A DNA stretch of 64,000 nucleotides from Mobula hypostoma (taxonomy: Eukaryota), in NCBI RefSeq assembly GCF_963921235.1, contig NC_086097.1, forward strand, positions 23,066,001 through 23,130,000, written 5' to 3'. Numbering within the stretch: the stretch's first letter is position 1; every line of letters begins with the position of its first letter. The position numbers and the translations under genes were made by a program. The notes beneath the pieces were generated by a model. That model did not search any database. It saw only the letters and a list, made by a program, of their open reading frames with translations, and had not been told where the DNA came from. Below are positions 1 through 64,000 of the stretch, piece by piece.

Positions 1-834
1 AATGCACCGATCCTGTGCATTGGTGCCTCCAGACCAGCCAGTGATGCAACCAGCCAGGCTTCTCTCCAAGGTACAACAGGAATCGAGTACAACTCTGTTA
101 TATTAGCATTTGTTATATTGCACATTTAGTTCTGCAGGTCAGGGTACATTTGTAGCCAGTCTCCTCTTCCTGAGCTTCGACATAGCCTGAAGATCAAGAT
201 GTGAGCAGCCTCTGCACGCTAAATTTAAAACTGAGGATTAAATTGAAAACTGTGTTGCACTGACATTACTTTACTGCTTGTTAAGTAGAATACTCAAGGT
301 CACTCTTGTCTTCATGTCTTTTCCTGCAGTACTCCCAAGGATGTAATGCAAATTTGCTTTTTTTTTGAAAGGAAATGCAAAAAGCAAGATTATTACAGCC
401 CTCTTGTGAGTTTGACTTGAGTTATTAGGGTTTGTCTCTTCTTTGTAATAAATGGAGTAGGTACCATTCCCTGCTGTGTATCTTTGATCTGCTGTCTTAC
501 TATCATCTCTTCCCTGGGCATACATCTGCTTGACGAACACAGCCACCCACCTCAATTATCTTTATAGAGATCAGCGGTCGCTTTAGGAGTATTGCTTTTC
601 TTTTCCACGGCAGGTTCCCGTGAAATCGACGTGGTAATCAATATTCAGACTAATTGATGCCTCAGTTTAGAAAGACTTCATGTGAAATTGAGCCCAGAAT
701 ACATTGTCAGCTGTTGACTTAGTTGATGGCACTCTGGAACCTAACTTGAAAGGGTCTGATTCACACCCGGGAAAGTGTGCTGTATGGCTCCTTGCAAGGT
801 AGACTGCAGAAAGTATTCCAGGAATGGTCATATA

Positions 835-1561
835 GAGATAGAGGGAGTTATGTGCACCAAGTTCTTTGGAGATCACATCATGGATGACTTCACCTGGTCT
901 TTTACTGTCACCTCCCCAAACACAAAGGCACAGCAGTGCCTTCAATTCCTAAGGAGATGAAGACAACTGAAGCTCCTGCTCGCCCATCTTAACTGAATTT
1001 TAAAGAAGCACCATTGAGAGCGTTCTCACAAGTTGCATCTCCGTCTGGTATGGGAGCAGCAGAGCATTGGACCAGAAGACCTTACAAGGAATATGAGAAC
1101 GGCTGAAAGGATCATAGGGGTCTCCCTACCAGCGAACGGGGACATCTATCAGGAGCGCTGCAAATGCAGGGCCCTTATCAAGGATCTGACCCATCCATGC
1201 AGCAACCTCTTTGACTGTCTACCATCAGGAAGGAGACTCCAATACATAAAAACAAGAATGATTATGATGGGAAACAGCCTTTTCCCTCAGGTCGTTAGGC
1301 TTCTGAACTGCCTGCCGCATCGCATTTGAAGTATCATCAGCTAATCTGTTCTGTACCTTACAATACTTAATTTATGCACTCTACTTTGTTTATCTATGTG
1401 TGTAATTCATATGTAGATTTTATCCTTAAATTCCAAAGTTATTGTGTGTTATATGCGTGTTATGTGTAATACTGTGCTTTACACCCTGGTTTGGAAGAAT
1501 GTTGTCTCGTTTGACGGTATACATGCACATAGTTAAATGACAATGAACATGACTTGACTTG
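835..1561 (+). mobile_element. Rex1/Babar-type LINE, 5'-truncated degenerate 3' fragment
   Basis: Broken ORF pieces KFFGDHIMDDFTWS / KAQQCLQFLRR / AERIIGVSLP / LPSGRR / FPQVVRLLN are typical of the Rex1/Babar C-terminus; ends in (gactt)n tail. Boundaries approximate. Confidence 0.75.
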
Positions 1562-1781
1562 AAAAGTAATAAAAAGGAATTCAGTTCAGAGAAATGAGGC
1601 AGTGCAGTTGGGTAGGGGAAACAAGGCAAAGACAGTGGTGGGAATACATAGTGGTCCAGTTAGATACCTCATGGGTTTAGGGACCCACATTCAATCTTGA
1701 GCCTTGATACTGTCCATGTGGAGTTCAACTGGGTCTTGTGTCCTTCCACATCTTAAAGATTAAACTTATTTGTCACATGTA

Positions 1782-2166
1782 CAGTACTGTGCAGAAGTCT
1801 TGGGCATCCTAGATTTTTTATCTGGTTTCAGATGGTGTGGCCTCCAGAGAGCCCTGATCTCAACATCATCAAGGCTGTCTGGGATTACCTGGAAAGACAG
1901 AAGCAGACAAAACAGCTAAAGTCTCTAGAACAACTGTGGCAAGTTCTCCAAGATGTTTGGAACAACCTACCAGCTGATTTTCTTATAAAATTGCACGGCA
2001 GTGTACCTAAGAGAGTATTGATTTGATTTAGTTTTTTTTAATTGTTTACTGCCCTTTATAGTAATTTTTTTTGATATTTAGAATTTTTGAATTTCATTAT
2101 TTTTGAAAGTTTCTTCACTTTACAGAATTTTTTTTTACACTTGCGTAAGACCTTTGTACAGTACTG
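1782..2166 (+). mobile_element. Non-autonomous Tc1/mariner element with transposase fragment
   Basis: TIRs cagtactgtgcagaagtctt / aagacctttgtacagtactg flanked by TA (1780-81, 2167-68); internal ORF WPPESPDLNIIKAVW matches the Tc1 WPxxSPDLNPIE catalytic motif. Confidence 0.85.
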
Positions 2167-2194
2167 TACATTGAAACACGCAGTGAAATGCACT

Positions 2195-2389
2195 CACGAG
2201 GAAATCTGCAGATGCTGGAAATTCAAGCAACACACATCAAAGTTGCTGGTGAACGCAGCAGGCCAGGCAGCACCTCTAAGAAGAGGTACAGTCGACGTTT
2301 CGGGACGAAGGGTCTCGGCCCGAAACGTCGACTGTGCCTCTTCTTAGAGATGCTGCCTGGCCCGCTGCGTTCACCAGCAACTTTGATGT
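2195..2389. mobile_element. Penelope-terminus-derived fold-back mini-element with partial hammerhead motif
   Basis: About 75-bp inverted arms; exact 12-bp TSD gtgaaatgcact (2183-2194 / 2390-2401); sequence nearly identical to the Penelope terminus at 61607-61700. Confidence 0.85.
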
Positions 2390-3154
2390 GTGAAATGCAC
2401 TGTTAGCATCAGCAACCAACACAGTCCGAGGATGTGCTGGGAGCAGCTGGCCAGTGTCATCGTATTTCCGGCACCAGCATAGCATGCTCACAGATTACTA
2501 ACCCCAACCTATACATCTTTGCAATGTGGGAGGAAACCAGAGCACCCAGAGGAAACCCATGCGTTTATGGATAGAACGTTCAAACTCCTTACAGACACTG
2601 GTGGGAGTTGACCTTGGATCGCTGGCACTGTAACCATTATTCTATACGCGATGTTTCTGTGCCACCCCAGCTGAATGGGCCACTGTAAATTGTCCTCAGT
2701 GTGTAGATGAGTGGTAGTGCCTCCCTAACCTGCTGAGTACCTACAACACCTTGTTTATATTCACTCTGGATTCCAGGATCTTGTGTCCTCTAGGCTGAGA
2801 TTATTTTATTTGGAATAGAGAAGGCTGAGTGAGATTTAATGGAAATGTATAAGATTTGGAGGGATCTCGGCAGGGTGAACAACAAAGGAATGAAACAGAG
2901 AATGCTGGAAATAGTCAACAGATCAGACAGCATCAGTTGGGAGAGAGCTGACATTTCAGGCTAATGACCTTACTGAGAAATGCCAGAAATCAAAAAACTC
3001 TAATTTTAAATACCAGAGATTTTTCAGGTGCTGGAAATTTTTGAGCAACACACACAAAATTCTGGAGGAACTCAACAGGTCAGGCAACCTCTTTGGACCG
3101 GAAATGAATAGTCGATGTTTCAGGTTAAGTTCCTTCATTAGACACCCACCTCAA

Positions 3155-4005
3155 GATTGTTTGATTCAAGATTATTTAATGTCGTTTCTTGTAAGCAAGT
3201 GTAAGAACAAATTAATTGTTACCCCATATCCATTGCAACACATAAACCCACAAAAGATAAAGAACATAATAATAATAATAATAATTTAAGACACACACAA
3301 TAAAGACATCTGATCACTTGTATACATAGATTGATTACAGGTCCTTAAAGTGACGCTAGGATGTACGTAAGGTGACTGACAGGAAATAAAGTAATGGTGG
3401 AGTTACACATATCAAATTTGCTGGTGAACGCAGACTTGGCCCGAAACGTTGACTGTACCTCTTCCTAGAGGTGCTGCCTGGCCTGCTGCATTCACCAGCA
3501 AATTTGATGTGTGTTGCTTGAATTTCCAGCATCTGCAGAATTCCTCGTGTAATGGTGGAGTTAGTGGGTGGAGATGTTAATCAGTCTTACTGCTTGGGGA
3601 AAGTAACTGTTTTTGAGTCTAGTAGTCCTGGCATAGATGCTACACAGCCTCCTCCCCGATGGGAGTGAGGCAAACAGTCTATGAGCAGGGTGGGTGCGAT
3701 CCTTCATGATGTTACTGGCCCTTTTTTTGGCACCTTTCTGTATGTACATCCTTGACAGTGGGTAGCCTGGTGCTAGTGATGCGTTGGGCAGTTTTGACTA
3801 CCTGTTGTAGAGCCTTGCTGTTCTCCACAGTGCAGTTTCCGTACCAAGCAGTGATGCATATAGTTAAGATGCTCCCTACTGCGTATCTGTAGAATGATGT
3901 GAGTATGGATGTGCAAAGCCCAGCTCTCTTCATTCTCCCCAAAAAGTAGAGCATCAATGAACTTTCTTGACTGTGTAGGATGTGTTCTAGGACTATGAAA
4001 ACACA
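3155..4005 (-). mobile_element. Rex1/Babar-type LINE 3' fragment (interrupted at 3406-3548)
   Basis: Minus-strand ORF pieces SILTICITAWYGNCT, LQQVVKTAQRI, LPSGRR, RLKNSYFPQAVRLIN. Confidence 0.8.
3406..3548 (+). mobile_element. Penelope-terminus-derived fold-back mini-element
   Basis: Exact 15-bp TSD gtaatggtggagtta (3391-3405 / 3549-3563); short inverted arm followed by ggcccgaaacgttgactg and the common tail. Confidence 0.85.
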
Positions 4006-4709
4006 TCTTACATTTCCCCCTCACTTGGTTTCACTTAACATCGGCCAACTTGTGCTTTTTCCCCTCTTCAACTTTCTTATTCTAGTTTCTTCCCTCTTCC
4101 TGGTGAAAGGCCTTAGTCCCAAATAATGACTGATTATTCCCCTCCAATGATGCTGCCTGACCTTCTGAGTTCCTCCAGGATCTCCTGTGTTTGTTGTGAA
4201 TTTCCACCATCTGTAGAAACTCTTGTGTTTTGATGATGTTCAGGTAGTCAAGTAGCATTTGTGAAGAAAGATAGCGAGTTAACTGAAGCAAGATAAACAT
4301 GTCAGCTGAATTGGTTCAAACCAGGGGTTTTGGTTCACATGAGCAATTTATCACTCTAATTCCTTCTTCCAAATTGCATTGATCTCACTCCTGACCTGTA
4401 TAGCCCCAGTTACTCTTCCACTCACCTGCCACCCTGCTACAATTAAGAGTCTCCTTGTGTACCAAGCCTGGCTTAGTTGAGAGCAGGCTTGCCTTCGAAT
4501 CCAAAACCTCTGATTGATGATTCAATGCAGTGTTGCTAGATTATATTTCATTTTCTGTCTCTGACTGACATGAAAGATCAAGGCAGTATTTAGAAACTCT
4601 TCAGGATTTCTTTTAAAATTACCAATATTACTCGATTCAATGACTTCACGTATTTCTATTCTCACCAGTATAAGTGGTTGTCTTATATCTATGCCCATTC
4701 CATTATGTC

Positions 4710-5260
4710 AATCCATGGCCTCCTCTACTCCCATAATGACAGCACTCTCAGATTGGAGGAGCAACACCTCATGTTCTGTATGAGTAGCCTCCAACTTGAT
4801 GGCATGAACATCAATTTCTCTAACTTCTGGTAATTCTCCCCCAGTCCCCTTCTCTTTATTTTCCATTTCCCATTCTGACTTTCCTCTTACATCTTCTCTC
4901 TTGCTCATTTGCCTATCACCTCCCTCTGCTACCCGTATTCCTTCCCTTTCTCCAATGGTCCACTCTCCACACCTATTCCTCCTCCTTCAGCCTTTTATCA
5001 CTTACATCTCTCCCCTCCCAGCTTCTTTCTTCATCCCAGCCACCCACCTTCCCCCTCATCTGACTTCTACAACCTTTTAACTTGTAGTCCTTCCCCTCCC
5101 ACACCTTCTTATTCTGGCTTCTTCCCCCTGCTCACCCCCCCCCCCCACCAAACCTCTTTTTCCAGTCCTGATGAAGGGTCTCGGCCCAAAACATCAACAC
5201 TTTATTCCTTTCCGTAGATGCTACCTGACCTGCTCATTTCCTCCAGTATTTGGTGTGTGT
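4710..5260 (+). mobile_element. Penelope-like element 3' fragment with degenerate hammerhead motif
   Basis: Homologous to 61185-61700 (EEQHL...SLQ.DGMNI.FSNF C-terminus, pyrimidine-rich UTR, cagtcctgatgaagggtctcggcccaaaac at about 5163-5192). Confidence 0.8.
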
Positions 5261-5979
5261 AATATCTATGCTTCCCTGATCTGGAATCACCATAATCAAA
5301 CATAGTTTCTCCAGTCTCATGCAATTGAACTCCTTTGTAATTTTAAACATCACTTTCGAGTCTTTTGAAGGAAGTACGAAGCCCATTCTGCTCGATCTCT
5401 CTTGATTGCTCCATTCACTCAGTTCTCAAGTGCTTCAATATTCTTTCAGTAATATGGAAAACAGATTGATGTACACAGTAGTCCTAGTATTGCTTAACCA
5501 TGATTATGCATACATTTATCATTAGCTTTTGGCTTTTGTATTCTATTGCTCTAGACTTTGTCTGCATTTGGTATGTCCCCATCATTGCATATTACCACCT
5601 CTGCAGCATTGAGAATTTCAAACCTGCCTATCTGTTGTTGAAATTTTTTTCCATGCCTTCAGTGCCTCAACAGGAAAACCTGAAACTCAAATAATAAGTG
5701 TGGGGAATACTTAGCAGATTGTGCAGTATCTGTGGAGAGAGAATAGACAATTGAGCGTGGAAAAGAACAGCACAGTTCGTGCCCTTCGGTCAACAATGTT
5801 GTGTTAACCTTTCGATCTACTAGCCCATCCTTCACACACAGCCCGAATCCCCCCATTTTCCTCTCATCCTTGTGCTTAAATAAGAGTCTCTTAAATCTGT
5901 CTCTACCACCACTCCTGGCAGTGCATTCCAGGAATCCACCATTCTCCGTGTAGAAAATCTGACAGTTCCTAGAAATAGA

Positions 5980-7125
5980 ATCATTTTAATATCACTGGCA
6001 TATGGCAAGAAATCTGTCATTTCCTGGCAGTAATTGCAATACATAAAAAAACTATAAGTTACAATAACAAATATATATATATATATATTATAATTGATAA
6101 CTAGTGCAAAAAGAGAGGGAAAAATACTGAGTTAGTGTTCATGAGTTAATTGTCCATTCAGAAATCTGATGGCAGAGTGGAAGAAACTGTCACTGAAACA
6201 GTGAGGATGTGTTTTCAGGATTCTGTACCTCCTCTTGATGCAATGAGAAGAGGGCATGAACCGGGTGATGGGGCCCTTATTGTGATATCACCTTTTGAAA
6301 GTGTCTCCCATGCTGGGGAGGCTAGTATCCACAATGGAGTTTACAACTTTCTGCAGCTTTTCCCAATCCTGTGCACTGGCCACTACATTCCAGATAGTGA
6401 TACAACCAGTTAGAATGCTCTCCACGATAGTTGCAAGTGTCTTTGCTGACATACCAATTCTCCTTAAACTCCTTCTGAAATATAGTCGCTGTTATGTCTT
6501 CTTTGCAATTGCATCAATATGTTGAGCCCTGCTAGGATATATCCTCAGAGATGTTGATACCCAGGAACTTGAAACTGCTCGCCTTTTCCACTTCTGATCC
6601 GTTGATAAAGATTGATGTTTATTCCCTCGACTTCCCCTTCCTGAAGTCCACAATCAGTTCCTTGGTCTTACTGATGTTGAGTGCAAAGTGGTTGCTGCAG
6701 CACCACTCAACGAGCTGATGTATCTCACTCCTGTACACCTCCTTGTCACCATCTGAAATTCTGCCAAGAATGGTTGTGTCATCAGCAAATTGAGAGATGG
6801 TGTTTGGGCTGTGCCTAGCCACACAGTCGTGTGTACAGAGGGAATAGAGCAGTGGGCTGAGCACACCTCCTTGAGGTGCGCCAGTGTTGATTATCAGCAA
6901 GGAGGAGATGTTACTTCTGATCCACACAGACTTGTGGTCTCTGAGTGGGGAAGGCAAGGATCAACTGCAGAGTGAGGTAAAGAGGCCCAGATTTTGGAGC
7001 TTGTCGTTTAGAACTGAGGGGATGATTGTGTTGAACGCTGAGCTGTGGTCAATAACCAGCAGCCTGATGTAGATATTGCTATTGTTAAGGTGATCTAAGG
7101 CTGAGTGGACATCCACTGTAGGCCT
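5980..7125 (-). mobile_element. Rex1/Babar-type LINE RT fragment (degenerate)
   Basis: NTGAPQGGVLSPLLYSL, FADDTTILG, LNISKTKELIVDFRK and IDHSSAFNTI RT motifs in broken minus-strand ORFs. Confidence 0.85.
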
Positions 7126-7419
7126 ATTTCTGTAAACTGCTAAATTTCTCTTCACCCCCTTAAAAGAATGTCTTCTGGTATTAGCCATTGCCATCATGGG
7201 ACACAAGTGCTAGATGTTTATTCTATCTATGCCTCTTACAACTTTATGCATCTCTATCAAATCGCCTCTCATCCTCGTTTGCTCCAAAAAGAAAAGCCTC
7301 AGCTCACTCAACCTTTCCTTCACAATTCTGCTAAATCTCTTCTGCACCTCATCTAAAGCTTCGACATCTTTCCTCTGATGAGGTGATCAGAACTGAAAAA
7401 TCAGTTAATGTTTATTTAA

Positions 7420-7700
7420 ATGGTAACATAATGGTTAGCATAATGTTTTACAGTGCCAGTGACAGGGTTTCAATTCCCACCACTGACTGTAAGGAGTTTG
7501 TATATTCTCCCCCTGAAGAGTTTCCTCTGGGTGCTCTGGTTTCCTCCCACTTTTCAAAATGTACGGGTTAGTGGACGTGCTATTTTGGCGCCAAGTACAT
7601 AGCCAACATTGATGGGCTGCCCCTGCACATATTGATAGTTGACACAAATTATATATTTTGATGTACATACAACAAATAAAGCTAGTTTTTATCTTTATTT
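7420..7700 (+). mobile_element. V-domain tRNA-derived SINE
   Basis: tRNA-like head (tggttagc...gggtttcaattccc), V core gggtgctctggtttcctcccac, acaaataaagcta tail. Confidence 0.65.
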
Positions 7701-9194
7701 TTTAGAAGTGAGAAAAACAAGAGAGCTAACATGGTTTTAGTTCCAGAGAAATTTGAGGGATATGGAGTGAAAAGAGAGAATGTCTATGATTGGGTGAATA
7801 CCAAGAAAAACTGAAGGAGATGTGTGACTGCAGCAGAGAGTATGATGATGGAGATGAATGAGAACAGAGAAGAGGAGAAACGGTGGTGATATTGTGAGGC
7901 ACAAAGCATTGTGTTTGCTGGAAATCTGAAATACAGGAGAATCCTGGCTAGTTGTGATGTAGACGAGAAAGATTGGGCTCCAGTCAACTTTGACAAACTT
8001 TTATGGAGAGTATCCAGAATACTTGCATCATGGCCTGATATGGAAACATGCCTAGGATCAGAAAAGGCTACAGAAGAGCATAAAATTGTAAGATATAGGA
8101 GCAGATTTATGTCATTCGGCCCATCGAGTCTACTCCACTATTTAATCATGGCTGATTTACTATCCCTGTCAACCCCATTCTCCTGCCTTCTCCTCATAAC
8201 CTTTGAAGCTCTAACTAATCAAGAAGCTATCAACCTTAGGTTTAAATATACTCAATGACTTGTGCTCCACAGCTGTCTGCAGCAATGGATTCCACAGATT
8301 CACTACCCTATAGCCTGTTCCTCCTTATTCCTATTCTAAATCTATATCCCTCTATTCTGAGGCTGTGCCCTCTGGTCCTAGACTCACCCACTATAGGAAA
8401 AGTCCTCTCCACATCCACTCTATAGAAACCTTTTAATATTCATTAGGTTTCAATGAGATTGGCCCTCATTCTTCTAAACTCCAGTGAGTATAACCCTACA
8501 GACATCAAATGCTCCTCATACAATAACCCTTTCATTCCCAGAATCATTTTTGTGAACCCCCTCTGGAATATTTACAGTGTCTTCTTAGATAAGGACCAAC
8601 ATTACTCTCAGTATTTCATGCAGTCGGAACAATGTCTTATAAAGCCTTAGCAATAAGTCTTCACTCTTATATTCTAGCCCAGTCAAAATAAAGGCTAGCA
8701 TTGCATTTGCCTTCCTTACCACTGACACAACCTGCAAGTTACCTTTTAAGGAATCTTGCACAAGGATTCCCAAGTCCCTTTGCACCTTGGATTTTCGAAT
8801 TTTCTCCCCGTTTAGAAAATAGTCTACACCTTTATTAGTTCTACAAAAGTGCATGTCAAAACACTTCTCTACATCGTATTTCATCTGGCACTTCTTTGCC
8901 CATTCTCCGAATCTAAGTCCTTCTGTAGGCTCCCTGCTTCCTCATCACAATCAGCCCCGCCACCTATCTTCATGTAATTTACAAGCTTGACCACAAAGCC
9001 ATCAATTCTATCATCCAAATCATTGACATATAATGTGAAAAGAAGTGGTCCCAACACCGACCCCTGTGGATCATTAGTAATCAATGGCAGCCAGTCAGAA
9101 AAGGCCTCCTTTATTCCCATTCTTTGCCTCTTGCCAGTCAGCCAATCTTCTATCCATGATAGTATCTTTCTTGTAATATATGGACTCTTGTCTT

Positions 9195-9707
9195 AAACAT
9201 AAGAACATAAGAAATAGGAACAGAAGCACGCTATCCGGCCCATCGAGCCTGTCCGGCCATTCAGTAAGATCATGGCTGAGCTGTCTGTAAACTCAGCTCC
9301 ATCTACCTGCCTTTTCCCCATAACCCTTAATTCCCCTACTATGTAAAAGTCTATCTAACTGTATCGTAAAAGTGAAGAAGCCTCAACTGCTTCCCTGGGC
9401 AGAGAATTCCACAGATTCACCACTCTCTGGAAAAACCAGTTTCTCCTCATCTGTGTCCTAAATCTTCTCCTCTGAATCTTGAAGCAATGTCCCCTAGTTC
9501 TTTTTAAAGCTAAACTGGACAGCTATATGGACAGGAAAGGAGTGGAGGGTTATGGGCTGAGTGCAGGTCAGTGGGACTAGGTGAGAGGAAGAGTTCGGCA
9601 CGAACTAGAAGGGCCGAGATGGCCTGTTTCCGTGCTGTAATTGTTATATGGTTGTAGTCTCACCTACCAATGGAAACAACTTCCCTACTTTCAACTTATC
9701 TATCCCT
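9195..9707 (-). mobile_element. CR1 3' fragment nested in older CR1, itself carrying a + strand CR1 tail (about 9501-9652)
   Basis: 7-bp TSD ttgtctt (9188-9194 / 9708-9714); (aacataag)n tail at the left end. Confidence 0.75.
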
Positions 9708-10381
9708 TTGTCTTGTTCAGCAGCCTTATGTATGGCATCTTGTCAAAGGCCTTCTGAAAATCCAAGTAAACAACATCCACTGACTCTCCTTTGTCTATTC
9801 TGCCTGTTATTTCCTCAAATAATTCCAACAGATTTTTCAGGCAAGATTCTCCCTAAAGGAAACTATACTGACTTTGGCCTATTTTATCATGTGCCTCCAT
9901 GTACCCTGAAACCTTATCCTTAATAATGATTCCAACAGCTTGCCAACCACTGAAGTCAGGATAACTGCCCTATCATTTCCATTCTTCTGCAACCCTCCCT
10001 TCTTAAAAAGTGAAGTGACATTTGCAAATTTCTGTTTCTCCAGAACCATTTCAGAATCCACTGATTTTTGAGAGATCATTACTAATGCTTCCTCAATCCC
10101 TTCATCTACCCCCTTTAGAACCCTGGATTGTAATTCATTTGCTCATGGTGACTTGTCTACCTAATGCTTCCTAAGCAGCTTCTCCTTAGTAATGGCAACT
10201 ACAACCATTTCTACCCCATGACACTCTCGAATTTCGAACACATTCCTAGTATCTTCTGAGGTGAAGACTGACAAAATATTTCTTGTTCTTCTGCCATTTC
10301 TTTGTCCTCTATTACTAGCTCTCCAGCATCATTTTCCAGTGGTCCAATATGCACTCTCTCCTCTCTTTTACCCTTTATACA

Positions 10382-10698
10382 TAAAGGCATTCGTTAGTCT
10401 TGCGAGACCATGGATCTGCACCTGGAAAGTCTTCACTCTCCAGGGCGCAGGCCTAGGCAAGGTTGTATGGAAGACCAGCAGTTGCCCGTGCTGTAAGTCT
10501 CCCCTCTCCATGGCACCAATGTTGTCCAAGGGAAGGGCATTAGGACTCATACAGCTTGGCATCAGTGTCGTCGCAGAGCAAGGTGTGATTAAGTACCTTG
10601 CTCAAGGACACAATATGTTCCCTCCGCTGGGGCTCGAACTCACGACCTTCAGGTAGCTAGTCCAATGCCTTAACCACTTGGCCACGTGCCCACACCAG
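10382..10698 (-). mobile_element. tRNA-derived SINE with RTE-type 3' tail
   Basis: Pol III A box TGGCCAAGTGG (10674-10684) and B box GAGTTCGAGCC (10631-10641) on minus; flanking ttataca duplication (10375-81 / 10703-09); tail resembles the RTE 3' end at 52250-52300. Confidence 0.8.
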
Positions 10699-11661
10699 CC
10701 CCTTATACAATATATCTGAAAAAAACTTCTGATATCCTTTGTTATTTTATTGGCTAGCTCACCTTCATGTTTCATCTTTCCTCTCTTTGTGGCTTTTTAG
10801 TTGCCTTCTGCTGGTTTTTAAAAGCCTCCCAATCCTCTAACTTCCATGTAATTTTTTTCTCTTATATATGCTCTCTCTTGAGATTTTATGCTGTCTTTGA
10901 CTTCCGTTGTCAGCCATGGTTGTATCCCTTTAAAATATTTTATCGTTGGCATGTATCTATCCTGCGCCTTTCAAATTCCCAGGAAACTCCAGCCATTAAT
11001 GTTCTACTGTAATCCCTGCTAATGTGCCCTTCCAATCAATTTTGGCCAGGTCTTGTCTCATGCCTCTGTAATTCCCTTTACTCTGCTGTAATAACGATAC
11101 ATCTGACTTTAGCTTCTCCCTCTCAGACTGCAAGGTGAATGCTATCATATTATGATCACTGCCTCCTAAAGGTTCCTTTATCTTATCAAATCTGGTTCAT
11201 TACACAACACCCAATCCAGAATTGTCTCTGCTTATAACCTCAACCACAAGCTGCTCTACAAAGCCATCCTTTAAGTATGCTACAAATTCCTTCTCTTGGG
11301 ACTCAGCACCAACCTGATTTTCCCAACCTACCCGAATATTGAAACTCCCATAGTTATCATAATATTACCCTTTTGACATATATTTTATATCTCCTTTTGC
11401 AATTTATATTGCATATCCTGCTTACTGTTTGAAGGCTGCAGTATAACTCTCATCAGGGTCTTTTTCCCTTGCAGTTTCTTAACTCTCACCTACAAAGTTT
11501 CTACAACTTCCAATCCAAAGAATTTGATTTCATTTTTACCAACAAAGCCACCTACTCCCTTTGCCCAGCTGCCTGCCCTTTCAAAGCAAATGATAGGATG
11601 TAAAGCTCCCAACTATGATCTTCTTTCAACCATGACTCAGTGATGCCCACAATGTCATACC

Positions 11662-13854
11662 AGTGGCATGAGAGAGGAACTGGCCAAAGTTGACTGGAAA
11701 GAGACACTGGCGGGAAAGACGGCAGAGCAGCAGTGGCTGGAGTTTATGCAAGAAATGAGGAATGTGCAAGACAGGTATATTCCAAAAAAGAAGAAATTTT
11801 CGAGTGGAAAAAGGATGCAACCGTGGTTGACAAGAGAAGTCAAAGCCAAAGTTAAAGCTAAGGAGAGGGCATACAAGGAAGCAAAAATTAGTGGGAAGGC
11901 AGAGAATTGGGAAGTCTTTAAAACCTTACAAAAGGAAACCAAGAAGGTCATTAAGAGAGAAAAGATTAACTATGAAAGGAAACTAGCAAATAATATCAAA
12001 GAGGATACTAAAAGCTTTTTCAAGTATATAAAGAGTAAAAGACAGGTGAGAGTAGATACAGGACTGATAGAAAATGATACTGGAGAAATTGTAATGGGAG
12101 ATGAGGACTTGGCAGAGGAACTGAACAAGTATTTTGCATCAGTCTTCACTGAGGAAGACAGCAGGATACCGGACACTCAAGGGTGGCAGGGAAGAGAAGT
12201 GTGCGCAGTCACAATTACGACAGAGAAAGTACTCAGGAAGCTGAATAGGCTAAAGGTCGATAAATCTCCTGGACCAGATGGAATGCACCCTCGTGTTCTG
12301 AAGGAAGTAGCTGTGGAGATTGCGGGGGCATTAGCGATGATCTTTCAAAAGTCGATAGATTCTGGCATGGTTCTGGAAGACTGGAAGATTGCAAATGTCA
12401 CTCCGCTATTTAAGAAGGGGGAAAGGAAGCAAAAAGGAAATTATAGACCTGTTAGCTTGATGTCGGTGGTTGGGAAGTTGTTGGAGTTGATTGTCAAGGA
12501 TGAGGTTACAGAGTACCTGGAGGCATATGACAAGATAGGCAGAACTCAGCATGGATTCCTTAAAGGAAAATCCTGCCTGACAAACCTATTACAATTTTTT
12601 GAGGAAATTACCAGTAGGCTAGACAAGGGAGATGCAGTGGATGTTGTATATTTGGATTTTCAGAAGGCCTTTGACAAGGTGCCACACATGAGGCTACTTA
12701 ACAAGATAAGAGCCCATGGAATTACAGGAAAGTTACATACGTGGATAGAGCGTTGGCTGATTGGCAGGAAACAGAGAGTGGGAATAAAGGGATCCTATTC
12801 TGGTTGGCTGCCGGTTACCAGTGGTGTTCCACAGGGATCAGTGTTGGGGCTGCTTCTTTCTACATTGTACATCAACGATTTGGATTATGGAATAGATGGC
12901 ATTGTGGCTAAGTTTGCTGACGATACAAAGATAGGTGGAGGGGCCGGTAGTGCTGAGGAAACGGAGAGTCTGCAGAGAGACTTGGATAGATTGGAAGAAT
13001 GGGCAGAGAAGTGGCAAATGAAGTACAATGTTGGAAAGCGTATGGTTATGCACTTTGGCAGAAAAAATAAACGGGCAGACTATTATTTAAATAGGGAAAG
13101 AATTCAAAGTTCTGAGATGCAACGGGACTTGGGAGTCCTCGTACAGGATTCCCTTAAAGTTAACCTCCAGGTTGAGTCAGTAGTGAAGAAGGCGAATGCA
13201 ATGTTGGCATTCATTTCTAGAGGAATAGAGTATATGAGCAGGGATGTGATGTTGAGGCTCTATAAGGCGCTGGTGAGACCTCACTTGGAGTACTGTGGGC
13301 AGTTTTGGTCTCCTTATTTAAGAAAGGATGTGCTGACGTTGGAGAGGGTACAGAGAAGATTCACTAGAATGATTCCGGGAATGAGAGGGTTAACATATGA
13401 GGAACGTTTGTCCGCTCTTGGACTGTATTCCTTGGAGATTAGAAGAATGAGGGGAGACCTCATAGAAACATTTTGAATGTTAAAAGGCATGGACAGAGTG
13501 GAGGTGGCAAAGTTGTTTCCCATGATGGGGGAGTCTAGTACGAGAGGGCATGACTTCAGGATTGAAGGGCGCCCTTTCAGAACAGAAATGCGAAAAAATT
13601 TTTTTAGTCAGAGGGTGGTGAATCTATGGAATTTGTTGCCACGGGCAGCTGTGGAGGCCAAGTCATTGGGTGTATTTAAGGCAGAGATTGATAGGTATCT
13701 GAGTAGCCAGGGCATCAAAGGTTATGGTGAGAAGGCGGGGCAGTGGGACTAAATAGGATAAAATGGATCAGCTCATGATAAAATGGCGGAGCAGACTCGA
13801 TGGGCTGAATGGCTTACTTCTGCTCCTTTGTCTTATGGTCTTATGGTCTTATGG
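11662..13854 (+). mobile_element. Young 5'-truncated CR1 LINE inserted antisense into older CR1
   Basis: Long open RT frame, CR1 3' UTR and (tcttatgg)3 tail; host CR1 sequence resumes on both sides. Confidence 0.92.
11668..13752 (+). pseudogene. CR1 ORF2 reverse transcriptase (endonuclease lost by 5' truncation; single in-frame TGA at 13474-13476)
   Basis: KSPGPDG, NYRPVSL, YLDFQKAFDKV, SGVPQGSVLG, FADD and DLGV motifs; the 13477-13752 ORF continues in the same frame. Confidence 0.9.
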
Positions 13855-14403
13855 ACAATCCTTAACTGTGTTGTAACATCATCTACTTTATTCCATCTGC
13901 TGCATGCATTCGAACACTTTCAGTCATGTATTCATTAGCCTTTTCAATTTGCTCGCATGTTACACTTCAACTCATCTCACAGACTGCAATCTTGCCCAAT
14001 CATTTGCCTGTCCTTCCTCGCAGTCTCACTACCCAACTGTCCCATCCTCAGCCCTATCACTTCTGTTCCCTCCTCCCTGCCAAACTTAGCTTAAACCCTC
14101 CCCATCTGATCCAGCAAACCAGTCTGCAAGGATATTGGCCGCCCTTGAGTTTAGGAATAACCCATTCCTTTTGTCCAGGTAGGCTCTTCTCCAGAAGAGA
14201 TCCCAACGATCCATCAATCTGCAACTCTGCCCCTTGCACAAGTTCCTCAGCCACTTATTCATCTGTACTATTATCCTATTTCTGCCTTGACTAGCATGTG
14301 GTTCTGCAAGAAATCCAGAGTTTACAACCTTGTGCTGCAGGTCCTGCTTTTCATCCTCTTCCCTGACTCCCTAAACTCACTGCGCAGAGCCTGTTTTGCC
14401 TTT

Positions 14404-14926
14404 CTACCATGAGCCAATGGTGCCAATGTGCATTACGACCTCTGACTGCTCTCTGTCCATCTTGAGAACCTTCTGCAGCCACTCTGAAGCATCCTGGACC
14501 CAAGCACTTGGGAGGCAACACACAATCCTAGTGTCTCTTTTGCGGCCATAGAACATCCTGTCCATCCCCCAATCTATCAAGTCTCCTATCACTATCACTC
14601 TGCTCGACTTTACCCTTCCCTGCTGAGTCCCCCCGCGCCCAGCATTATTCAATGGGTCATACTTGTTGCAGAGGGGAATGGCCACAAGGGAACCATGCAC
14701 TGACTTCTTACTCCCCTTACTCCTCCTGGTGGTCACCATCTATTATCTGAAGCCTGCACTTTGGATGTGACCACCTCAGAAAACGTTTCATATATGAGGT
14801 TTTCAGCCTTCCAATGGTCTTGAGTACATCCAGTTCCAGCTCCAGTTCCTTAACCTTTTTAGTCAGGGGTTGCAGTTGAATGCACTTCCCGCAGATTTGG
14901 TCATCAGGGAGACGGTTAAATACCAT
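14404..14926 (-). pseudogene. CR1 ORF1 remnant (zinc finger/leucine zipper plus SGNH esterase)
   Basis: CGKC...LELELDVL followed by VIVIGD-x, VCCLP and VMHIGT motifs characteristic of CR1 esterase-type ORF1. Confidence 0.8.
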
Positions 14927-15169
14927 CCAATCCTACATCTCACAGGAGGAGCATTCCATTGCCTTAACTACCATCCTTTCTACAGTTTTTATAGATCTAA
15001 CTTCTCAAGCTTATGTGTTAGTTGAACCTGTTCTCACCTAAGCCTGCTGAGCCAAACTTGATCACTCTACAACTGGCCCACTCCACCAATGGCCGCTCCA
15101 ACAATGGCCACTCCACTTATACCTTACTTCCTTCTATTGGCCCCTGCTGAATGCCAAAGAGATAGTTCT

Positions 15170-15333
15170 GATTGCAGCCTGCTGAAATTTTTCCGAAAGA
15201 CTCCAATCTCTTTTTAACCCATACGCTGCCTCACCAGAAATCGACTGCTCACTATGATTGAAGCCCGTCGAAAATTTCTAAAAGGCTCCCGAGCTCTTTT
15301 AAACCTTGCAGTGTCTCACCAACAACTGACTGC
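15170..15333 (-). repeat. Two diverged ~86-bp tandem monomers at the CR1 5' end
   Basis: gattg(c/a)agcc...ctcttttt(a)aacc...ctcacca...gactgc starts at 15170 and again at 15256. Confidence 0.65.
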
Positions 15334-15339
15334 TTGCAA

Positions 15340-16275
15340 CAATTGCAGAAAGTGCTGGATACGGCACAGTGCATCACAGGAAAACCCTCCCCACTGCTGA
15401 GTGCACATAAACAGAGCACAGCTACAAGAAAGCAGCATCCATCATCAAGGAACCCCACCATCCAAGCTGTGGTCTCTTCTTCATAATACCATCAGGCAGG
15501 GGGTACAGACGTCTTAGAACCCACAACACCCAATTAAAGAACAGTTATTATCCTACAGCCATCAGGCTCCTGAACCAGCAATGAAAACTTCAACATCTAG
15601 TACTCTTCCTGATCCTACCACCTACAGATTCACTTTCAACTACTCTTTATGTCTCACCTTATCAGAATTATTTCATTTGTACAGTTTTGCACATAGGTTA
15701 TTTGTCAGTCTTTGCTTACATCTAGTTTCTCCATAAAATTCTATTGTATTTCTCTTTTCAAAGGTTCAAAGGTGCAATTTAATGTCAGAGAAATGTATAC
15801 AATATACATCCTGAAATGCTTTTTCTTCGCAAACATCTGTGAAAACAGGGAAGTGCCCCAAAGAATGAACGACAGTTAAATGTGAGAACCCCAAAGTCTC
15901 CCCCCCCCAGCTCCCCCCTCCCGTGTGTATTCGGCAGCGAGCAACAATTCCCCCTCCCCCCACCGGCAAAAAAATGCAAGCATCAGGACCACTACCAAGC
16001 ATGAGCAAAGCAATAGCAAAGACACAGACTTGCAGTTACCTCAAAGACTGTCGCATTTCACCCGGCATTCGACAAACCACAGGTTCTCCCTCTCCCTAAT
16101 AAGGGAGAGGGAAGTGTCCCCCATTTTCACAGCGAGCGAGAGACATAACAACAACCCGCTAGTTTACGATGTCAAAAGTCCGTTTTATCGCTTTTTATAC
16201 GGACAACCTGCAAGAAAATGAATCTCAGGGTAATATATGGTAACATAAACTTTGATCATAAATTTACTTTAAACT
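15340..16275 (+). mobile_element. Rex1/Babar 3' fragment with a nested minus-strand non-coding element (about 15757-16197)
   Basis: LQKVLDTAQCITG and PSGRGYR-like remnants; the nested piece ends in a (ttgaacct)-type tail on minus and host sequence resumes at about 16200. Confidence 0.65.
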
Positions 16276-17214
16276 TCAGTGATTGCTAAAGAAAGTACAT
16301 GTTCGGCACAGCATTGTGGGTCAAATGGCCTGTATTGTGCTGTAGGTTTTCTATGTTTTTATGTTCCATAAAATTGTGGAATTCCAGGTGAATTCCTCAG
16401 GGCTGTAAAGTGCAAATTGGAAAGAAGATGTTCCTCAAAGTTTTGACTGGACAGTGAAAGATACCATAAACAGCAGCCAGAGTAGGAATGGAATGGATAT
16501 CCCGTTGCTTTGTTCTTAACCACCGTCATTACTTTGGGATGCATCTGAAAATTGCCTTATTCCTAGACACCATTTGTTTTCTTGTCTGTGCAGGAATCTC
16601 AGATCATCAGACTCCTTCTAAAAAAATGAACATTTGGACACAATATTAAGCTCAATTTGTTATTTTCCACCTATCCTGCTATGCCATTTATGCTTTTACT
16701 TTGTGGTTTGTCTTTTTATATTGGCAGCTGTAACAATAAGCCAGAGCTCACAGGCAAAATAACATGTGTACCTCTAGTCTCTGAAGTCAAATTATTTTAC
16801 TTTGTAGTGATCAAACGTGGTCCTCTGTAGACATGCTTCAATCCATTCTTGGTTCCCTGGCCCTGTTTCAAAGAGTTTAACTTTGAATTGGGTTGGCAAA
16901 AATGTGAAAATTTTCTCTGTGCACAGCATTCACCTCTATCTATAGTTTCTGGCAAGAAACCAAGGTGTCATCTTCATTCAGTACACACTCTGTTGTCTTA
17001 CTGTCTGAACCTTTAGCCGAGAACCTTATCCATTTTCTATCACTAACCTTCTGCCAAGTTAACTCTGTTTCTTTGGGTTGCTATATCTTTGAAGATGGAT
17101 ATTTTAGTGGCAGTTCACTAAATCATAATTAAAGTTTTATTATCTGTTTTATACTTGAATTTTATAGACTCTAAAATGTCTAAGTAGCTAGTAGAAAGAA
17201 TAATTCTATTCCTG

Positions 17215-17555
17215 TGCAACACACACAAAATATCGAAGGATTTCAGCAGGTTCGGAAGCCTCTATGGCAATGAATAAGCAGTTGATGTTTTGGGCTGAGA
17301 TTTGTCAGGATTAACAAGGAAAGGAGGAAAAAACAGAATAAGAAGGTGGGGGAGGGGAAGGAGGTCAAACTAGAAGGTGGAGCCAGGTGGGTGGGGGAGG
17401 TGGGATAAAAAGGAATATTGTAGGAGAGGAGAGTGGACCATGTGAGAGAGAGAATGAAGAAGGGCACCAGGTTGAAGTGATAGCCAGGTGTTGAGAGGAG
17501 GTAAGGGGGAGGGGGGAGAGTGGGGAAATGAAGAATAGGGAATGGGGAGGGGCAT
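17215..17555 (-). mobile_element. Penelope-like 3' UTR/terminus fragment (degenerate)
   Basis: caacacacacaaaa...cagttgatgttttgggctgaga followed by the purine-rich UTR homologous to 21441-21825. Confidence 0.65.
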
Positions 17556-18869
17556 TTTAAAATTTTATTTCCTGATTTGTCCTCTGTGAGAATACCTCAG
17601 TGTGACTGCCTTGTGACTGATTCTGTGCTACCATGGGGTCTGGGTGCTGGTGATCCATTGAATTAGAGCTGGAATTAAACTTACTCAAGAAAATGGTTGC
17701 TGTCCATGGCAAAGAAATCATGAGTTTTCTAGTTATTTGTGATCGGTAACACTCCATCAGAACGAGAAGATTTCAGACATTTAGTAGTTTACAAGCAAGT
17801 AGCCATGAGAAAAGAGAATCAAAATGACAGACTGAAGGAGTTAAAAGAGGGAAAGGGGGGAGGTTTGTCATAAGGGTAAGCTGAATGATTAAAATGAGAT
17901 GGGGTGCTGATGTAAGGCATAAAGAAGGTGATTGAAGAATAGAACTGGGGGAAAAAGATGGTAAAAGGAACTGAAATATTTACAGCAGAATATCAGCGAT
18001 TGTGGCAGATGGAAAAATGGGAAGGCTGCAAATGTGACAGTGAAGTCAGCACAAGGTTCTTATTTAACTCTGATATCAAAAGTGGCCGTCTAACCCATCA
18101 AATCTATGTCACAAAGGTAAAGAAAAAAGAAGGAAAAAATAGGAGCAGGAATTAGCCACTTGCCCTTTTTAGTCTGTCCAGCCATTCACTATGGTCATGG
18201 CTGATCCACACAGGCCTCCTCTCTTGTGTGCTAACTTCCCACAGGCCTCACTTCCATGACTTTTTAAGAGTGTATCTACTTACACTTTAAATAGTTATGA
18301 CTTGCATATACTGTATGTCATCATATGCAAAACCTGAGATCTGTTTTCTCATGGGCATTCTCAATAAATCCAAGAACCATCATAGAATCAAGGACAGACC
18401 ACAACCAATGTGCAAGACAACAAAATCTACAAATACAAAGGAAAAAAGGAAATAAAAATAATAATAAATATGGAGAACATGAGATGAAGAGTCCTTGAAA
18501 GAGAGGTCCATAGGTTGGGGGAGCAGTTCAGTGATGGGCCAGGTGAAATTATACCCACTGGTTCAAGAGCCTGATGGTTCAGATTCATCACCTTTTGTGA
18601 AAAGAAACGTCTGCATGCCTCAGATTTAAAAACTAGTCCTTGGCAATGAACTTTCATCTTTGAAACACTCACATTAGTCAAAACATCTTGTTATCTCACT
18701 TGGTAAGCTTCCTTGGGATCTTGCATTTCTCTGTTAGTTCACCCCTCATTTTTCTGATCTCCAAAGACCACAGTGCCAAGATGTTCAGCATCTCCAGATA
18801 AGTCAGCCTGAAATTAGTCTGTTGTATCTCATTTGGACTGCCTCCTTTGCTACTATATTATTCTTAAGG

Positions 18870-18948
18870 CAGGGGTTCCCAAACTGGGGTTCATGGATCC
18901 CTGTTAATGGTAGGGTGTCCGTGAGATAAAAAAGGTTGGGAACCCCTG
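18870..18948. mobile_element. 79-bp hAT (Charlie-type) MITE
   Basis: Perfect 13-bp TIR caggggttcccaa / ttgggaacccctg; exact 8-bp TSD tcttaagg (18862-69 / 18949-56). Confidence 0.92.
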
Positions 18949-21440
18949 TCTTAAGGTAAGAGTGCCAAAACTTTGTGCAGTTATCTAGATGTGGTCTCAC
19001 CAATTCCTTGTACAAATGTGGCATAACTTCCTCAATCATAAACTCCTGCTGCCCAGCAATGAAGTCCACAATGTACCATTCTGGCTGCTTCCCCCGCCTT
19101 TACAGTCCTGATGAAGAGTCACAGCTCAAAACTTTGGGTGTTTATTTCTCTCCATAGATGCCGCCTCACCTGCTGAATTTGATGAAGTATTGAAACACAG
19201 AAACATACAGGCCTTTCAGCCTATGAAATCTCCCTCTGTCACTCACTCACTCACTACCCTCCTCACCTTGTTTCACCGATCACCTGCCAACTTGTACTTC
19301 TCCTTCTCCCCCCCGCCCCCCCCCCAAATTTTTATTCTGATTTCTTCACCATTCTTTTCCAATCGTGGTGAAGGATCTCAGGCTGGAACATGACTGTTCA
19401 TTCCTGTCCATAGATGCGGCCAGGCCTGCTGAGTTCCACCAGCGTTTTGCGTGTACTACTCCAAGATACCACCCCTCCTCTTAACTACTCGCTGCACTTG
19501 CATCCTAACTTTCTGTGATTCACACATAAGAACACTTTAATCTCGTTGTATTTCACTCATTTTCAGTCTCTCCTCACTTATATCACAATCTGCCTTTTGA
19601 TTCCTCCTAATGAAGTGCCTGACCTTATACTTCCTCGTGTTGAATTTCACTTGCAAACTGGTCTTCAATCATCAAAGGTTGAGCAAATTGTGGCTTTTCT
19701 CTTTGGAGTGAAGGAGAACGAGAGTGGAGTTGATAGTGGTATGGACAGCATGAATAGCCAGCACATTTTTCCCAGAGTGGAAATGGCTAACACAAGAGGA
19801 CTTAATTTTAAGGTGATTGGAGGGAAGTCTGAGGGGGGATGATGGAGGAAGGTTTTTTTACACAGAGCGTGGTAGCTACATTGAATGTGCTGCCAGGAAT
19901 GATAGTAGACGCAGATACATTAGGGTCACTTAGATAGGCACGTGGATAAAAGAAAAATGGAGGGCTACGTGAGAAGGAAGGGTTAGAATTAGAGTAAGTT
20001 AACTGGTTGGTACAACATGGTGGGGCAATGAGCCTGTACTGTGCTGTAATGTTCTATGTTCCATTCTATCTATTTATATCTCATTGAGAGTCACAATATC
20101 TTCATTTCTGCATGTCCTTCCAGCTATTTTTCTATTCTCAACAAACTTCCAATAGCTTACATTTTGCCCTCTCCTTCAGATCATTAATATAACTAGTGAA
20201 AATTAAGGGCCAAGATTTGATGCATCACTACTCCACTAATTCCATCCTTGCAATCTTAAAAGAAACTATTTATTCCAATTCCCTGTTTTCGATGTAATAG
20301 CTAGTTAATAAACCTTATCCAATACCGCAAGTTCTTAATTTATGTACCAATCCCTTATGCAGAGCCTTGTTAAATGCATTCTGAAAATCTAAATGCAATA
20401 TGTGTTCAGGTTCCCCTGCACCAATTCTCATTTTTACATCCTTAAAGTCCACCAAAATATTTGTCAAACATGATTTACTTTTCAAAAAAGCACATTGACT
20501 TGTTTGAGAAATTAAGCTCTCCTAAACAACTAGTTGCTTTCTCTTTGACTATTGACTCCGGCATCTTAGATTTTTAAGCTAAATTGGATGTTCAATGTTG
20601 AGCAAATTGGCTTATTTTATCCTCATCCCTACTTGTATTAGGAAACCATGTGTGCTCATTTCCAATCCTTTGGAACCCTCCCAGAACTTGATGAATTTTG
20701 AAAAAAAAAAATCACTGAAAAATTACAGCACAGTACAGGCCTTTCAGCTCATTTTCAGTTCAATTCCTGCGCAGTTCAGTAAGGAATCACCAGTGGAATA
20801 CATGGGTTTTTCACAGGGTGCTCCGGTTTCTTCCCACAGTCCAAAGACATACTGGGTAGTTTAATTGCTCATTGTAAATTGTGCTGTGATTAGGTTGGGG
20901 TTAATTGGGTTTGTTGGGGATTGCTGGGGTGACATTGGTCAAAGAGGCTGCTCCGTGGTCTATCACTAAATAATGCCTGCCTTTTAACCTACTCAAAGGT
21001 CAATCTAACTCCTCTCTCCTGCCTAGCACTCCGTTTAAAAAAAAAGAATTTATTTACCTATCCTAGAGTTCTCAAATGCTTCTAATGGATCTGCCTCTAC
21101 CATCACTGCGGCACGTTCCACACACTCAGCACTCTCTGTGTAAAAAGGCTTAGCTCTAACAGCCTTTCCTCCAACCCACTTAAATTATGCTCTATTATTT
21201 TACCCACCCTGCCTTGCAAAAGTCTCTAGCCATTCTGTCGACCTATGCCTCATATCAGCTTGTATACCTCTGTCAAGTGACCTCTTTCTCTCTTTCGCTT
21301 CAGAGAGAATAACCTTAGCTCACTCAACCTATCCTCATAAGACATGCGCTCTGGTCCAGCCAGCATCCTGGTAAACCTCCTCTTCCACATCCTTCTGTAT
21401 CCTTCCTACATTCAACCAACATGTCAACTATCTTGAAATG

Positions 21441-21825
21441 GGAAAATCTGCAGATGCTGGAAGTCCAAGCAACACACACTAAATTCTGGAGCAACTCAGC
21501 AGGTCAGGCAGCATCTATGGAGAAGAGTACAGTCGACGTTTTGGGCCGAGGCCCTTCATCAGGACTGGAGGGAAAAAAAGATGAGGAGTCAGAGTAAGAA
21601 GGTGGGGGGAGGGGAGGAAGAAATACAGGTGATAGGTGAAACTGGAAGGGGGGAGAGAGGTGCTAAAGAGCTGGGAAGTTGATTGGTGAAAGAGGTACAG
21701 GGCTGGAAGAGGGGGAATCTGATAGGAGAGAACAGAAGACCACGGAAGAAAGAAACGGGGAGGAGCACCAGAGGGAGCTGATGGGCAGATAAAGAGATAG
21801 GGTGAGAGATGGGAATGTGGAATGT
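21441..21825 (-). mobile_element. Penelope-like 3' UTR/terminus fragment
   Basis: Reverse complement of the terminus at 61430-61700, including a hammerhead motif at 21530-21567. Confidence 0.8.
21530..21567 (-). ncRNA. Minimal type I hammerhead ribozyme copy with catalytic G12>A
   Basis: Minus strand CAGUC-CUGAUGA-A-GGGC(CUCG)GCCC-AAAA-C-GUC-GACUG; all stems pair and only G12 of the core is lost. Confidence 0.7.
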
Positions 21826-21994
21826 GAAATAATAAAACTGGTTGTGGGCCTTGGTGAGCACATAGTCGAAGAGTTGGAGGTTAGCAGAGATCATTGAAGG
21901 GGAGCAGTGAGAGAGGGTTTCACTGAACTCCCGTCCAAAGGAAGATTCCAACCCCATTCCTATTCCTATTCCCATTCCCATTCAAAGTCCACAG

Positions 21995-22272
21995 GGTGGC
22001 ACAGTAGCATAGCACAAACTTATTTCAGCTCTGAGCATTCTGGAGTTCGGAGTTAATTTCCTGTGCAGTTCTGTGAGGAATCACCAGAGGAATACGTGGG
22101 TTTTCCCTGGGTGCTCCAGTTTCTTCCCACAGTCCAAAGACGTGCTGGGTAGTTTAATTGCTCATTGTAAATTGTGCCGTGATTAGGTTAGGGTTAATTG
22201 GGTTTGTTGGGGATTGCTGGGGTGACATTGCTCAAAGAGCTTACTCCGTGGTCTATCACTAAATAAATAAAT
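21995..22272 (+). mobile_element. V-domain SINE (closely related partial copy at about 20755-20972)
   Basis: ggtggcacagtagcatagc head, V core gggtgctccagtttcttcccacagtccaaagac, (aaat)n tail. Confidence 0.7.
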
Positions 22273-22519
22273 TATCTCGGTCGCCCTCTTCCTTTTTATG
22301 TATCTATGGAAAATTTTACTGCAAGCTTCTCTCACACAATGTTCTCTTTTGTTATGAGCTATAAAAAATCCCAGTTGGCTGGTTTACCATTAGCCCTTAT
22401 CACTTTGTATGGCCTACATTTTGATTTTACATTATTCTTGACCTCAATTGTTAACAATGAATGGTACCTCTTTCTCATGGAATCTCTTTTTAAATTCAAG
22501 ATATATTCTGTTGAGTATT

Positions 22520-23290
22520 AGACCATGAGACATAGGAACAGAATTAGGCAATTTGGCCCAGCAAGTCTGCACCATCATTCAATCATGGCTGATTTATTTT
22601 TCCTCTCAACTCCATTCTCTTGTCTTTTCTCCGTAACCTGGGACCACCTTACTAATCAACCTTCACTTTGAATATTCCTAATGACTTTGTCTATACAGCT
22701 GTATGTCACAATGAATTCCACAGATTCACCACCTTCTGGCTAAAGTAATTCCTTCTCATCTCTGTCCTTCTGTTCTGAGGTTGTTCCCTCAGGTCCTCTG
22801 GTCTAAACTCTCCCACTATCTTTTTCATTTGTACACTATGTATTCAGTAGGTTTCAATGAGATCCCCCACTCAGTCTTTCAAACTCTACTGACTACTGGC
22901 ACAGATCCATTAAATACTCCTCGTACGTTAACCGTTTCATTCTTGCGATCATTCTTGTAAACCTCACCTGGATTCTTTCCAATGCTAGTGCATCCTTTTT
23001 CGGATAAGGAGCTTGAAACTGCTCACTATACTCCAAATTCAGTCTGATCAATGTCATATAAAGCATTACATTCTTGCTTTTATCTTCTAGTCTTCTCAAA
23101 AATGAAAGCTAACATTGCATTTGACATAGGCATAGAAGCAGAAATAAGCCATTCGGCCTATTGAGTCTGATCCACCACTTGATCATGGCTAATCAAACCC
23201 ATCTCCTGCTTTCTCCCTATAAAATTTGCCTTTCTTACTACCGACACAACCTGAAAGTTAACTTTTAGGGAGTCCTGCTGGAGGAAACTC
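22520..23290 (-). mobile_element. CR1 3' fragment
   Basis: LIRLNLEYSEQF...LERIQVRFTRMI remnant and CR1 3' UTR. Confidence 0.75.
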
Positions 23291-23436
23291 ATTATTAGAT
23301 GTTATGGACCAACTGATTGAATATTGGCCATGTCTCATTTATTGTCCTTATTTCAGATGAAGATATTGGTCTTAAACCTGGGTCCTTCAAACTGTATTTG
23401 GAATTCTATCATGTTGTGATCCCTACTTTATAGGCC

Positions 23437-23655
23437 TAGTTCACGCTTCGACTTGAGTCCCTTCATCTAGCTGTCTCTCTCTTCCCCTATAGTTCACGCT
23501 TCGGCTTGAGTCCCTCCATCTAGCTGTCTCTCTCTTCCCCTATAGTTCACACTTCGGCTTGAGTCCCTCCATCTGGCTGTCTCTCTCTTCCCCTATAGTT
23601 CATGCTTTGGCTCGAGTCCCTCCATCTGGCTGTCTCTCTCTTCCTCTATAGTTCA
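23437..23655. repeat. 53-bp minisatellite, 4 copies, derived from the antisense hammerhead/Penelope terminus
   Basis: tagttcacgcttcggcttgagtccctccatctagctgtctctctcttccccta starts at 23437, 23490, 23543 and 23596, with a partial fifth start at 23649. Confidence 0.9.
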
Positions 23656-25547
23656 GACCAGGTGAAAGGTCTCCGACCCGCTGAACTGTTGAGCTTCTCC
23701 AACATGTTGTTTGTTGCTCCAGAACCCAGCATCTGTGGTGTGTGTCCATGTTCACCCTTAGTTGTGTTTATATACTCTTTATGTGTCTGGCATGAAGCAC
23801 CATTTTGGGTGACAACCAATCTTCCAGTTTCATCCACCTGTGATATTGTCAGCTCTGCTCCCTTCATATGGATGAGGGGAAATTCCCATTCACTTGAACT
23901 TATAAGCCCCTGCTTTATGATGGTTTGGGGCCATAATCTCTACTGTGTGACATCTACAGGTAACAGTTTGTGATCAGGTGCTGATAAAACGATTGCCAAC
24001 AGGGCCCATAGTGAAATCGGTATTCTGGTGAGACGGCCCCTCAAGCAGTCTTAAGCAGCTGTTCCCTGCAGGGTATTATCCTGAGATATTTCTGTAATTC
24101 AGAGGACCCACCAAAGCAATTGGAGAATCTTTCACTTTGAATGTTATCTTTTGCCTTGAGCGACTCGGGCGATAGACACAAAATTACTTCTCCTTGACAT
24201 GATGCAGTGAATTTCTCCTAGTCAGTCAAAATGTTACCGGCTGACATTTAAATTCATGACTGCTGTAATAAAAGTTGACACAGACTCACGTGAATTAGTG
24301 CAGCGATCAACCTCAGTTTCTTTTTCTCCCTGACGTAACAGCTTTTGAGGCACGTCTTTAAGCTGTCCTGTTGCTCTTGATTGTTTTGTGCCTATTCAAT
24401 GAGCTGGCACCTGCTGGGATTTACAATAATGTGACCCTTGCTGCAAATTAATGAAGTATAATTGCACATTCATTCTCCAGACCTAATTACTGAAAACATG
24501 GCACTGAGAGAACTACAAAGTACCGAATTTTCTTGTTAGGTGCGCTAATGATGAAGGAACTGCAATCATCATTTTTGCAAATCAGCTTCATCTTGTAGCA
24601 ACTGTACTTCCTCTGGTTAAGGGGGCTTTCAGGCGCACACTCACAGCTGAATTTAGTGATGCAGGTTTAATATTGTTTGCAAGAACTCGAAGATAATTAT
24701 TTTGCGCATGAAAGAGTGGACGTGGAGAGAATGTTCCCAATAGTCTAGGACTGGAGGGTACAGCCTCAGTATACAAGGGTTTGATGAGGAGGAATTTCTT
24801 TAGCCAGAGGTTGGTGAATCTGTAGAATCCATTGACATTGATGGCTGTGGAGGCCAAGTCACTGAATCTATTTAATTCAGAGGTTGATAAGTTCTTGGTT
24901 AGTCAGGGCATCAAAGATTACAGGAAAAAGGCAGAAGAATGGGGGATTGAGAGAACACGATAAATCAGCCATGACGGAAGGGTGAAGCATATTCAATGGG
25001 CGGAATGGCCCAATTCTGCTCCTCTGTGGTCTTATGGTCATTATGATTTAAAAATACACTATGTATCAGGCCACAGAAGCGGCTTCAAAAATCCATACCG
25101 GATGGTAATGCAACCAATGTCACAATGTTCTCCATCATACTGGACATCTGCTGGAATTTTCTGGTCTTTGTGAAATACCAACTTTCCTCAAACTCCAAAT
25201 TAATCTCAATGCTGAGAGTAATCAGTATTTTTCCTGCTCACCATCACAGCTATGCTGATTAGACTCCTAGATGACAAGGTGACTACAATTCAGAAGTACT
25301 TTCCCATATTGACCATAGAACAATACAGCTCAGGAACAGTCCCTTCGATCCATAAGGATGCTAGAAATGAATTCCCAGTCTCCCAGTTGACCTCGTCTTA
25401 GCCCTTGTATTTTACTTGTTCACTTACATTGCACTTTCTTGATATCTGCTACTACTTCACTACAATGTCTTTTGCTACATTGATGTGTTGACGTAGAGCA
25501 TGATCTGCCTGGCATTATTTTCACTCTCTTTTGTTATACATAACAAT

Positions 25548-25830
25548 GGTGGCACGGTAGCATGGTGGTTAGCACAATGCTTTACAGTAACAGTGACTCT
25601 AGTTCCTTTCCCACCGCTGCTTGTAAGAAGTCTGTAATTTCTCCCCGTGACCGTGTGGGTTTCCTCTGGGTGCTCTGGTTTCCTCCCACAGTCCAAAGAT
25701 GTACTGGTTGATAGATTAATTGATCATTGTAAATTGTCCTGGGACTGGTCTGGGATTAAATTGGGGGATTGCTGGACAGCATGGCTCCAAGGACCTATTC
25801 CATGCTGTATGTCAATCAATCAATCAATAT
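25548..25830 (+). mobile_element. V-domain SINE
   Basis: ggtggcacggtagcatggtggttagc head, V core, (caat)n tail. Confidence 0.75.
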
Positions 25831-26084
25831 GTAAATATATACATATTAATTTGCTGAATTTCTGTATTTTATAGCTGTAGAAAATTATATATTAATAAAA
25901 AGATTTAAAAATGAAATGAAAAATAAATAAATAAACAAACCAAAATATGCCCAACCAATGCCCCATATTTTAGATTCTCCTATGACGTAGGAGAAGACCC
26001 TAAATCTATGCTGCTGTTAGAGCAAGCCCATCAATCTCACTTACCCATATAACTTCCTGTAATTTATTCTCTCCCATGTGCACA

Positions 26085-26925
26085 TTAACACTTCTTTACA
26101 ATTTGCAGATAGTTCCACCATAGTGGGCTGTATCTCAAGTAACAATGAGTTGGAATACAAGAAAGAGATAGAGAGCCTTGTGATATGGTGTAATGACAAC
26201 AACCTTTCCCTCAATGTGAATAAAACCAAGAGAGCTGGTCATGGACTTCAGAAAGAGCGGCAGTGCACATGGTCCTGTCTTCATCAACGGTTTAGAGGTT
26301 GAGAGCTTCAAGTTCCTAGGAGTGAACATCATTAAAAGTCTGCCCTGGTCAAACTGTGTTGATGTCATGACCAAGAGAATAGTAAAACTAAATTAGGAAG
26401 TTAGAGTGGGTAGGTTGATAAGACAAATAAAGAGTGACACTGCATGATGTAGTTTGAGGAGATTTGGTATGTCAACAAAAGCTCGAGCAAATTTCTAGAG
26501 GTGTATAGAGGGCATTCTGACTGGTTGTGCTACTACTCAGTATGGATCTCCAATGTGCAGGATTTCAAGAAGATGCAGAGGGTCGTAGACTCAATCCTTC
26601 CCACCAACGAGGACATCTTCAGGAAGCGGTGCCTCAAGAAACTGGCAGCTGTTGTTCCTTACCATGTGTCCTTTTTGCATTACTACCATCGTGGAAGATG
26701 TACAGGAGGGTAAAGATATACACTCAGTGCTTTAGGGACATCTTCTTCCCCTCAGCTATCAGAATTCTGAACAGTCCATCAATCTATGGACACTACCTTG
26801 CTATTCCTCTTTTGCACTTTATGTAACTTATGGCAATTTTTATGTCTTGCACTGTTCTGCTCCCACAAATAAATAAATCTCTCAGCATAGGCCAATGGTA
26901 ATGAAACCTTATTCCAGATTCTGAT
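26085..26925 (+). mobile_element. Rex1/Babar LINE 3' fragment (degenerate)
   Basis: FADSSTIVG, WCNDNNLSLNVNKTK and FFPSAIRILN remnants. Confidence 0.75.
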
Positions 26926-26948
26926 GCCAGAAATCCAGTGTAACTCTC

Positions 26949-27500
26949 TCAAAATCCTGGAGGAACTCAGCAAGTCAGGCAGACTCTATGGAGAGGAATA
27001 ATTAGTCGGCGTTTCAGGCTGGCATCCTTTACCTGGACTGAATAGGAAGGGGTTGAAACCAAAATAAGAAGGTGGAGGGAGGGGACAGGAATACAAGCTG
27101 GCATGTGATAGGTGAAGCCAGGTTAGGGAGAAGGTGAGTTGCGGAGGGGGTATGAAGTGAGAAGCTAGGAAGAGATAAGCGGGAAAAGTAAAGAGCTGAA
27201 GAAGAAGGAATCTGAGCGGAGAGGAGAGTGCACCATTTGAGAAAGGGAATGCGGAGGAGCACCGGAGGTGGTTGATAGGGAGATGACAAGAAGGAAAGTG
27301 ATAAAGGGGGGGAGCCAGAATGGAGAATGCCAGAAGAGAGATGGGTAAGGGGGAGGAATTACCAGAAACTAGAGAAGTGGATGTTCATGCTGTCAGGTTG
27401 GAGGCTACCCAGACAGAATATGAGATGTTGCTTCTTCAAGTTGAGTGTGGCCTCATCATGGCAGTAGAGGAGGTGATGTACCGACTTGTTCGAATGCGAA
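26949..27500 (-). mobile_element. Penelope-like 3' fragment
   Basis: Reverse complement of the PLE C-terminus (LGSLQPDSMNIHFS), UTR and terminus. Confidence 0.75.
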
Positions 27501-28080
27501 TAGGGAGTGCACCCTCACTTTATGTGGTCAAGTGTCTGGAACAAGACTCAGCCTTCTGACATAAAGATAGGCAAGCTTTCTCCCAAGCCATAGCTGACCT
27601 AACTCAGCTAAAATAAATGTCATTTAGTAAAGGCTAAAATAAAACTCTGCTCTCACTCTATTTACATATTCCTCCTTGATACTAAAGGTGGATGAATATC
27701 AAGGTGACAATTTACTCTGAGATTCAGCTGTTACGCAACAATTTCAAGTTCAATTTTATTAAGACTTCCTTTATTATCTTTTGTTTTTCCTGAAGTGTTA
27801 TACCTTCTAGTTCATCGATTAGCAACGTCAGGCACAAAACTGCCTTCCAAGCTGACTGAGTGAACCAAATGGAATTACGATTCGGTTTATTTGTGAACCA
27901 GTGATCTCACTTGTACATCTTATAAAGTTTGTGGTTCTCTTCTCATGCTCAGCTGGGGGTCAGATCATGGCCCATCAGGTTAGTTCATTTCCAAGCCTGA
28001 TGCTAAATAGCACTCGCCCAATGAGATAATCAGGAACAACCATTGAAAGGCTGTGGTTCACAGCTTCAAGCAAGTCAAAT

Positions 28081-28096
28081 CTGCCACCTTGTGGTC
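28081..28096 (-). promoter_or_regulatory. Candidate CTCF-binding motif
   Basis: Minus strand GACCACAAGGTGGCAG matches CCASYAGRKGGCRS with one mismatch and lies in non-repetitive sequence. Confidence 0.35.
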
Positions 28097-28239
28097 ATGT
28101 GGACTTGTTGCAAGTTTGAACAGGTTGCTGTAGTACATATATAAAAAATTTCTCCTCAGACTGCCCCTCAGGTCGAGGTTCGCTTGATGCTGTTTCAGCT
28201 CAGTGGGGACTGAAGTGACTCATGGAATCAATATGAAAC

Positions 28240-28623
28240 CTATCAAATTGAAACCTGTCGAACCTATTGAATATTGCAAGGCTTGGACAGAGTGGATGCG
28301 GAGAGGATGTTTCCAATAGTGGGGGAGTCCAGGACCAAAGGACACAACCTCCGAATAGAAAGGCATGCTTTAAAGTAGACATGAAGAGGAATTTATTCAG
28401 CCAAAGGATGGTGAGTCTGTGGAATTCATTGCCATTGATGGCTGTGGAGGTCATCATTGGGTACATTTAAATCAGCGTTTGATAGGCTCTTGATTACTAA
28501 GGTTGTCAAAGGTTATGGGAAGAAGGCAGGAGAATGGGACTGAGAGAAAATAAATCATCCATGATTGAGAGCCGAGCAGGATCGATGGACCAAGTAGCCT
28601 AATTTTGCTCTGGTGTCTTATGG
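28240..28623 (+). mobile_element. CR1 3' fragment inserted into an old RTE-like remnant
   Basis: 12-bp TSD tcaatatgaaac (28228-39 / 28624-35); FSQRMVSLWNSLP motif; tcttatgg tail. Confidence 0.8.
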
Positions 28624-29478
28624 TCAATATGAAACTTGCAGATTCTACCACAGTTAGGCAGGAGTTGGCCAATTGTGCAGGTGCTTTGTGAGGCATTGCA
28701 CCTCTACCATTCACACTCATCTTTCTTATGCTCCTGCTACATGGACTCTGGGCTTTTAGTGCCATTTCAAAAGTTCCTTCATTGATTGGCCATTGGGCCA
28801 AAGATGCCCAGGAATCAGTGGGAGCATTGAATTATTTTTCAAGGAGGCATTAGAAACATCCTTGAATCTTTTCAACAATACAAGAGATTCTGCAGAGGTT
28901 TTCTGGGTTTAACTCTATCCGTCACTTCTCAATCCAGCTGTGCATCCTGTTAATGTCCAATTGTAACCTATGGCAACCTTCTACACTATCCACAACGCCA
29001 ACTAACAACCTGCATGTTATCTGTAAATTTACTCACCCACTTTTCTGGTTCCTTATCCAAGTTATTCTTAAAAATCAGAAGGAACAAAGGTCCCAGAAGA
29101 GAACTGATCATGAACTAGACCAAACAGGTTTATGAGTAGACCTGGAATAGGCTCTAGGTCTTCTACCACATTTTGCCTTCAGTGGCCAAGCCAACTCTGA
29201 ATTCACATAGCCAAATACCTGGTTCCCATGCCTCCTGACATTCTGAATGTATCAACCAAAGAGAACCTAGTTGAATGCCTTACTGAACTCTTGACTAAAA
29301 TTTGGCATTGAATTAACATGCATCTCAGTTGAGTAAGGATTCTTCAATTGGATTAACTGAGGAAGTACACAGACTCACACACCACCCAATGCCTTGTAGT
29401 AAGTGGCCTTGATTTTTTTGGATTTCTGAGTGCACAAGCCCTGGAGAAAGAATCACCAGAAAGTCAGGTGAAAATATA

Positions 29479-30055
29479 CAGTACTGAGAAGTCTTCGGCA
29501 CATATCCAGCCCTGAGAAACCAGGCAAGGTTATTTGATTCCTAACAATTGGTTAATCAATCATTACAGAATATCTTTCTGGTGTTTCCCACTCCCTCCCT
29601 TCTCCCTTTCCCTTTTCCCAACCATGATTCTCCTGTCCCTGCCCTTTTCCCACTCTCAGTCCACAATAGAGACCAATATCAGAATCAGACTCAAGATGCT
29701 GGAAGAACTCAGCAGGCCAGGCAGCATCGATGGAAACGAGGAAACAGCCGACATTTCAGGCTGAGACCCTTCATCGGGGTCTTGGCCCAAAACATTGACT
29801 GTTTACTCTTTTCCATAGATGCTGCCTGACCTGCTGAGTTCTTCCAGCATTTTGTGGATGTTGCTTGGATTTCCAGCATCAACAGATTTTCTCATATCAG
29901 AATCAGATTTATCATCACTCACATCTCACATATGTCCCGAAATTTGTTGATTTTTTGTGGCAGCAGTACAGTACAATACATAAAATTACAGTACTGTGCA
30001 AAGGTCTTGGGGAGCCTATTTATATATATGTGCCTAAGACTTTTGCACAGTACAT
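29479..30055. mobile_element. Composite Tc1-type non-autonomous element (copy 1), interrupted by a Penelope fold-back
   Basis: TA-cagtactg left end; complete mini-MITE (29989-30055) as right end; cargo shared with 31920-32366 and 41033-41536. Confidence 0.75.
29690..29893. mobile_element. Penelope-terminus-derived fold-back mini-element
   Basis: Exact 14-bp TSD atatcagaatcaga (29676-89 / 29894-907); inverted arms meet within the hammerhead motif. Confidence 0.85.
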
Positions 30056-30395
30056 TATAACTTACACCACTCTGCAGCTGATTATAAAATCCAGGGCACT
30101 TTGTTTCAGAACAATGATTACAACCTGACAGTCAAATTGACAAACTTGGACAGATGTAATATAGAGTAATACTTCAATGAAAGTATTGAATTGATTGGTA
30201 GTAGACACAGCTGTTTATGTATTATGTACCAATGATAAATGAGCTAGTTTAATGATTAAATATAAAATGGGACAGGCACTGATTTATCCCCAAAGGAATT
30301 CACGGCTGCTGGAAAGGCTGCAGATGTCAAGTTCAACAGGTCAGTTTAAGCTTTGAGTATGTCACTTGCCTAGACATGAATATTAAGATCTAGAC

Positions 30396-30480
30396 CAGAG
30401 GTTCCTAACTTACTTTATGCCATGGACCCCGACCATTAACTGGGGGGGTGTCTGTGGTTTCCAGGTTGGGAACCCCCCCG
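30396..30480. mobile_element. 85-bp hAT MITE (same family as 18870)
   Basis: TIRs cagaggttcctaac / gttgggaacccccccg; TSD atctagac / atctaggc (7/8). Confidence 0.8.
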
Positions 30481-30737
30481 ATCTAGGCTATGCTTCAGTA
30501 CAGTTGCAAGGAAGTTCTACATTGTTGGAGGGGTCCTCTTTCTGCTGATGTGTTAATTCAAAGCCCATTTGCACTCCCATGGGGACATTAATGATCTTTT
30601 TCGAATATGTTTTATGAGGATAGCTTGAGCAAGCTAGGCCTTTTCTCTTTGGAAGGAAGGAGGATGCGACGTTACTTGATAGAGGTGTATAACATGCTAA
30701 GATGCGTAGGTCGAATGGACAGCCAGGGACTGCAGAG

Positions 30738-31738
30738 TTCAAAATGTTCAAAGTAAATCTTTTATTAAAGTACATATATGTTTCCATATACAAACCTGAG
30801 ATCCATTTTCTTGTGGCCATTCACAGTAAATACAAGAAATACTATAGAATCAATGAAAGACCTTCCCCAACGGGATGGACAAACAACCAGCGTGCAAAAG
30901 ACAGCAAACTGTGCAAGTACAAAAAAAAAGAAAAAAAAACAATAAATTTTAAAAAAGCAATAAATATTGAGAATATGAGAAAGAGTCCTTGAAAGTGAGT
31001 CCATTGGTTGTGGGAACATTTCAGTGATGAAGTGAGCGATGTTGAGTGAACTTATCCCCTCTGGTTCAAGAACCTGACAGTTGAGAGGTAATAACTGTTC
31101 CTAAACCTGGTGGTATGGTTCCTGAAGCTCCTGTATCTACTTTCTGATGGCAGCAGCAAGAAGAATGCATGGTCAGGATGTGAGGGTCCCTGATGATGGT
31201 TGCTGTTTTCCTGTGACAGCACTCCATGTAGATGTGCTCAATAGTGAGGAGGGCTTTACCCGTGAGGCTATATCTACCACTTTTTGGAAGTTTTTCCATT
31301 CAGGGACATTACTGTTTCCATCCCAGGCTGTGGTGCAACTGGTCAATATACTCTCCACCACATTTCTACAGAATATGTCAAAGTTTTAGGCAACAGCCTG
31401 AATCTTCGTAAACTTCTGAGTAGAGTTGGTGTCATGCTTTTTTTGTATTGGCGCTTACGGGCTGGACCCAGGACAGATCCTCTGAAATGATAACACGGAA
31501 GAACTTAAAGTTGCTGATCTTCTCCGTCTCTGATCTCCCAACGAGGATTGGCTCATGGACCTTTGGTTTCCTCCTCCTGAAGTCAATGAACAGATCCTTG
31601 GTCTTGCTGACATTGAGTAAGAGGTTGTTGTTATGTCACCACTCAGCCAGATTTTCAATTTCCCTCCTACATGCTGATTTATCACCACCTTTGATTTGGC
31701 TTGTGATGGTAGTGTCATCAACAAACTTGAATATGCCA
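30738..31738 (-). mobile_element. Rex1/Babar LINE 3' fragment
   Basis: VESILTSCTTAWDGN remnant and a FVDDTT-like region near 31705-31725. Confidence 0.75.
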
Positions 31739-31919
31739 TTTTCCCAGTGCAGCAACAGCTAATATCAGGAGGCAAAACTTTAAGATGATTGAAGGAAAGT
31801 ATAAGGGGAATGTCAGAGGTATGTTCTTTGCACAGGGAATGCAGCGTGTGCAGAACACCTGGCCATCTTGTGGTGGAGGCAGATACATTAGGGACCTTTC
31901 AGAAAGTCTTAGATATCTA

Positions 31920-32366
31920 CAGTACTGTACAAAATTATAACATATATATGCTTTGTAAATCTGGCAAGGAGCAAAGGATGTTGTGAATGGAGGGGTTTTG
32001 GGACGGGTGGCAGAGAAGGAGTGCCAAGGGCAGGGAGAGACGTGTGCAGCTACATAGAGCCCTGAGACAACAGGTGACATCATTTGATTCTAAACAATTA
32101 GTTTATTGATCATTACAGAATGTCTCTCTGGTACTTCCCACTTCTCCGCCCCCCTTCCCCTTTCCCCACCCATGATGTCCCCTTCCCACTCTTAGCCCAG
32201 AATAAAAACCCATATCAGAATCAGGTTTATCATCACTCATATATACCATGAGATTTGTTTTTATTGCGGCAGCAGTACCGTGCTATACATAAAATTACTG
32301 CAGTACTGCGCAAAAGTCTTAGATACCCTAGCTATGTCTATGTGTCTCAGACTTTGCACAGTACTG
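31920..32366. mobile_element. Composite Tc1-type non-autonomous element (copy 2) inserted at TA in a CR1 tail
   Basis: TA-cagtactgt ... acagtactg-TA; the right end is a complete mini-MITE starting about 32301. Confidence 0.8.
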
Positions 32367-32760
32367 TACATGGATGATAGAAGAATGGAGGACTACACAG
32401 GAGGGAATGGTGAGATTGATCTTGGAACAGGTTATAAGGTTAGAACAACATTGTGGGAAAACAGTCTGGACCATGTTGTAGTGTTCTAGGTTCGTGAAGA
32501 TTAAACTAATACTTATCCATTGCCCAACAGTTTCCTGGAGTAGAACAGTCATTATCATTTTGACTGGGTGATTGACTCCCGCTACTATTTTTTTGTGTTC
32601 TTCTTGATCAACATGATGCCTCCATCAGACACATCTTCTTTTCCCGTAAATCTGGTAAACCTGGCTGGTAATGACTGCCAGTCGCTTTCACCAGTTCCCT
32701 CCCTCAGCTTATCTCCTTGCCTGACCATCACCTCCCTCTGATGCTCCTCCCCTTCCCTTT

Positions 32761-33284
32761 ATTGTGTGCAGTTCTGGGTCCTTATTTTAGAAAGGATATA
32801 CTGACATTGGCAAGGGTTCAGAGAAGATTCACGAGAATGTTTCCAGGAATGAAAGGGTTTACTGTATGAGGAACGTCTGGCAGCTCTTAGGCTGTATTCC
32901 CTGGAGTTCAGGAGAATGAAGGGGAATCTCATAGAAATATTCCAAATGTTAAAGGCCTGAACGGATTAGATATGGCAAAGTTATTTCCCATGGTAGGGAA
33001 GTCTAGGACAAGAGGGCACAACTTCAGAATTGAAGGACGTCCATTTAGAACAGAGATGCAAAGAAATTACTTTAGTCAGTAGGTGGTAAATCTGTGGAAT
33101 TTGTTGCCACGAGCAGCTGTGGAGGCCAAGTTATTGTGTGCATTTAAGGCAGAGATAAATAGGCTCTTGATTAGCCAGGGCATCAAAGGGTATGGGGAGA
33201 AGGCAGGGGAGTGGGGATGACTGGAAGAATTAGATCAGCCCATTGAGTGGCCTACTTCTGGTCCAATATCTTATGGTCTATGGT
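32761..33284 (+). mobile_element. CR1 3' fragment nested in a Penelope UTR (host about 32690-33590)
   Basis: Highly similar to 13290-13854; the host pyrimidine-rich UTR continues to a degenerate hammerhead motif at about 33462-33494. Confidence 0.8.
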
Positions 33285-33816
33285 CTTCCATGGGCTTTTG
33301 CCCTCTCCTTTTAGATTCCTCCTTCTCCAGCCCTTTATCTCTTTCACTAATTGACTTCCCAGCTCTTTACTTCACCCCTTCCCCTCTGCCGGTTTCAACA
33401 TCCACCTTGTACTTCTTCCTGCCCTCCCCCACCATCTTACTCTGACCTCATCTTTTCTCTCCAGTCCTGATGAAGGGTCTCGTCCCAAAACGTCTTCCTT
33501 TTACTCTTTTCCGTAGAGGCTGCCTGGCCTGCTTAGTTCCTCCAGCATTTTGTGTGCGTTGCTTAGGGTTTCCAACATCTCCCGATTTTTCTCATGCCTG
33601 TGATTGTTATTTGATAGTTTTTGTTGAGTTTTCTGTGTGACAAACATCCGCTGCATGTCTTTCATGGCTGCTGTTCAAGACGTACACCTCTGACTGTAAC
33701 ATAAATATAAGACATCACAAAAGGAATATGTAAGGCACAATATAAATCTAATTCCTCTTCTTCTGACAGTCATTGAGCTTATTTCGATGCAGAGGGGTGG
33801 AATGCACAAGTGACAG

Positions 33817-34042
33817 TACTCTGCCTTCAAACTGTCTTCACACTACTGAGAATCCTGCGATTAACTCTCTACTCTGCCTTCAAACTGCCTTCACACTACT
33901 GAGAATCCTACGATTAACTCTCTACACTTGCCCTCAAACTGCCTTCACACTACTGAGAATCCTATGATTAACTCCCTACTCTGCCTTCAAACTTGAAGGC
34001 AGAACAGAGGGTTAATCACAGGATTCTTAGAAGGGTGAAGAA
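33817..34042. repeat. 53-bp tandem repeat (3 copies plus partial) followed by an inverted copy
   Basis: tactctgccttcaaactgccttcacactactgagaatcct.cgattaactctc starts at 33817, 33870, 33923 and 33977; 33993-34042 is the reverse complement of the unit. Confidence 0.85.
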
Positions 34043-34109
34043 ACAACAATCTTCAAGTCCATGCCTTGGAAGGTCAAATTTGAAGGCAGAATATCATATT
34101 ATTCTGCCT

Positions 34110-35255
34110 CTTGGCAGTGTGGAGCATTGAGTTCAAGAGCCGTGAGGTAATGTTACAGTTATAGAAGACCTTGGTTAGACCCTTTTGGAGTATTGCGTTC
34201 AGTTCTGGTCACCACTACAGGAAGGATGTGGATACTATAGAAAAAATACAGAGGAGATTTACAAGGATGTTGCCTGGATTGGAGAGTGTGCCTTATGAAA
34301 ATAGGTTGAGTGAACTTAGACTTTTCTCCTTGGAGCAATGGAGGATGAGAGGTGACTAGGTAGAGGTGTATATGATGATGAGAGGCATTAATCATGTGGA
34401 TAGCCAGAGGGTTTTTCCCAGAGCTGAAATGGCTAACATGAGGGGACATAGTTTTAAGGTGTTTGGAAGTAAGTACAGAGGGAATGTCAGGGGTAAGTTT
34501 TTCACACAGAGAGTGGTGGGTGTGTGGAATGCACTGCCAGCAATGGTGGTGGAAGCAGATACAATAGGGTCTTTTAAGAGGCTCTTAGATAGGTACATGG
34601 AGTTTAGAAAAATAGAAGGCTACGCGATAGGGTAATTCTAGTCAATTTCTAGAGTAGGTTACATGGTCGGCACAACGTTGTGGGCTGAAGGGCCTGTAAT
34701 GTGCTGTAGATGTCTATGTTCTATGTCCTATGTGCACTTCGATCCCTCAAAGTTGCCGTGCTAAATGATAGGCTGGTTAATTAGGCATATTGTGGGTTGG
34801 CCTTCAGTATTTGGGGCATTGAGTTCAAGAGCAGCAAGACAGCTTGATAAAACTCCAGCTAGACCACATTTTGACCACACTTGGGGTATTGCATTCATCC
34901 CTGGTTGTCTCATTATAGGATGGATGTGGAAGCTTTAGAAAGGATACAAAAGAGACTTACCAGGGTGCTGCCTGGATTAAGAGGGCATGTTTTTATGAGG
35001 AGAGTTTGAGAGAGCAAGGGATTTTCTTTTTGGAACAAAGGAGGATGATAGAGGTATACAAGATGGTAAGAGGCATAGATAGAGTGGACAACAAACACAT
35101 TTTTCCCGGGGTGGAAATGGCTAATACAAGTAGGCATAATTGTAAAGTATTTGGAGGACATATGTCAGAGGTAGCTTTTTTTTTTACGTAGAGAGCAGAG
35201 AGTGTATGGAATCCACTGCCAGGGGTGCTGGTAGTAGCAGATACATTCAGGATAT
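34110..35255 (+). mobile_element. Two tandem CR1 3' fragments
   Basis: IQRRFTRMLPGL and FFTQRVVGVWNALP motifs; (ctatgt)n tail at about 34714-34733; a second more degenerate copy follows. Confidence 0.8.
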
Positions 35256-36049
35256 TTAGATAGATAGATGGTTAGACAGATAGGTAGATAGATAGGGAGA
35301 TAGATAAATAAATAATGATGAGAACATGAGATGTAGAGTCCCCAAAAGTGAGTGAGAGGGTAGTGCTGAAGTAACTGTTGTTGCTAATAATGAAATAAAT
35401 GAAATAACTAAAGTAACTGGATCCAGAACACACACATTCTTACGACTCAAACATTATTTTTATTTTACTTGTACACAAGGAGAATGGCATTGCCCCTGTC
35501 ACCCATACCGTTCTGTTTATACAGAATTGGCTTATCAGTTACAGATATTGATCATTGTAAATTATATATATTTGTTTTCCTTACTTGCAAGATCAATCGC
35601 CATGTACAATAGAGATGTTAAAGTCGATCAAAACTTCGAGCAGACAGCTGATGATATTTTGAAGTTAGTGAAGACAATAGAGACTTTGTTGTTGGGTATG
35701 TTTCCCATTCTTCTGCTATCTCGTCTGTCTCTGGCATCCACTATCGTGTAGAGAGATGCTGTGTTTCGGGAAGACCTTTTTGGAAAAGTCTCACTACAGA
35801 AGCCTCACTCATCTGGTTTGAAAGTGCACTACTGCAGTCAACTCAGCCTATCTTGTCTGTAGTAAGCGGAGGTGTCTCTGGCAGTCTCACTTGACTAAAA
35901 CTGCCCCTGGCTATCTTTGCCTTACTGCAACTTCCACAGTTACAGCAAGTATTGCCACACTCTGGCACTAACACAGCATGCCCACAATATTCAGCACAGC
36001 AACAGCAACAAAATGAGCACCTTTTATCCTGTCACCCACCCATTCACAT

Positions 36050-37404
36050 CATCATCATCATCAGGTGCCATGCTCAGTTTGAGCTTTGACTGCCATGGCC
36101 CACACACCCCTGTTTTGGGTCAAGTGGATCAATTCATTGGTATTCATTTCCAGTTCTCTGGCTGCTGTCTCCAACATCATTTGTCTTTGTCTGCCTCTTT
36201 CTTTCTTCCCTTCAATCTTTCCCATAATTACCGTGCATTCTAACTCCTCTTTCCTAATCACATGTCCAATGAAGTTACGTTGCCTTTTCATGATCTCATA
36301 CATTATTTCTCTTTTTGTGTTTGCTCTGTTCATTACATCCTCGTTAGATATTCGTTTTGTCCATGATATTCTTTGTATCCTCCTCAAAAATCACATCTCT
36401 GCTGCTATAATCCGTTTCCTCATGTTACTAGATATTGTCCAACATTCTGAGCCGTATAAAATAATTGGATAAACGTAACATTTCAGTACTCTGAGACGGG
36501 TTGTCATACCTAGTTTAGTGTTGGTCAGTCTACTCTTCATTCTTGTAAAGGTGTCTTTTGCCATCCCTATTCTTCTTTTGATGTCCAAGTCGCACCTGCC
36601 ATCTGATGTCACCCAGCTTCCTAAGTAGCAAAAGTTCTGTACTTGTTTTATGTCTTCCCCGTTTATTCTCAGCCTGCAGATAGGATTCTCCTTCTTTTTG
36701 GATATCACCATACATTCTGTCTTTTTGCAATTGATAGATAGACCCATTTTTGCACTCTCTTCAACAATTATATCAATTAAGTTTTGTAGTTCTTCCTCCG
36801 TACTTGCATTTAACACAGTGTCATGTGCATATCTGAAATTATTATGTTTTCACTGCCAACTTTGATTCCCAAGATGTCTCTTATTTTTCGTAATATTGTT
36901 TCACTGTACACATTAAATCAGGGGAGAAAACACACCCTTGTCTAATGCCGCTCTTGATTTTCGTAAACTGACTCACTTCTCCATCTATTCTCACAGTAGC
37001 AGTTTGTTCCCAGTACAGATTTCTGATTAAGCGGAGGTCTTTCAAATCTAGATCCAGAGTTTTCTGTAATATTTCAAATAATTTATTGTGTTTCACTTTA
37101 TCAAATGCTTTTCTGTAGTCGATAAAGCAAACAAACAAATCTTTTTGTACTTGACTAGCTCATTCTAATAGTATTCTTAACATCAATATTGTGTTTCTTG
37201 TACCTTTGTCTTTCACAAAACCACATTGTTCTTTGCCTATTTCAGCTTGTATCTTACTTTTAGCTCTTGTCATCAAAATTCTTAGAAGTACCTTGGTGAT
37301 ACGGCTCATTAAACTTATGGTCCTATGTAATTCACATTCTATTGCTCCAGCTTTCTTAGGAAGAGTGATAAATACTGATTTTTTTCATCTCTACTGGTAT
37401 TATT
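36050..37404 (-). mobile_element. RTE-clade LINE, 5'-truncated, moderately young
   Basis: RT and C-terminal motifs CFIDYRKAFDKV, GIRQGCVFSP, FCYLGSWVTSDGRC, ILYGSECWT, RRIQRISW; (tga)n tail; possible TSD ccat(t/a)cacat (36040-49 / 37405-14). Confidence 0.9.
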
Positions 37405-38242
37405 CCATACACATACACACCATATTGAATCGTGCTGCAGGCTTGAGGCCCACTTTGTCAAACACCTCTGTTCAGTCCAGCATATACCGGAGGCTTCTCA
37501 GCATAAACTGATTGTCAAATTCCACGTGATTCATTTCTGCAAAGTTGAAGTGAATGGGTTAATAATCATTGCAAGCTTGGGGTGCATTTGTCCTATTCTT
37601 TATTTACGACTGTAGTAGTTATTTTTTAACCATCCATTGTCATAGTGCCTTGAGCTTTTGAAGTGCATCTTGATCACTGACTGGCAAACAGTGTTCCAGA
37701 ATTTCCAATGTGCATCCAAGCATTCAGAATGTGCTCCCAGCAGGGAAACTCCCTGCCTGCAGCACAAGACTAAGTGCACCACTCATCACCGGGATTGATT
37801 TGTCGGCTTGCATTCGGATGATTGAGTAGATTGTCTTTATAATGCTGTAATATCCCATCTTGTGGAAGAGGTTTACAACACTACATCTGGCACTTATATA
37901 GCACCTTGAAAGTTGTAAGAAGTTATAAGGTGCTTCACAAAAGTGCCAACGCACTAGAAAGTTGAGGTTAGGCAAACAGGAAACAATAAAACTGATGATA
38001 AATCAGAATCAGGTTTACAGTCACTGACATTAGTTGTGAATGATGTTGTTTTGTGGCAGCAGTACAGTGCAGGCACAACAAATCACCATAAGTTGCAATG
38101 TATATAAAATAATGCAAAAGAGGAATAACAAGATAGCGATTATGGGTTCATGGATCATTTAGAAATCCAATGGCAGAGGAGAAGAAGCTATTCCTAAAAT
38201 AATGCATGTCATCTTCAGGCTCCTATACCTCATCCCTCATGG

Positions 38243-39430
38243 CAGGGATCCCCAACCTTTTTTGCACTGCGGACCGGTTTAATATTGTCAATATTCTTGC
38301 GGACCGGCCGACCTGAGGGTGGCGGGGTGGGGGTGGTAGGGTTGCCAACGGACAAGGGTAGCAGCCTAATACATTGTGATTACCCAGAGAATGACTACAA
38401 TGACCATGAAGCCTTGTGCAGGCACCAGTGCGCATGCGTGACCTGCGCATACGTGTATGTGCTGATTTTTTTCTCTGCAAATCGTTTTTGGCGATTCTGT
38501 TCTGGGGGGGCGGGTGTTAATCACATCCGGAATATAGGTGATAAGTGGCTAATACACTCAATTTCGTTTCTAAAAGGGTTTATCTAACGAATTTAATATT
38601 AAACACACAGCGCATATTTTCCTCGCATGAATGTAGTGATAAGTCAATTATCAGGGGAGGACAGGGGAGCTTGAAGTAAGTATTGAATGAACTTCCAGTA
38701 TAAGTGGCAGAAGCAGGTTCGATATTATCTTTTAAAGAAACATTGGACAACTATATGGACAGGAAAGGAATGGAGGGTTATGGGCTGAGTGCAGGTCGGT
38801 GGGACTAGGTGAGAGTAGTGTTCGGCACGGACTAGAAGGGCCGAGATGGCCTGTTTCCGTGCTGTAATTGTTATATGGTTATATAAGTCAATAGCATCAT
38901 AACATTTTAAGTAACGTTTGGATATTAAACACACAGCACATATTTTCCCCATATGAACATATAAAATCATTGCAACACTGTATCAGTGGGCTTGTTTCCC
39001 TGCAACAAGACGGTCCTATCAAGGGGTGATGGGATACAGCGATACTCGAACAGGGTTCCTTATGTCCCGTTTATTCCGCAATTTAGTTTTCGTTGCATTC
39101 ATTGCGGAGATATGTTGGAAATGGAAGCAACATTTTCAGTGCTTTCGTGGCTGTCTCAGGATATTCATCCTTGACTTTGATCCAGAATGCCGGCAGAGAT
39201 GTTATGTCAAACATACTTTTCAGCCCGTCGTCATTTGCAAGCTCGAGGAGTTGATCTCCTTCCCGCGCTGACGTGGATGATGCGTGGGTCATGACCTCGC
39301 GTGCGTACAAGCTCAACAGTGGGCATAACAGGTAATGAGGAAAGGTGCAGCTGACTCATATCACCAAATCATATGGTTTCCTCACAGCCCGGTAGCACAT
39401 GCTTTGCGGCCCGGTGGTTGGGGACCACTG
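38243..39430 (-). mobile_element. Non-autonomous hAT (Charlie/SPIN/Buster-type) transposon with transposase remnant and internal CR1 tail
   Basis: 15-bp TIRs cagggatccccaacc / ggttggggaccactg; 8-bp TSD cctcatgg / ccttatgg; FWIKVKDEYPETATKALKMLLPFPTYL is the hAT dimerisation domain; inserted into a Rex1 fragment (about 38000-39560). Confidence 0.9.
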
Positions 39431-40246
39431 CCTTATGGTAATAATGAGAAGAGGGCATGAGCTGGACAGTGTGGGTCCTTAATGATGGATGTCGCCTTTT
39501 TGAGGTACCGCCTGTTGAGGATGTCCTCGGTCGGGAGGCTGTTGTCCTTGAGGAGACAAGGGTCAAATTTAAAGTTTTTAGGGGATGGAGGAGAGAACAA
39601 GAAATTCAGAGGACAAAGGGGAAAATGAAATGGCATTAGTAAGTAAAATTAAGAACCCTTAAACTTTTTAGAAGCATATTTGAAGCAAGGGGTTAGCCAA
39701 TGAAAGATTAATTCCTCTCTAGGACCAGAGGACCCATGTATGTGGGAAACCAGGGTATTTCAGCAAGGTGCTGAATGAAACCTTTCATTGGTACTCACCA
39801 GGAAGAAGTTTGTGGAGACTAGAGAGGTTAGGGAGAGCATGTGCTGATATTGTAGGGCATGTTTATTGAAGGAAATGGGAAGTGTTAGAAATGGTGGAAC
39901 ACATTAGAGTAGCCACAGTCTATCCCAGGATGCTAAGTAAAGTAAGGGAAAAGGTTACTGGGCATCTGACACAAATGAGGTGGCAGATGTTTGGTAAATA
40001 AATGTTGTTATCCCTTATTCAAAAATATGGGCTGTAGGGATAAGCCTAGATGTTGCAGACTGGTGTGCCTGATAACAGTGATAGGGAAGATGTTGGAGGA
40101 GTTTCTGAGGGATAGAATTTATGTTCACTTGAAAAAGCAAGGAGGGCTTTGGAGAAGTCAGCATTGTTTTGTACAAGGGAGATCATACCTCACAAATCTA
40201 ATTAAGTCTTTTTGAGGAGGTCATTAAAAAATTCATGAAGGTGGGA

Positions 40247-40720
40247 GATTCTGCAAATGCAGAAGTCTTGAAAAGCACACACAAAATGTGGGAACGCAGC
40301 AAGTCGGGCAGCATCTGTGGAAGGGATTAAACAGTTGGAGTTTCGGACTGAGACCCTTCATCAGGAATGGAAAGGAAGGGGACAGAAGTCAGAAGAAGAA
40401 GGTGGGGCGAGAGGAGGGTGTACCAGTTGACAGGTTATAGGTGAGACCGGGTGGGTGGGTTGGGAGGGAGTTGAAGTGAGAAGCTGGGAGGTGATAGCTG
40501 GAAAAGGTAAAGGGCTGAAGAAGAAGCAGTCTGATAGGAGAGGAGAGTGGACCATGGAAGAAAGGGAAGGAGGAGGGGCACAAAGGGAAGTGATGGGCAA
40601 GTAAAGAAAAGAGAAGTGATGAGAGGGAACTAGAATGAGGAATGGAAAAAGAGAGAAGGGGAGTGGGAAGAAATTACTGGAAGACAGAGAAATCATCATG
40701 GCCTCATCATGGCAGTAGAG
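40247..40720 (-). mobile_element. Penelope-like 3' fragment inserted in a degenerate CR1
   Basis: Terminus, degenerate hammerhead motif (40332-40369) and purine-rich UTR. Confidence 0.75.
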
Positions 40721-41032
40721 GAGGGCTTGAACAGGGAGCGCAGAAGAGGTTCACCAGGTTGTTGCCTGGAATGAGGACTGTGTTTATTCTCACTGGAGTG
40801 CAGGAGGCTGAGGGGTGATCGTATCGAAGTTAATATAATAGTAAGGGACATGTATAGGATAGATGGTCTTTTTTCCAGGGCAATGATTTACGATGAGAGG
40901 AGAGAAATTTAAAGAAGACCTAACTGATACAGTGGGTTACGGTTTTCTGGAATAAATTACCAGATGAGATGGTAGAGACAAATGCAAATACAGTGTATTT
41001 GCCTGTACAATTAAAAGGCTTTTGGACATGTA

Positions 41033-41536
41033 TAGTACAGTGTAAAGGTCTTAGGCTCGCTAGCTATATATATGTGTGCCTAAAATTTTGACACTACTGT
41101 ATTTGTCAACGTGGGAAGGAAAGCAAGTTTGTAAATCTGGCAGGAGCAAAGGATGTTGGGAATGGCAACATAGGAGGGATGAGGGACAGGTGGCAGAGAA
41201 TGAGTAACGGGGCAGGAGGGGGATGCGGGTGCAGACATACCCTGCACTGTGACACCGGGCAGGGTCCCTTAATTACAAACAATTGGTTTATTCATCATTG
41301 CTTCTTACTCCCTCTCCTCTCCTTTCCCCTTTTCCCAACCATGATTCCCCTCTCCCAGCCCCCTTCCTGCTGTCAGTCCTCAATGGAGACCCATATCAGA
41401 ATCATTCACATATGTCATGAAATTTATTTATCCTTTTGCAGCAGTACAGTGCAATACATAAAAATACTACAGTACTGAGCAAACATCTTAAGCTCCCTAG
41501 CTATATATATGTGCCTAAGACTTCTGCACAGTACTG
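41033..41536. mobile_element. Composite Tc1-type non-autonomous element (copy 3; mini-MITE at both ends)
   Basis: Mini-MITEs at 41033-41099 and 41470-41536 in direct orientation around about 370 bp of cargo; TA on both outer sides. Confidence 0.8.
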
Positions 41537-41871
41537 TACTTAGATAGGAGAACCATGAAGGGACATGGGCATAATGGATTAGTAACTAGAGAATACAGTC
41601 AGCATGGAGATGGTGTCAAATAAGTCCATGTCTCTGCTGCATGACTCAATGAGCCTGCAAGTTATATGTAGGAAGGGAGTTTCAGAGTTTTAGGGCTTGT
41701 ATCCCTTGCAAGTGTGCTGACACAACTGGTGAACCAATCAATTTCAGGTAACTGAGGAGCTCAGCGATCTTGCAAAACTGAAAGACTGGGAGGAGGTCAT
41801 AGCAGTGTGAATCTGGGCATGGCCGGGGATTCAGTAGGTATGCAGAATATCCATTTGCTCCAGGGTAGTGT

Positions 41872-42187
41872 GGGCGGCACGGTTACGTGATGCTTTACAG
41901 CACCGGTGATCAGGGGTTCAGTTCCCGCCGCTGTCTGTGAGGGCATTCTCCCCGCAACTGTGTGGGTTTCCTCCAGTTGCTCCATTTTCCTCCCACATTC
42001 CAAAAGACAGACGGGTCAGGATTAGGGAGTTGTGAGTATGCTGTGTTGGCGGTGGAAGTCTGGCATGACTTGTGGGCTGTCCCCCAGCACATCCTTGGAC
42101 TGTGTTGGTCATTGACACAGCAATGTATTTCACTGTATGTTTCAGTGTGTCGATTTACATGTGACAAATAACACTAATCTTTATCTT
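41872..42187 (+). mobile_element. V-domain SINE
   Basis: ggcggcacgg head, ggggttcagttccc B-box-like motif, V core, gacaaataacactaatctttatctt tail. Confidence 0.75.
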
Positions 42188-42510
42188 TAAAATTTTAAAC
42201 CTCTAGTGAAAATATAATGGCTATATAGTTTATGGGTTTAGGGCAAAAGGTGAAATATTTAAGTGCACTTTGAAGGTGGTGTGAGCTGCCAGTGGAAATG
42301 ATAATTGCAACATTTAAGTCAAGTTTTGATAGGTACATGGATAAGAGAGGTATGGAGGGTTATAGTATGGCTGCAGGTAGATCAGACCAAGCAGATAAAC
42401 AGGTTGGCACAAACCAGATGGGCCAAAAGACCTGTTTTTGTGTGCTGCACTGTTCTGTGACTACAAATTGCTCAGAAAGTTACTTAAATGAGTTTGGATA
42501 AGTAACTTAC

Positions 42511-42596
42511 CTTATTGGTATTTGGGGTGAAAGCTCCGCCTTTATGTGTCAGTAAGAAATTAATGGAGAAACCAACTTGTGTAAAGGTTGTTCTCT
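42511..42596 (-). other. Candidate spliced exon (86 nt), probably non-coding
   Basis: Minus strand: tttttccctttcccctttctccctgcag| acceptor and AAG|gtaagt donor, in unique sequence. Confidence 0.35.
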
Positions 42597-43680
42597 CTGC
42601 AGGGAGAAAGGGGAAAGGGAAAAATGACATTGAATTCTTGCTCATGATTGTCATCTTAATGACTAATACCAGTGGGCATATATTTAAATGATTGGAAGAA
42701 AGGATACGAGGGATGTCAGAGTTACGTTCTTTAGACAGTGTGTGGTGGGTGCATGGAATTCCCTGCTGGTCATGGTGGTAGATTCTGATACATTTAAGAA
42801 GCTCTTAGGTAAGCATGAACATGAGATTCTGCAGATACTGGAAATCCAAAGCAATGACACACAGAATGCTGGAGGGGAACTCAGCAGGTCAGGCAGCATC
42901 AATGGAAATGAACAAACAGTCGACATTTTGGGTCAAGACCTTTCTTCAGGACTGGAAAGGACAGATAGGCACACGAGTGGATAGAAAATAGTGGGCTGTG
43001 TAAAAGGGAAGGGTTAGATTGATATTGGAGTAGGTCGGCAAAACATCACAGGCTGCAGGGCTTGTACTGTGCTGTAGTGTTCTATGTTCAAATGCATCAA
43101 CATATTCAAATTGCTCTGGAGACTCATTGCTCCTTACCTCTGTAAACTTCTCAGCCTGGTAATTCTCCGAGAATTCTGTGTTCACACAAATGAGCAATCC
43201 TGAACCTAATTCCTCCCCAACTAGTTTGCAAATTTCATCTGTCCAGAATCCTAAGCTTTACTACATTTCTGTTACTTTAAGGTGCCAATATAAAGCCCAT
43301 CTCTTTGACTAAGCCTTTGCTCATTTAGCCTAATACCTCCTTATCCAGCTCAACATTTGATAATACACCTGCTCTGCCCTTTGGGACATTTTTGGCTAAA
43401 TGTTAAATTGGCCTCCTGAGCTCTGAAAAGTCACTCTTCCAAATCCTATAAAACAAGATGGGATGATGGACTGGCTGGCAAGCAGTAGGAGACAGCTGGC
43501 ATTTGTGAGGATGCTGAACTGTTTAAAAGGAGCTCTCACTGGCAGCTGAGATGGAGATTTCAGGAGAGTCTTATAAGAAGGAAAGAATAAAGCAGGACAG
43601 TCATCATTAAGTTGCCTAGTGAGTCTTCCAGTGAAACCTTGCACCCCCCAATCCTCCAGGTACTGTCTATAGTGACTTAC

Positions 43681-43722
43681 CTTAAATGGTCTCTTGTAAT
43701 CTTTGCATGTTGTTTCTCTCAC
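43681..43722 (-). other. Candidate 42-nt exon beginning with a donor-like motif
   Basis: Minus strand: gttcttgtcag|GTGAGA...TTTAAG|gtaagt. Confidence 0.25.
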
Positions 43723-44700
43723 CTGACAAGAACTTGCAATAATGTCTGTTCTAACCTTGGGTGACCTGACATAAGTGTTTAAAAGAGCACAAAGAATATT
43801 TACAAGGATGTTGCCGGGACTGGAGGACCTGACTTATAAGGAAAGATTGAATAAGTTAGAACTTTATTCTTTGGACTGTAGAAGATTGAGGGGTGATCTG
43901 ATAGAGGTATACTAAATTATGAGAGATATAGATAGAGTAAATTCAAGTGGAATTTTTTTCACTGAGGTTAGGTGGGACTACAACTAGAGTTCATGGTTTA
44001 AGGGTGAGAGGTGAAATGTTTAAGGTAACATGAGGGGAAACTTACTCACTCAGAGGATCATGAGAGTGTGGAACGAACTGCCAGCACAAATGGTGAATGC
44101 AGTTTAAATGGTTTGGCACAGACTAGATGGGCCAAAGGGCCTGTTTCTGTGCTCTACTTTTCTATGACTCTATAAAATTGTGACAGACATAGACATGGTG
44201 GAGGGTAAGCAACTCTTTCGCGGGGCAGGGACATGCAAAACTTGGGATATTGTAGTGTGAGAGTGGAAAGATTTACAAATGATCTGAGGGGCATCTTTTT
44301 CATGCAGATGGTGCTGAGTATATGGGATGACCTGCCAGGGGATGTGGTTAAGGCAGGTGCAATAGTATCATAAAATATAGAACAGACTACAGGCACTTTC
44401 TCCCATGATGTGTCAACATTTTAACATACTCCAAAAACAATCTAACTTTTGGCAACTACAGAGCCCTCCATTTTTCATTCATCCATGTGCCTGTCTTAGA
44501 TGTCCCCAATGTATCTGCCTCTACCAGGCATTGCACTCCACACACCTGTCACTCTCTGTATGAAAAACCCACCTCTGACATCCGTTCTTTCCTCCTATTA
44601 GCCATTTCTGCCCTAGGAAAATGTCACTGACTATCTACACTATCTATGCCTCTTGCCATCTTTTATATCTGTATCAAGTCACCTCTCCTTTGCTGTAAAG

Positions 44701-44783
44701 CAGGGATTCCCAATCTGGGGCCCACATTCCCTTTGCTTAATGGAATTGGTTCACTGCATTAAAAAAAAGGTTGAAAACTCCTG
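44701..44783. mobile_element. 83-bp hAT MITE (degenerate copy) inside a minus-strand CR1 tail
   Basis: cagggattcccaa / ttgaaaactcctg ends; TSD ctgtaaag / ctccaaag (6/8). Confidence 0.7.
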
Positions 44784-46039
44784 CTCCAAAGCTAAAAGCC
44801 GTAGTTCGCTCTAACTTTCCTCATCAGATATTCTGTCCAATCCAGGAGGCATCCTGGTAAATCTCCTCCACAACTTCTCTATAGCTTCCACATCCTTCCT
44901 ATAATGACATGACCAGAAATGATCACAATACTCCAAACAAATTAATAATTATTTAAGAAGCATTTGGATAGGTAGATGCAGGGGGAGGGTGGTGTAGTTG
45001 GTGCTTGGAATGATATGAGCTGAGTGCATGAAATTAGGACTAGCTAGGTGGACATCTTGAGGCCCTTCAGCCCATTGAGTCCATGCCAAACCTGTTGCCT
45101 ATATTCATGCTGTATTTCTCTATGACTGTATGAAAAAGTTCAAAGGAAATTTTATTGTCAAAGTACGTTTATGTCGATGAAAGATCAACCAGAGTGCAGA
45201 AGACAACAAACTCTGCAAGTGCAAATATAAATAAGTAGCAATAAGCAATGAGAACATGAGATAATGAGATAAAGAAAAGTGAGATCATTGGTTGTTTGAA
45301 CATGTCAATGGATGGGCAACTGAATGTAATTATCCCCTTTTGTTCAACAGCCTGATGGTTCAACTGTTTTTGAACCTGGTGGTGTGTGTCCTGAGGCTCT
45401 TGTGCCTTCTACCTGATGGCATCAGTGTGAAGAGAGCATGGCCTGGTTGGTGGGGATCTTTGATGCTGAATGCTGTTTTCTTACGCTGTAGCTGCCTTCA
45501 AAACATGGACTTAAGCAGGTTTTCTTGGTCTCAGTTGTGCTATAACTGAAGTGGCTCATGTAATAGAAATAGTGTTTCCTAATCGATCAATCCTGTTGTA
45601 CCAATTCACATTATAGCAGAACTATCTTGATGTATTATTGGCTACAAATGACCACATAGATCACATGATGATGATGAAATGGGAGTTGTTCCTTGTGCTC
45701 AGAACATTTCGCCAAGCTCTTGGCTGTTTGGCATTTTGGCACAAAACAAAAAAAAGGCATTTGAATGACTGATATAAAAGAGAATACTTCCTTTCATATC
45801 ACTTGAAAAAGGCCTACTTGTTTAGATATACCTTTAGTAAAGAGAAAACAGCAAAATAAGACAACATGGGTGGGGGGTGGATATCTTCACAGAACGCTGG
45901 AGAAACTCAGTGGGTCAGGCAGCATCTATGGAGGAGAACAAGCAGCCAACATTTTGGGCCAAGACCTTTCATCAGGATTGGAAGGGAAAGGGGCAGAAAG
46001 ATTTACAGCATCTGCAAAATCTTTTATGTCTATAATGAT

Positions 46040-48529
46040 GAAAGATAAGAGCATAAGAAAGAGGATCAGAAGTAAAAAATAATTGGGTTGTCATGGTGGA
46101 TTTCAACTTCCCTGATATAAACTGGGATCTTCTTAGTGTAAGGGATTTAGACGGGGCTGAATTTGTTAAGTGTACCCAGGAATGTTTCTTAAATCAATAT
46201 GTGGACAGTCCAACGAGAGGAGGGGCCATACTGGATCTGATGTTGAGTAATGAGCCTGTCCAGGTGACTGACCTTTCAGCGGATGAGCCATGAGAGGACA
46301 GTGATTACAACTCCTTATCTTTCAGGACAGTTAGAGATAAAGGATAAGCATGGTCCTTGTGGAAGAGTTTTGAATTGGAGCAGGGCAAATTACGAGGACA
46401 TTAGGCAGGAACTAAGAAGCACTAACTGGGAACACTTTACTCAGGCAAATCCACATCAGACATGTGGAGGGTGCTTAAAGGTCAATTGCACAGAGTATGT
46501 TCCTGTCAGAAGGAAAGGGTGGGGATGGAAAGCTAAGAGAAACTTGGATGCCCAGAGAGGTGATGAATTTAGTCAAGAAGAAAAAGGAAAAGTATGTAAG
46601 GGTTCAGAAGTTAGGAACAAACAAAGCATATAAGGAGTATAAAGAAGACAGAAGAGAACTAAAGAAGGGAATTAGGAAAGCCAGGAGAGGCCACGAAAAG
46701 AACTTGGCAAGTAGGATTAAGGTGAATCTCTTGGGAGTCTATACATGCACGAAGAGTAAAAGGTAACTAGGGAGAGGGTGGGACCACTCAAGGATAAAGG
46801 GGGTAACATTTGCCTGGATGCAGAGAATGTGAGTGAGGTATCTAATAAGTACATTGCTTTGATACTTATCAAGGGAAAGTATATGGAGGACCAGGAGATC
46901 AGTGCTTGAGTGCATAAATACGTAAGAGCATTTAGACATGAAGGAGGAAGAAGTGTTGTGACTCCTAAGGAGTATTAAGGTGGATAAGTCCCCAGGGCCT
47001 GATGGATTTACCTCAGGTTATTGAAAAAGCAAGAGACGAGATCGTTGGGACCTTGACCCGTATCTTTATGTCCTTTCTAGCCATAGGCAAGGTCCCGGAG
47101 GACTGGTGAGTGGCTAATGTTGTACTTCTGTTTAAGAAGGGAACAAGGGAAAATCCTGGGAACTGTAGATGGGAGTGTTGTAGGGAAATAGCAGGGAAAT
47201 TTTTTAGGGATAGAATATATGAACATTTGGAAAGCCATAGCCTAATTAGGGAGAGCTACCATGGATTTCTGTGGGGCAGATCATGCCTTATCAACTTGAT
47301 TGAGTTTTTTTGACAAAGTGACAAGAGAGGCTGATGAGGGTAGGGCAGTGGATGTTGTCTGAATGGATGTTAGTAATGCATTTGACAAAGTCCCTCATGG
47401 GAGAGAAATCCAGAAGATTAAGATGCATGGGATCCGTGGCAATTTGGCTGTTTGGGATTCAGAACTGGCTTGCACATATGAGACAGAGGATAGTGTTTGA
47501 AAGAACATTTGAGCTGGAGGTCTGTAATTAATGGAGTTCTGGGACCTCTGCTGTTTATAATGTTAATAAATGACATGAATGAAAATGTAGATGGATGGGT
47601 TAGTAAGTTTGCAGATAATACCAAGATTGGAAGAGTTGTAGATGGTGTAGAAGACTGGCAAGGAATACAGCATGATATAGATCAGTTGCTGATATGGGCT
47701 GAGAAATGGCAGATGTTGTTTAATCCAGTAAATGTCCGGTTTTGTTCCTCGGTAGGGAAAATGCAAGGCGTCAATACACTGTTAAAGGCAAGGTCCTTAG
47801 CAGTGTTGCTAAGCAGTGAGATCTTGTGATCCAAGTTCATAGCTCCTTGAAAGTGGCTACAAAGATCAATAGGGTAGTTAAGAAGGCTTATGGAATACTT
47901 GCTTTTGTTATCAAGACATTGAGTTCAGGAGGTTATGTTGCAACTTTATAAAACCCTTGTTAGGCCACATCTGCAGTATTGTGTACAATTCTGCTCACCC
48001 CTCTATAGGAAGGATGTTGAGGCTTTGGAGAGGGTGCAAAGAGGTTTACCAGGATGTTGTCTGGGTTAGAGGGCATGTGCTATCACAAGAGGCTGGAAAA
48101 ACTTTGGTTGTTTTCTCTGCAGCGCCAGAGGCTGAGGGGAGATCTGATAGAGGTTCACAAGATTTTGAGAAGCATAGATCGAGTGGACAGAGTGTATCCA
48201 TTTCCTGGGGCTGAAATATCTAATACCAGAGGGCATACATTGAAGGTGAGAAGAGGTAGGTTCAAGGGGGATGTAAGGGGTGAGTTTTTTACTCAGAGAG
48301 TTGTGGATGCCTGGAATCCTCTGCCTGGAATGGTGGTAGAGGGAAGTAAATACATTACAGGCTTTTAAGAGATGTTTGGACAGGCATATGTCAGGAAGAT
48401 GCTGGGATATGGATATGGTGTAGGTAGGAGAGATTAGGGTTTGGGTGTTTTTGATTTGCTTTTTAGCTGGTTCAGCACAACATTGAGGGCTGAATGGCCT
48501 GTTTCTGTGCTGTACTGTTCTATGTTCTA
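46040..48529 (+). mobile_element. Degenerate CR1 LINE (end of endonuclease through RT to 3' tail)
   Basis: DFNFPDINWD, PTRGGAILDL, ANVVLLFKKG, LGPLLF...FADNTK and FFTQRVVDAWN motifs across many frameshifts. Confidence 0.88.
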
Positions 48530-48767
48530 AGTAGGGCTTCTGTTGGGCCTTGTCATTATCCATTAAGACTGTGGCTGATTTTCCTCACAAGTCACTTTGT
48601 TTTCCATAGAACGCAAGGATCTATCAATCTTAGACTTGAAGGAATTCAGCAGTGCAGTGTTTTGTGGGAATTTCAGCTCAAGCATTCTCCAGATATTTTT
48701 TGGCTAGATTGGGGAATTAGAGCTATTTTCTCTATGGTGGATGCCAAAAGTAAGAACATTCACTAAA

Positions 48768-49470
48768 GGGACTTGAGAGTCCTTGTGCACGATTCCCTAA
48801 AGGTTAATTTGCAGGCTGAGTCAGTAATAAGGAAGGCAAGTGCAATGTTAGCATTCATTTCAAGAGGATTAGAATATAAAAGTAAGGGTGTAACGTTGAG
48901 GCTTTATAAGGCACTGGTGAGTATTGTGAGCAGTTTTGGGCCCCTTATCTAAGAAAGTATGTGCTGTCATTGGAGAGGGTTCAAAGGAGGTTCACAAAAT
49001 GATTCTGGGAGTGAAAGGCTTGGCATTTGAGGAGTGTTTGATGGCTCTGGGCCCCTATTCACTGGAATTCAGAAGAATGAGGGATGAACTCATTGAGAGC
49101 TATCTGATGTTGAAAGGCCTCAACAGGGTAAACATTGGGAGGGTGTTTCCTAAGGTGGGGGAGTCTAAGACCAGAGGACACAGTCTCAGAATAGACAGGC
49201 AACCTTTTAGAACAGAGCTGAGGAGGAATTTCTTTAGAAGAGAAAGGTGAATCTGTGGAATTCATTGACACAGGGATCTGTGGAGGTCAAATCATTGGAT
49301 ATATTTAAGGCAGAGGTTGATAGATTCTTGATTAGTCAGGGCATGAAGGGATACAGGGAGAAGGCAGGAGATTGGGGCTGTGAGGGAAAATGGATCGGCC
49401 TTGATGAAATAGGGGAGCCAATTTGATGGACCAAACAGCCTAATTCTGCTCCCATATCTTATGGTCTTAT
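48768..49470 (+). mobile_element. CR1 3' fragment
   Basis: Homologous to 13125-13854; tcttatggtcttat tail. Confidence 0.8.
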
Positions 49471-49529
49471 ATCACATAGAAAATATTATTTGTTTGACTG
49501 TAAATTTAGTTAGGTTTTCTCAAGACAGG

Positions 49530-50130
49530 ACAGCACAGTTGTTTAGTGGTTAGCATAATCGCTTTACACGCCAGTGATCAGAAGATTGAAGCTAAATTCC
49601 AGCCGCTACCTATGAGGAATTTATACATTCTCCCTGTGACTACATGGGTTTTCAAAAACATTTATTTATTTATTTATTGAGATACACACAGAATAGACAC
49701 TTCTGGCCTTTCGAGCCACACTGCCCAGCAACTAATCCTAGCCTAATCACAGGACAGTTTACAATGACCAATTAGCTCACCAACTGGTACATCTTTGGAC
49801 AGTGGGAGGAAACAGGAGTCCCTGGAAGAAATCCACCTGGGCACGGGAGAGTATAAAAACTCCTTACAGGCAGCAGTGGGAATTGGAGCCGTGTTGTTGC
49901 TACTGCAAAGCGTTGTGTTCACCACTACGGTGGTCCAGTTTCCTCCCACAGTCCAAAGGTATACAGGTTAGGGTTAGTGAGTTGTGAGCATGCTATGTTG
50001 GTACCGGAAGCATGACAATTGTGGGCTGCTCCCAGAACAATCCTCAGACTGTGTCGGTCACTGATGACAACAACACATTTCACTCCATGTTTCAACATCC
50101 ATATAACAAATGAAATTAATCTTAATCTTT
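49530..50130 (+). mobile_element. V-domain SINE interrupted by an opposite-strand V-SINE (about 49660-49930)
   Basis: Head at about 49530, V core split, tail at about 50105-50130; inner copy in reverse orientation. Confidence 0.6.
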
Positions 50131-50734
50131 ATCCTTAGTAGACCATAAAAAGATCAATGGAACTGCAAGTTCCTTTCCTTCTTTCTCATTTTCAGCTACT
50201 ACATATAATTAAAAATAAGAGTCACTTACAAAAATAGTTACATATTCATTTTCGAAAACGTACATGCCACCTATTCGTTATTTCATACATTAGCTCACAC
50301 ACATTTTGTTTGAAATTAATAATTTCATATTCAAATGTAGAATGTGCTGGGGAATGTAATTAAATTCAAGCTTTCTTGCCAGCTGATAGCCTCTCATCTC
50401 CATAGGTTAAACTGAACAAATTTCTAATTTGTTAAATATGAAGAGATGACTAAAATGGACAATAATAGGTCTTCAAATCTTTCTTTAAGTTTTCATTAAT
50501 TTTCTCGTAATTCCTACTATGAAAAAGAGTTTGTGGTTAATATTCCTTAGGATTGAAAGTTCCTGGATGTTTTGCAAGCTATTGTGTTATCATTTTATAT
50601 TGAGTACAAAAATTAGTGTGAAGTTCTTTAATTTATTATTTTGTGGAATCTCTCAATTAATGAAAGGATCATCCTATCAACTAATGCAGAGGACAGGCCT
50701 GATTGGGATGGTCAACATACCTTTGTGCGCAGTA

Positions 50735-52170
50735 GGCTGCGTCACCAATCTGACAGGGATTTTTGAGGCAGTTACTATGAACGCTGATGAAGGCAAGGCA
50801 ATGGATGTTGTCTACATAGACTTTTGCAAGGCTTTTGACAAGGTCCTGCATAGGAGGTTGGCCAAGAAGGTTCAGTTGCTTGGCATTCAGCATTCGGTAG
50901 TAAATTGAATCTGACATTGGCTTTGTGGAAGAAGACAAAGAGTGGTAGTAGATAGTTGCCTCTCTGACTGGAAGCCTGTGACGAGTGGTGTGCCACAGGG
51001 ATTGGAGCTGAGCCTGTTGTTGGTTGATAGAGTCATCATAGAGTTACAGAACACTGCACCATACAGCAGGCCCCTTCTGCCACCTAGTCTGTGCCAAACT
51101 ATTAATCTGCTTCGTCTCATCGACTTGCACCTGGACCATAACCCTTCCCATCCAAAATTATCCAAAATTCTCTTAAATGTTTAAATCAAACTCACATACC
51201 CTGCTTCTGCTGGCAGCTCAATCCATACTGTCTTCACCCTCTGAGTGAAGAAAATTCCACCTCGTGCTCCCCTTAAATATTTCACCTTTCACCCTTAACC
51301 CATGACCTCTGGTTCCAGTCTCATATCTGTTATCTATATCAACAATCTGGATGATAACGTATTAAACTGGATCAACACATTTGCAGGTGACACCAAGATT
51401 GGGGGTGTATTGGGCAGCTAAGAAAGCTATTACGGCTTGCAGCAGGATCTGGACCAGCTGGAAAAATGGGCTGATAAATGGCATTGGAATTTAATGCAGA
51501 CAAGTGCGAGGTGTTACACTTTGGGAGGACAAATCAGGGTACTAACTACTGAAGACCGTGGTAGAAAGAGGATTCTGTAAATACAGATCTATAATTCCTT
51601 GAAAGTGGCGTCACAGGTAAAGAGGGTTGTAAAGAGAGCTTTTGGCACGTTGGCCTTTCATATTGAGTACAGGACTTAGGATGTTATGTTGAAATTGTAT
51701 GTGATGTTGGTGAGGCCTAATTTGGGGATTGTGTGCAGTTCTGGTCACCTATCAACAATAAAAATATCAATAAGATTCAAAGACTACAAAGGAAAATTAC
51801 AAGTATGTTGTTGGGACTAAAGGACCAGAGTATATAGGGGAAGGTTCAATACGTTAGGACTTTATTCCTTGGAGTGTTGGAGAATGAGGGGAGATTTGAT
51901 AGAGGTACACAAAATTATGAGGGGTATAAACACAAACAGGCTTTTTCACTTCAGGTTGGTGACACTAGAACTGGAGGTCATAGGTTATGGGTGAAAGGGG
52001 AATCTGAGGGAGATTTCTGAGGGTGGTGCTAGTGTGGAACGAGTTGCAAGTGTAAATGGTGGATACAGGTTTGATTACAACATTTAAACCAAGTTTGGAT
52101 AATATTTCAGCAGACCAGATGGGCTGAAGGCCCTGTTTCTGTGCTGTGGTACTCGATGACTCTGTGACTA
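50735..52170 (+). mobile_element. Degenerate CR1 RT fragment with nested minus-strand CR1 tail (about 51030-51322)
   Basis: DVVYIDFCKAFDKV and VTSGVPQG motifs; a FAGDTKIGG-like segment resumes after the insertion. Confidence 0.8.
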
Positions 52171-52249
52171 TAAAAGATAACATGGCTTTATTTTGCAGAA
52201 TAGCAAGAGATTTACCTCTGGTGTCCTAGCCAATACTTATCCCTCATGT

Positions 52250-52600
52250 GTGAGTGGCCTCCGTCGGTTGTGGTCGACCATGGGTACTGCGCCTCTGGGA
52301 GTCACTGGTTTGTCGAGCAGTGTCGACTGTGGCTATTGAGGCCGATCCTGGAACGGCAGGCTCTGCCGCAGTTGCTGCATGTGTAGGGCATCATGGAATT
52401 GTTGTCCGCTGTTCGCTGTGCTCTCCGTTTAGCTCTCCGCTCCTCAAACTGACTCAGGGTCACTCTTTCGCCTTGCTCTCGGTGTTGCTGAAGAGTACCT
52501 CGCCATTTGTTGCGGTCATCTGCTGTATCCTCCCAGCACTGCGTTGATTTTTAAGGTTTTCATGTCGCGCCTACAGAGGTCCTTGAAGCAAAGCTGGGTA
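52250..52600 (-). mobile_element. RTE-clade LINE 3' end with C-terminal zinc finger
   Basis: Manual minus-strand translation: FKDLCRRDMKTLKIN / WEDTADDRNKWR...YTCSNCGRACRSRIGLNSHSRHC; CpG-rich. Confidence 0.85.
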
Positions 52601-53633
52601 CTGTAGGTTGTGGGAATGTTGTTTGCAAATTGGTTCCCACATTGCAATGATCACCACAGAAGTGCTTCATTGCTTAAAGGGCTAAAGGATGTCATAACGA
52701 TGCATAAGGTATCAGGTAGTGCAGGGTTTATTTTGTCATTAACTCAGTCATTTGTCTCCCATCCTCTCTGTGTATGACAATCTATTATTATGTTCTTGTC
52801 AACAAAATTTTTGAGATATGTGTCGGCTTTGACTCTTATCCCCTGATAATTCTCATGGAAGTGGCATGTTAGAAGATCAGACATATCTTTGGAGAACGTT
52901 GGAGACAGCTGAAGGACCAGAAGTCATAAGTTTCTTCCTTTTCTAATTTTATTATGAAGGAAAATTTATGGCAAGTAGCAGCAGTTGACATTTGCCCTGG
53001 TAATATAGGGCAATATGGCTCATAGAAATGCTTCTTGAGTCGAATGAACCTAATTTCCTAAACTAAGAGCTTTTTTCATTTGGACCTGACTCATAGGATG
53101 TCTTACCTGTGATGAGCTGCATTCATTTTTTAGATTCAAGCACCACCTAATTTCTTCTCTCTCCTTAAACTTTTGATACTCCTTCCTAAACCAAAGTCAA
53201 AAAAGTAGAGTGTAGATTATGTATTATTCCACAAACGGACAAAATGCCTTCTTCATGACATGTATTTTAGACCTCAAGACCATAGGACATAGGAACAGAA
53301 TTAGGCCATTCAGCCCATCAATTCTGCCCCATCAGGACTGATTTATTACCTCTCTCATCCCCATTCTCCTGACTTCTCCCCTTAACATTTGGCACACTTA
53401 CTAATCAAGAACATAACTTCGGCTTTAAGTATACCCAATGACTTGGCCTCCACAGTTGTCTAATAGCACTGAATTCTGAGGACTTCCGGTAGCGCTCATG
53501 GAGTGAAGTCGCGTTCTTGACTCGCTCCATTACCTCTGAGTTTTTTCTCTCTATGGTCAGCTATACTTTAATTAACTATTAAGGCATCAATTTTTACAAT
53601 ACTTTGAATTAAACTGAATTCTCTGACAATTGG

Positions 53634-54533
53634 ATGATACTGAGATCGGCTATGTCTAAGAACGGGAAAGACGGCAAGGATGGTAAACCTCCGGTTAAAC
53701 CGAAAGCTACGGATCTCCCTCCGACTGAATCACCGGTGACTTTGGAAGCTATATCGGAGTTAATTCAGAGGGAAATTTCAACCTCTGTTAGGGAGATGAT
53801 TCGTACAGAAATTATGGGCTCTGTTAAAGACCTGATTCATATGGAAATCTCAACTAAGTTCCAGAAAATTGCCGACTTAATTGATAAGATGCAAACATGT
53901 ATTGCGGAACATCAGTCGGCTATATCTGGTCTTCAAAAATCCGCGCAACAAAGTGAGCTTAAGATGGGGAAAGTCGAAGAAACAATTAATGTAATGAAGA
54001 AGAAACTTGACTTTTTGACTTTTAAAAACTCTGACTTGGAATCTAGAATGCGACGGCAGAATTTACGAATGATTGGCGTCAGGGAAGCCGTGGAAGCTAA
54101 CAACCCTATGAAATATTTCTCCCAACTTTTAAAAGATGCATTCCCTACTGTATTTCCTGACCAACCACCGCTACTGGATCGTGTTCACAGAATCCCATCA
54201 TACTCGTCTAGGTCAGATAGACCTAGGCATGTTATCTTACGTTTTCATTACTTTCAAGACAAGGAGAGACTGTTTCGATTCGCTCGATCTAAAGGTTTCA
54301 TTGATTTTTCGGATCTTAAGTTCCGATTCGTGGAAGATTTCAGTAAACCAATCTGGGACCAACGGGTCCGTTACAGATCCGTGATGTCGGAATTCTATAA
54401 GATGGATTTAAGACCAGCGCTGCTGTACCCTGCACGTCTAAGGATTCGCATGTTAGATGGAGCTCTTCGTTTTTTTGATTCTCCATCGGATGCCCAGAGT
54501 TATCTGGATCAACTTTCATCTTCAACATCTTAA
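53634..54533 (+). CDS. L1 ORF1p (coiled coil + RRM + CTD nucleic-acid chaperone)
   Basis: 299 aa; heptad region, DLESRMRRQNLRMIGVRE, LDRVHRI, RPRHVILRFH, EDFS and LLYPARLRI motifs of L1 ORF1. Confidence 0.95.
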   Translation: MILRSAMSKNGKDGKDGKPPVKPKATDLPPTESPVTLEAISELIQREISTSVREMIRTEIMGSVKDLIHMEISTKFQKIADLIDKMQTCIAEHQSAISGLQKSAQQSELKMGKVEETINVMKKKLDFLTFKNSDLESRMRRQNLRMIGVREAVEANNPMKYFSQLLKDAFPTVFPDQPPLLDRVHRIPSYSSRSDRPRHVILRFHYFQDKERLFRFARSKGFIDFSDLKFRFVEDFSKPIWDQRVRYRSVMSEFYKMDLRPALLYPARLRIRMLDGALRFFDSPSDAQSYLDQLSSSTS

Positions 54534-55255
54534 TTGCCTTTTTTTAATTTTCTCCGTTGATCGGAGGCTGTGAATTGGTTGGTTTTAACTTTTCTGTGCC
54601 CTATTTGGGCAGAAAAGTTTACTTTTGATTTCTTAATATGGCTGCTAAACTTTCTTTTTAACTGCGTCATTTCTTTCTTTTCCCAGGGGATTCTGGGTGG
54701 TTACTTCCCTTTTGTCATCTTACGTATTTCCTGTGCGGCCTTAAATTTTGTAGTTTTTTTTTAAATTTTATTCTGTTTTGCTTTTTATAATCATTTTATG
54801 TTAATAATCCTATTTTTTTTGTTGCTGTGTCTATTCATGAGTTTGAGGTTTATTGTGGTTTTTTTTTAATATATACTTTCCGGCTTTTGTTCTGTTCTGT
54901 GTGTATTTTAATTGAGCTAACTTTTTTTTACTTATTTTTTTTACTGTTTTACAATTAGCTGATCCTTTTCATATTTATACCTTTTTTTTAGGGAGCGTAT
55001 ACCGGAAGTCATGGGGGTAGTTTTAGCGCTTGCTTCTTTCTGGCGGGTCTGCTTTAGATTTCGCCTTGGGGTCCTGGGGTGGGGGGTGGTGGGAGGGGCT
55101 TCACGTTTTAGTTTGTTTCTCTTTGGGCTATATACATTATTGAAGTATTGGTTACGTCCTTTTCCCCGGTATCTTTTGTATGTTCTGTTTCCTCTCCGGG
55201 TCTGTGGGTCGCGCCTATTGTCAATCCTCCTTGTTATGGGTTGACTTTAGGATTT

Positions 55256-58200
55256 ATGGAGTCTATTATTAATTTTGTCTCCTGGAATACTAATGGTCTT
55301 AATCATCCTATTAAAAGGAAAAAAGTTTTTAAAGTGTTCCGGAGACTTAAAGCACAAATTTTATTTTTACAAGAGACCCATGTACGGAGGGGGGACAGAC
55401 TACGTTTTTTCAAATTTTGGAAGGGACAACAATTTCATTCGAACTCCAATGCTAAGATTCGAGGCGTCTCTATTTTTATAGACTCCTCAGTTACTTTTAT
55501 ACAACAGGATATTATCTCTGATCCGAATGGTAGATTTTTATTGGTTAGTGGTTTATTATTTAATAAAAAAGTAGTTTTGGTTAATGTTTATGCTCCTAAT
55601 ATGGATTGTCCGGAATTTTATAAATCATTGTTTGATCAGTTTCCGAATTTGAATGAGTTTTCATTGATTTGGGGCGGAGATCTTAATACCTGTTTATCTC
55701 CAGCTTTGGACCGTTCGGCTCCTTTACGGACTTTACCTAATAAATCTGCAAATTTGATTAATTTTTTCCTTTCTGATTCTGGGTCGACGGACATTTGGCG
55801 TTTTCTGCATCCTCAGGAAAAAGATTTTTCCTTCTTTTCACATGTTCATCATTCCTATTCAAGAATTGATTATTTTTTCATTGATTCTCGTCTCATTCCT
55901 TCAGTGATTAAATGTGATTATGATTCTATAACCATTTCGGATCATGCTCCACTTAAGCTTTCTATTAAAATTATGGCCAATATACCAAACAATAGACAAT
56001 GGCGTTTTAATTCGCTGTTGCTTCAGGACTCGGACTTTGTTAATTTTATGAATGAACAGATTGAGCTTTTTTTTACAATTAACCATACAGAAGATATTTC
56101 GGTTAACACTCTTTGGGACACTTTTAAAGCCTATATTCGGGGTCAGATTATTTCGTATTCCGTTGCTTTGAGGAAGAAACAGAAGCAGGAGGAGATGGTA
56201 ATTGTGGACAAGATTAAAGAAATTGATAAGAAATATGTTATGGCTCCTTCTGAGGAGCTATACAAACAAAGAACTGAACTTCAAATGGAACACAGTTTAC
56301 TACTCTCGTCCTCGATTGTAAACCAATTAAAGAAAACAAGAAGTGATTTTTATGTTCACAGTGATAAAATTGGCAAGCTGCTGGCTAATCAATTGAAATC
56401 TAATTATGTTAAATCTCAAATCAATCAGATTTATAACCAAAATGATCGATTGATATTGGATCATGTGGGGATTAATCAAACCTTTTGTGATTTTTATTCT
56501 TCTTTATACCAATCAGAGTCTCCTCGAGATTCTAAATATATGAATGATTTTTTAGATAAGTTAGACTTCCCTCTGATTTCACAGGATATGTCTTCTTTAT
56601 TAGATACTTCCATTACAATGGATGAGATTAAGAATGTTATTTTTTCTATGAATCTGGGGAAAGCTCCTGGCCCTGATGGGTTTACCGTTGAATTTTATAA
56701 ATGTTTTGCTTCTTTATTGATTCCTTGGCTCTATAAGGTTTTTGAGGCTTCTTTGAAACTTGGTAAACTTCCGGAATCTTTTAATAGAGCATCAATTTCT
56801 TTAATACTAAAGAAGGATAAAGACCCTGCTCAATGTGCATCTTATAGACCAATATCTTTATTAAATGTTGATTCTAAAGTTTTTTCTAAGTTATTAGCAA
56901 ATAGACTAGAAAAAGTACTTCCTTCTATTATTTCGGAAGACCAAACGGGTTTTATTAAAGGTCGTTACTCTTTTTATAATATTCGTACATTGTTAAATAT
57001 CGTTTATACTCCCTCACAAAATGTTCCTGAGTGTGTTATTTCTTTAGATGCCGAGAAAGCTTTTGATAGAGTAGAATGGCCTTATTTATTTAAGGTGCTT
57101 GAAATGTTTAATTTTAGCTTGAAATTTATATCCTGGATTAAACTGTTATATTACTCCCCTGTAGCCTCGGTTCGTACTAACTCCTTAAACTCACCTTTTT
57201 TTCCTCTCTTTCGTGGTACTCGACAAGGCTGTCCTCTTAGTCCCCTATTATTTGATATTGCATTAGAACCTCTTGCAATTGCTATTCGAGAATCTTTAAA
57301 TATTACTGGGATAACTCGGGGATTAAAGTCCCATAAATTATCACTCTATGCTGATGATTTACTTTTATATATTTCTAATCCTGAGAGATCCATTCCTGCT
57401 GTTTTAGAGTTATTAGCACAATTTGGTCTTTTCTCAGGTTATAAATTAAATCTTAGTAAGAGTGAACTTTTTCCGATTAATAAACATCTTCCCTTATATT
57501 ATAAATTTCCATTTAAATTGATTAATAATTACTTTTCATATCTTGGGATTAAAATTACTTGTAAACATAAAGATTTATTTAAGACTAACTTTTTACCATT
57601 AATAGACCATATTACTCAACTTTCATCTAAATGGTTTCCCTTATATTTAACTTTGATTGGTCGTATTAATGCAGTTAAGATGTTTTTTTTGCCAAAATTT
57701 TTATATGTGTTTCAGGCATTACCAATTTTCGTTCCTAAATCTTTTTTTGATAAAGTTGACTCTAAAATTTCTTCATTTATTTGGCAGAACAAGAATCCGA
57801 GACTGGGTAAAATACATTTACAGAAAGCTAAGAGAGATGGAGGTTTAGCATTACCTAACTTTAGATTTTATTATTGGGCTATTAATATTCGACATATGAA
57901 ATTTTGGTTACTTGACCGGGACATACTATTTATTCCTAAATGGGTAGCATTGGAATTACAATCTGTTCAGGGTTATACACTTGGTTCTATTTTAGGTTCC
58001 TCTCTTCCTTTTGATTCGAAACGTCTTAAGCAGGTCTCTAACCCGATAGTTAAATATGCTTTGCGCATTTGGTTTCAATTCAGAAAATTTTTTGATCTTA
58101 ATCAATTCGGGTTAGCGATTCCTATTTTAGGTAACATATTTTTTCCTCCCTCTTTTACGGATCGCGCTTTTCAAACTTGGAAGACTAAGGGTATTTTACG

Positions 58201-59032
58201 GTTTTTGGATTTATTTTTAGATGGTTCCCTTATGTCTTTTGAACAATTATCTAATAAATATAACTTATCAAGAATACATTTTTTTAGATATTTACAAGTT
58301 AGAAATTTCCTAAGTACTATACTTACTTCCTTTCCAATGCTTCCTCCTATATATATTTTAGATTCGATAATTAACCTTAATCCATGTCAGAAAGGTGCAT
58401 CGGCTATGATTTATAATATTATTATGAAACTTAGGAAAGCTCCATTTGATAAGATTAGGGTAGATTGGGAACAGGAATTGGGGCTTACCATTTCTGTGGA
58501 TGATTGGGGGCAGATTTTACAATTAGTTAATACTTCCTCTATTTGTGCTAAACATTCCCTAATTCAATTTAAAGTGGTTCATAGAGCACATATGTCCAAA
58601 GATAAGTTAGCGCGTTTTTACTCGCATATTAATCCTTTCTGTGATAGATGTTCGGGGCAGATAGCCTCTTTAACTCATATGTTTTGGTCTTGTCCTACTT
58701 TGGAAACTTTTTGGAGAGATATTTTCAATATTATTTCTAAGGTATTAAATATAGATATCTCTCCTCACCCTATTACTGCTATCTTTGGACTACCTAAAAT
58801 TTCTAGTAATCTTTCCCCTTCAGCCCGTAGAATGATTGCATTTCTTACTTTAATGGCGAAAAGATGTATTTTACAACATTGGAAAGAGCTTAATGCTCCA
58901 ACTACCTTTTTTTGGTTTTCTCAGACGATTTTATGTTTGAATCTGGAGAAAATTAGAAGTAACCTTTATGATTCTTCATTTAAATTTGAACAGATTTGGG
59001 GACCTTTTATTCGATATTTTCATTTAATGTAA
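55256..59032 (+). CDS. L1 ORF2p (APE endonuclease, reverse transcriptase, C-terminal zinc knuckle), 1258 aa from first ATG
   Basis: SWNTNGLN, LQETH, NVYAPN, GGDLN, SRIDYFF, SDHAP; KAPGPDGF, YRPISLLN, LDAEKAFDRV, GTRQGCPLSP, YADD, YLGI; CDRC-x8-H-x4-C. Confidence 0.97.
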   Translation: MESIINFVSWNTNGLNHPIKRKKVFKVFRRLKAQILFLQETHVRRGDRLRFFKFWKGQQFHSNSNAKIRGVSIFIDSSVTFIQQDIISDPNGRFLLVSGLLFNKKVVLVNVYAPNMDCPEFYKSLFDQFPNLNEFSLIWGGDLNTCLSPALDRSAPLRTLPNKSANLINFFLSDSGSTDIWRFLHPQEKDFSFFSHVHHSYSRIDYFFIDSRLIPSVIKCDYDSITISDHAPLKLSIKIMANIPNNRQWRFNSLLLQDSDFVNFMNEQIELFFTINHTEDISVNTLWDTFKAYIRGQIISYSVALRKKQKQEEMVIVDKIKEIDKKYVMAPSEELYKQRTELQMEHSLLLSSSIVNQLKKTRSDFYVHSDKIGKLLANQLKSNYVKSQINQIYNQNDRLILDHVGINQTFCDFYSSLYQSESPRDSKYMNDFLDKLDFPLISQDMSSLLDTSITMDEIKNVIFSMNLGKAPGPDGFTVEFYKCFASLLIPWLYKVFEASLKLGKLPESFNRASISLILKKDKDPAQCASYRPISLLNVDSKVFSKLLANRLEKVLPSIISEDQTGFIKGRYSFYNIRTLLNIVYTPSQNVPECVISLDAEKAFDRVEWPYLFKVLEMFNFSLKFISWIKLLYYSPVASVRTNSLNSPFFPLFRGTRQGCPLSPLLFDIALEPLAIAIRESLNITGITRGLKSHKLSLYADDLLLYISNPERSIPAVLELLAQFGLFSGYKLNLSKSELFPINKHLPLYYKFPFKLINNYFSYLGIKITCKHKDLFKTNFLPLIDHITQLSSKWFPLYLTLIGRINAVKMFFLPKFLYVFQALPIFVPKSFFDKVDSKISSFIWQNKNPRLGKIHLQKAKRDGGLALPNFRFYYWAINIRHMKFWLLDRDILFIPKWVALELQSVQGYTLGSILGSSLPFDSKRLKQVSNPIVKYALRIWFQFRKFFDLNQFGLAIPILGNIFFPPSFTDRAFQTWKTKGILRFLDLFLDGSLMSFEQLSNKYNLSRIHFFRYLQVRNFLSTILTSFPMLPPIYILDSIINLNPCQKGASAMIYNIIMKLRKAPFDKIRVDWEQELGLTISVDDWGQILQLVNTSSICAKHSLIQFKVVHRAHMSKDKLARFYSHINPFCDRCSGQIASLTHMFWSCPTLETFWRDIFNIISKVLNIDISPHPITAIFGLPKISSNLSPSARRMIAFLTLMAKRCILQHWKELNAPTTFFWFSQTILCLNLEKIRSNLYDSSFKFEQIWGPFIRYFHLM

Positions 59033-59367
59033 TATTTACCCTTCTTGTTTTTTCTTCACTGTTTTAATGGAGGTCGGGATTGAGGACGTGATTTTAAGTT
59101 TAACTCTGTTTGGTTTCAAGTTAGCCCATTGCTTTGCTTTGCTTTTAGTTAGTTGCACGGTGGGTTTTTTTTTTGGGGTTTTTTTTTTTCTTTTTTTTTC
59201 CATTGATATATATAAAATTTAGTATACTATTATGTTATCTTGGTTTCTTATGCTTAAATTACATTGTTTGTAGTATTTTCTTTTTGGTATTGTTATCTTT
59301 TGGAATTTTATTATACTTTAACATTGTATTAATGTTTATATGGCTTACCTTTTTTGTATACTTACTC

Positions 59368-59373
59368 AATAAA
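59368..59373 (+). terminator. L1 polyadenylation signal
   Basis: AATAAA immediately before the A-rich tail and 3' TSD. Confidence 0.8.
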
Positions 59374-59543
59374 AAGATTTAAAAAGAAAGAAAGCACTGA
59401 ATTCTATGGCTGAAGAAATTCCCCCTTGTCTCAGTTCTGAAGAGACGTCCTTGTATTCTGAGGCTGTTGTGCTGTGGTCCTAGACTTCCCCACTATATCA
59501 AAAATCCTCTCCACATCCACTCTATCAAGGTCTTTCAATATTT

Positions 59544-60011
59544 AGATTATGAGAACGCACAGTCCTCTTTTATTGTCATTTAGAAATGCATACATGCATT
59601 AAGAAATGATACAATGTTTCTCCGGCGTGATATCACAGAAAACAAGACAGACCAAAGATTGACACTGACAAAACCACATAATTATACCATATAGTTACAG
59701 CAGTGCAAAGCAATACCATAATTTGATGAAGAACAGTCCGTAGGCACAGTAAAAAAAAGTCTCAAAGTCCCCGAGTCGATCGACTCCCGAGTCCCCGATA
59801 GTAGGCGACAAAAGTGAGAAACTCTCTGCCATAAACCTCCAGGCACCGTCAACTTGCTGATACCTTGGAAGCAGCCGACCCTGAGTCCATCCGTCCGAAA
59901 ACTCCGAGCTTCCGAGCAGCCTCTCCGATACAGCCTCCTGAGCACCATCCTCTGCCGAGCGTCTTCGACCTATCCCTGGCCGCTGAAACACACAAAGCCG
60001 AGGATTTCGAG
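59544..60011 (-). mobile_element. Unclassified non-coding retroposon fragment (CpG-rich body, LINE-like 3' tail)
   Basis: 7-bp TSD aatattt (59537-43 / 60012-18) interrupting the CR1 host; gacaataaa and ataatcta tail on minus. Confidence 0.65.
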
Positions 60012-60783
60012 AATATTTGATAGATTTCAGTGAGATCCCCCACATGCTTATAAACTCCAGTGAGTACAGAGCTATCAAACACTTCTCATACATAAACCCC
60101 TTCATTCCCAGGATCATTCTCGTGAACCTCCCCTGGACCCCTTCCAAAGCCATCATATCTATTTTCAAAGCATATAGATGTGAGTTCTCTCAGAGTCTAC
60201 TTTGCAACTGTGATAAGCTTTTGCTGTTCAATTACCAGAAGACATTTGGTGAACTTCCTCACGTGACGTTTTTAATTTGTGTTATCAAGTAGTAAGATGA
60301 AATACAGAGTTTATTTTGGGTAAAACACCCAAACAATCTACCTCATTGGGTGATGCATTTATTAAGAATTAATGCTTTCATATGTTGGTAAATTTAATGC
60401 TTTTATTTAGATATTTAAAAGATGAAAGTTTCTCAATGAAAACTCCAGCAAGGTGACATTGGTTTTGCCTATCTTTGTGAAGAATTTCTTGAGATCCTTT
60501 GAAGATTTAGCATTACAATCTGGGTGAATGGCTGTTGCAGGGAACAGTTTAGATGCCTGGCACGATGGTGATTCTATTAGTTTTGAATGGTTGGAAACCA
60601 ACCATGGTTGGTTGCGTTAACCATGCATCCAATTAGGATATAAAATACATATTTAGATAATCTATGGATTTACAGCTAATATGACACTGACATAACTTTG
60701 TTACTTCTATTATTGCTCACCTGTAAAATCAGGAAATATAGGTTGCCTCAAAACTGAACGTAAATGTTTTTTTATGCACATCT

Positions 60784-61304
60784 TTGCACATTTTTCCCTC
60801 CCCCGGCTCTGCTTTCCGCAGGGATCGCTCCCTACGCGACTCCCTTGTCCATTTGTCCCCCCCATCCCTCCCCACCGATCTCCCTCCTGGCACTTATCCT
60901 CGTAAGCGGAACAAGTGCTACACATGCCCTTACACTTCCTCCCTTACCACCATCCAGGGCCCCAGACAGTCCTTCCAGGTGAGGCGACACTTCACCTGTG
61001 AGTCGGCTGGGGTGATATACTGCATCCGGCGCTCCCAATGTGGCCTTCTATATATTGGTGAGACCCGATGGAGATTGGGAGATCGTTTTGCTGAACACCT
61101 ACGCTCTGTCCGCCAGAGAAAGCAGGATCTCCCAGTGGCCACACATTTTAATTCCACATCCTATTCTCATTCTGATATGTCTATCCACGGCCTCCTCTAC
61201 TGTAAAGGTTAAGCCACATTCAGGTTGAGGAACAACACCTTATATTCTGTCTGGGTAGCCTCCAACCTGATGGCATGAACATTGACTTCTCAAACTTCCG
61301 CTAA
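60784..61304 (+). pseudogene. PLE GIY-YIG endonuclease domain (disrupted near the C-terminus)
   Basis: FTCESAGVIYCI...CGLLYIGET...RFAEH...VATHFN, then EEQHLIFCLGSLQPDGMNIDFSNFR* in a shifted frame. Confidence 0.9.
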
Positions 61305-61599
61305 TGCCCCACCTCCCCCTCGTACCCCATCCGTTATTTATTTATAGACACACATTCTTTCTCTCTCTCTCCTGTTTCTCCCTCTATCCCTCTGACTATA
61401 CCCCCTGCCCATCCTCGGGTTCCCCCCCCCCGCCTTGTCTTTCTCCCTGGGCCTTCTGTCCCATGATCCTCTCATATCCCTTTTGCCTATCACCTATCCA
61501 GCTCTTGGCTCCATCCCTCCCCCTCCTGTCTTCTCCTATCATTTTGGATCTCCCCCTCCCCCTCCCACTTTCAAATCTCTTACTAGCTCTTCTTTCAGT

Positions 61600-61637
61600 T
61601 AGTCCTGACGAAGGGTCTCGGCCCGAAACGTCGACTG
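61600..61637 (+). ncRNA. Minimal type I hammerhead ribozyme (intact core)
   Basis: Stem I UAGUC/GACUG; core CUGACGA (61605-11) plus extra A; stem II GGGU/GCCC; GAAA (61625-28); loopless palindromic stem III ACGU; GUC cleavage triplet ending at 61632. Confidence 0.85.
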
Positions 61638-61783
61638 TACCTCTTCCTAGAGATGCTGCCTGGCCTGCTGCATTCACCAGCAACTTTGAGTTGTGTTGCA
61701 TAAATGTTTTCTGTATCTATTAGAGGTCGTTCAGTACTGAGAATCACGTATCTCTAGTCCTTGCAAAGAAGTCTTTCATTGTA

Positions 61784-62574
61784 CACTCAGTGGCCACTCA
61801 GGTACACCCGCATACCTGTTCATTAATGCAAATATCTAATCAGCCAATCTTATTCTGCATGGAGGTAAGTTTTTTAATGCAAAGAGTGGTGAGTGCGTGG
61901 AATGGGGTGATGGTGGTGGTGGTGGAGGCGAATACGATAGGGTCTTTTAAGAGACTCCTGGACAGGTACATGCAGCTCAGAAAAATAGAGGGCTATAGGT
62001 AATCCTGGGTAATTTCTAAGGTAAGTCATGCTGGGCACAGCTTTGTGGGCTGAAGGGCTTATATTGTGCTGTAGGTTTTTAATGTTTCTATGTCAGCAAC
62101 CCATTGCAGAAAAGCATGAAGACATGGTCGAGAGGTTCAGTTGTTGTTCAGACCAAACATCAGAATGGGGAACTAATGTGATTCAAGTGATTTTGACTGT
62201 GGATTGATTGTTGGTGCCAGACAGGGTGGTTTAAATACCTCAGAAACTGGTGATCTTCTGGGATTTTCACACACAACTGTCTCTGGAGTTTACACAGGAT
62301 GGTGTGACAAACAAAAAAGAAAATGCGCTGAGCGGCAGTTCTGTGGGTGAAATGCCTTTTGGTAGTGAGGGAATGGCCAGATTGCTTCAGGTTGACAGGA
62401 AAGCAACAGTAACTCAACCACATTTTACAACGGTGGTGTGCAGAAGAGCATCTCTGAAGTCACAGTACATTGAACATTGAAGTGGCTGGATTATGGCAGT
62501 AGAAGACTATGAACATATACTCAGTGCCCATTATATTAAGTACCAGAGGTACCTAGTAATGTGGCCACTGAGTG
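61784..62574 (+). mobile_element. Non-autonomous Tc1 element with N-terminal (HTH) transposase remnant, interrupted by a CR1 tail (about 61860-62092)
   Basis: 14-bp TIRs cactcagtggccac / gtggccactgagtg; TA at left; SDFDCGLIVGARQGG...DLLGFSHTTVS remnant. Confidence 0.82.
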
Positions 62575-63289
62575 CATGATATTAGTGTTAAACAGTCCAT
62601 ATTCAAAGTGCACTGCTTGCCAGGCTGATAAATGCTGGTTTGTAGGTATCTGCAACTTGAACCTGAAAGAGACAGAAGATCCTTTGGTTGGTCCTATAAC
62701 AGATTCCATATCTTTTTGTTGTTTTCATTGCCCTTGTCATTATTGACTGCTCCCATCTGAAACTTTTCATCGTCTAGTCAGTAACAAATCCACTGACCAG
62801 TGAAGGCTGCTCTGTTAAGATTAACTTATTTTTTATTGAGCATGATGCTGGGAGGAACGTCCCTGTCCTTCCAACAGTGTTAAATTCGTGATATGCCGAC
62901 ACTTGCCTTACCCACTCTCCACAACCCATCCCCCAATCTCTGATTTTCCTCATAGTCTTTGCTAGCATCTGAACCAATGAGTTTAAATTTCTCTTGAGGC
63001 TGCTTGCAGCGGTGAGCACCTGAAGCTTGTTGGTAGTGAAGACCGAAGTTCACATGAGCTCATATCTGTTCCGGTTACATCACTGAACACAGATGTGATT
63101 CAAATCCCAAGCCTAATTCTTTAGCCTCAGTTGTTCCTCTGTCAAGTTGACAACAAGATGCATTTATATAGGGCCTATAATGTGCTAACATCCCAAGGCA
63201 CTTCACCAAAGCATTACTGAATGCCAACCCATAGCAAGAGGTGCGACCACTGAGAATAACTTGAAGGAAAGGCTGGGAGGTCTAAAGTA

Positions 63290-64000
63290 CATCGAACATT
63301 ACAGCACAGTACAGGCCCTTTGGCCCACAATGTGCATGGTGTTGACTTTTTAATCTAATCCCAAAATCAATTTAACCCATTGCTCCCACATAGCCCTGCA
63401 GTTTTTCTGTGATACATGTCTACTCTAAGAGTTTCTGAAATGTCCCTAATGTGTCTGTGTCTACTACTGGCAGCACCCACCACTCTCTGTGTTTAAAAAA
63501 AACCTCCTCTGACATCCCCTCTATACTTTCCTCCGAGGGCCTTGAAATTATGCCCCCTTGTATTAGCTATTTTCACCCTGGGAGAAAGTCTCTGGCTGTC
63601 CTCTCGATCTATGCCTCTTATCATCTTGCTGAACTTTATCAAGTTACCTCTCATCCTCCTTCTTTCCAAAGCAAAAAACGCTAGCTCGCTACACCTATCC
63701 TCTTTGAACATGCTTTGTAATCCAGGCATCATTCTGGTAAATCTCCTCTGTACCCTCTGTAAGGCTTCCACATCCTTCCTATAATGAGGTGACCAGAACC
63801 GAATTGTTACCCCAACTGTGGTCTAATATAGAGCTGCAATATTACCTTGCAGATTTTGAACCCAATCTCCCAACTGTTGAAGGCAAACACACCATACACT
63901 TTCTTAACAAAGCAATCAAATTGCACTGCAACTTTTAGGGATTTATGAATGTGGACACCAAGGCCCCTCTGTTCCCCCACACTGCTAAGAATACTACCAT
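63290..64000 (-). mobile_element. CR1 3' fragment running off the window
   Basis: ALQRVQRRFTRMMPGL...LERRRMRGNLI...TRGHNFK motifs and CR1 3' UTR. Confidence 0.85.

Follow-up and report, generated by a model that had tools for sequence, protein, structure and literature searches.

Insertions of Penelope-like elements (PLEs) are commonly 5′-truncated, often have an inverted 5′-truncated copy beside the 5′ end, and carry a tail of 30–40 bp on one end (PMC8557442, PMC8969392). In rotifers, PLEs have been described with an inverted pLTR, a 31-bp tail, target-site duplications (TSDs) of 8–10 bp, and palindromes at the junctions, which the authors read as self-priming on an antisense template (PMC3846280). 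The purified PLE protein of the anole cuts and extends both target strands and uses unprocessed RNA, and in vitro it starts at two internal sites in the RNA, the spacing of which equals the tail (PMC11167929). The minimal hammerhead ribozymes of PLEs are characterized by an extra base after A9, a G10.1–C11.1 pair and a palindromic helix III, and in Schistosoma pairs of such motifs, on opposite strands and 100–700 bp apart, were read as truncated PLEs (PMC4209133).

The window (the whole 64,000-nt stretch of Mobula hypostoma DNA analyzed here) contains a 195-bp element at 2195–2389 between exact 12-bp direct repeats, GTGAAATGCACT, a sequence that was found at these two places only on either strand of the 64 kb. 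Among random position pairs with a spacing of 140–210 nt, 90 of 200,000 had an exact repeat of at least 12 nt near both ends, which is an upper bound, since the pool includes real TSDs. It is from the duplication alone that we infer insertion of the element. The inverted arms (2231–2308 and 2315–2392) are 78 nt long and 95% identical, and 71 of 74 positions agree when the arms are aligned pairwise. The first-pass annotation had described a 195-bp structure with inverted arms of about 75 bp meeting in a ribozyme motif, an exact 12-bp TSD, and loss of the CU of CUGANGA at the junction, all of which was borne out (arms of 74–78 nt). Absent from that account were 36–39 partnerless nucleotides at 2195–2230/33, which make the element asymmetric, three nucleotides (GTG) of the right TSD copy that double as element sequence, and an overlap of four out of five nucleotides between the arms at their junction. 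RNA of the + strand is predicted to fold into a single hairpin of −147.8 kcal/mol (z = −19.3; none of 200 shuffles matched), with 2195–2230 unpaired. Of the earlier suggestion that the element would give a long dsRNA hairpin if transcribed, the folding part is thus upheld by the prediction, and the transcription part stays conditional.

Positions within the PLE terminus are numbered from the ribozyme cut site (after GUC), and the features of the locus and its relatives are collected in Table 1. Arm A is 95.5% identical to 3440–3549 over 110 nt and 92.7% identical to the longer copy at 61618–61699, while arm B is 93.3% identical to 61607–61695 over 89 nt and extends 15 nt further into the ribozyme than arm A. 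Both outer ends of the element are end points used by other copies in the window and match the two start sites of reverse transcription observed in vitro (PMC11167929), and the tail of arm A is common to seven other tail-bearing termini among the 18 aligned. Both arms continue across the ribozyme cut site, which implies a template uncleaved at that point.

Table 1. Coordinates of the 195-bp element, its parts and the related copies in the window.
Feature	Position	Strand	Basis or remark
Left target-site duplication, 12 bp	2183–2194	+	Exact repeat of 2390–2401
Right target-site duplication, 12 bp	2390–2401	+	First 3 nt also match element
Arm A: 5′-truncated PLE 3′ terminus, +99 to −10, 110 nt	2195–2304	−	Sequence identity to copies
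PLE "tail", arm A only, 36 nt (39 when the three TSD-shared nucleotides count as target)	2195–2230	−	Unpaired in fold
Arm B: inverted 5′-truncated copy, −25 to +60 (+63 with TSD-shared GTG)	2304–2389	+	
Head-to-head junction: arms overlap by 5 nt, one of them mismatched (arm A predicts GCCGA, the sequence reads GACGA)	2304–2308		
Broken minimal hammerhead	2304–2334	+	Comparison with intact copy 61598–61640
Second fold-back, same subfamily as 2195–2389	3391–3563	+	15-nt flanking repeat at 3391 and 3549
Third fold-back, older subfamily	29676–29907	+	14-nt TSD at 29676 and 29894
Fourth two-piece copy: tail-less arm (− strand) joined to short inverted tail piece	45885–46020	.	Tail piece 46000–46016, BLAST
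Longer 5′-truncated copy, same family: GIY-YIG fragment, 3′ UTR, intact hammerhead core 61605–61632	60761–61710	+	

The arrangement is that of the endonuclease-positive PLE unit as described in PMC8557442 and PMC3846280, with which it shares the head-to-head inverted copy, the one-ended tail (36–39 nt), a short TSD, 5′ truncation, offset junction arms and a minimal hammerhead in the terminus. It differs in that both pieces are no longer than about 110 nt; because both stop within this distance, the element retains neither an ORF nor a direct pLTR, and its ribozyme core is interrupted by the junction. The TSDs also differ from those described in rotifers, measuring 12–15 nt in the fold-backs of the window as against 8–10. 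We consider the 195-bp element to be an ordinary truncated PLE insertion, with a probability of about 0.9. It is the shortest form of the published PLE insertion layout and an ordinary product of a known class, and what is new here is a very short instance of that layout. One of the two options offered in the first-pass annotation had been that a very short piece of a PLE was inserted and inverted close to the ribozyme, and it is supported by this match. A class II MITE was rejected, since one arm is 36–39 nt longer than the other, the flanking repeats of the three fold-backs are 12, 15 and 14 nt long, and the sequence is that of a PLE terminus.

Arm B begins at G5 of the hammerhead core. The broken motif consists of G5–A9 (2304–2308), the extra A (2309), stem II (2310–2321), GAAAC-GUC (2322–2329) and the 3′ strand of stem I (2330–2334), and lacks C3, U4 and the 5′ strand of stem I. 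CUGANGA is absent from either strand of the element, and GAAACGUC is present on both. The ribozyme was called by inspection of motif and stems; Rfam returned no hammerhead among its six matches up to E = 1, and its psbJ and microRNA matches, which fell below the gathering score, were set aside as reflecting hairpins only. In the longer copy, the motif at 61598–61640 has the sequence features of a minimal type I PLE hammerhead, namely CUGANGA, an extra base between 9 and 10.1, G10.1–C11.1, GAAA, a palindromic 15.2–16.2 and a short stem I. Folding of this intact motif recovered stems I and II with a mispaired core, and the fold was no better than shuffles (z = −1.2). The dual minimal hammerheads reported from Schistosoma (PMC4209133) are likewise short, inverted, ribozyme-bearing PLE remnants; those motifs are complete enough for detection, whereas both are cut in the 195-bp element. 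A long pyrimidine tract ending in AG, which resembles a splice acceptor, lies just upstream of ribozyme stem I at 61570–61604 and at the equivalent place in older copies; in Drosophila Penelope, an intron ends at helix I (PMC4209133). The AG (about −31) was considered as a possible junction site; no fold-back arm matches it exactly.

By its sequence, the parent of the element is a Neptune/Nematis-type GIY-YIG PLE. The longer copy proper (60771–61700) ends near +67 without a tail, is flanked by a 10-nt repeat at 60761 and 61701, and has a terminus that is 93% identical to the fold-back arm over 89 nt. The GIY-YIG domain in its frame was detected by Pfam with an E-value of 0.0042 and 17.8 bits, under the curated cut-off of 22.6. 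A search of protein databases gave 31 relatives at E ≤ 1e−20, the closest being ray proteins with 83–89% identity. These relatives extend upstream into reverse transcriptase (RT) motifs (YIDD), with PF00078 on four of the 31, and the window copy is truncated before the RT. Both cysteines between GIY and YIG (the CCHH motif) are kept in relatives at 87%, and one is altered in the window copy; similarly, a C-x4-C-x2-C upstream of GIY-YIG is present in all six aligned relatives, its first cysteine being altered in the window copy. A CX2-5CxxC linker is described for Neptune and Nematis and as lacking from Penelope/Poseidon (PMC8557442), and the linker in the relatives therefore points to the former pair rather than the latter. 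Contigs of metagenomes, viruses and prokaryote genomes gave no match to the family motifs. Of the 24 rows listed in a search of sequencing runs, 20 contain the stretch or part of it and four contain at least half of its words; there was no RNA run among the matches listed. At the 5′ joint of the longer copy (60761–60800), the first 8 nt repeat the 3′ junction of this copy in reverse-complement form, and a 10-nt tandem duplication comes next. The 8-nt piece may represent a very short second arm, with ambiguous boundaries.

The 18 aligned termini in the window fall into eight with the tail, seven that end at about +58 to +68, and three that are unclear. These 3′ end classes were set by segment identities and BLAST ends, majority scoring being unreliable for the young subfamily. 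Fold-backs similar to the 195-bp element, with other junctions, had been noted in the first pass at 3406 and 29690, and both were confirmed. The second has a 29-nt inverted arm (+64 to +36) and a tail-bearing arm (−15 to +99), with no junction overlap and one unmatched base. In the third, the inverted arm runs from about +60 to −25/−28 and the tail-bearing arm from −19 to +96, and the junction has a 3-nt overlap if one A-to-G change is allowed. All three have one arm ending in each 3′ end class, tail and no tail, and target and element share 1–3 nt at several outer ends. No TSD was found for the fourth two-piece copy. Several degraded termini that belong to older, related PLE subfamilies are grouped within 2 kb of the 195-bp element (2700–3141 and 4086–4225).

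Mapped against the GUC cut site, the arms end at −10/−25, −15/+36 and −19/about −26 at the junctions of the first, second and third fold-back, respectively. The cut site itself was discarded as the place of joining, as none of the six arm ends lies there. Neither of the two other fold-backs shares the junction of the 195-bp element, the junctions differ in all three, two subfamilies are involved, and the complete catalytic core is absent from both strands in each. These observations bear on the other option of the first-pass annotation, an independent non-autonomous fold-back family mobilized in trans. In such a family the 195-bp unit would itself be mobile, a ribozyme-dead hairpin retroposon that the PLE protein copies whole, in the manner of a MITE-like class I element. 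Non-autonomous derivatives of PLEs do exist (PMC8557442; preprint 10.64898/2026.07.22.740005), and the element keeps the region that holds both start sites. However, junctions that lie off the cleavage site and differ in three of three cases make a self-propagating family unlikely; in addition, both outer ends fall where copies of the parent family normally end, there are no tandem units like those of retrozymes, and the template would be a 78-bp duplex. Within the window, the evidence thus goes against such a family, and we regard both it and the mobile unit as very improbable. The non-LTR retrozymes of the preprint (10.64898/2026.07.22.740005) resemble the element in being small, non-coding and derived from a PLE pLTR, but their units are arrayed head to tail and each contains a complete type I hammerhead, and a retrozyme was rejected because the element is a single, head-to-head unit with a broken core.

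The 13 copies that are not fold-backs have 5′ ends from about −28 to −852. A convincing TSD was found for one of the 13 and a clear inverted piece for one of the 13, most of these copies being old. The same 5′ ends bear on the possibility of later deletion, in which a longer PLE with inverted terminal repeats would have lost its middle by a microhomology-mediated event. PMC3846280 reports a derivative of a PLE in which inverted pLTRs and a 10-bp TSD are combined with an internal deletion mediated by microhomology, the junction overlap is compatible with such an origin, and a deletion of this kind would leave an identical sequence. Against it, three such short products lie within 64 kb, and plain 5′ truncation is usual for PLEs; together with the range of 5′ ends in the window, this leads one to expect short products from the first pass. 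Later deletion is therefore rated as improbable, and the preferred reading is that an endonuclease-positive PLE of the Neptune/Nematis type inserted once, as a very short copy that was dead on arrival.

For the formation of this insertion we favor, with moderate confidence, a two-primer route, by which two short cDNAs made from two target nicks would be joined head to head. The GIY-YIG endonuclease would nick both target strands 12 nt apart, and each free 3′ end would prime reverse transcription on uncleaved PLE RNA, one cDNA starting at an outer site (+99) and the other at an inner site (+60 to +63); nicking of both strands and the use of two start sites are taken from in vitro work in the literature. 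The 36–39 nt between the two start sites would then give the one-sided tail. Both cDNAs would terminate early, at 110 and 86–89 nt, and would be joined head to head, probably by annealing at a few matching bases in the self-complementary ribozyme sequence, after which repair would close the gaps and produce the 12-bp duplication. Anatomy, family and the two end classes are established by the sequence; that the two arms are these two cDNAs, and how they were joined, we infer. This route would explain why a TSD is present, why only one side carries a tail, why the ends fall into two classes and why the template was uncleaved. In L1 twin priming, two target ends prime two cDNAs, which are joined by microhomology to give an inversion inside one TSD; there, consecutive segments of a single RNA serve as templates for the two cDNAs, whereas the arms of the 195-bp element copy the same 70–75 nt, and a hairpin results.

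The Poseidon element PAc of Anolis carolinensis (PMC11167929) shares with the window family two end classes that bound the tail downstream of the ribozyme, and read-through of the cut site. It belongs to another clade, the window family having the CX2-5CxxC linker, and this provenance of the in vitro data counts against the proposed route. PAc also prefers AT-rich ATT sites, while the target of the 195-bp element has 42% GC, and PMC11167929 does not show how the cDNAs are joined. On the − strand of 2195–2304, the inner end class (+60 to +64) coincides with the edge of the loop in a predicted stem-loop (z = −2.4; one of 200 shuffles matched), and the start of reverse transcription by the anole PLE is also within a stem-loop (PMC11167929). 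Also counted against two primers are the second fold-back, which lacks junction overlap, the three differences between the arms, the scarcity of TSDs and inverted pieces among the 13 other copies, and the equivalence of a later deletion in sequence.

Self-priming, as put forward in PMC3846280 for junction palindromes and head-to-head repeats, is the other route to be weighed: an antisense template (or one cDNA) would fold back at the ribozyme and prime the second arm, and the hairpin would integrate with a TSD. It would account for bases common to both arms; the third fold-back junction could form a hairpin of 3 bp with a 5-nt loop, and in two of the three fold-backs the loop is on the antisense arm, as expected from an antisense template. 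However, a cDNA from the inner site that copies itself cannot yield the tail, and one from the outer site predicts the wrong arm lengths in two of the three cases. In two of the three fold-backs, the arm coordinates place the tail on the arm with the shorter 5′ reach, which suggests that a simple snap-back of one cDNA is insufficient. Moreover, an antisense RNA ending at the inner start site would be required, while the starts at two sites in vitro are sense-templated. Self-priming is therefore considered unlikely, and joining of two separately primed cDNAs is preferred.

If two cDNAs of the same sense are joined, pairing between them is limited to self-complementary parts of the RNA; this may explain why the joints lie in the ribozyme core. 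It is tentatively possible, though doubtful at present, that in vivo the core acts, through its self-complementary bases, as a hot spot of cDNA joining. The interval −32 to −10 holds 5′ ends of six of 20 arms (1.4 expected, P = 0.002), four of 16 when one arm is taken per insertion (P = 0.013), and one of the 13 non-fold-back copies (P = 0.52), figures that serve as a lead only, as the interval was picked post hoc, the fold-backs were selected as short, and old ends are approximate.

Base differences between arms and copies bear on the source of the template. At +15, both arms of the 195-bp element have a base in common that is lacking in two other young copies, and the two arms of the second fold-back share another base; such bases shared within an insertion point to one source template per insertion. 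At +21, however, arm A differs from its partner, arm B, and has the base found in the tail-bearing arm of the second fold-back, which counts against a common template and against the two-primer route. The base at this position (2273, 2350, 3471 and 61653) is G in the two young tail-bearing arms and A in the two young tail-less ends, and the G completes a small predicted hairpin. This two-against-two pattern may be due to chance or to the use of different pLTRs of the same RNA as templates. Transcript editing was rejected as the source of the arm differences: both changes private to arm B would have to be A-to-G, on opposite strands.

No account of mini fold-backs, or of this PLE family in rays or sharks, was found in a literature survey that covered mostly open-access papers. 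Copies this small display both priming sites and the joint in less than 200 bp, and provide clean material for the formation of inverted ends and tails in PLEs. A census of such minis in ray genomes could separate joining of two primed cDNAs from self-priming, and could carry the two-start-site result from Poseidon to a Neptune-type element. Should the ribozyme core indeed be a hot spot, the mini fold-backs would directly record, in the genome, how the cDNAs are joined during PLE insertion. If transcribed within host RNAs, their 75-bp duplexes could feed silencing or editing.

Several other features of the window were recorded. At 1777–2171, a short element with 30-nt inverted ends (83% identity) and TA at both outer ends stops 12 nt short of the left TSD that flanks the 195-bp element; it resembles a miniature element of the Tc1/mariner type. 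A 60-nt hairpin at 29992–30052 consists, by Rfam alignment, of the two inverted ends of that short element, separated by hardly any sequence. At 33810–34041, a unit of about 55 nt, unrelated to the PLE family, is repeated about three times head to tail, and one inverted copy follows directly. No host exon was recognized in the 57 of 81 stop-to-stop frames that were scanned (at least 95 aa, a length that short exons would escape); seven of the 57 had Pfam matches, six of them plainly to retroelement domains and one, weak, to ALKBH8_N. Among several LINE fragments, the one at 11644–13473 has an open frame of 610 aa that encodes a reverse transcriptase domain. An L1-like element at 53613–59029, possibly young, has two uninterrupted frames of 306 aa (Transposase_22) and 1306 aa (endonuclease, RT and zf-RVT).

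What the first reader, a model, noticed from the sequence alone, without database searches (positions are those of the whole stretch)
61600..61637. Intact minimal hammerhead ribozyme in the terminus of a Penelope-like element
Seen: UAGUC-CUGACGA-A-GGGU(CUCG)GCCC-GAAA-C-GUC-GACUG has every conserved hammerhead core nucleotide, paired stems I and II, and a loopless palindromic ACGU stem III. It lies about 300 nt downstream of a GIY-YIG PLE ORF on the same strand. Established: PLEs carry minimal type I hammerheads whose short palindromic stem III is thought to need dimerisation. Inference: this is a potentially active self-cleaving RNA (cut after 61632) that defines PLE transcript ends. An ORF track cannot show it.
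Basis: partly seen in the sequence, partly recalled or inferred. Interest (0 to 1): 0.8.

Follow-up and report, generated by a model that had tools for sequence, protein, structure and literature searches.

The report
Minimal hammerhead in dead Penelope-like copy
The flagged 38 bases are a complete minimal hammerhead ribozyme motif near the 3' end of a broken, 5'-truncated Penelope-like retrotransposon copy; this kind of motif is already described, and this lone copy is likely an inactive fossil.

Summary
Window 61600-61637 (+) carries every hammerhead core base, a 5-bp helix I, a 4-bp helix II and a loopless ACGU helix III. It lies 298 nt after the natural stop of a GIY-YIG ORF remnant.

It is the minimal hammerhead (min-HHR) of Penelope-like elements (PLEs) described by Cervera & de la Pena 2014. 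This scan has reported it many times, in this genome and in others.

- **This copy.** It is a 930-nt, 5'-truncated insertion (60771-61700) with a 10-bp target-site duplication. Its ORF remnant is broken by a stop and a frameshift, and there is no intact partner motif in the window.
- **The parent element.** Elsewhere in the genome it forms 3.5-kb head-to-tail arrays, 99.8-100% identical, with a 1043-aa ORF holding RT and GIY-YIG matches and a hammerhead at every junction.
- **Copy numbers.** The window's canonical version (C11.1) has 7,093 exact copies. A G.U variant (U11.1) has 41,472 and is the one in the young arrays and in the other intact-ORF copies where the motif was found.
"Defines transcript ends" is not supported. 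Insertions run 65-104 nt past the cut site. None of 76 sampled copies starts at the first base after the cut. The predicted monomer fold is an inactive rod hairpin.

The kind is already known, so interest is low.

The parts
60761..60770 (.). Left copy of the 10-bp target-site duplication TAAATGTTTT
   Evidence: (family D7): identical 10-mer at 60761-70 and 61701-10.
60771..61700 (+). 5'-truncated insertion of a Penelope-like element, about 930 nt, the last quarter of a 3.5-kb unit
   Evidence: blastn places 60786-61705 on positions 2598-3518 of a 3549-nt linearised young unit (L089) at 90.9% identity; contig depth drops at 61704.
60778..61304 (+). Broken remnant of the C-terminal 176 aa of the PLE ORF: linker R-KRNK-C-YT-C (first Cys of CX4CXXC lost) and the GIY-YIG domain. 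In-frame stop at 61210-61212, a frameshift just after it, and the natural stop TAA at 61302-61304
   Evidence: tblastn to the 1043-aa ORF of L089: residues 868-1023 in frame +1, 1016-1043 in frame +3. (ORF list). (GIY-YIG E 0.004).
61305..61599 (+). C/T-rich 3' untranslated stretch ending in a pyrimidine tract plus CAG just before helix I
   Evidence: same arrangement in the young unit L089.
61600..61637 (+). Minimal type-I hammerhead motif. Helix I 61600-04/61633-37; CUGACGA 61605-11; extra A 61612; helix II 61613-16/61621-24 with loop 61617-20; GAAA 61625-28; C15.2-G16.2 61629-30; U16.1 61631; C17 61632 (predicted cut after it)
   Evidence: All features listed for PLE min-HHRs in PMC4209133 are present.
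61638..61700 (+). 3' terminal segment of the insertion, ending in the TG-rich ...GTTGTGTTGC. This copy lacks the optional 36-39-nt 'tail'
   Evidence: about half of the 33 aligned copies carry the extension GAATTTCCAGCATCTGCAGA..., this one does not..
61701..61710 (.). Right copy of the 10-bp target-site duplication

Best explanation
Window 61600-61637 is a complete minimal type-I hammerhead motif lying 68 nt from the 3' end of a dead, 5'-truncated, duplication-flanked copy of a Penelope-like retrotransposon, and it would likely cut after C61632 only if a second copy or the element's own protein supplied the missing helix III, which this lone copy lacks.

**Shown**
- The motif, the truncated insertion with its target-site duplication, and the broken GIY-YIG ORF remnant.
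- The parent family's 3.5-kb head-to-tail arrays. Each junction carries the motif about 300 nt after one ORF's stop and 60-140 nt before the next ORF's likely start.

**Inferred**
- In multimeric transcripts of such arrays, two motifs pair through ACGU (or the protein assists). Cleavage then trims read-through RNA to a unit that starts just upstream of the ORF.
- Reverse transcription starts internally, about 65 nt past the motif. The 3' motif must therefore stay uncut on templates that get inserted.
- In this window the motif is a passenger fossil.
For: - **Motif and statistics:**
- **Min-HHR features named by Cervera & de la Pena, all present:** an unpaired base between A9 and G10.1, the G10.1-C11.1 pair, a palindromic 15.2-16.2 with no loop 3, and a short open helix I.
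- **PLE context of this copy:** GIY-YIG remnant, 10-bp duplication, and alignment to a young unit.
- **Family architecture:**
  - L089 is an array of 3514-3516-nt units, 99.8-100% identical, with the motif at 485, 4001 and 7515. Its 1043-aa ORF matches RVT_1 (E 6e-5) and GIY-YIG (E 1e-3), and the array ends 104 nt past the last cut site.
  - One 5'-truncated copy's GIY-YIG passes Pfam's cutoff (23.6 against 22.6 bits).
  - Variable 5' truncation, an optional 36-39-nt tail and abutting inverted partners appear, as Craig et al. 2021 describe for PLEs (PMC8557442, passages).
- **Conditional activity:**
  - The monomer MFE is a rod hairpin (-13.5 kcal/mol for the 40-nt stretch 61600-61639; -12.9 for the 38-nt motif alone). 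In it GACG of the core pairs with CGUC at the cut site. Helices I+II alone give -9.5.
  - Published min-HHRs were inactive as monomers and weakly active as dimers.
  - The PAc motif was protein-assisted.
Against: - No cleavage was or could be measured here.
- Rfam finds no hammerhead.
- Folding energy is ordinary, and the predicted homodimer is an extended duplex, not a double hammerhead. Nearest-neighbour models cannot score that fold.
- No double-sided covariation was found. All 68 descriptor hits in 461 kb belong to one sequence family. Only one-sided changes keep pairing (U.G/C-G at the outer helix I pair and at 10.4-11.4; G-C/G.U at 10.1-11.1).
- The family's most successful lineage has U at 11.1: 41,472 exact copies against 7,093. 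This weakens the pair that the papers call conserved.
- Copies do not begin at the cut site.
- Contigs from one RNA-Seq library run uncut across it (X20 records 25, 27, 28). DNA carry-over is not excluded.
- Pfam support for RT is below cutoff (23.3 against 29.6 bits), and no PDB relative was found.
Confidence: 0.6

Rival explanations
1. The motif is kept by the element as a structural RNA module (rod hairpin, 5' leader or handle for the reverse transcriptase). Self-cleavage plays no part in the element's spread; the hammerhead core is tolerated or vestigial.
For: - The predicted MFE of the monomer is a rod hairpin that sequesters the core.
- The lineage with U11.1 (a G.U wobble at the conserved 10.1-11.1 pair) outnumbers the canonical one 41,472 to 7,093. 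It is the version in the 99.8-100% identical arrays and in 4 of the 5 other intact-ORF copies fetched.
- C11.1 copies look older. Pairwise identity of the 250 nt upstream is 0.82 (n 16) against 0.94 (n 10, a biased set). Identity to the young unit is 0.81 (n 5) against 0.91 (n 6).
- 5' ends of short copies gather at the outer edge of helix I (8 of 76), not at the cut (0 of 76). Many loose ends lie before 61601/61602 in three runs.
- Published work: hammerhead mutants did not affect insertion in vitro, and PLE clades without hammerheads proliferate well.
Against: - The complete core is kept in three sub-lineages whose flanks differ.
- A G.U at 10.1-11.1 still pairs and may still allow cleavage.
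- No lineage with a dead core was found. The G12->A seen in 4 of 4 older copies in the window is CpG decay and not a master variant (CG 15, CA 10, TG 19, TA 2 among the 46 CTGATGA rows, hand tally of the first 100 of 458).
- Hammerheads of PLEs from fungi and of PAc do cleave.
Confidence: 0.25
2. One reading: this copy is a potentially active ribozyme whose cut after 61632 defines the ends of PLE transcripts.
For: - The core and helices are intact here, with the canonical G10.1-C11.1 pair.
- In arrays, cuts at successive motifs would release exactly one 3.5-kb unit holding the whole ORF.
- This role was proposed in PMC4209133.
Against: - This is a solo, promoter-less fragment with no intact partner within the window.
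- Insertions extend 65-104 nt past the cut.
- 0 of 76 copies start at the first base after the cut.
- No read ends at the site were found for PAc.
- Contigs cross the site uncut.
Confidence: 0.1
3. Chance resemblance, or a copy of a short non-autonomous 'retrozyme' that is not part of a PLE.
For: - Rfam is silent.
- Very short copies that begin at the motif exist in the genome.
Against: - 7,093 exact copies against 0 in the control.
- The motif here is contiguous, at 90.9% identity over 920 nt, with the ORF-bearing unit.
- It shares one target-site duplication with the GIY-YIG remnant.
Confidence: 0.02

Closest known systems
Minimal hammerheads (min-HHR) in the pseudo-LTRs of metazoan Penelope-like elements (Cervera & de la Pena 2014, PMC4209133; parts 1-2 read)
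   Same: Type-I topology with an open, short helix I. Extra base between A9 and G10.1. G10.1-C11.1 pair. No loop 3 and a palindromic 15.2-16.2. Located in the terminal repeat of a PLE. Thousands of mostly solo, truncated copies per genome. Reported in fishes, coelacanth, frog and reptiles.
   Different: Helix II here is 4 bp, whereas 7-8 bp was described for Schistosoma. Sequence variability within the genome is low (one family in the 461 kb sampled), whereas the paper stresses extreme variability. The dominant lineage here has G.U at 10.1-11.1.
PAc, a Poseidon-type PLE of Anolis carolinensis (Frangieh et al. 2024, PMC11167929; passages read)
   Same: Tandem pLTR-ORF-pLTR units. Hammerhead close to the ORF start. 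Insertions end at an internal site with an optional 'tail'. Uncut RNA appears to be the template.
   Different: In PAc the ORF starts inside the motif and the cut lies 26 nt after the start codon. Here the cut lies 60-140 nt before the likely start codon. Protein assistance and activity are untested here. The linker CX4CXXC points to the Neptune/Nematis type and away from Poseidon.
Neptune/Nematis clades of endonuclease-bearing PLEs (Arkhipova 2006, as cited in Craig et al. 2021, PMC8557442; passages read)
   Same: Single ORF with RT followed by a C-terminal GIY-YIG. A Cys motif CX2-5CXXC in the linker (CKRNKCYTC in L089). Tandem and inverted insertions. One-sided tail. Hammerhead in the pLTR.
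   Different: No phylogeny was made, so the clade is inferred from the linker motif alone. In the window copy the first Cys is mutated.
Non-LTR retrozymes of animals (Li, Clavereau & Pollet 2026 preprint, 10.64898/2026.07.22.740005; abstract and passages read)
   Same: Type-I hammerhead in each tandem unit. Related to PLE pLTRs. Present in the one cartilaginous fish they sampled. Most tested dimers did not cleave in vitro (1 of 9 did).
   Different: Retrozymes are short (51-972 bp) non-coding units. Here the unit is 3.5 kb and encodes the RT-endonuclease, and the window copy is a fragment of that autonomous unit.
Rfam hammerhead families (Hammerhead_1 and relatives)
   Same: Same catalytic core and type-I connectivity.
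   Different: No match even at E<=10. The likely reason, recalled and not tested, is that those models expect a closed helix III hairpin.

Membership tests
Hammerhead ribozyme (any type) | Conserved core C3-U4-G5-A6-N7-G8-A9 ... G12-A13-A14 ... A15.1-U16.1 pair, H17 at the cut site | tested here: met
   CUGACGA 61605-11, GAAA 61625-28, U61631, C61632.
Hammerhead ribozyme (any type) | Self-cleavage 3' of H17 | not testable with these tools
   Only contigs were served, and these cannot show RNA ends.
Hammerhead ribozyme (any type) | Match to a curated covariance model (Rfam) | tested here: not met
   0 matches at gathering score and at E<=10.
Min-HHR of Penelope-like elements | Helices I and II paired; helix I short and open (type I) | tested here: met
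   5 pairs in helix I (one U.G) and 4 pairs in helix II (one U.G).
Min-HHR of Penelope-like elements | Unpaired base between A9 and G10.1, and a G10.1-C11.1 pair | tested here: met
   A61612; G61613-C61624. The family's major lineage has U11.1 instead.
Min-HHR of Penelope-like elements | No or minimal helix III, with palindromic 15.2-16.2 | tested here: met
   A-C-G-U 61628-61631 with no loop.
Min-HHR of Penelope-like elements | Covariation or compensatory changes among families within a genome | tested here: inconclusive
   Only one sequence family in the 461 kb sampled. One-sided changes keep pairing; no double-sided change was seen.
Min-HHR of Penelope-like elements | Location in the terminal repeat of a PLE | tested here: met
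Endonuclease-bearing Penelope-like element | Single ORF with RT followed by a C-terminal GIY-YIG endonuclease | tested here: met
   L089 1043-aa ORF: RVT_1 at residues 534-696 (E 6e-5, below cutoff) and GIY-YIG at 946-1020 (E 1e-3, below cutoff). The GIY-YIG of a 5'-truncated copy (L004) passes the cutoff.
Endonuclease-bearing Penelope-like element | Telomerase-like RT (phylogenetic placement) | not tested
   No tree was made.
Endonuclease-bearing Penelope-like element | Head-to-tail partial tandems (pLTR), an abutting inverted 5'-truncated partner, and a one-sided 30-40-bp tail | tested here: met
   Tandem array in L089. Inverted partners in L002, L007, L011, L012, L020, L023, L030, L042/43 and L057/58. 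A 36-39-nt extension in about half of the 33 copies. None of these three features is present at the window copy itself.
Neptune/Nematis clade | CX2-5CXXC motif in the RT-EN linker | tested here: met
   CKRNKCYTC in L089; RKRNKCYTC in the window copy.

The most novel reading that the evidence does not exclude
Hammerhead catalysis may be dispensable, or deliberately weakened, for the spread of this element.

The lineage that filled the genome has lost the canonical G10.1-C11.1 pair (C->U, leaving a G.U wobble). It counts at least 41,472 exact motif copies and includes 99.8-100% identical arrays with an intact 1043-aa ORF. The canonical version seen in this window belongs to an older lineage about six times rarer.

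Short copies start at the outer edge of helix I, not at the cut. The motif may therefore persist as the 5' leader or a protein handle of the element's RNA, not as a device that sets transcript ends.
Probability: 0.3. Interest if true: 0.45.

Novelty: already known. Interest (0 to 1): 0.15.

Why it matters
As found, it matters little. It is one more fossil of a motif class described in 2014, in a genome that holds tens of thousands of them, and the scan has reported it repeatedly.

Its use is as annotation. It marks the 3' module of a Neptune-like PLE family that gene and ORF tracks miss.

The family as a whole could be informative. It has young intact arrays and two hammerhead versions differing at the conserved 10.1-11.1 pair, which makes it a natural test bed for the open question of whether PLE hammerheads need to cleave at all.

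Tried and rejected
- **Rfam:** the whole window at gathering score and 61400-61800 at E<=10 gave nothing.
- **Folding energy as evidence:** z = -1.27, and the MFE is not the hammerhead fold. This is uninformative, because nearest-neighbour models cannot score a double hammerhead.
- **A search for the element's RT that went wrong:** the RVT_1 ORF next to one copy (L034), used as a genome query, belongs to a very abundant LINE-like family. The eight long-ORF places fetched showed no PLE link: six had neither the motif nor the tail anchor, one (L085) had only the tail anchor, and one (L087) had two incidental motif copies. I dropped this and redid the search with the PLE ORF piece.
- **A master lineage with a dead core (G12->A):** suggested by 4 of 4 older copies in the window, and rejected. 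Among the first 100 of 458 genome matches (hand tally), the 46 CTGATGA rows split CG 15, CA 10, TG 19, TA 2, as CpG decay predicts.
- **An intron ending at helix I:** a pyrimidine tract plus CAG precedes the motif, as reported for Drosophila virilis Penelope. No donor-like site lies between the ORF stop and the motif, and the joints seen in contigs are heterogeneous and not GT..AG. Left open.
- **5' ends at the cut site:** 0 of 76 copies start at the first base after the cut and 2 start one base later.
- **Expression of this locus:** the unique flank 61704-61799 has next to no cover in the runs laid. This is no evidence either way, because the 'RNA?' label of three of the runs is a guess.
- **Supplements:** those of PMC4209133, with the fish alignments, were not opened.

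Full report
**1. The observation**

| Part | Sequence | Window position |
|---|---|---|
| Helix I, 5' strand | UAGUC | 61600-04 |
| Core | CUGACGA | 61605-11 |
| Extra base | A | 61612 |
| Helix II with loop | GGGU(CUCG)GCCC | 61613-24 |
| Core | GAAA | 61625-28 |
| 15.2, 16.2, 16.1, 17 | C-G-U-C | 61629-32 |
| Helix I, 3' strand | GACUG | 61633-37 |

All core bases are present. Helix I has five pairs and helix II four, each including one U.G. A15.1-C-G-U16.1 reads ACGU with no loop. By hammerhead numbering the cut would fall after C61632.

It is not chance:
- A core pattern with one mismatch allowed has 3 window matches against 0.05 expected.
- The surrounding 32-mer occurs 7,093 times in the 3.48-Gb own genome and 0 times when read backwards.

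Two tests are silent. Rfam finds nothing at gathering score or at E<=10. The folding energy is ordinary: z = -1.27, with 23 of 200 shuffles folding as well.

**2. What the copy is**

- ORF 60742-61212 has a weak GIY-YIG match.
- tblastn against an intact family member puts window 60778-61301 on residues 868-1043 of a 1043-aa ORF.
- The remnant has an in-frame stop at 61210-12 and a frameshift just after it. The natural stop is at 61302-04, 298 nt before CUGACGA.
- blastn aligns 60786-61705 to the last 920 nt of a young unit at 90.9% identity.
- A 10-bp duplication, TAAATGTTTT, flanks 60771-61700.

So this is a solo, 5'-truncated, dead insertion. It has no tail extension and no inverted partner.

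The window holds seven more copies of the 3' module. Three of them begin inside the motif, and the four that span it are decayed, all with G12->A.

**3. The parent family**

I aligned 30 genomic copies chosen by the motif and 30 chosen by a 31-mer downstream of it. They show:
- variable 5' truncation;
- a common 3' end about 65 nt after the cut (...GTGTGTTGCTT);
- an optional 36-39-nt extension in about half of the copies;
- frequent head-to-head inverted partners.

These are the traits Craig et al. 2021 list for PLEs.

A protein search with a PLE ORF piece found frames up to 1043 aa. One place, L089, is a head-to-tail array:
- Units are 3514-3516 nt long and 99.8-100% identical.
- The motif stands at every junction.
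- The ORF matches RVT_1 and GIY-YIG, both below Pfam's cutoffs. The GIY-YIG of another copy passes the cutoff.
- The array ends 104 nt beyond the last cut site.
- The ORF's likely start lies 60-140 nt after the cut.
- The linker CKRNKCYTC fits the CX2-5CXXC motif of the Neptune/Nematis clades. No tree was made.

**4. Two versions of the motif**

| Version | Exact 32-mers in the genome | Where it occurs |
|---|---|---|
| C11.1 (canonical G-C; the window's) | 7,093 | Older, more diverged copies |
| U11.1 (G.U wobble) | 41,472 | L089 array and 4 of the 5 other intact-ORF copies fetched |

- The other four CpGs of the motif are intact in these 41,472 copies. U11.1 is therefore inherited from a master copy and is not independent decay.
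- In the anchor-chosen sample, 17 of 30 copies have an intact core (12 with U11.1, 5 with C11.1). Eight are truncated or joined inside the motif and five are point-mutated.
- C11.1 copies are more diverged. Pairwise identity upstream is 0.82 (n 16) against 0.94 (n 10); the second set is biased toward young copies. Identity to the young unit is 0.81 (n 5) against 0.91 (n 6).
- Older 'B' copies with different flanks carry C11.1, so C is ancestral.
- Contigs of two coded organisms show T as the majority letter at 61624 (51-63% of word depth).

**5. Mechanism**

Published work:
- Min-HHRs were inactive as monomers and weakly active as dimers.
- The PAc hammerhead needs the element's protein and is not needed for insertion in vitro. 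It leaves no read ends in RNA-seq.
- One of nine frog retrozyme dimers cleaved in vitro.

Here:
- The monomer's predicted fold is a rod hairpin that pairs GACG of the core with CGUC at the cut site (-13.5 kcal/mol). The hammerhead-competent helices alone give -9.5.
- Insertions run past the cut site. Templates that get inserted must therefore be uncut at their 3' motif.
- Among 76 copies not chosen by the motif, none starts at the first base after the cut and 2 start one base later. Eight start in the five bases of helix I's outer strand and 17 start inside the motif.
- Loose ends in three runs also gather before 61601/61602. Part of that signal could come from sub-family divergence at that point.

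My best reading (confidence 0.6): the motif is a conditional ribozyme, dependent on a dimer or on the element's protein. In multimeric array transcripts it could trim RNA to a unit that begins just upstream of the ORF. In this window it is a fossil.

The main rival (0.25): it is kept as structure and cleavage is dispensable.

**6. Comparison and novelty**

Every defining feature of the PLE min-HHR that I could test is met. Covariation is inconclusive: one sequence family and only one-sided changes. Activity is untestable here.

The kind is already known (PMC4209133). Type-I hammerhead repeats related to PLEs were also reported in the one cartilaginous fish sampled by a 2026 preprint.

Earlier notes of this scan reached the same verdict on other windows of this genome and of other genomes. 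They also reported the clustering of 5' ends at the motif's outer edge. My small sample agrees with that but does not prove it.

The U11.1 take-over is the one point that might repay bench work.

Noticed in passing
G000:C2:157227500-157236500 (L089, minus strand): Head-to-tail array of at least 2.2 units of the PLE, 3514-3516 nt each and 99.8-100% identical, with an open 1043-aa ORF and the U11.1 hammerhead at each junction. It looks very young.
   Followed up: partly
own genome, counts: The 31-mer just downstream of the motif has 64,413 exact copies. The motif has 41,472 (U11.1) plus 7,093 (C11.1). The excess fits CpG decay of the motif (five CpGs) together with copies truncated or inverted inside it.
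   Followed up: partly
window 61580-61604, and L089 7488-7515 (oriented): Just upstream of helix I, both sub-families carry a pyrimidine tract ending in CAG. In many copies this reads cttACTAACtcttccttCAG|TTAGTC. It looks like a branch point plus 3' splice site, or like an initiator (TCAGTT). Short copies tend to start within five bases of it.
   Followed up: partly
window 2199-2392: Head-to-head inverted pair of two 3' modules, 2199-2308 (-) and 2304-2392 (+), both starting inside the hammerhead. This is the fold-back form seen at many other places: pairs 38-211 nt apart.
   Followed up: no
window 3435-3551 (+), 21444-21566 (-), 29777-29892 (+), 33463-33588 (+), 42818-42953 (-): Further decayed copies of the 3' module. 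The last four belong to an older sub-family with different flanks (CCAGTC... prefix, ...CTGAGTTCCTCCAGCATTTTG tail), and all four have G12->A.
   Followed up: partly
window 55112-59032 (+): A 1306-aa open frame just upstream of the PLE fragment. By eye it looks like a LINE ORF2 (endonuclease plus RT). It was not scanned against any library.
   Followed up: no
L034:3213-3662, and 150 scored places: An RVT_1-bearing repeat (LINE-like, 385,455 first-look candidates) lies next to some PLE fragments but is unrelated to them. It is easy to mistake for the PLE's RT.
   Followed up: partly
window 61246/61602 (run X20, record 25): One RNA-Seq contig joins 61227-61246 directly to 61602-61680, skipping 355 nt between the ORF end and helix I. 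It has only 20 nt on one side and the ends are not GT..AG. It could be a deleted genomic copy.
   Followed up: no
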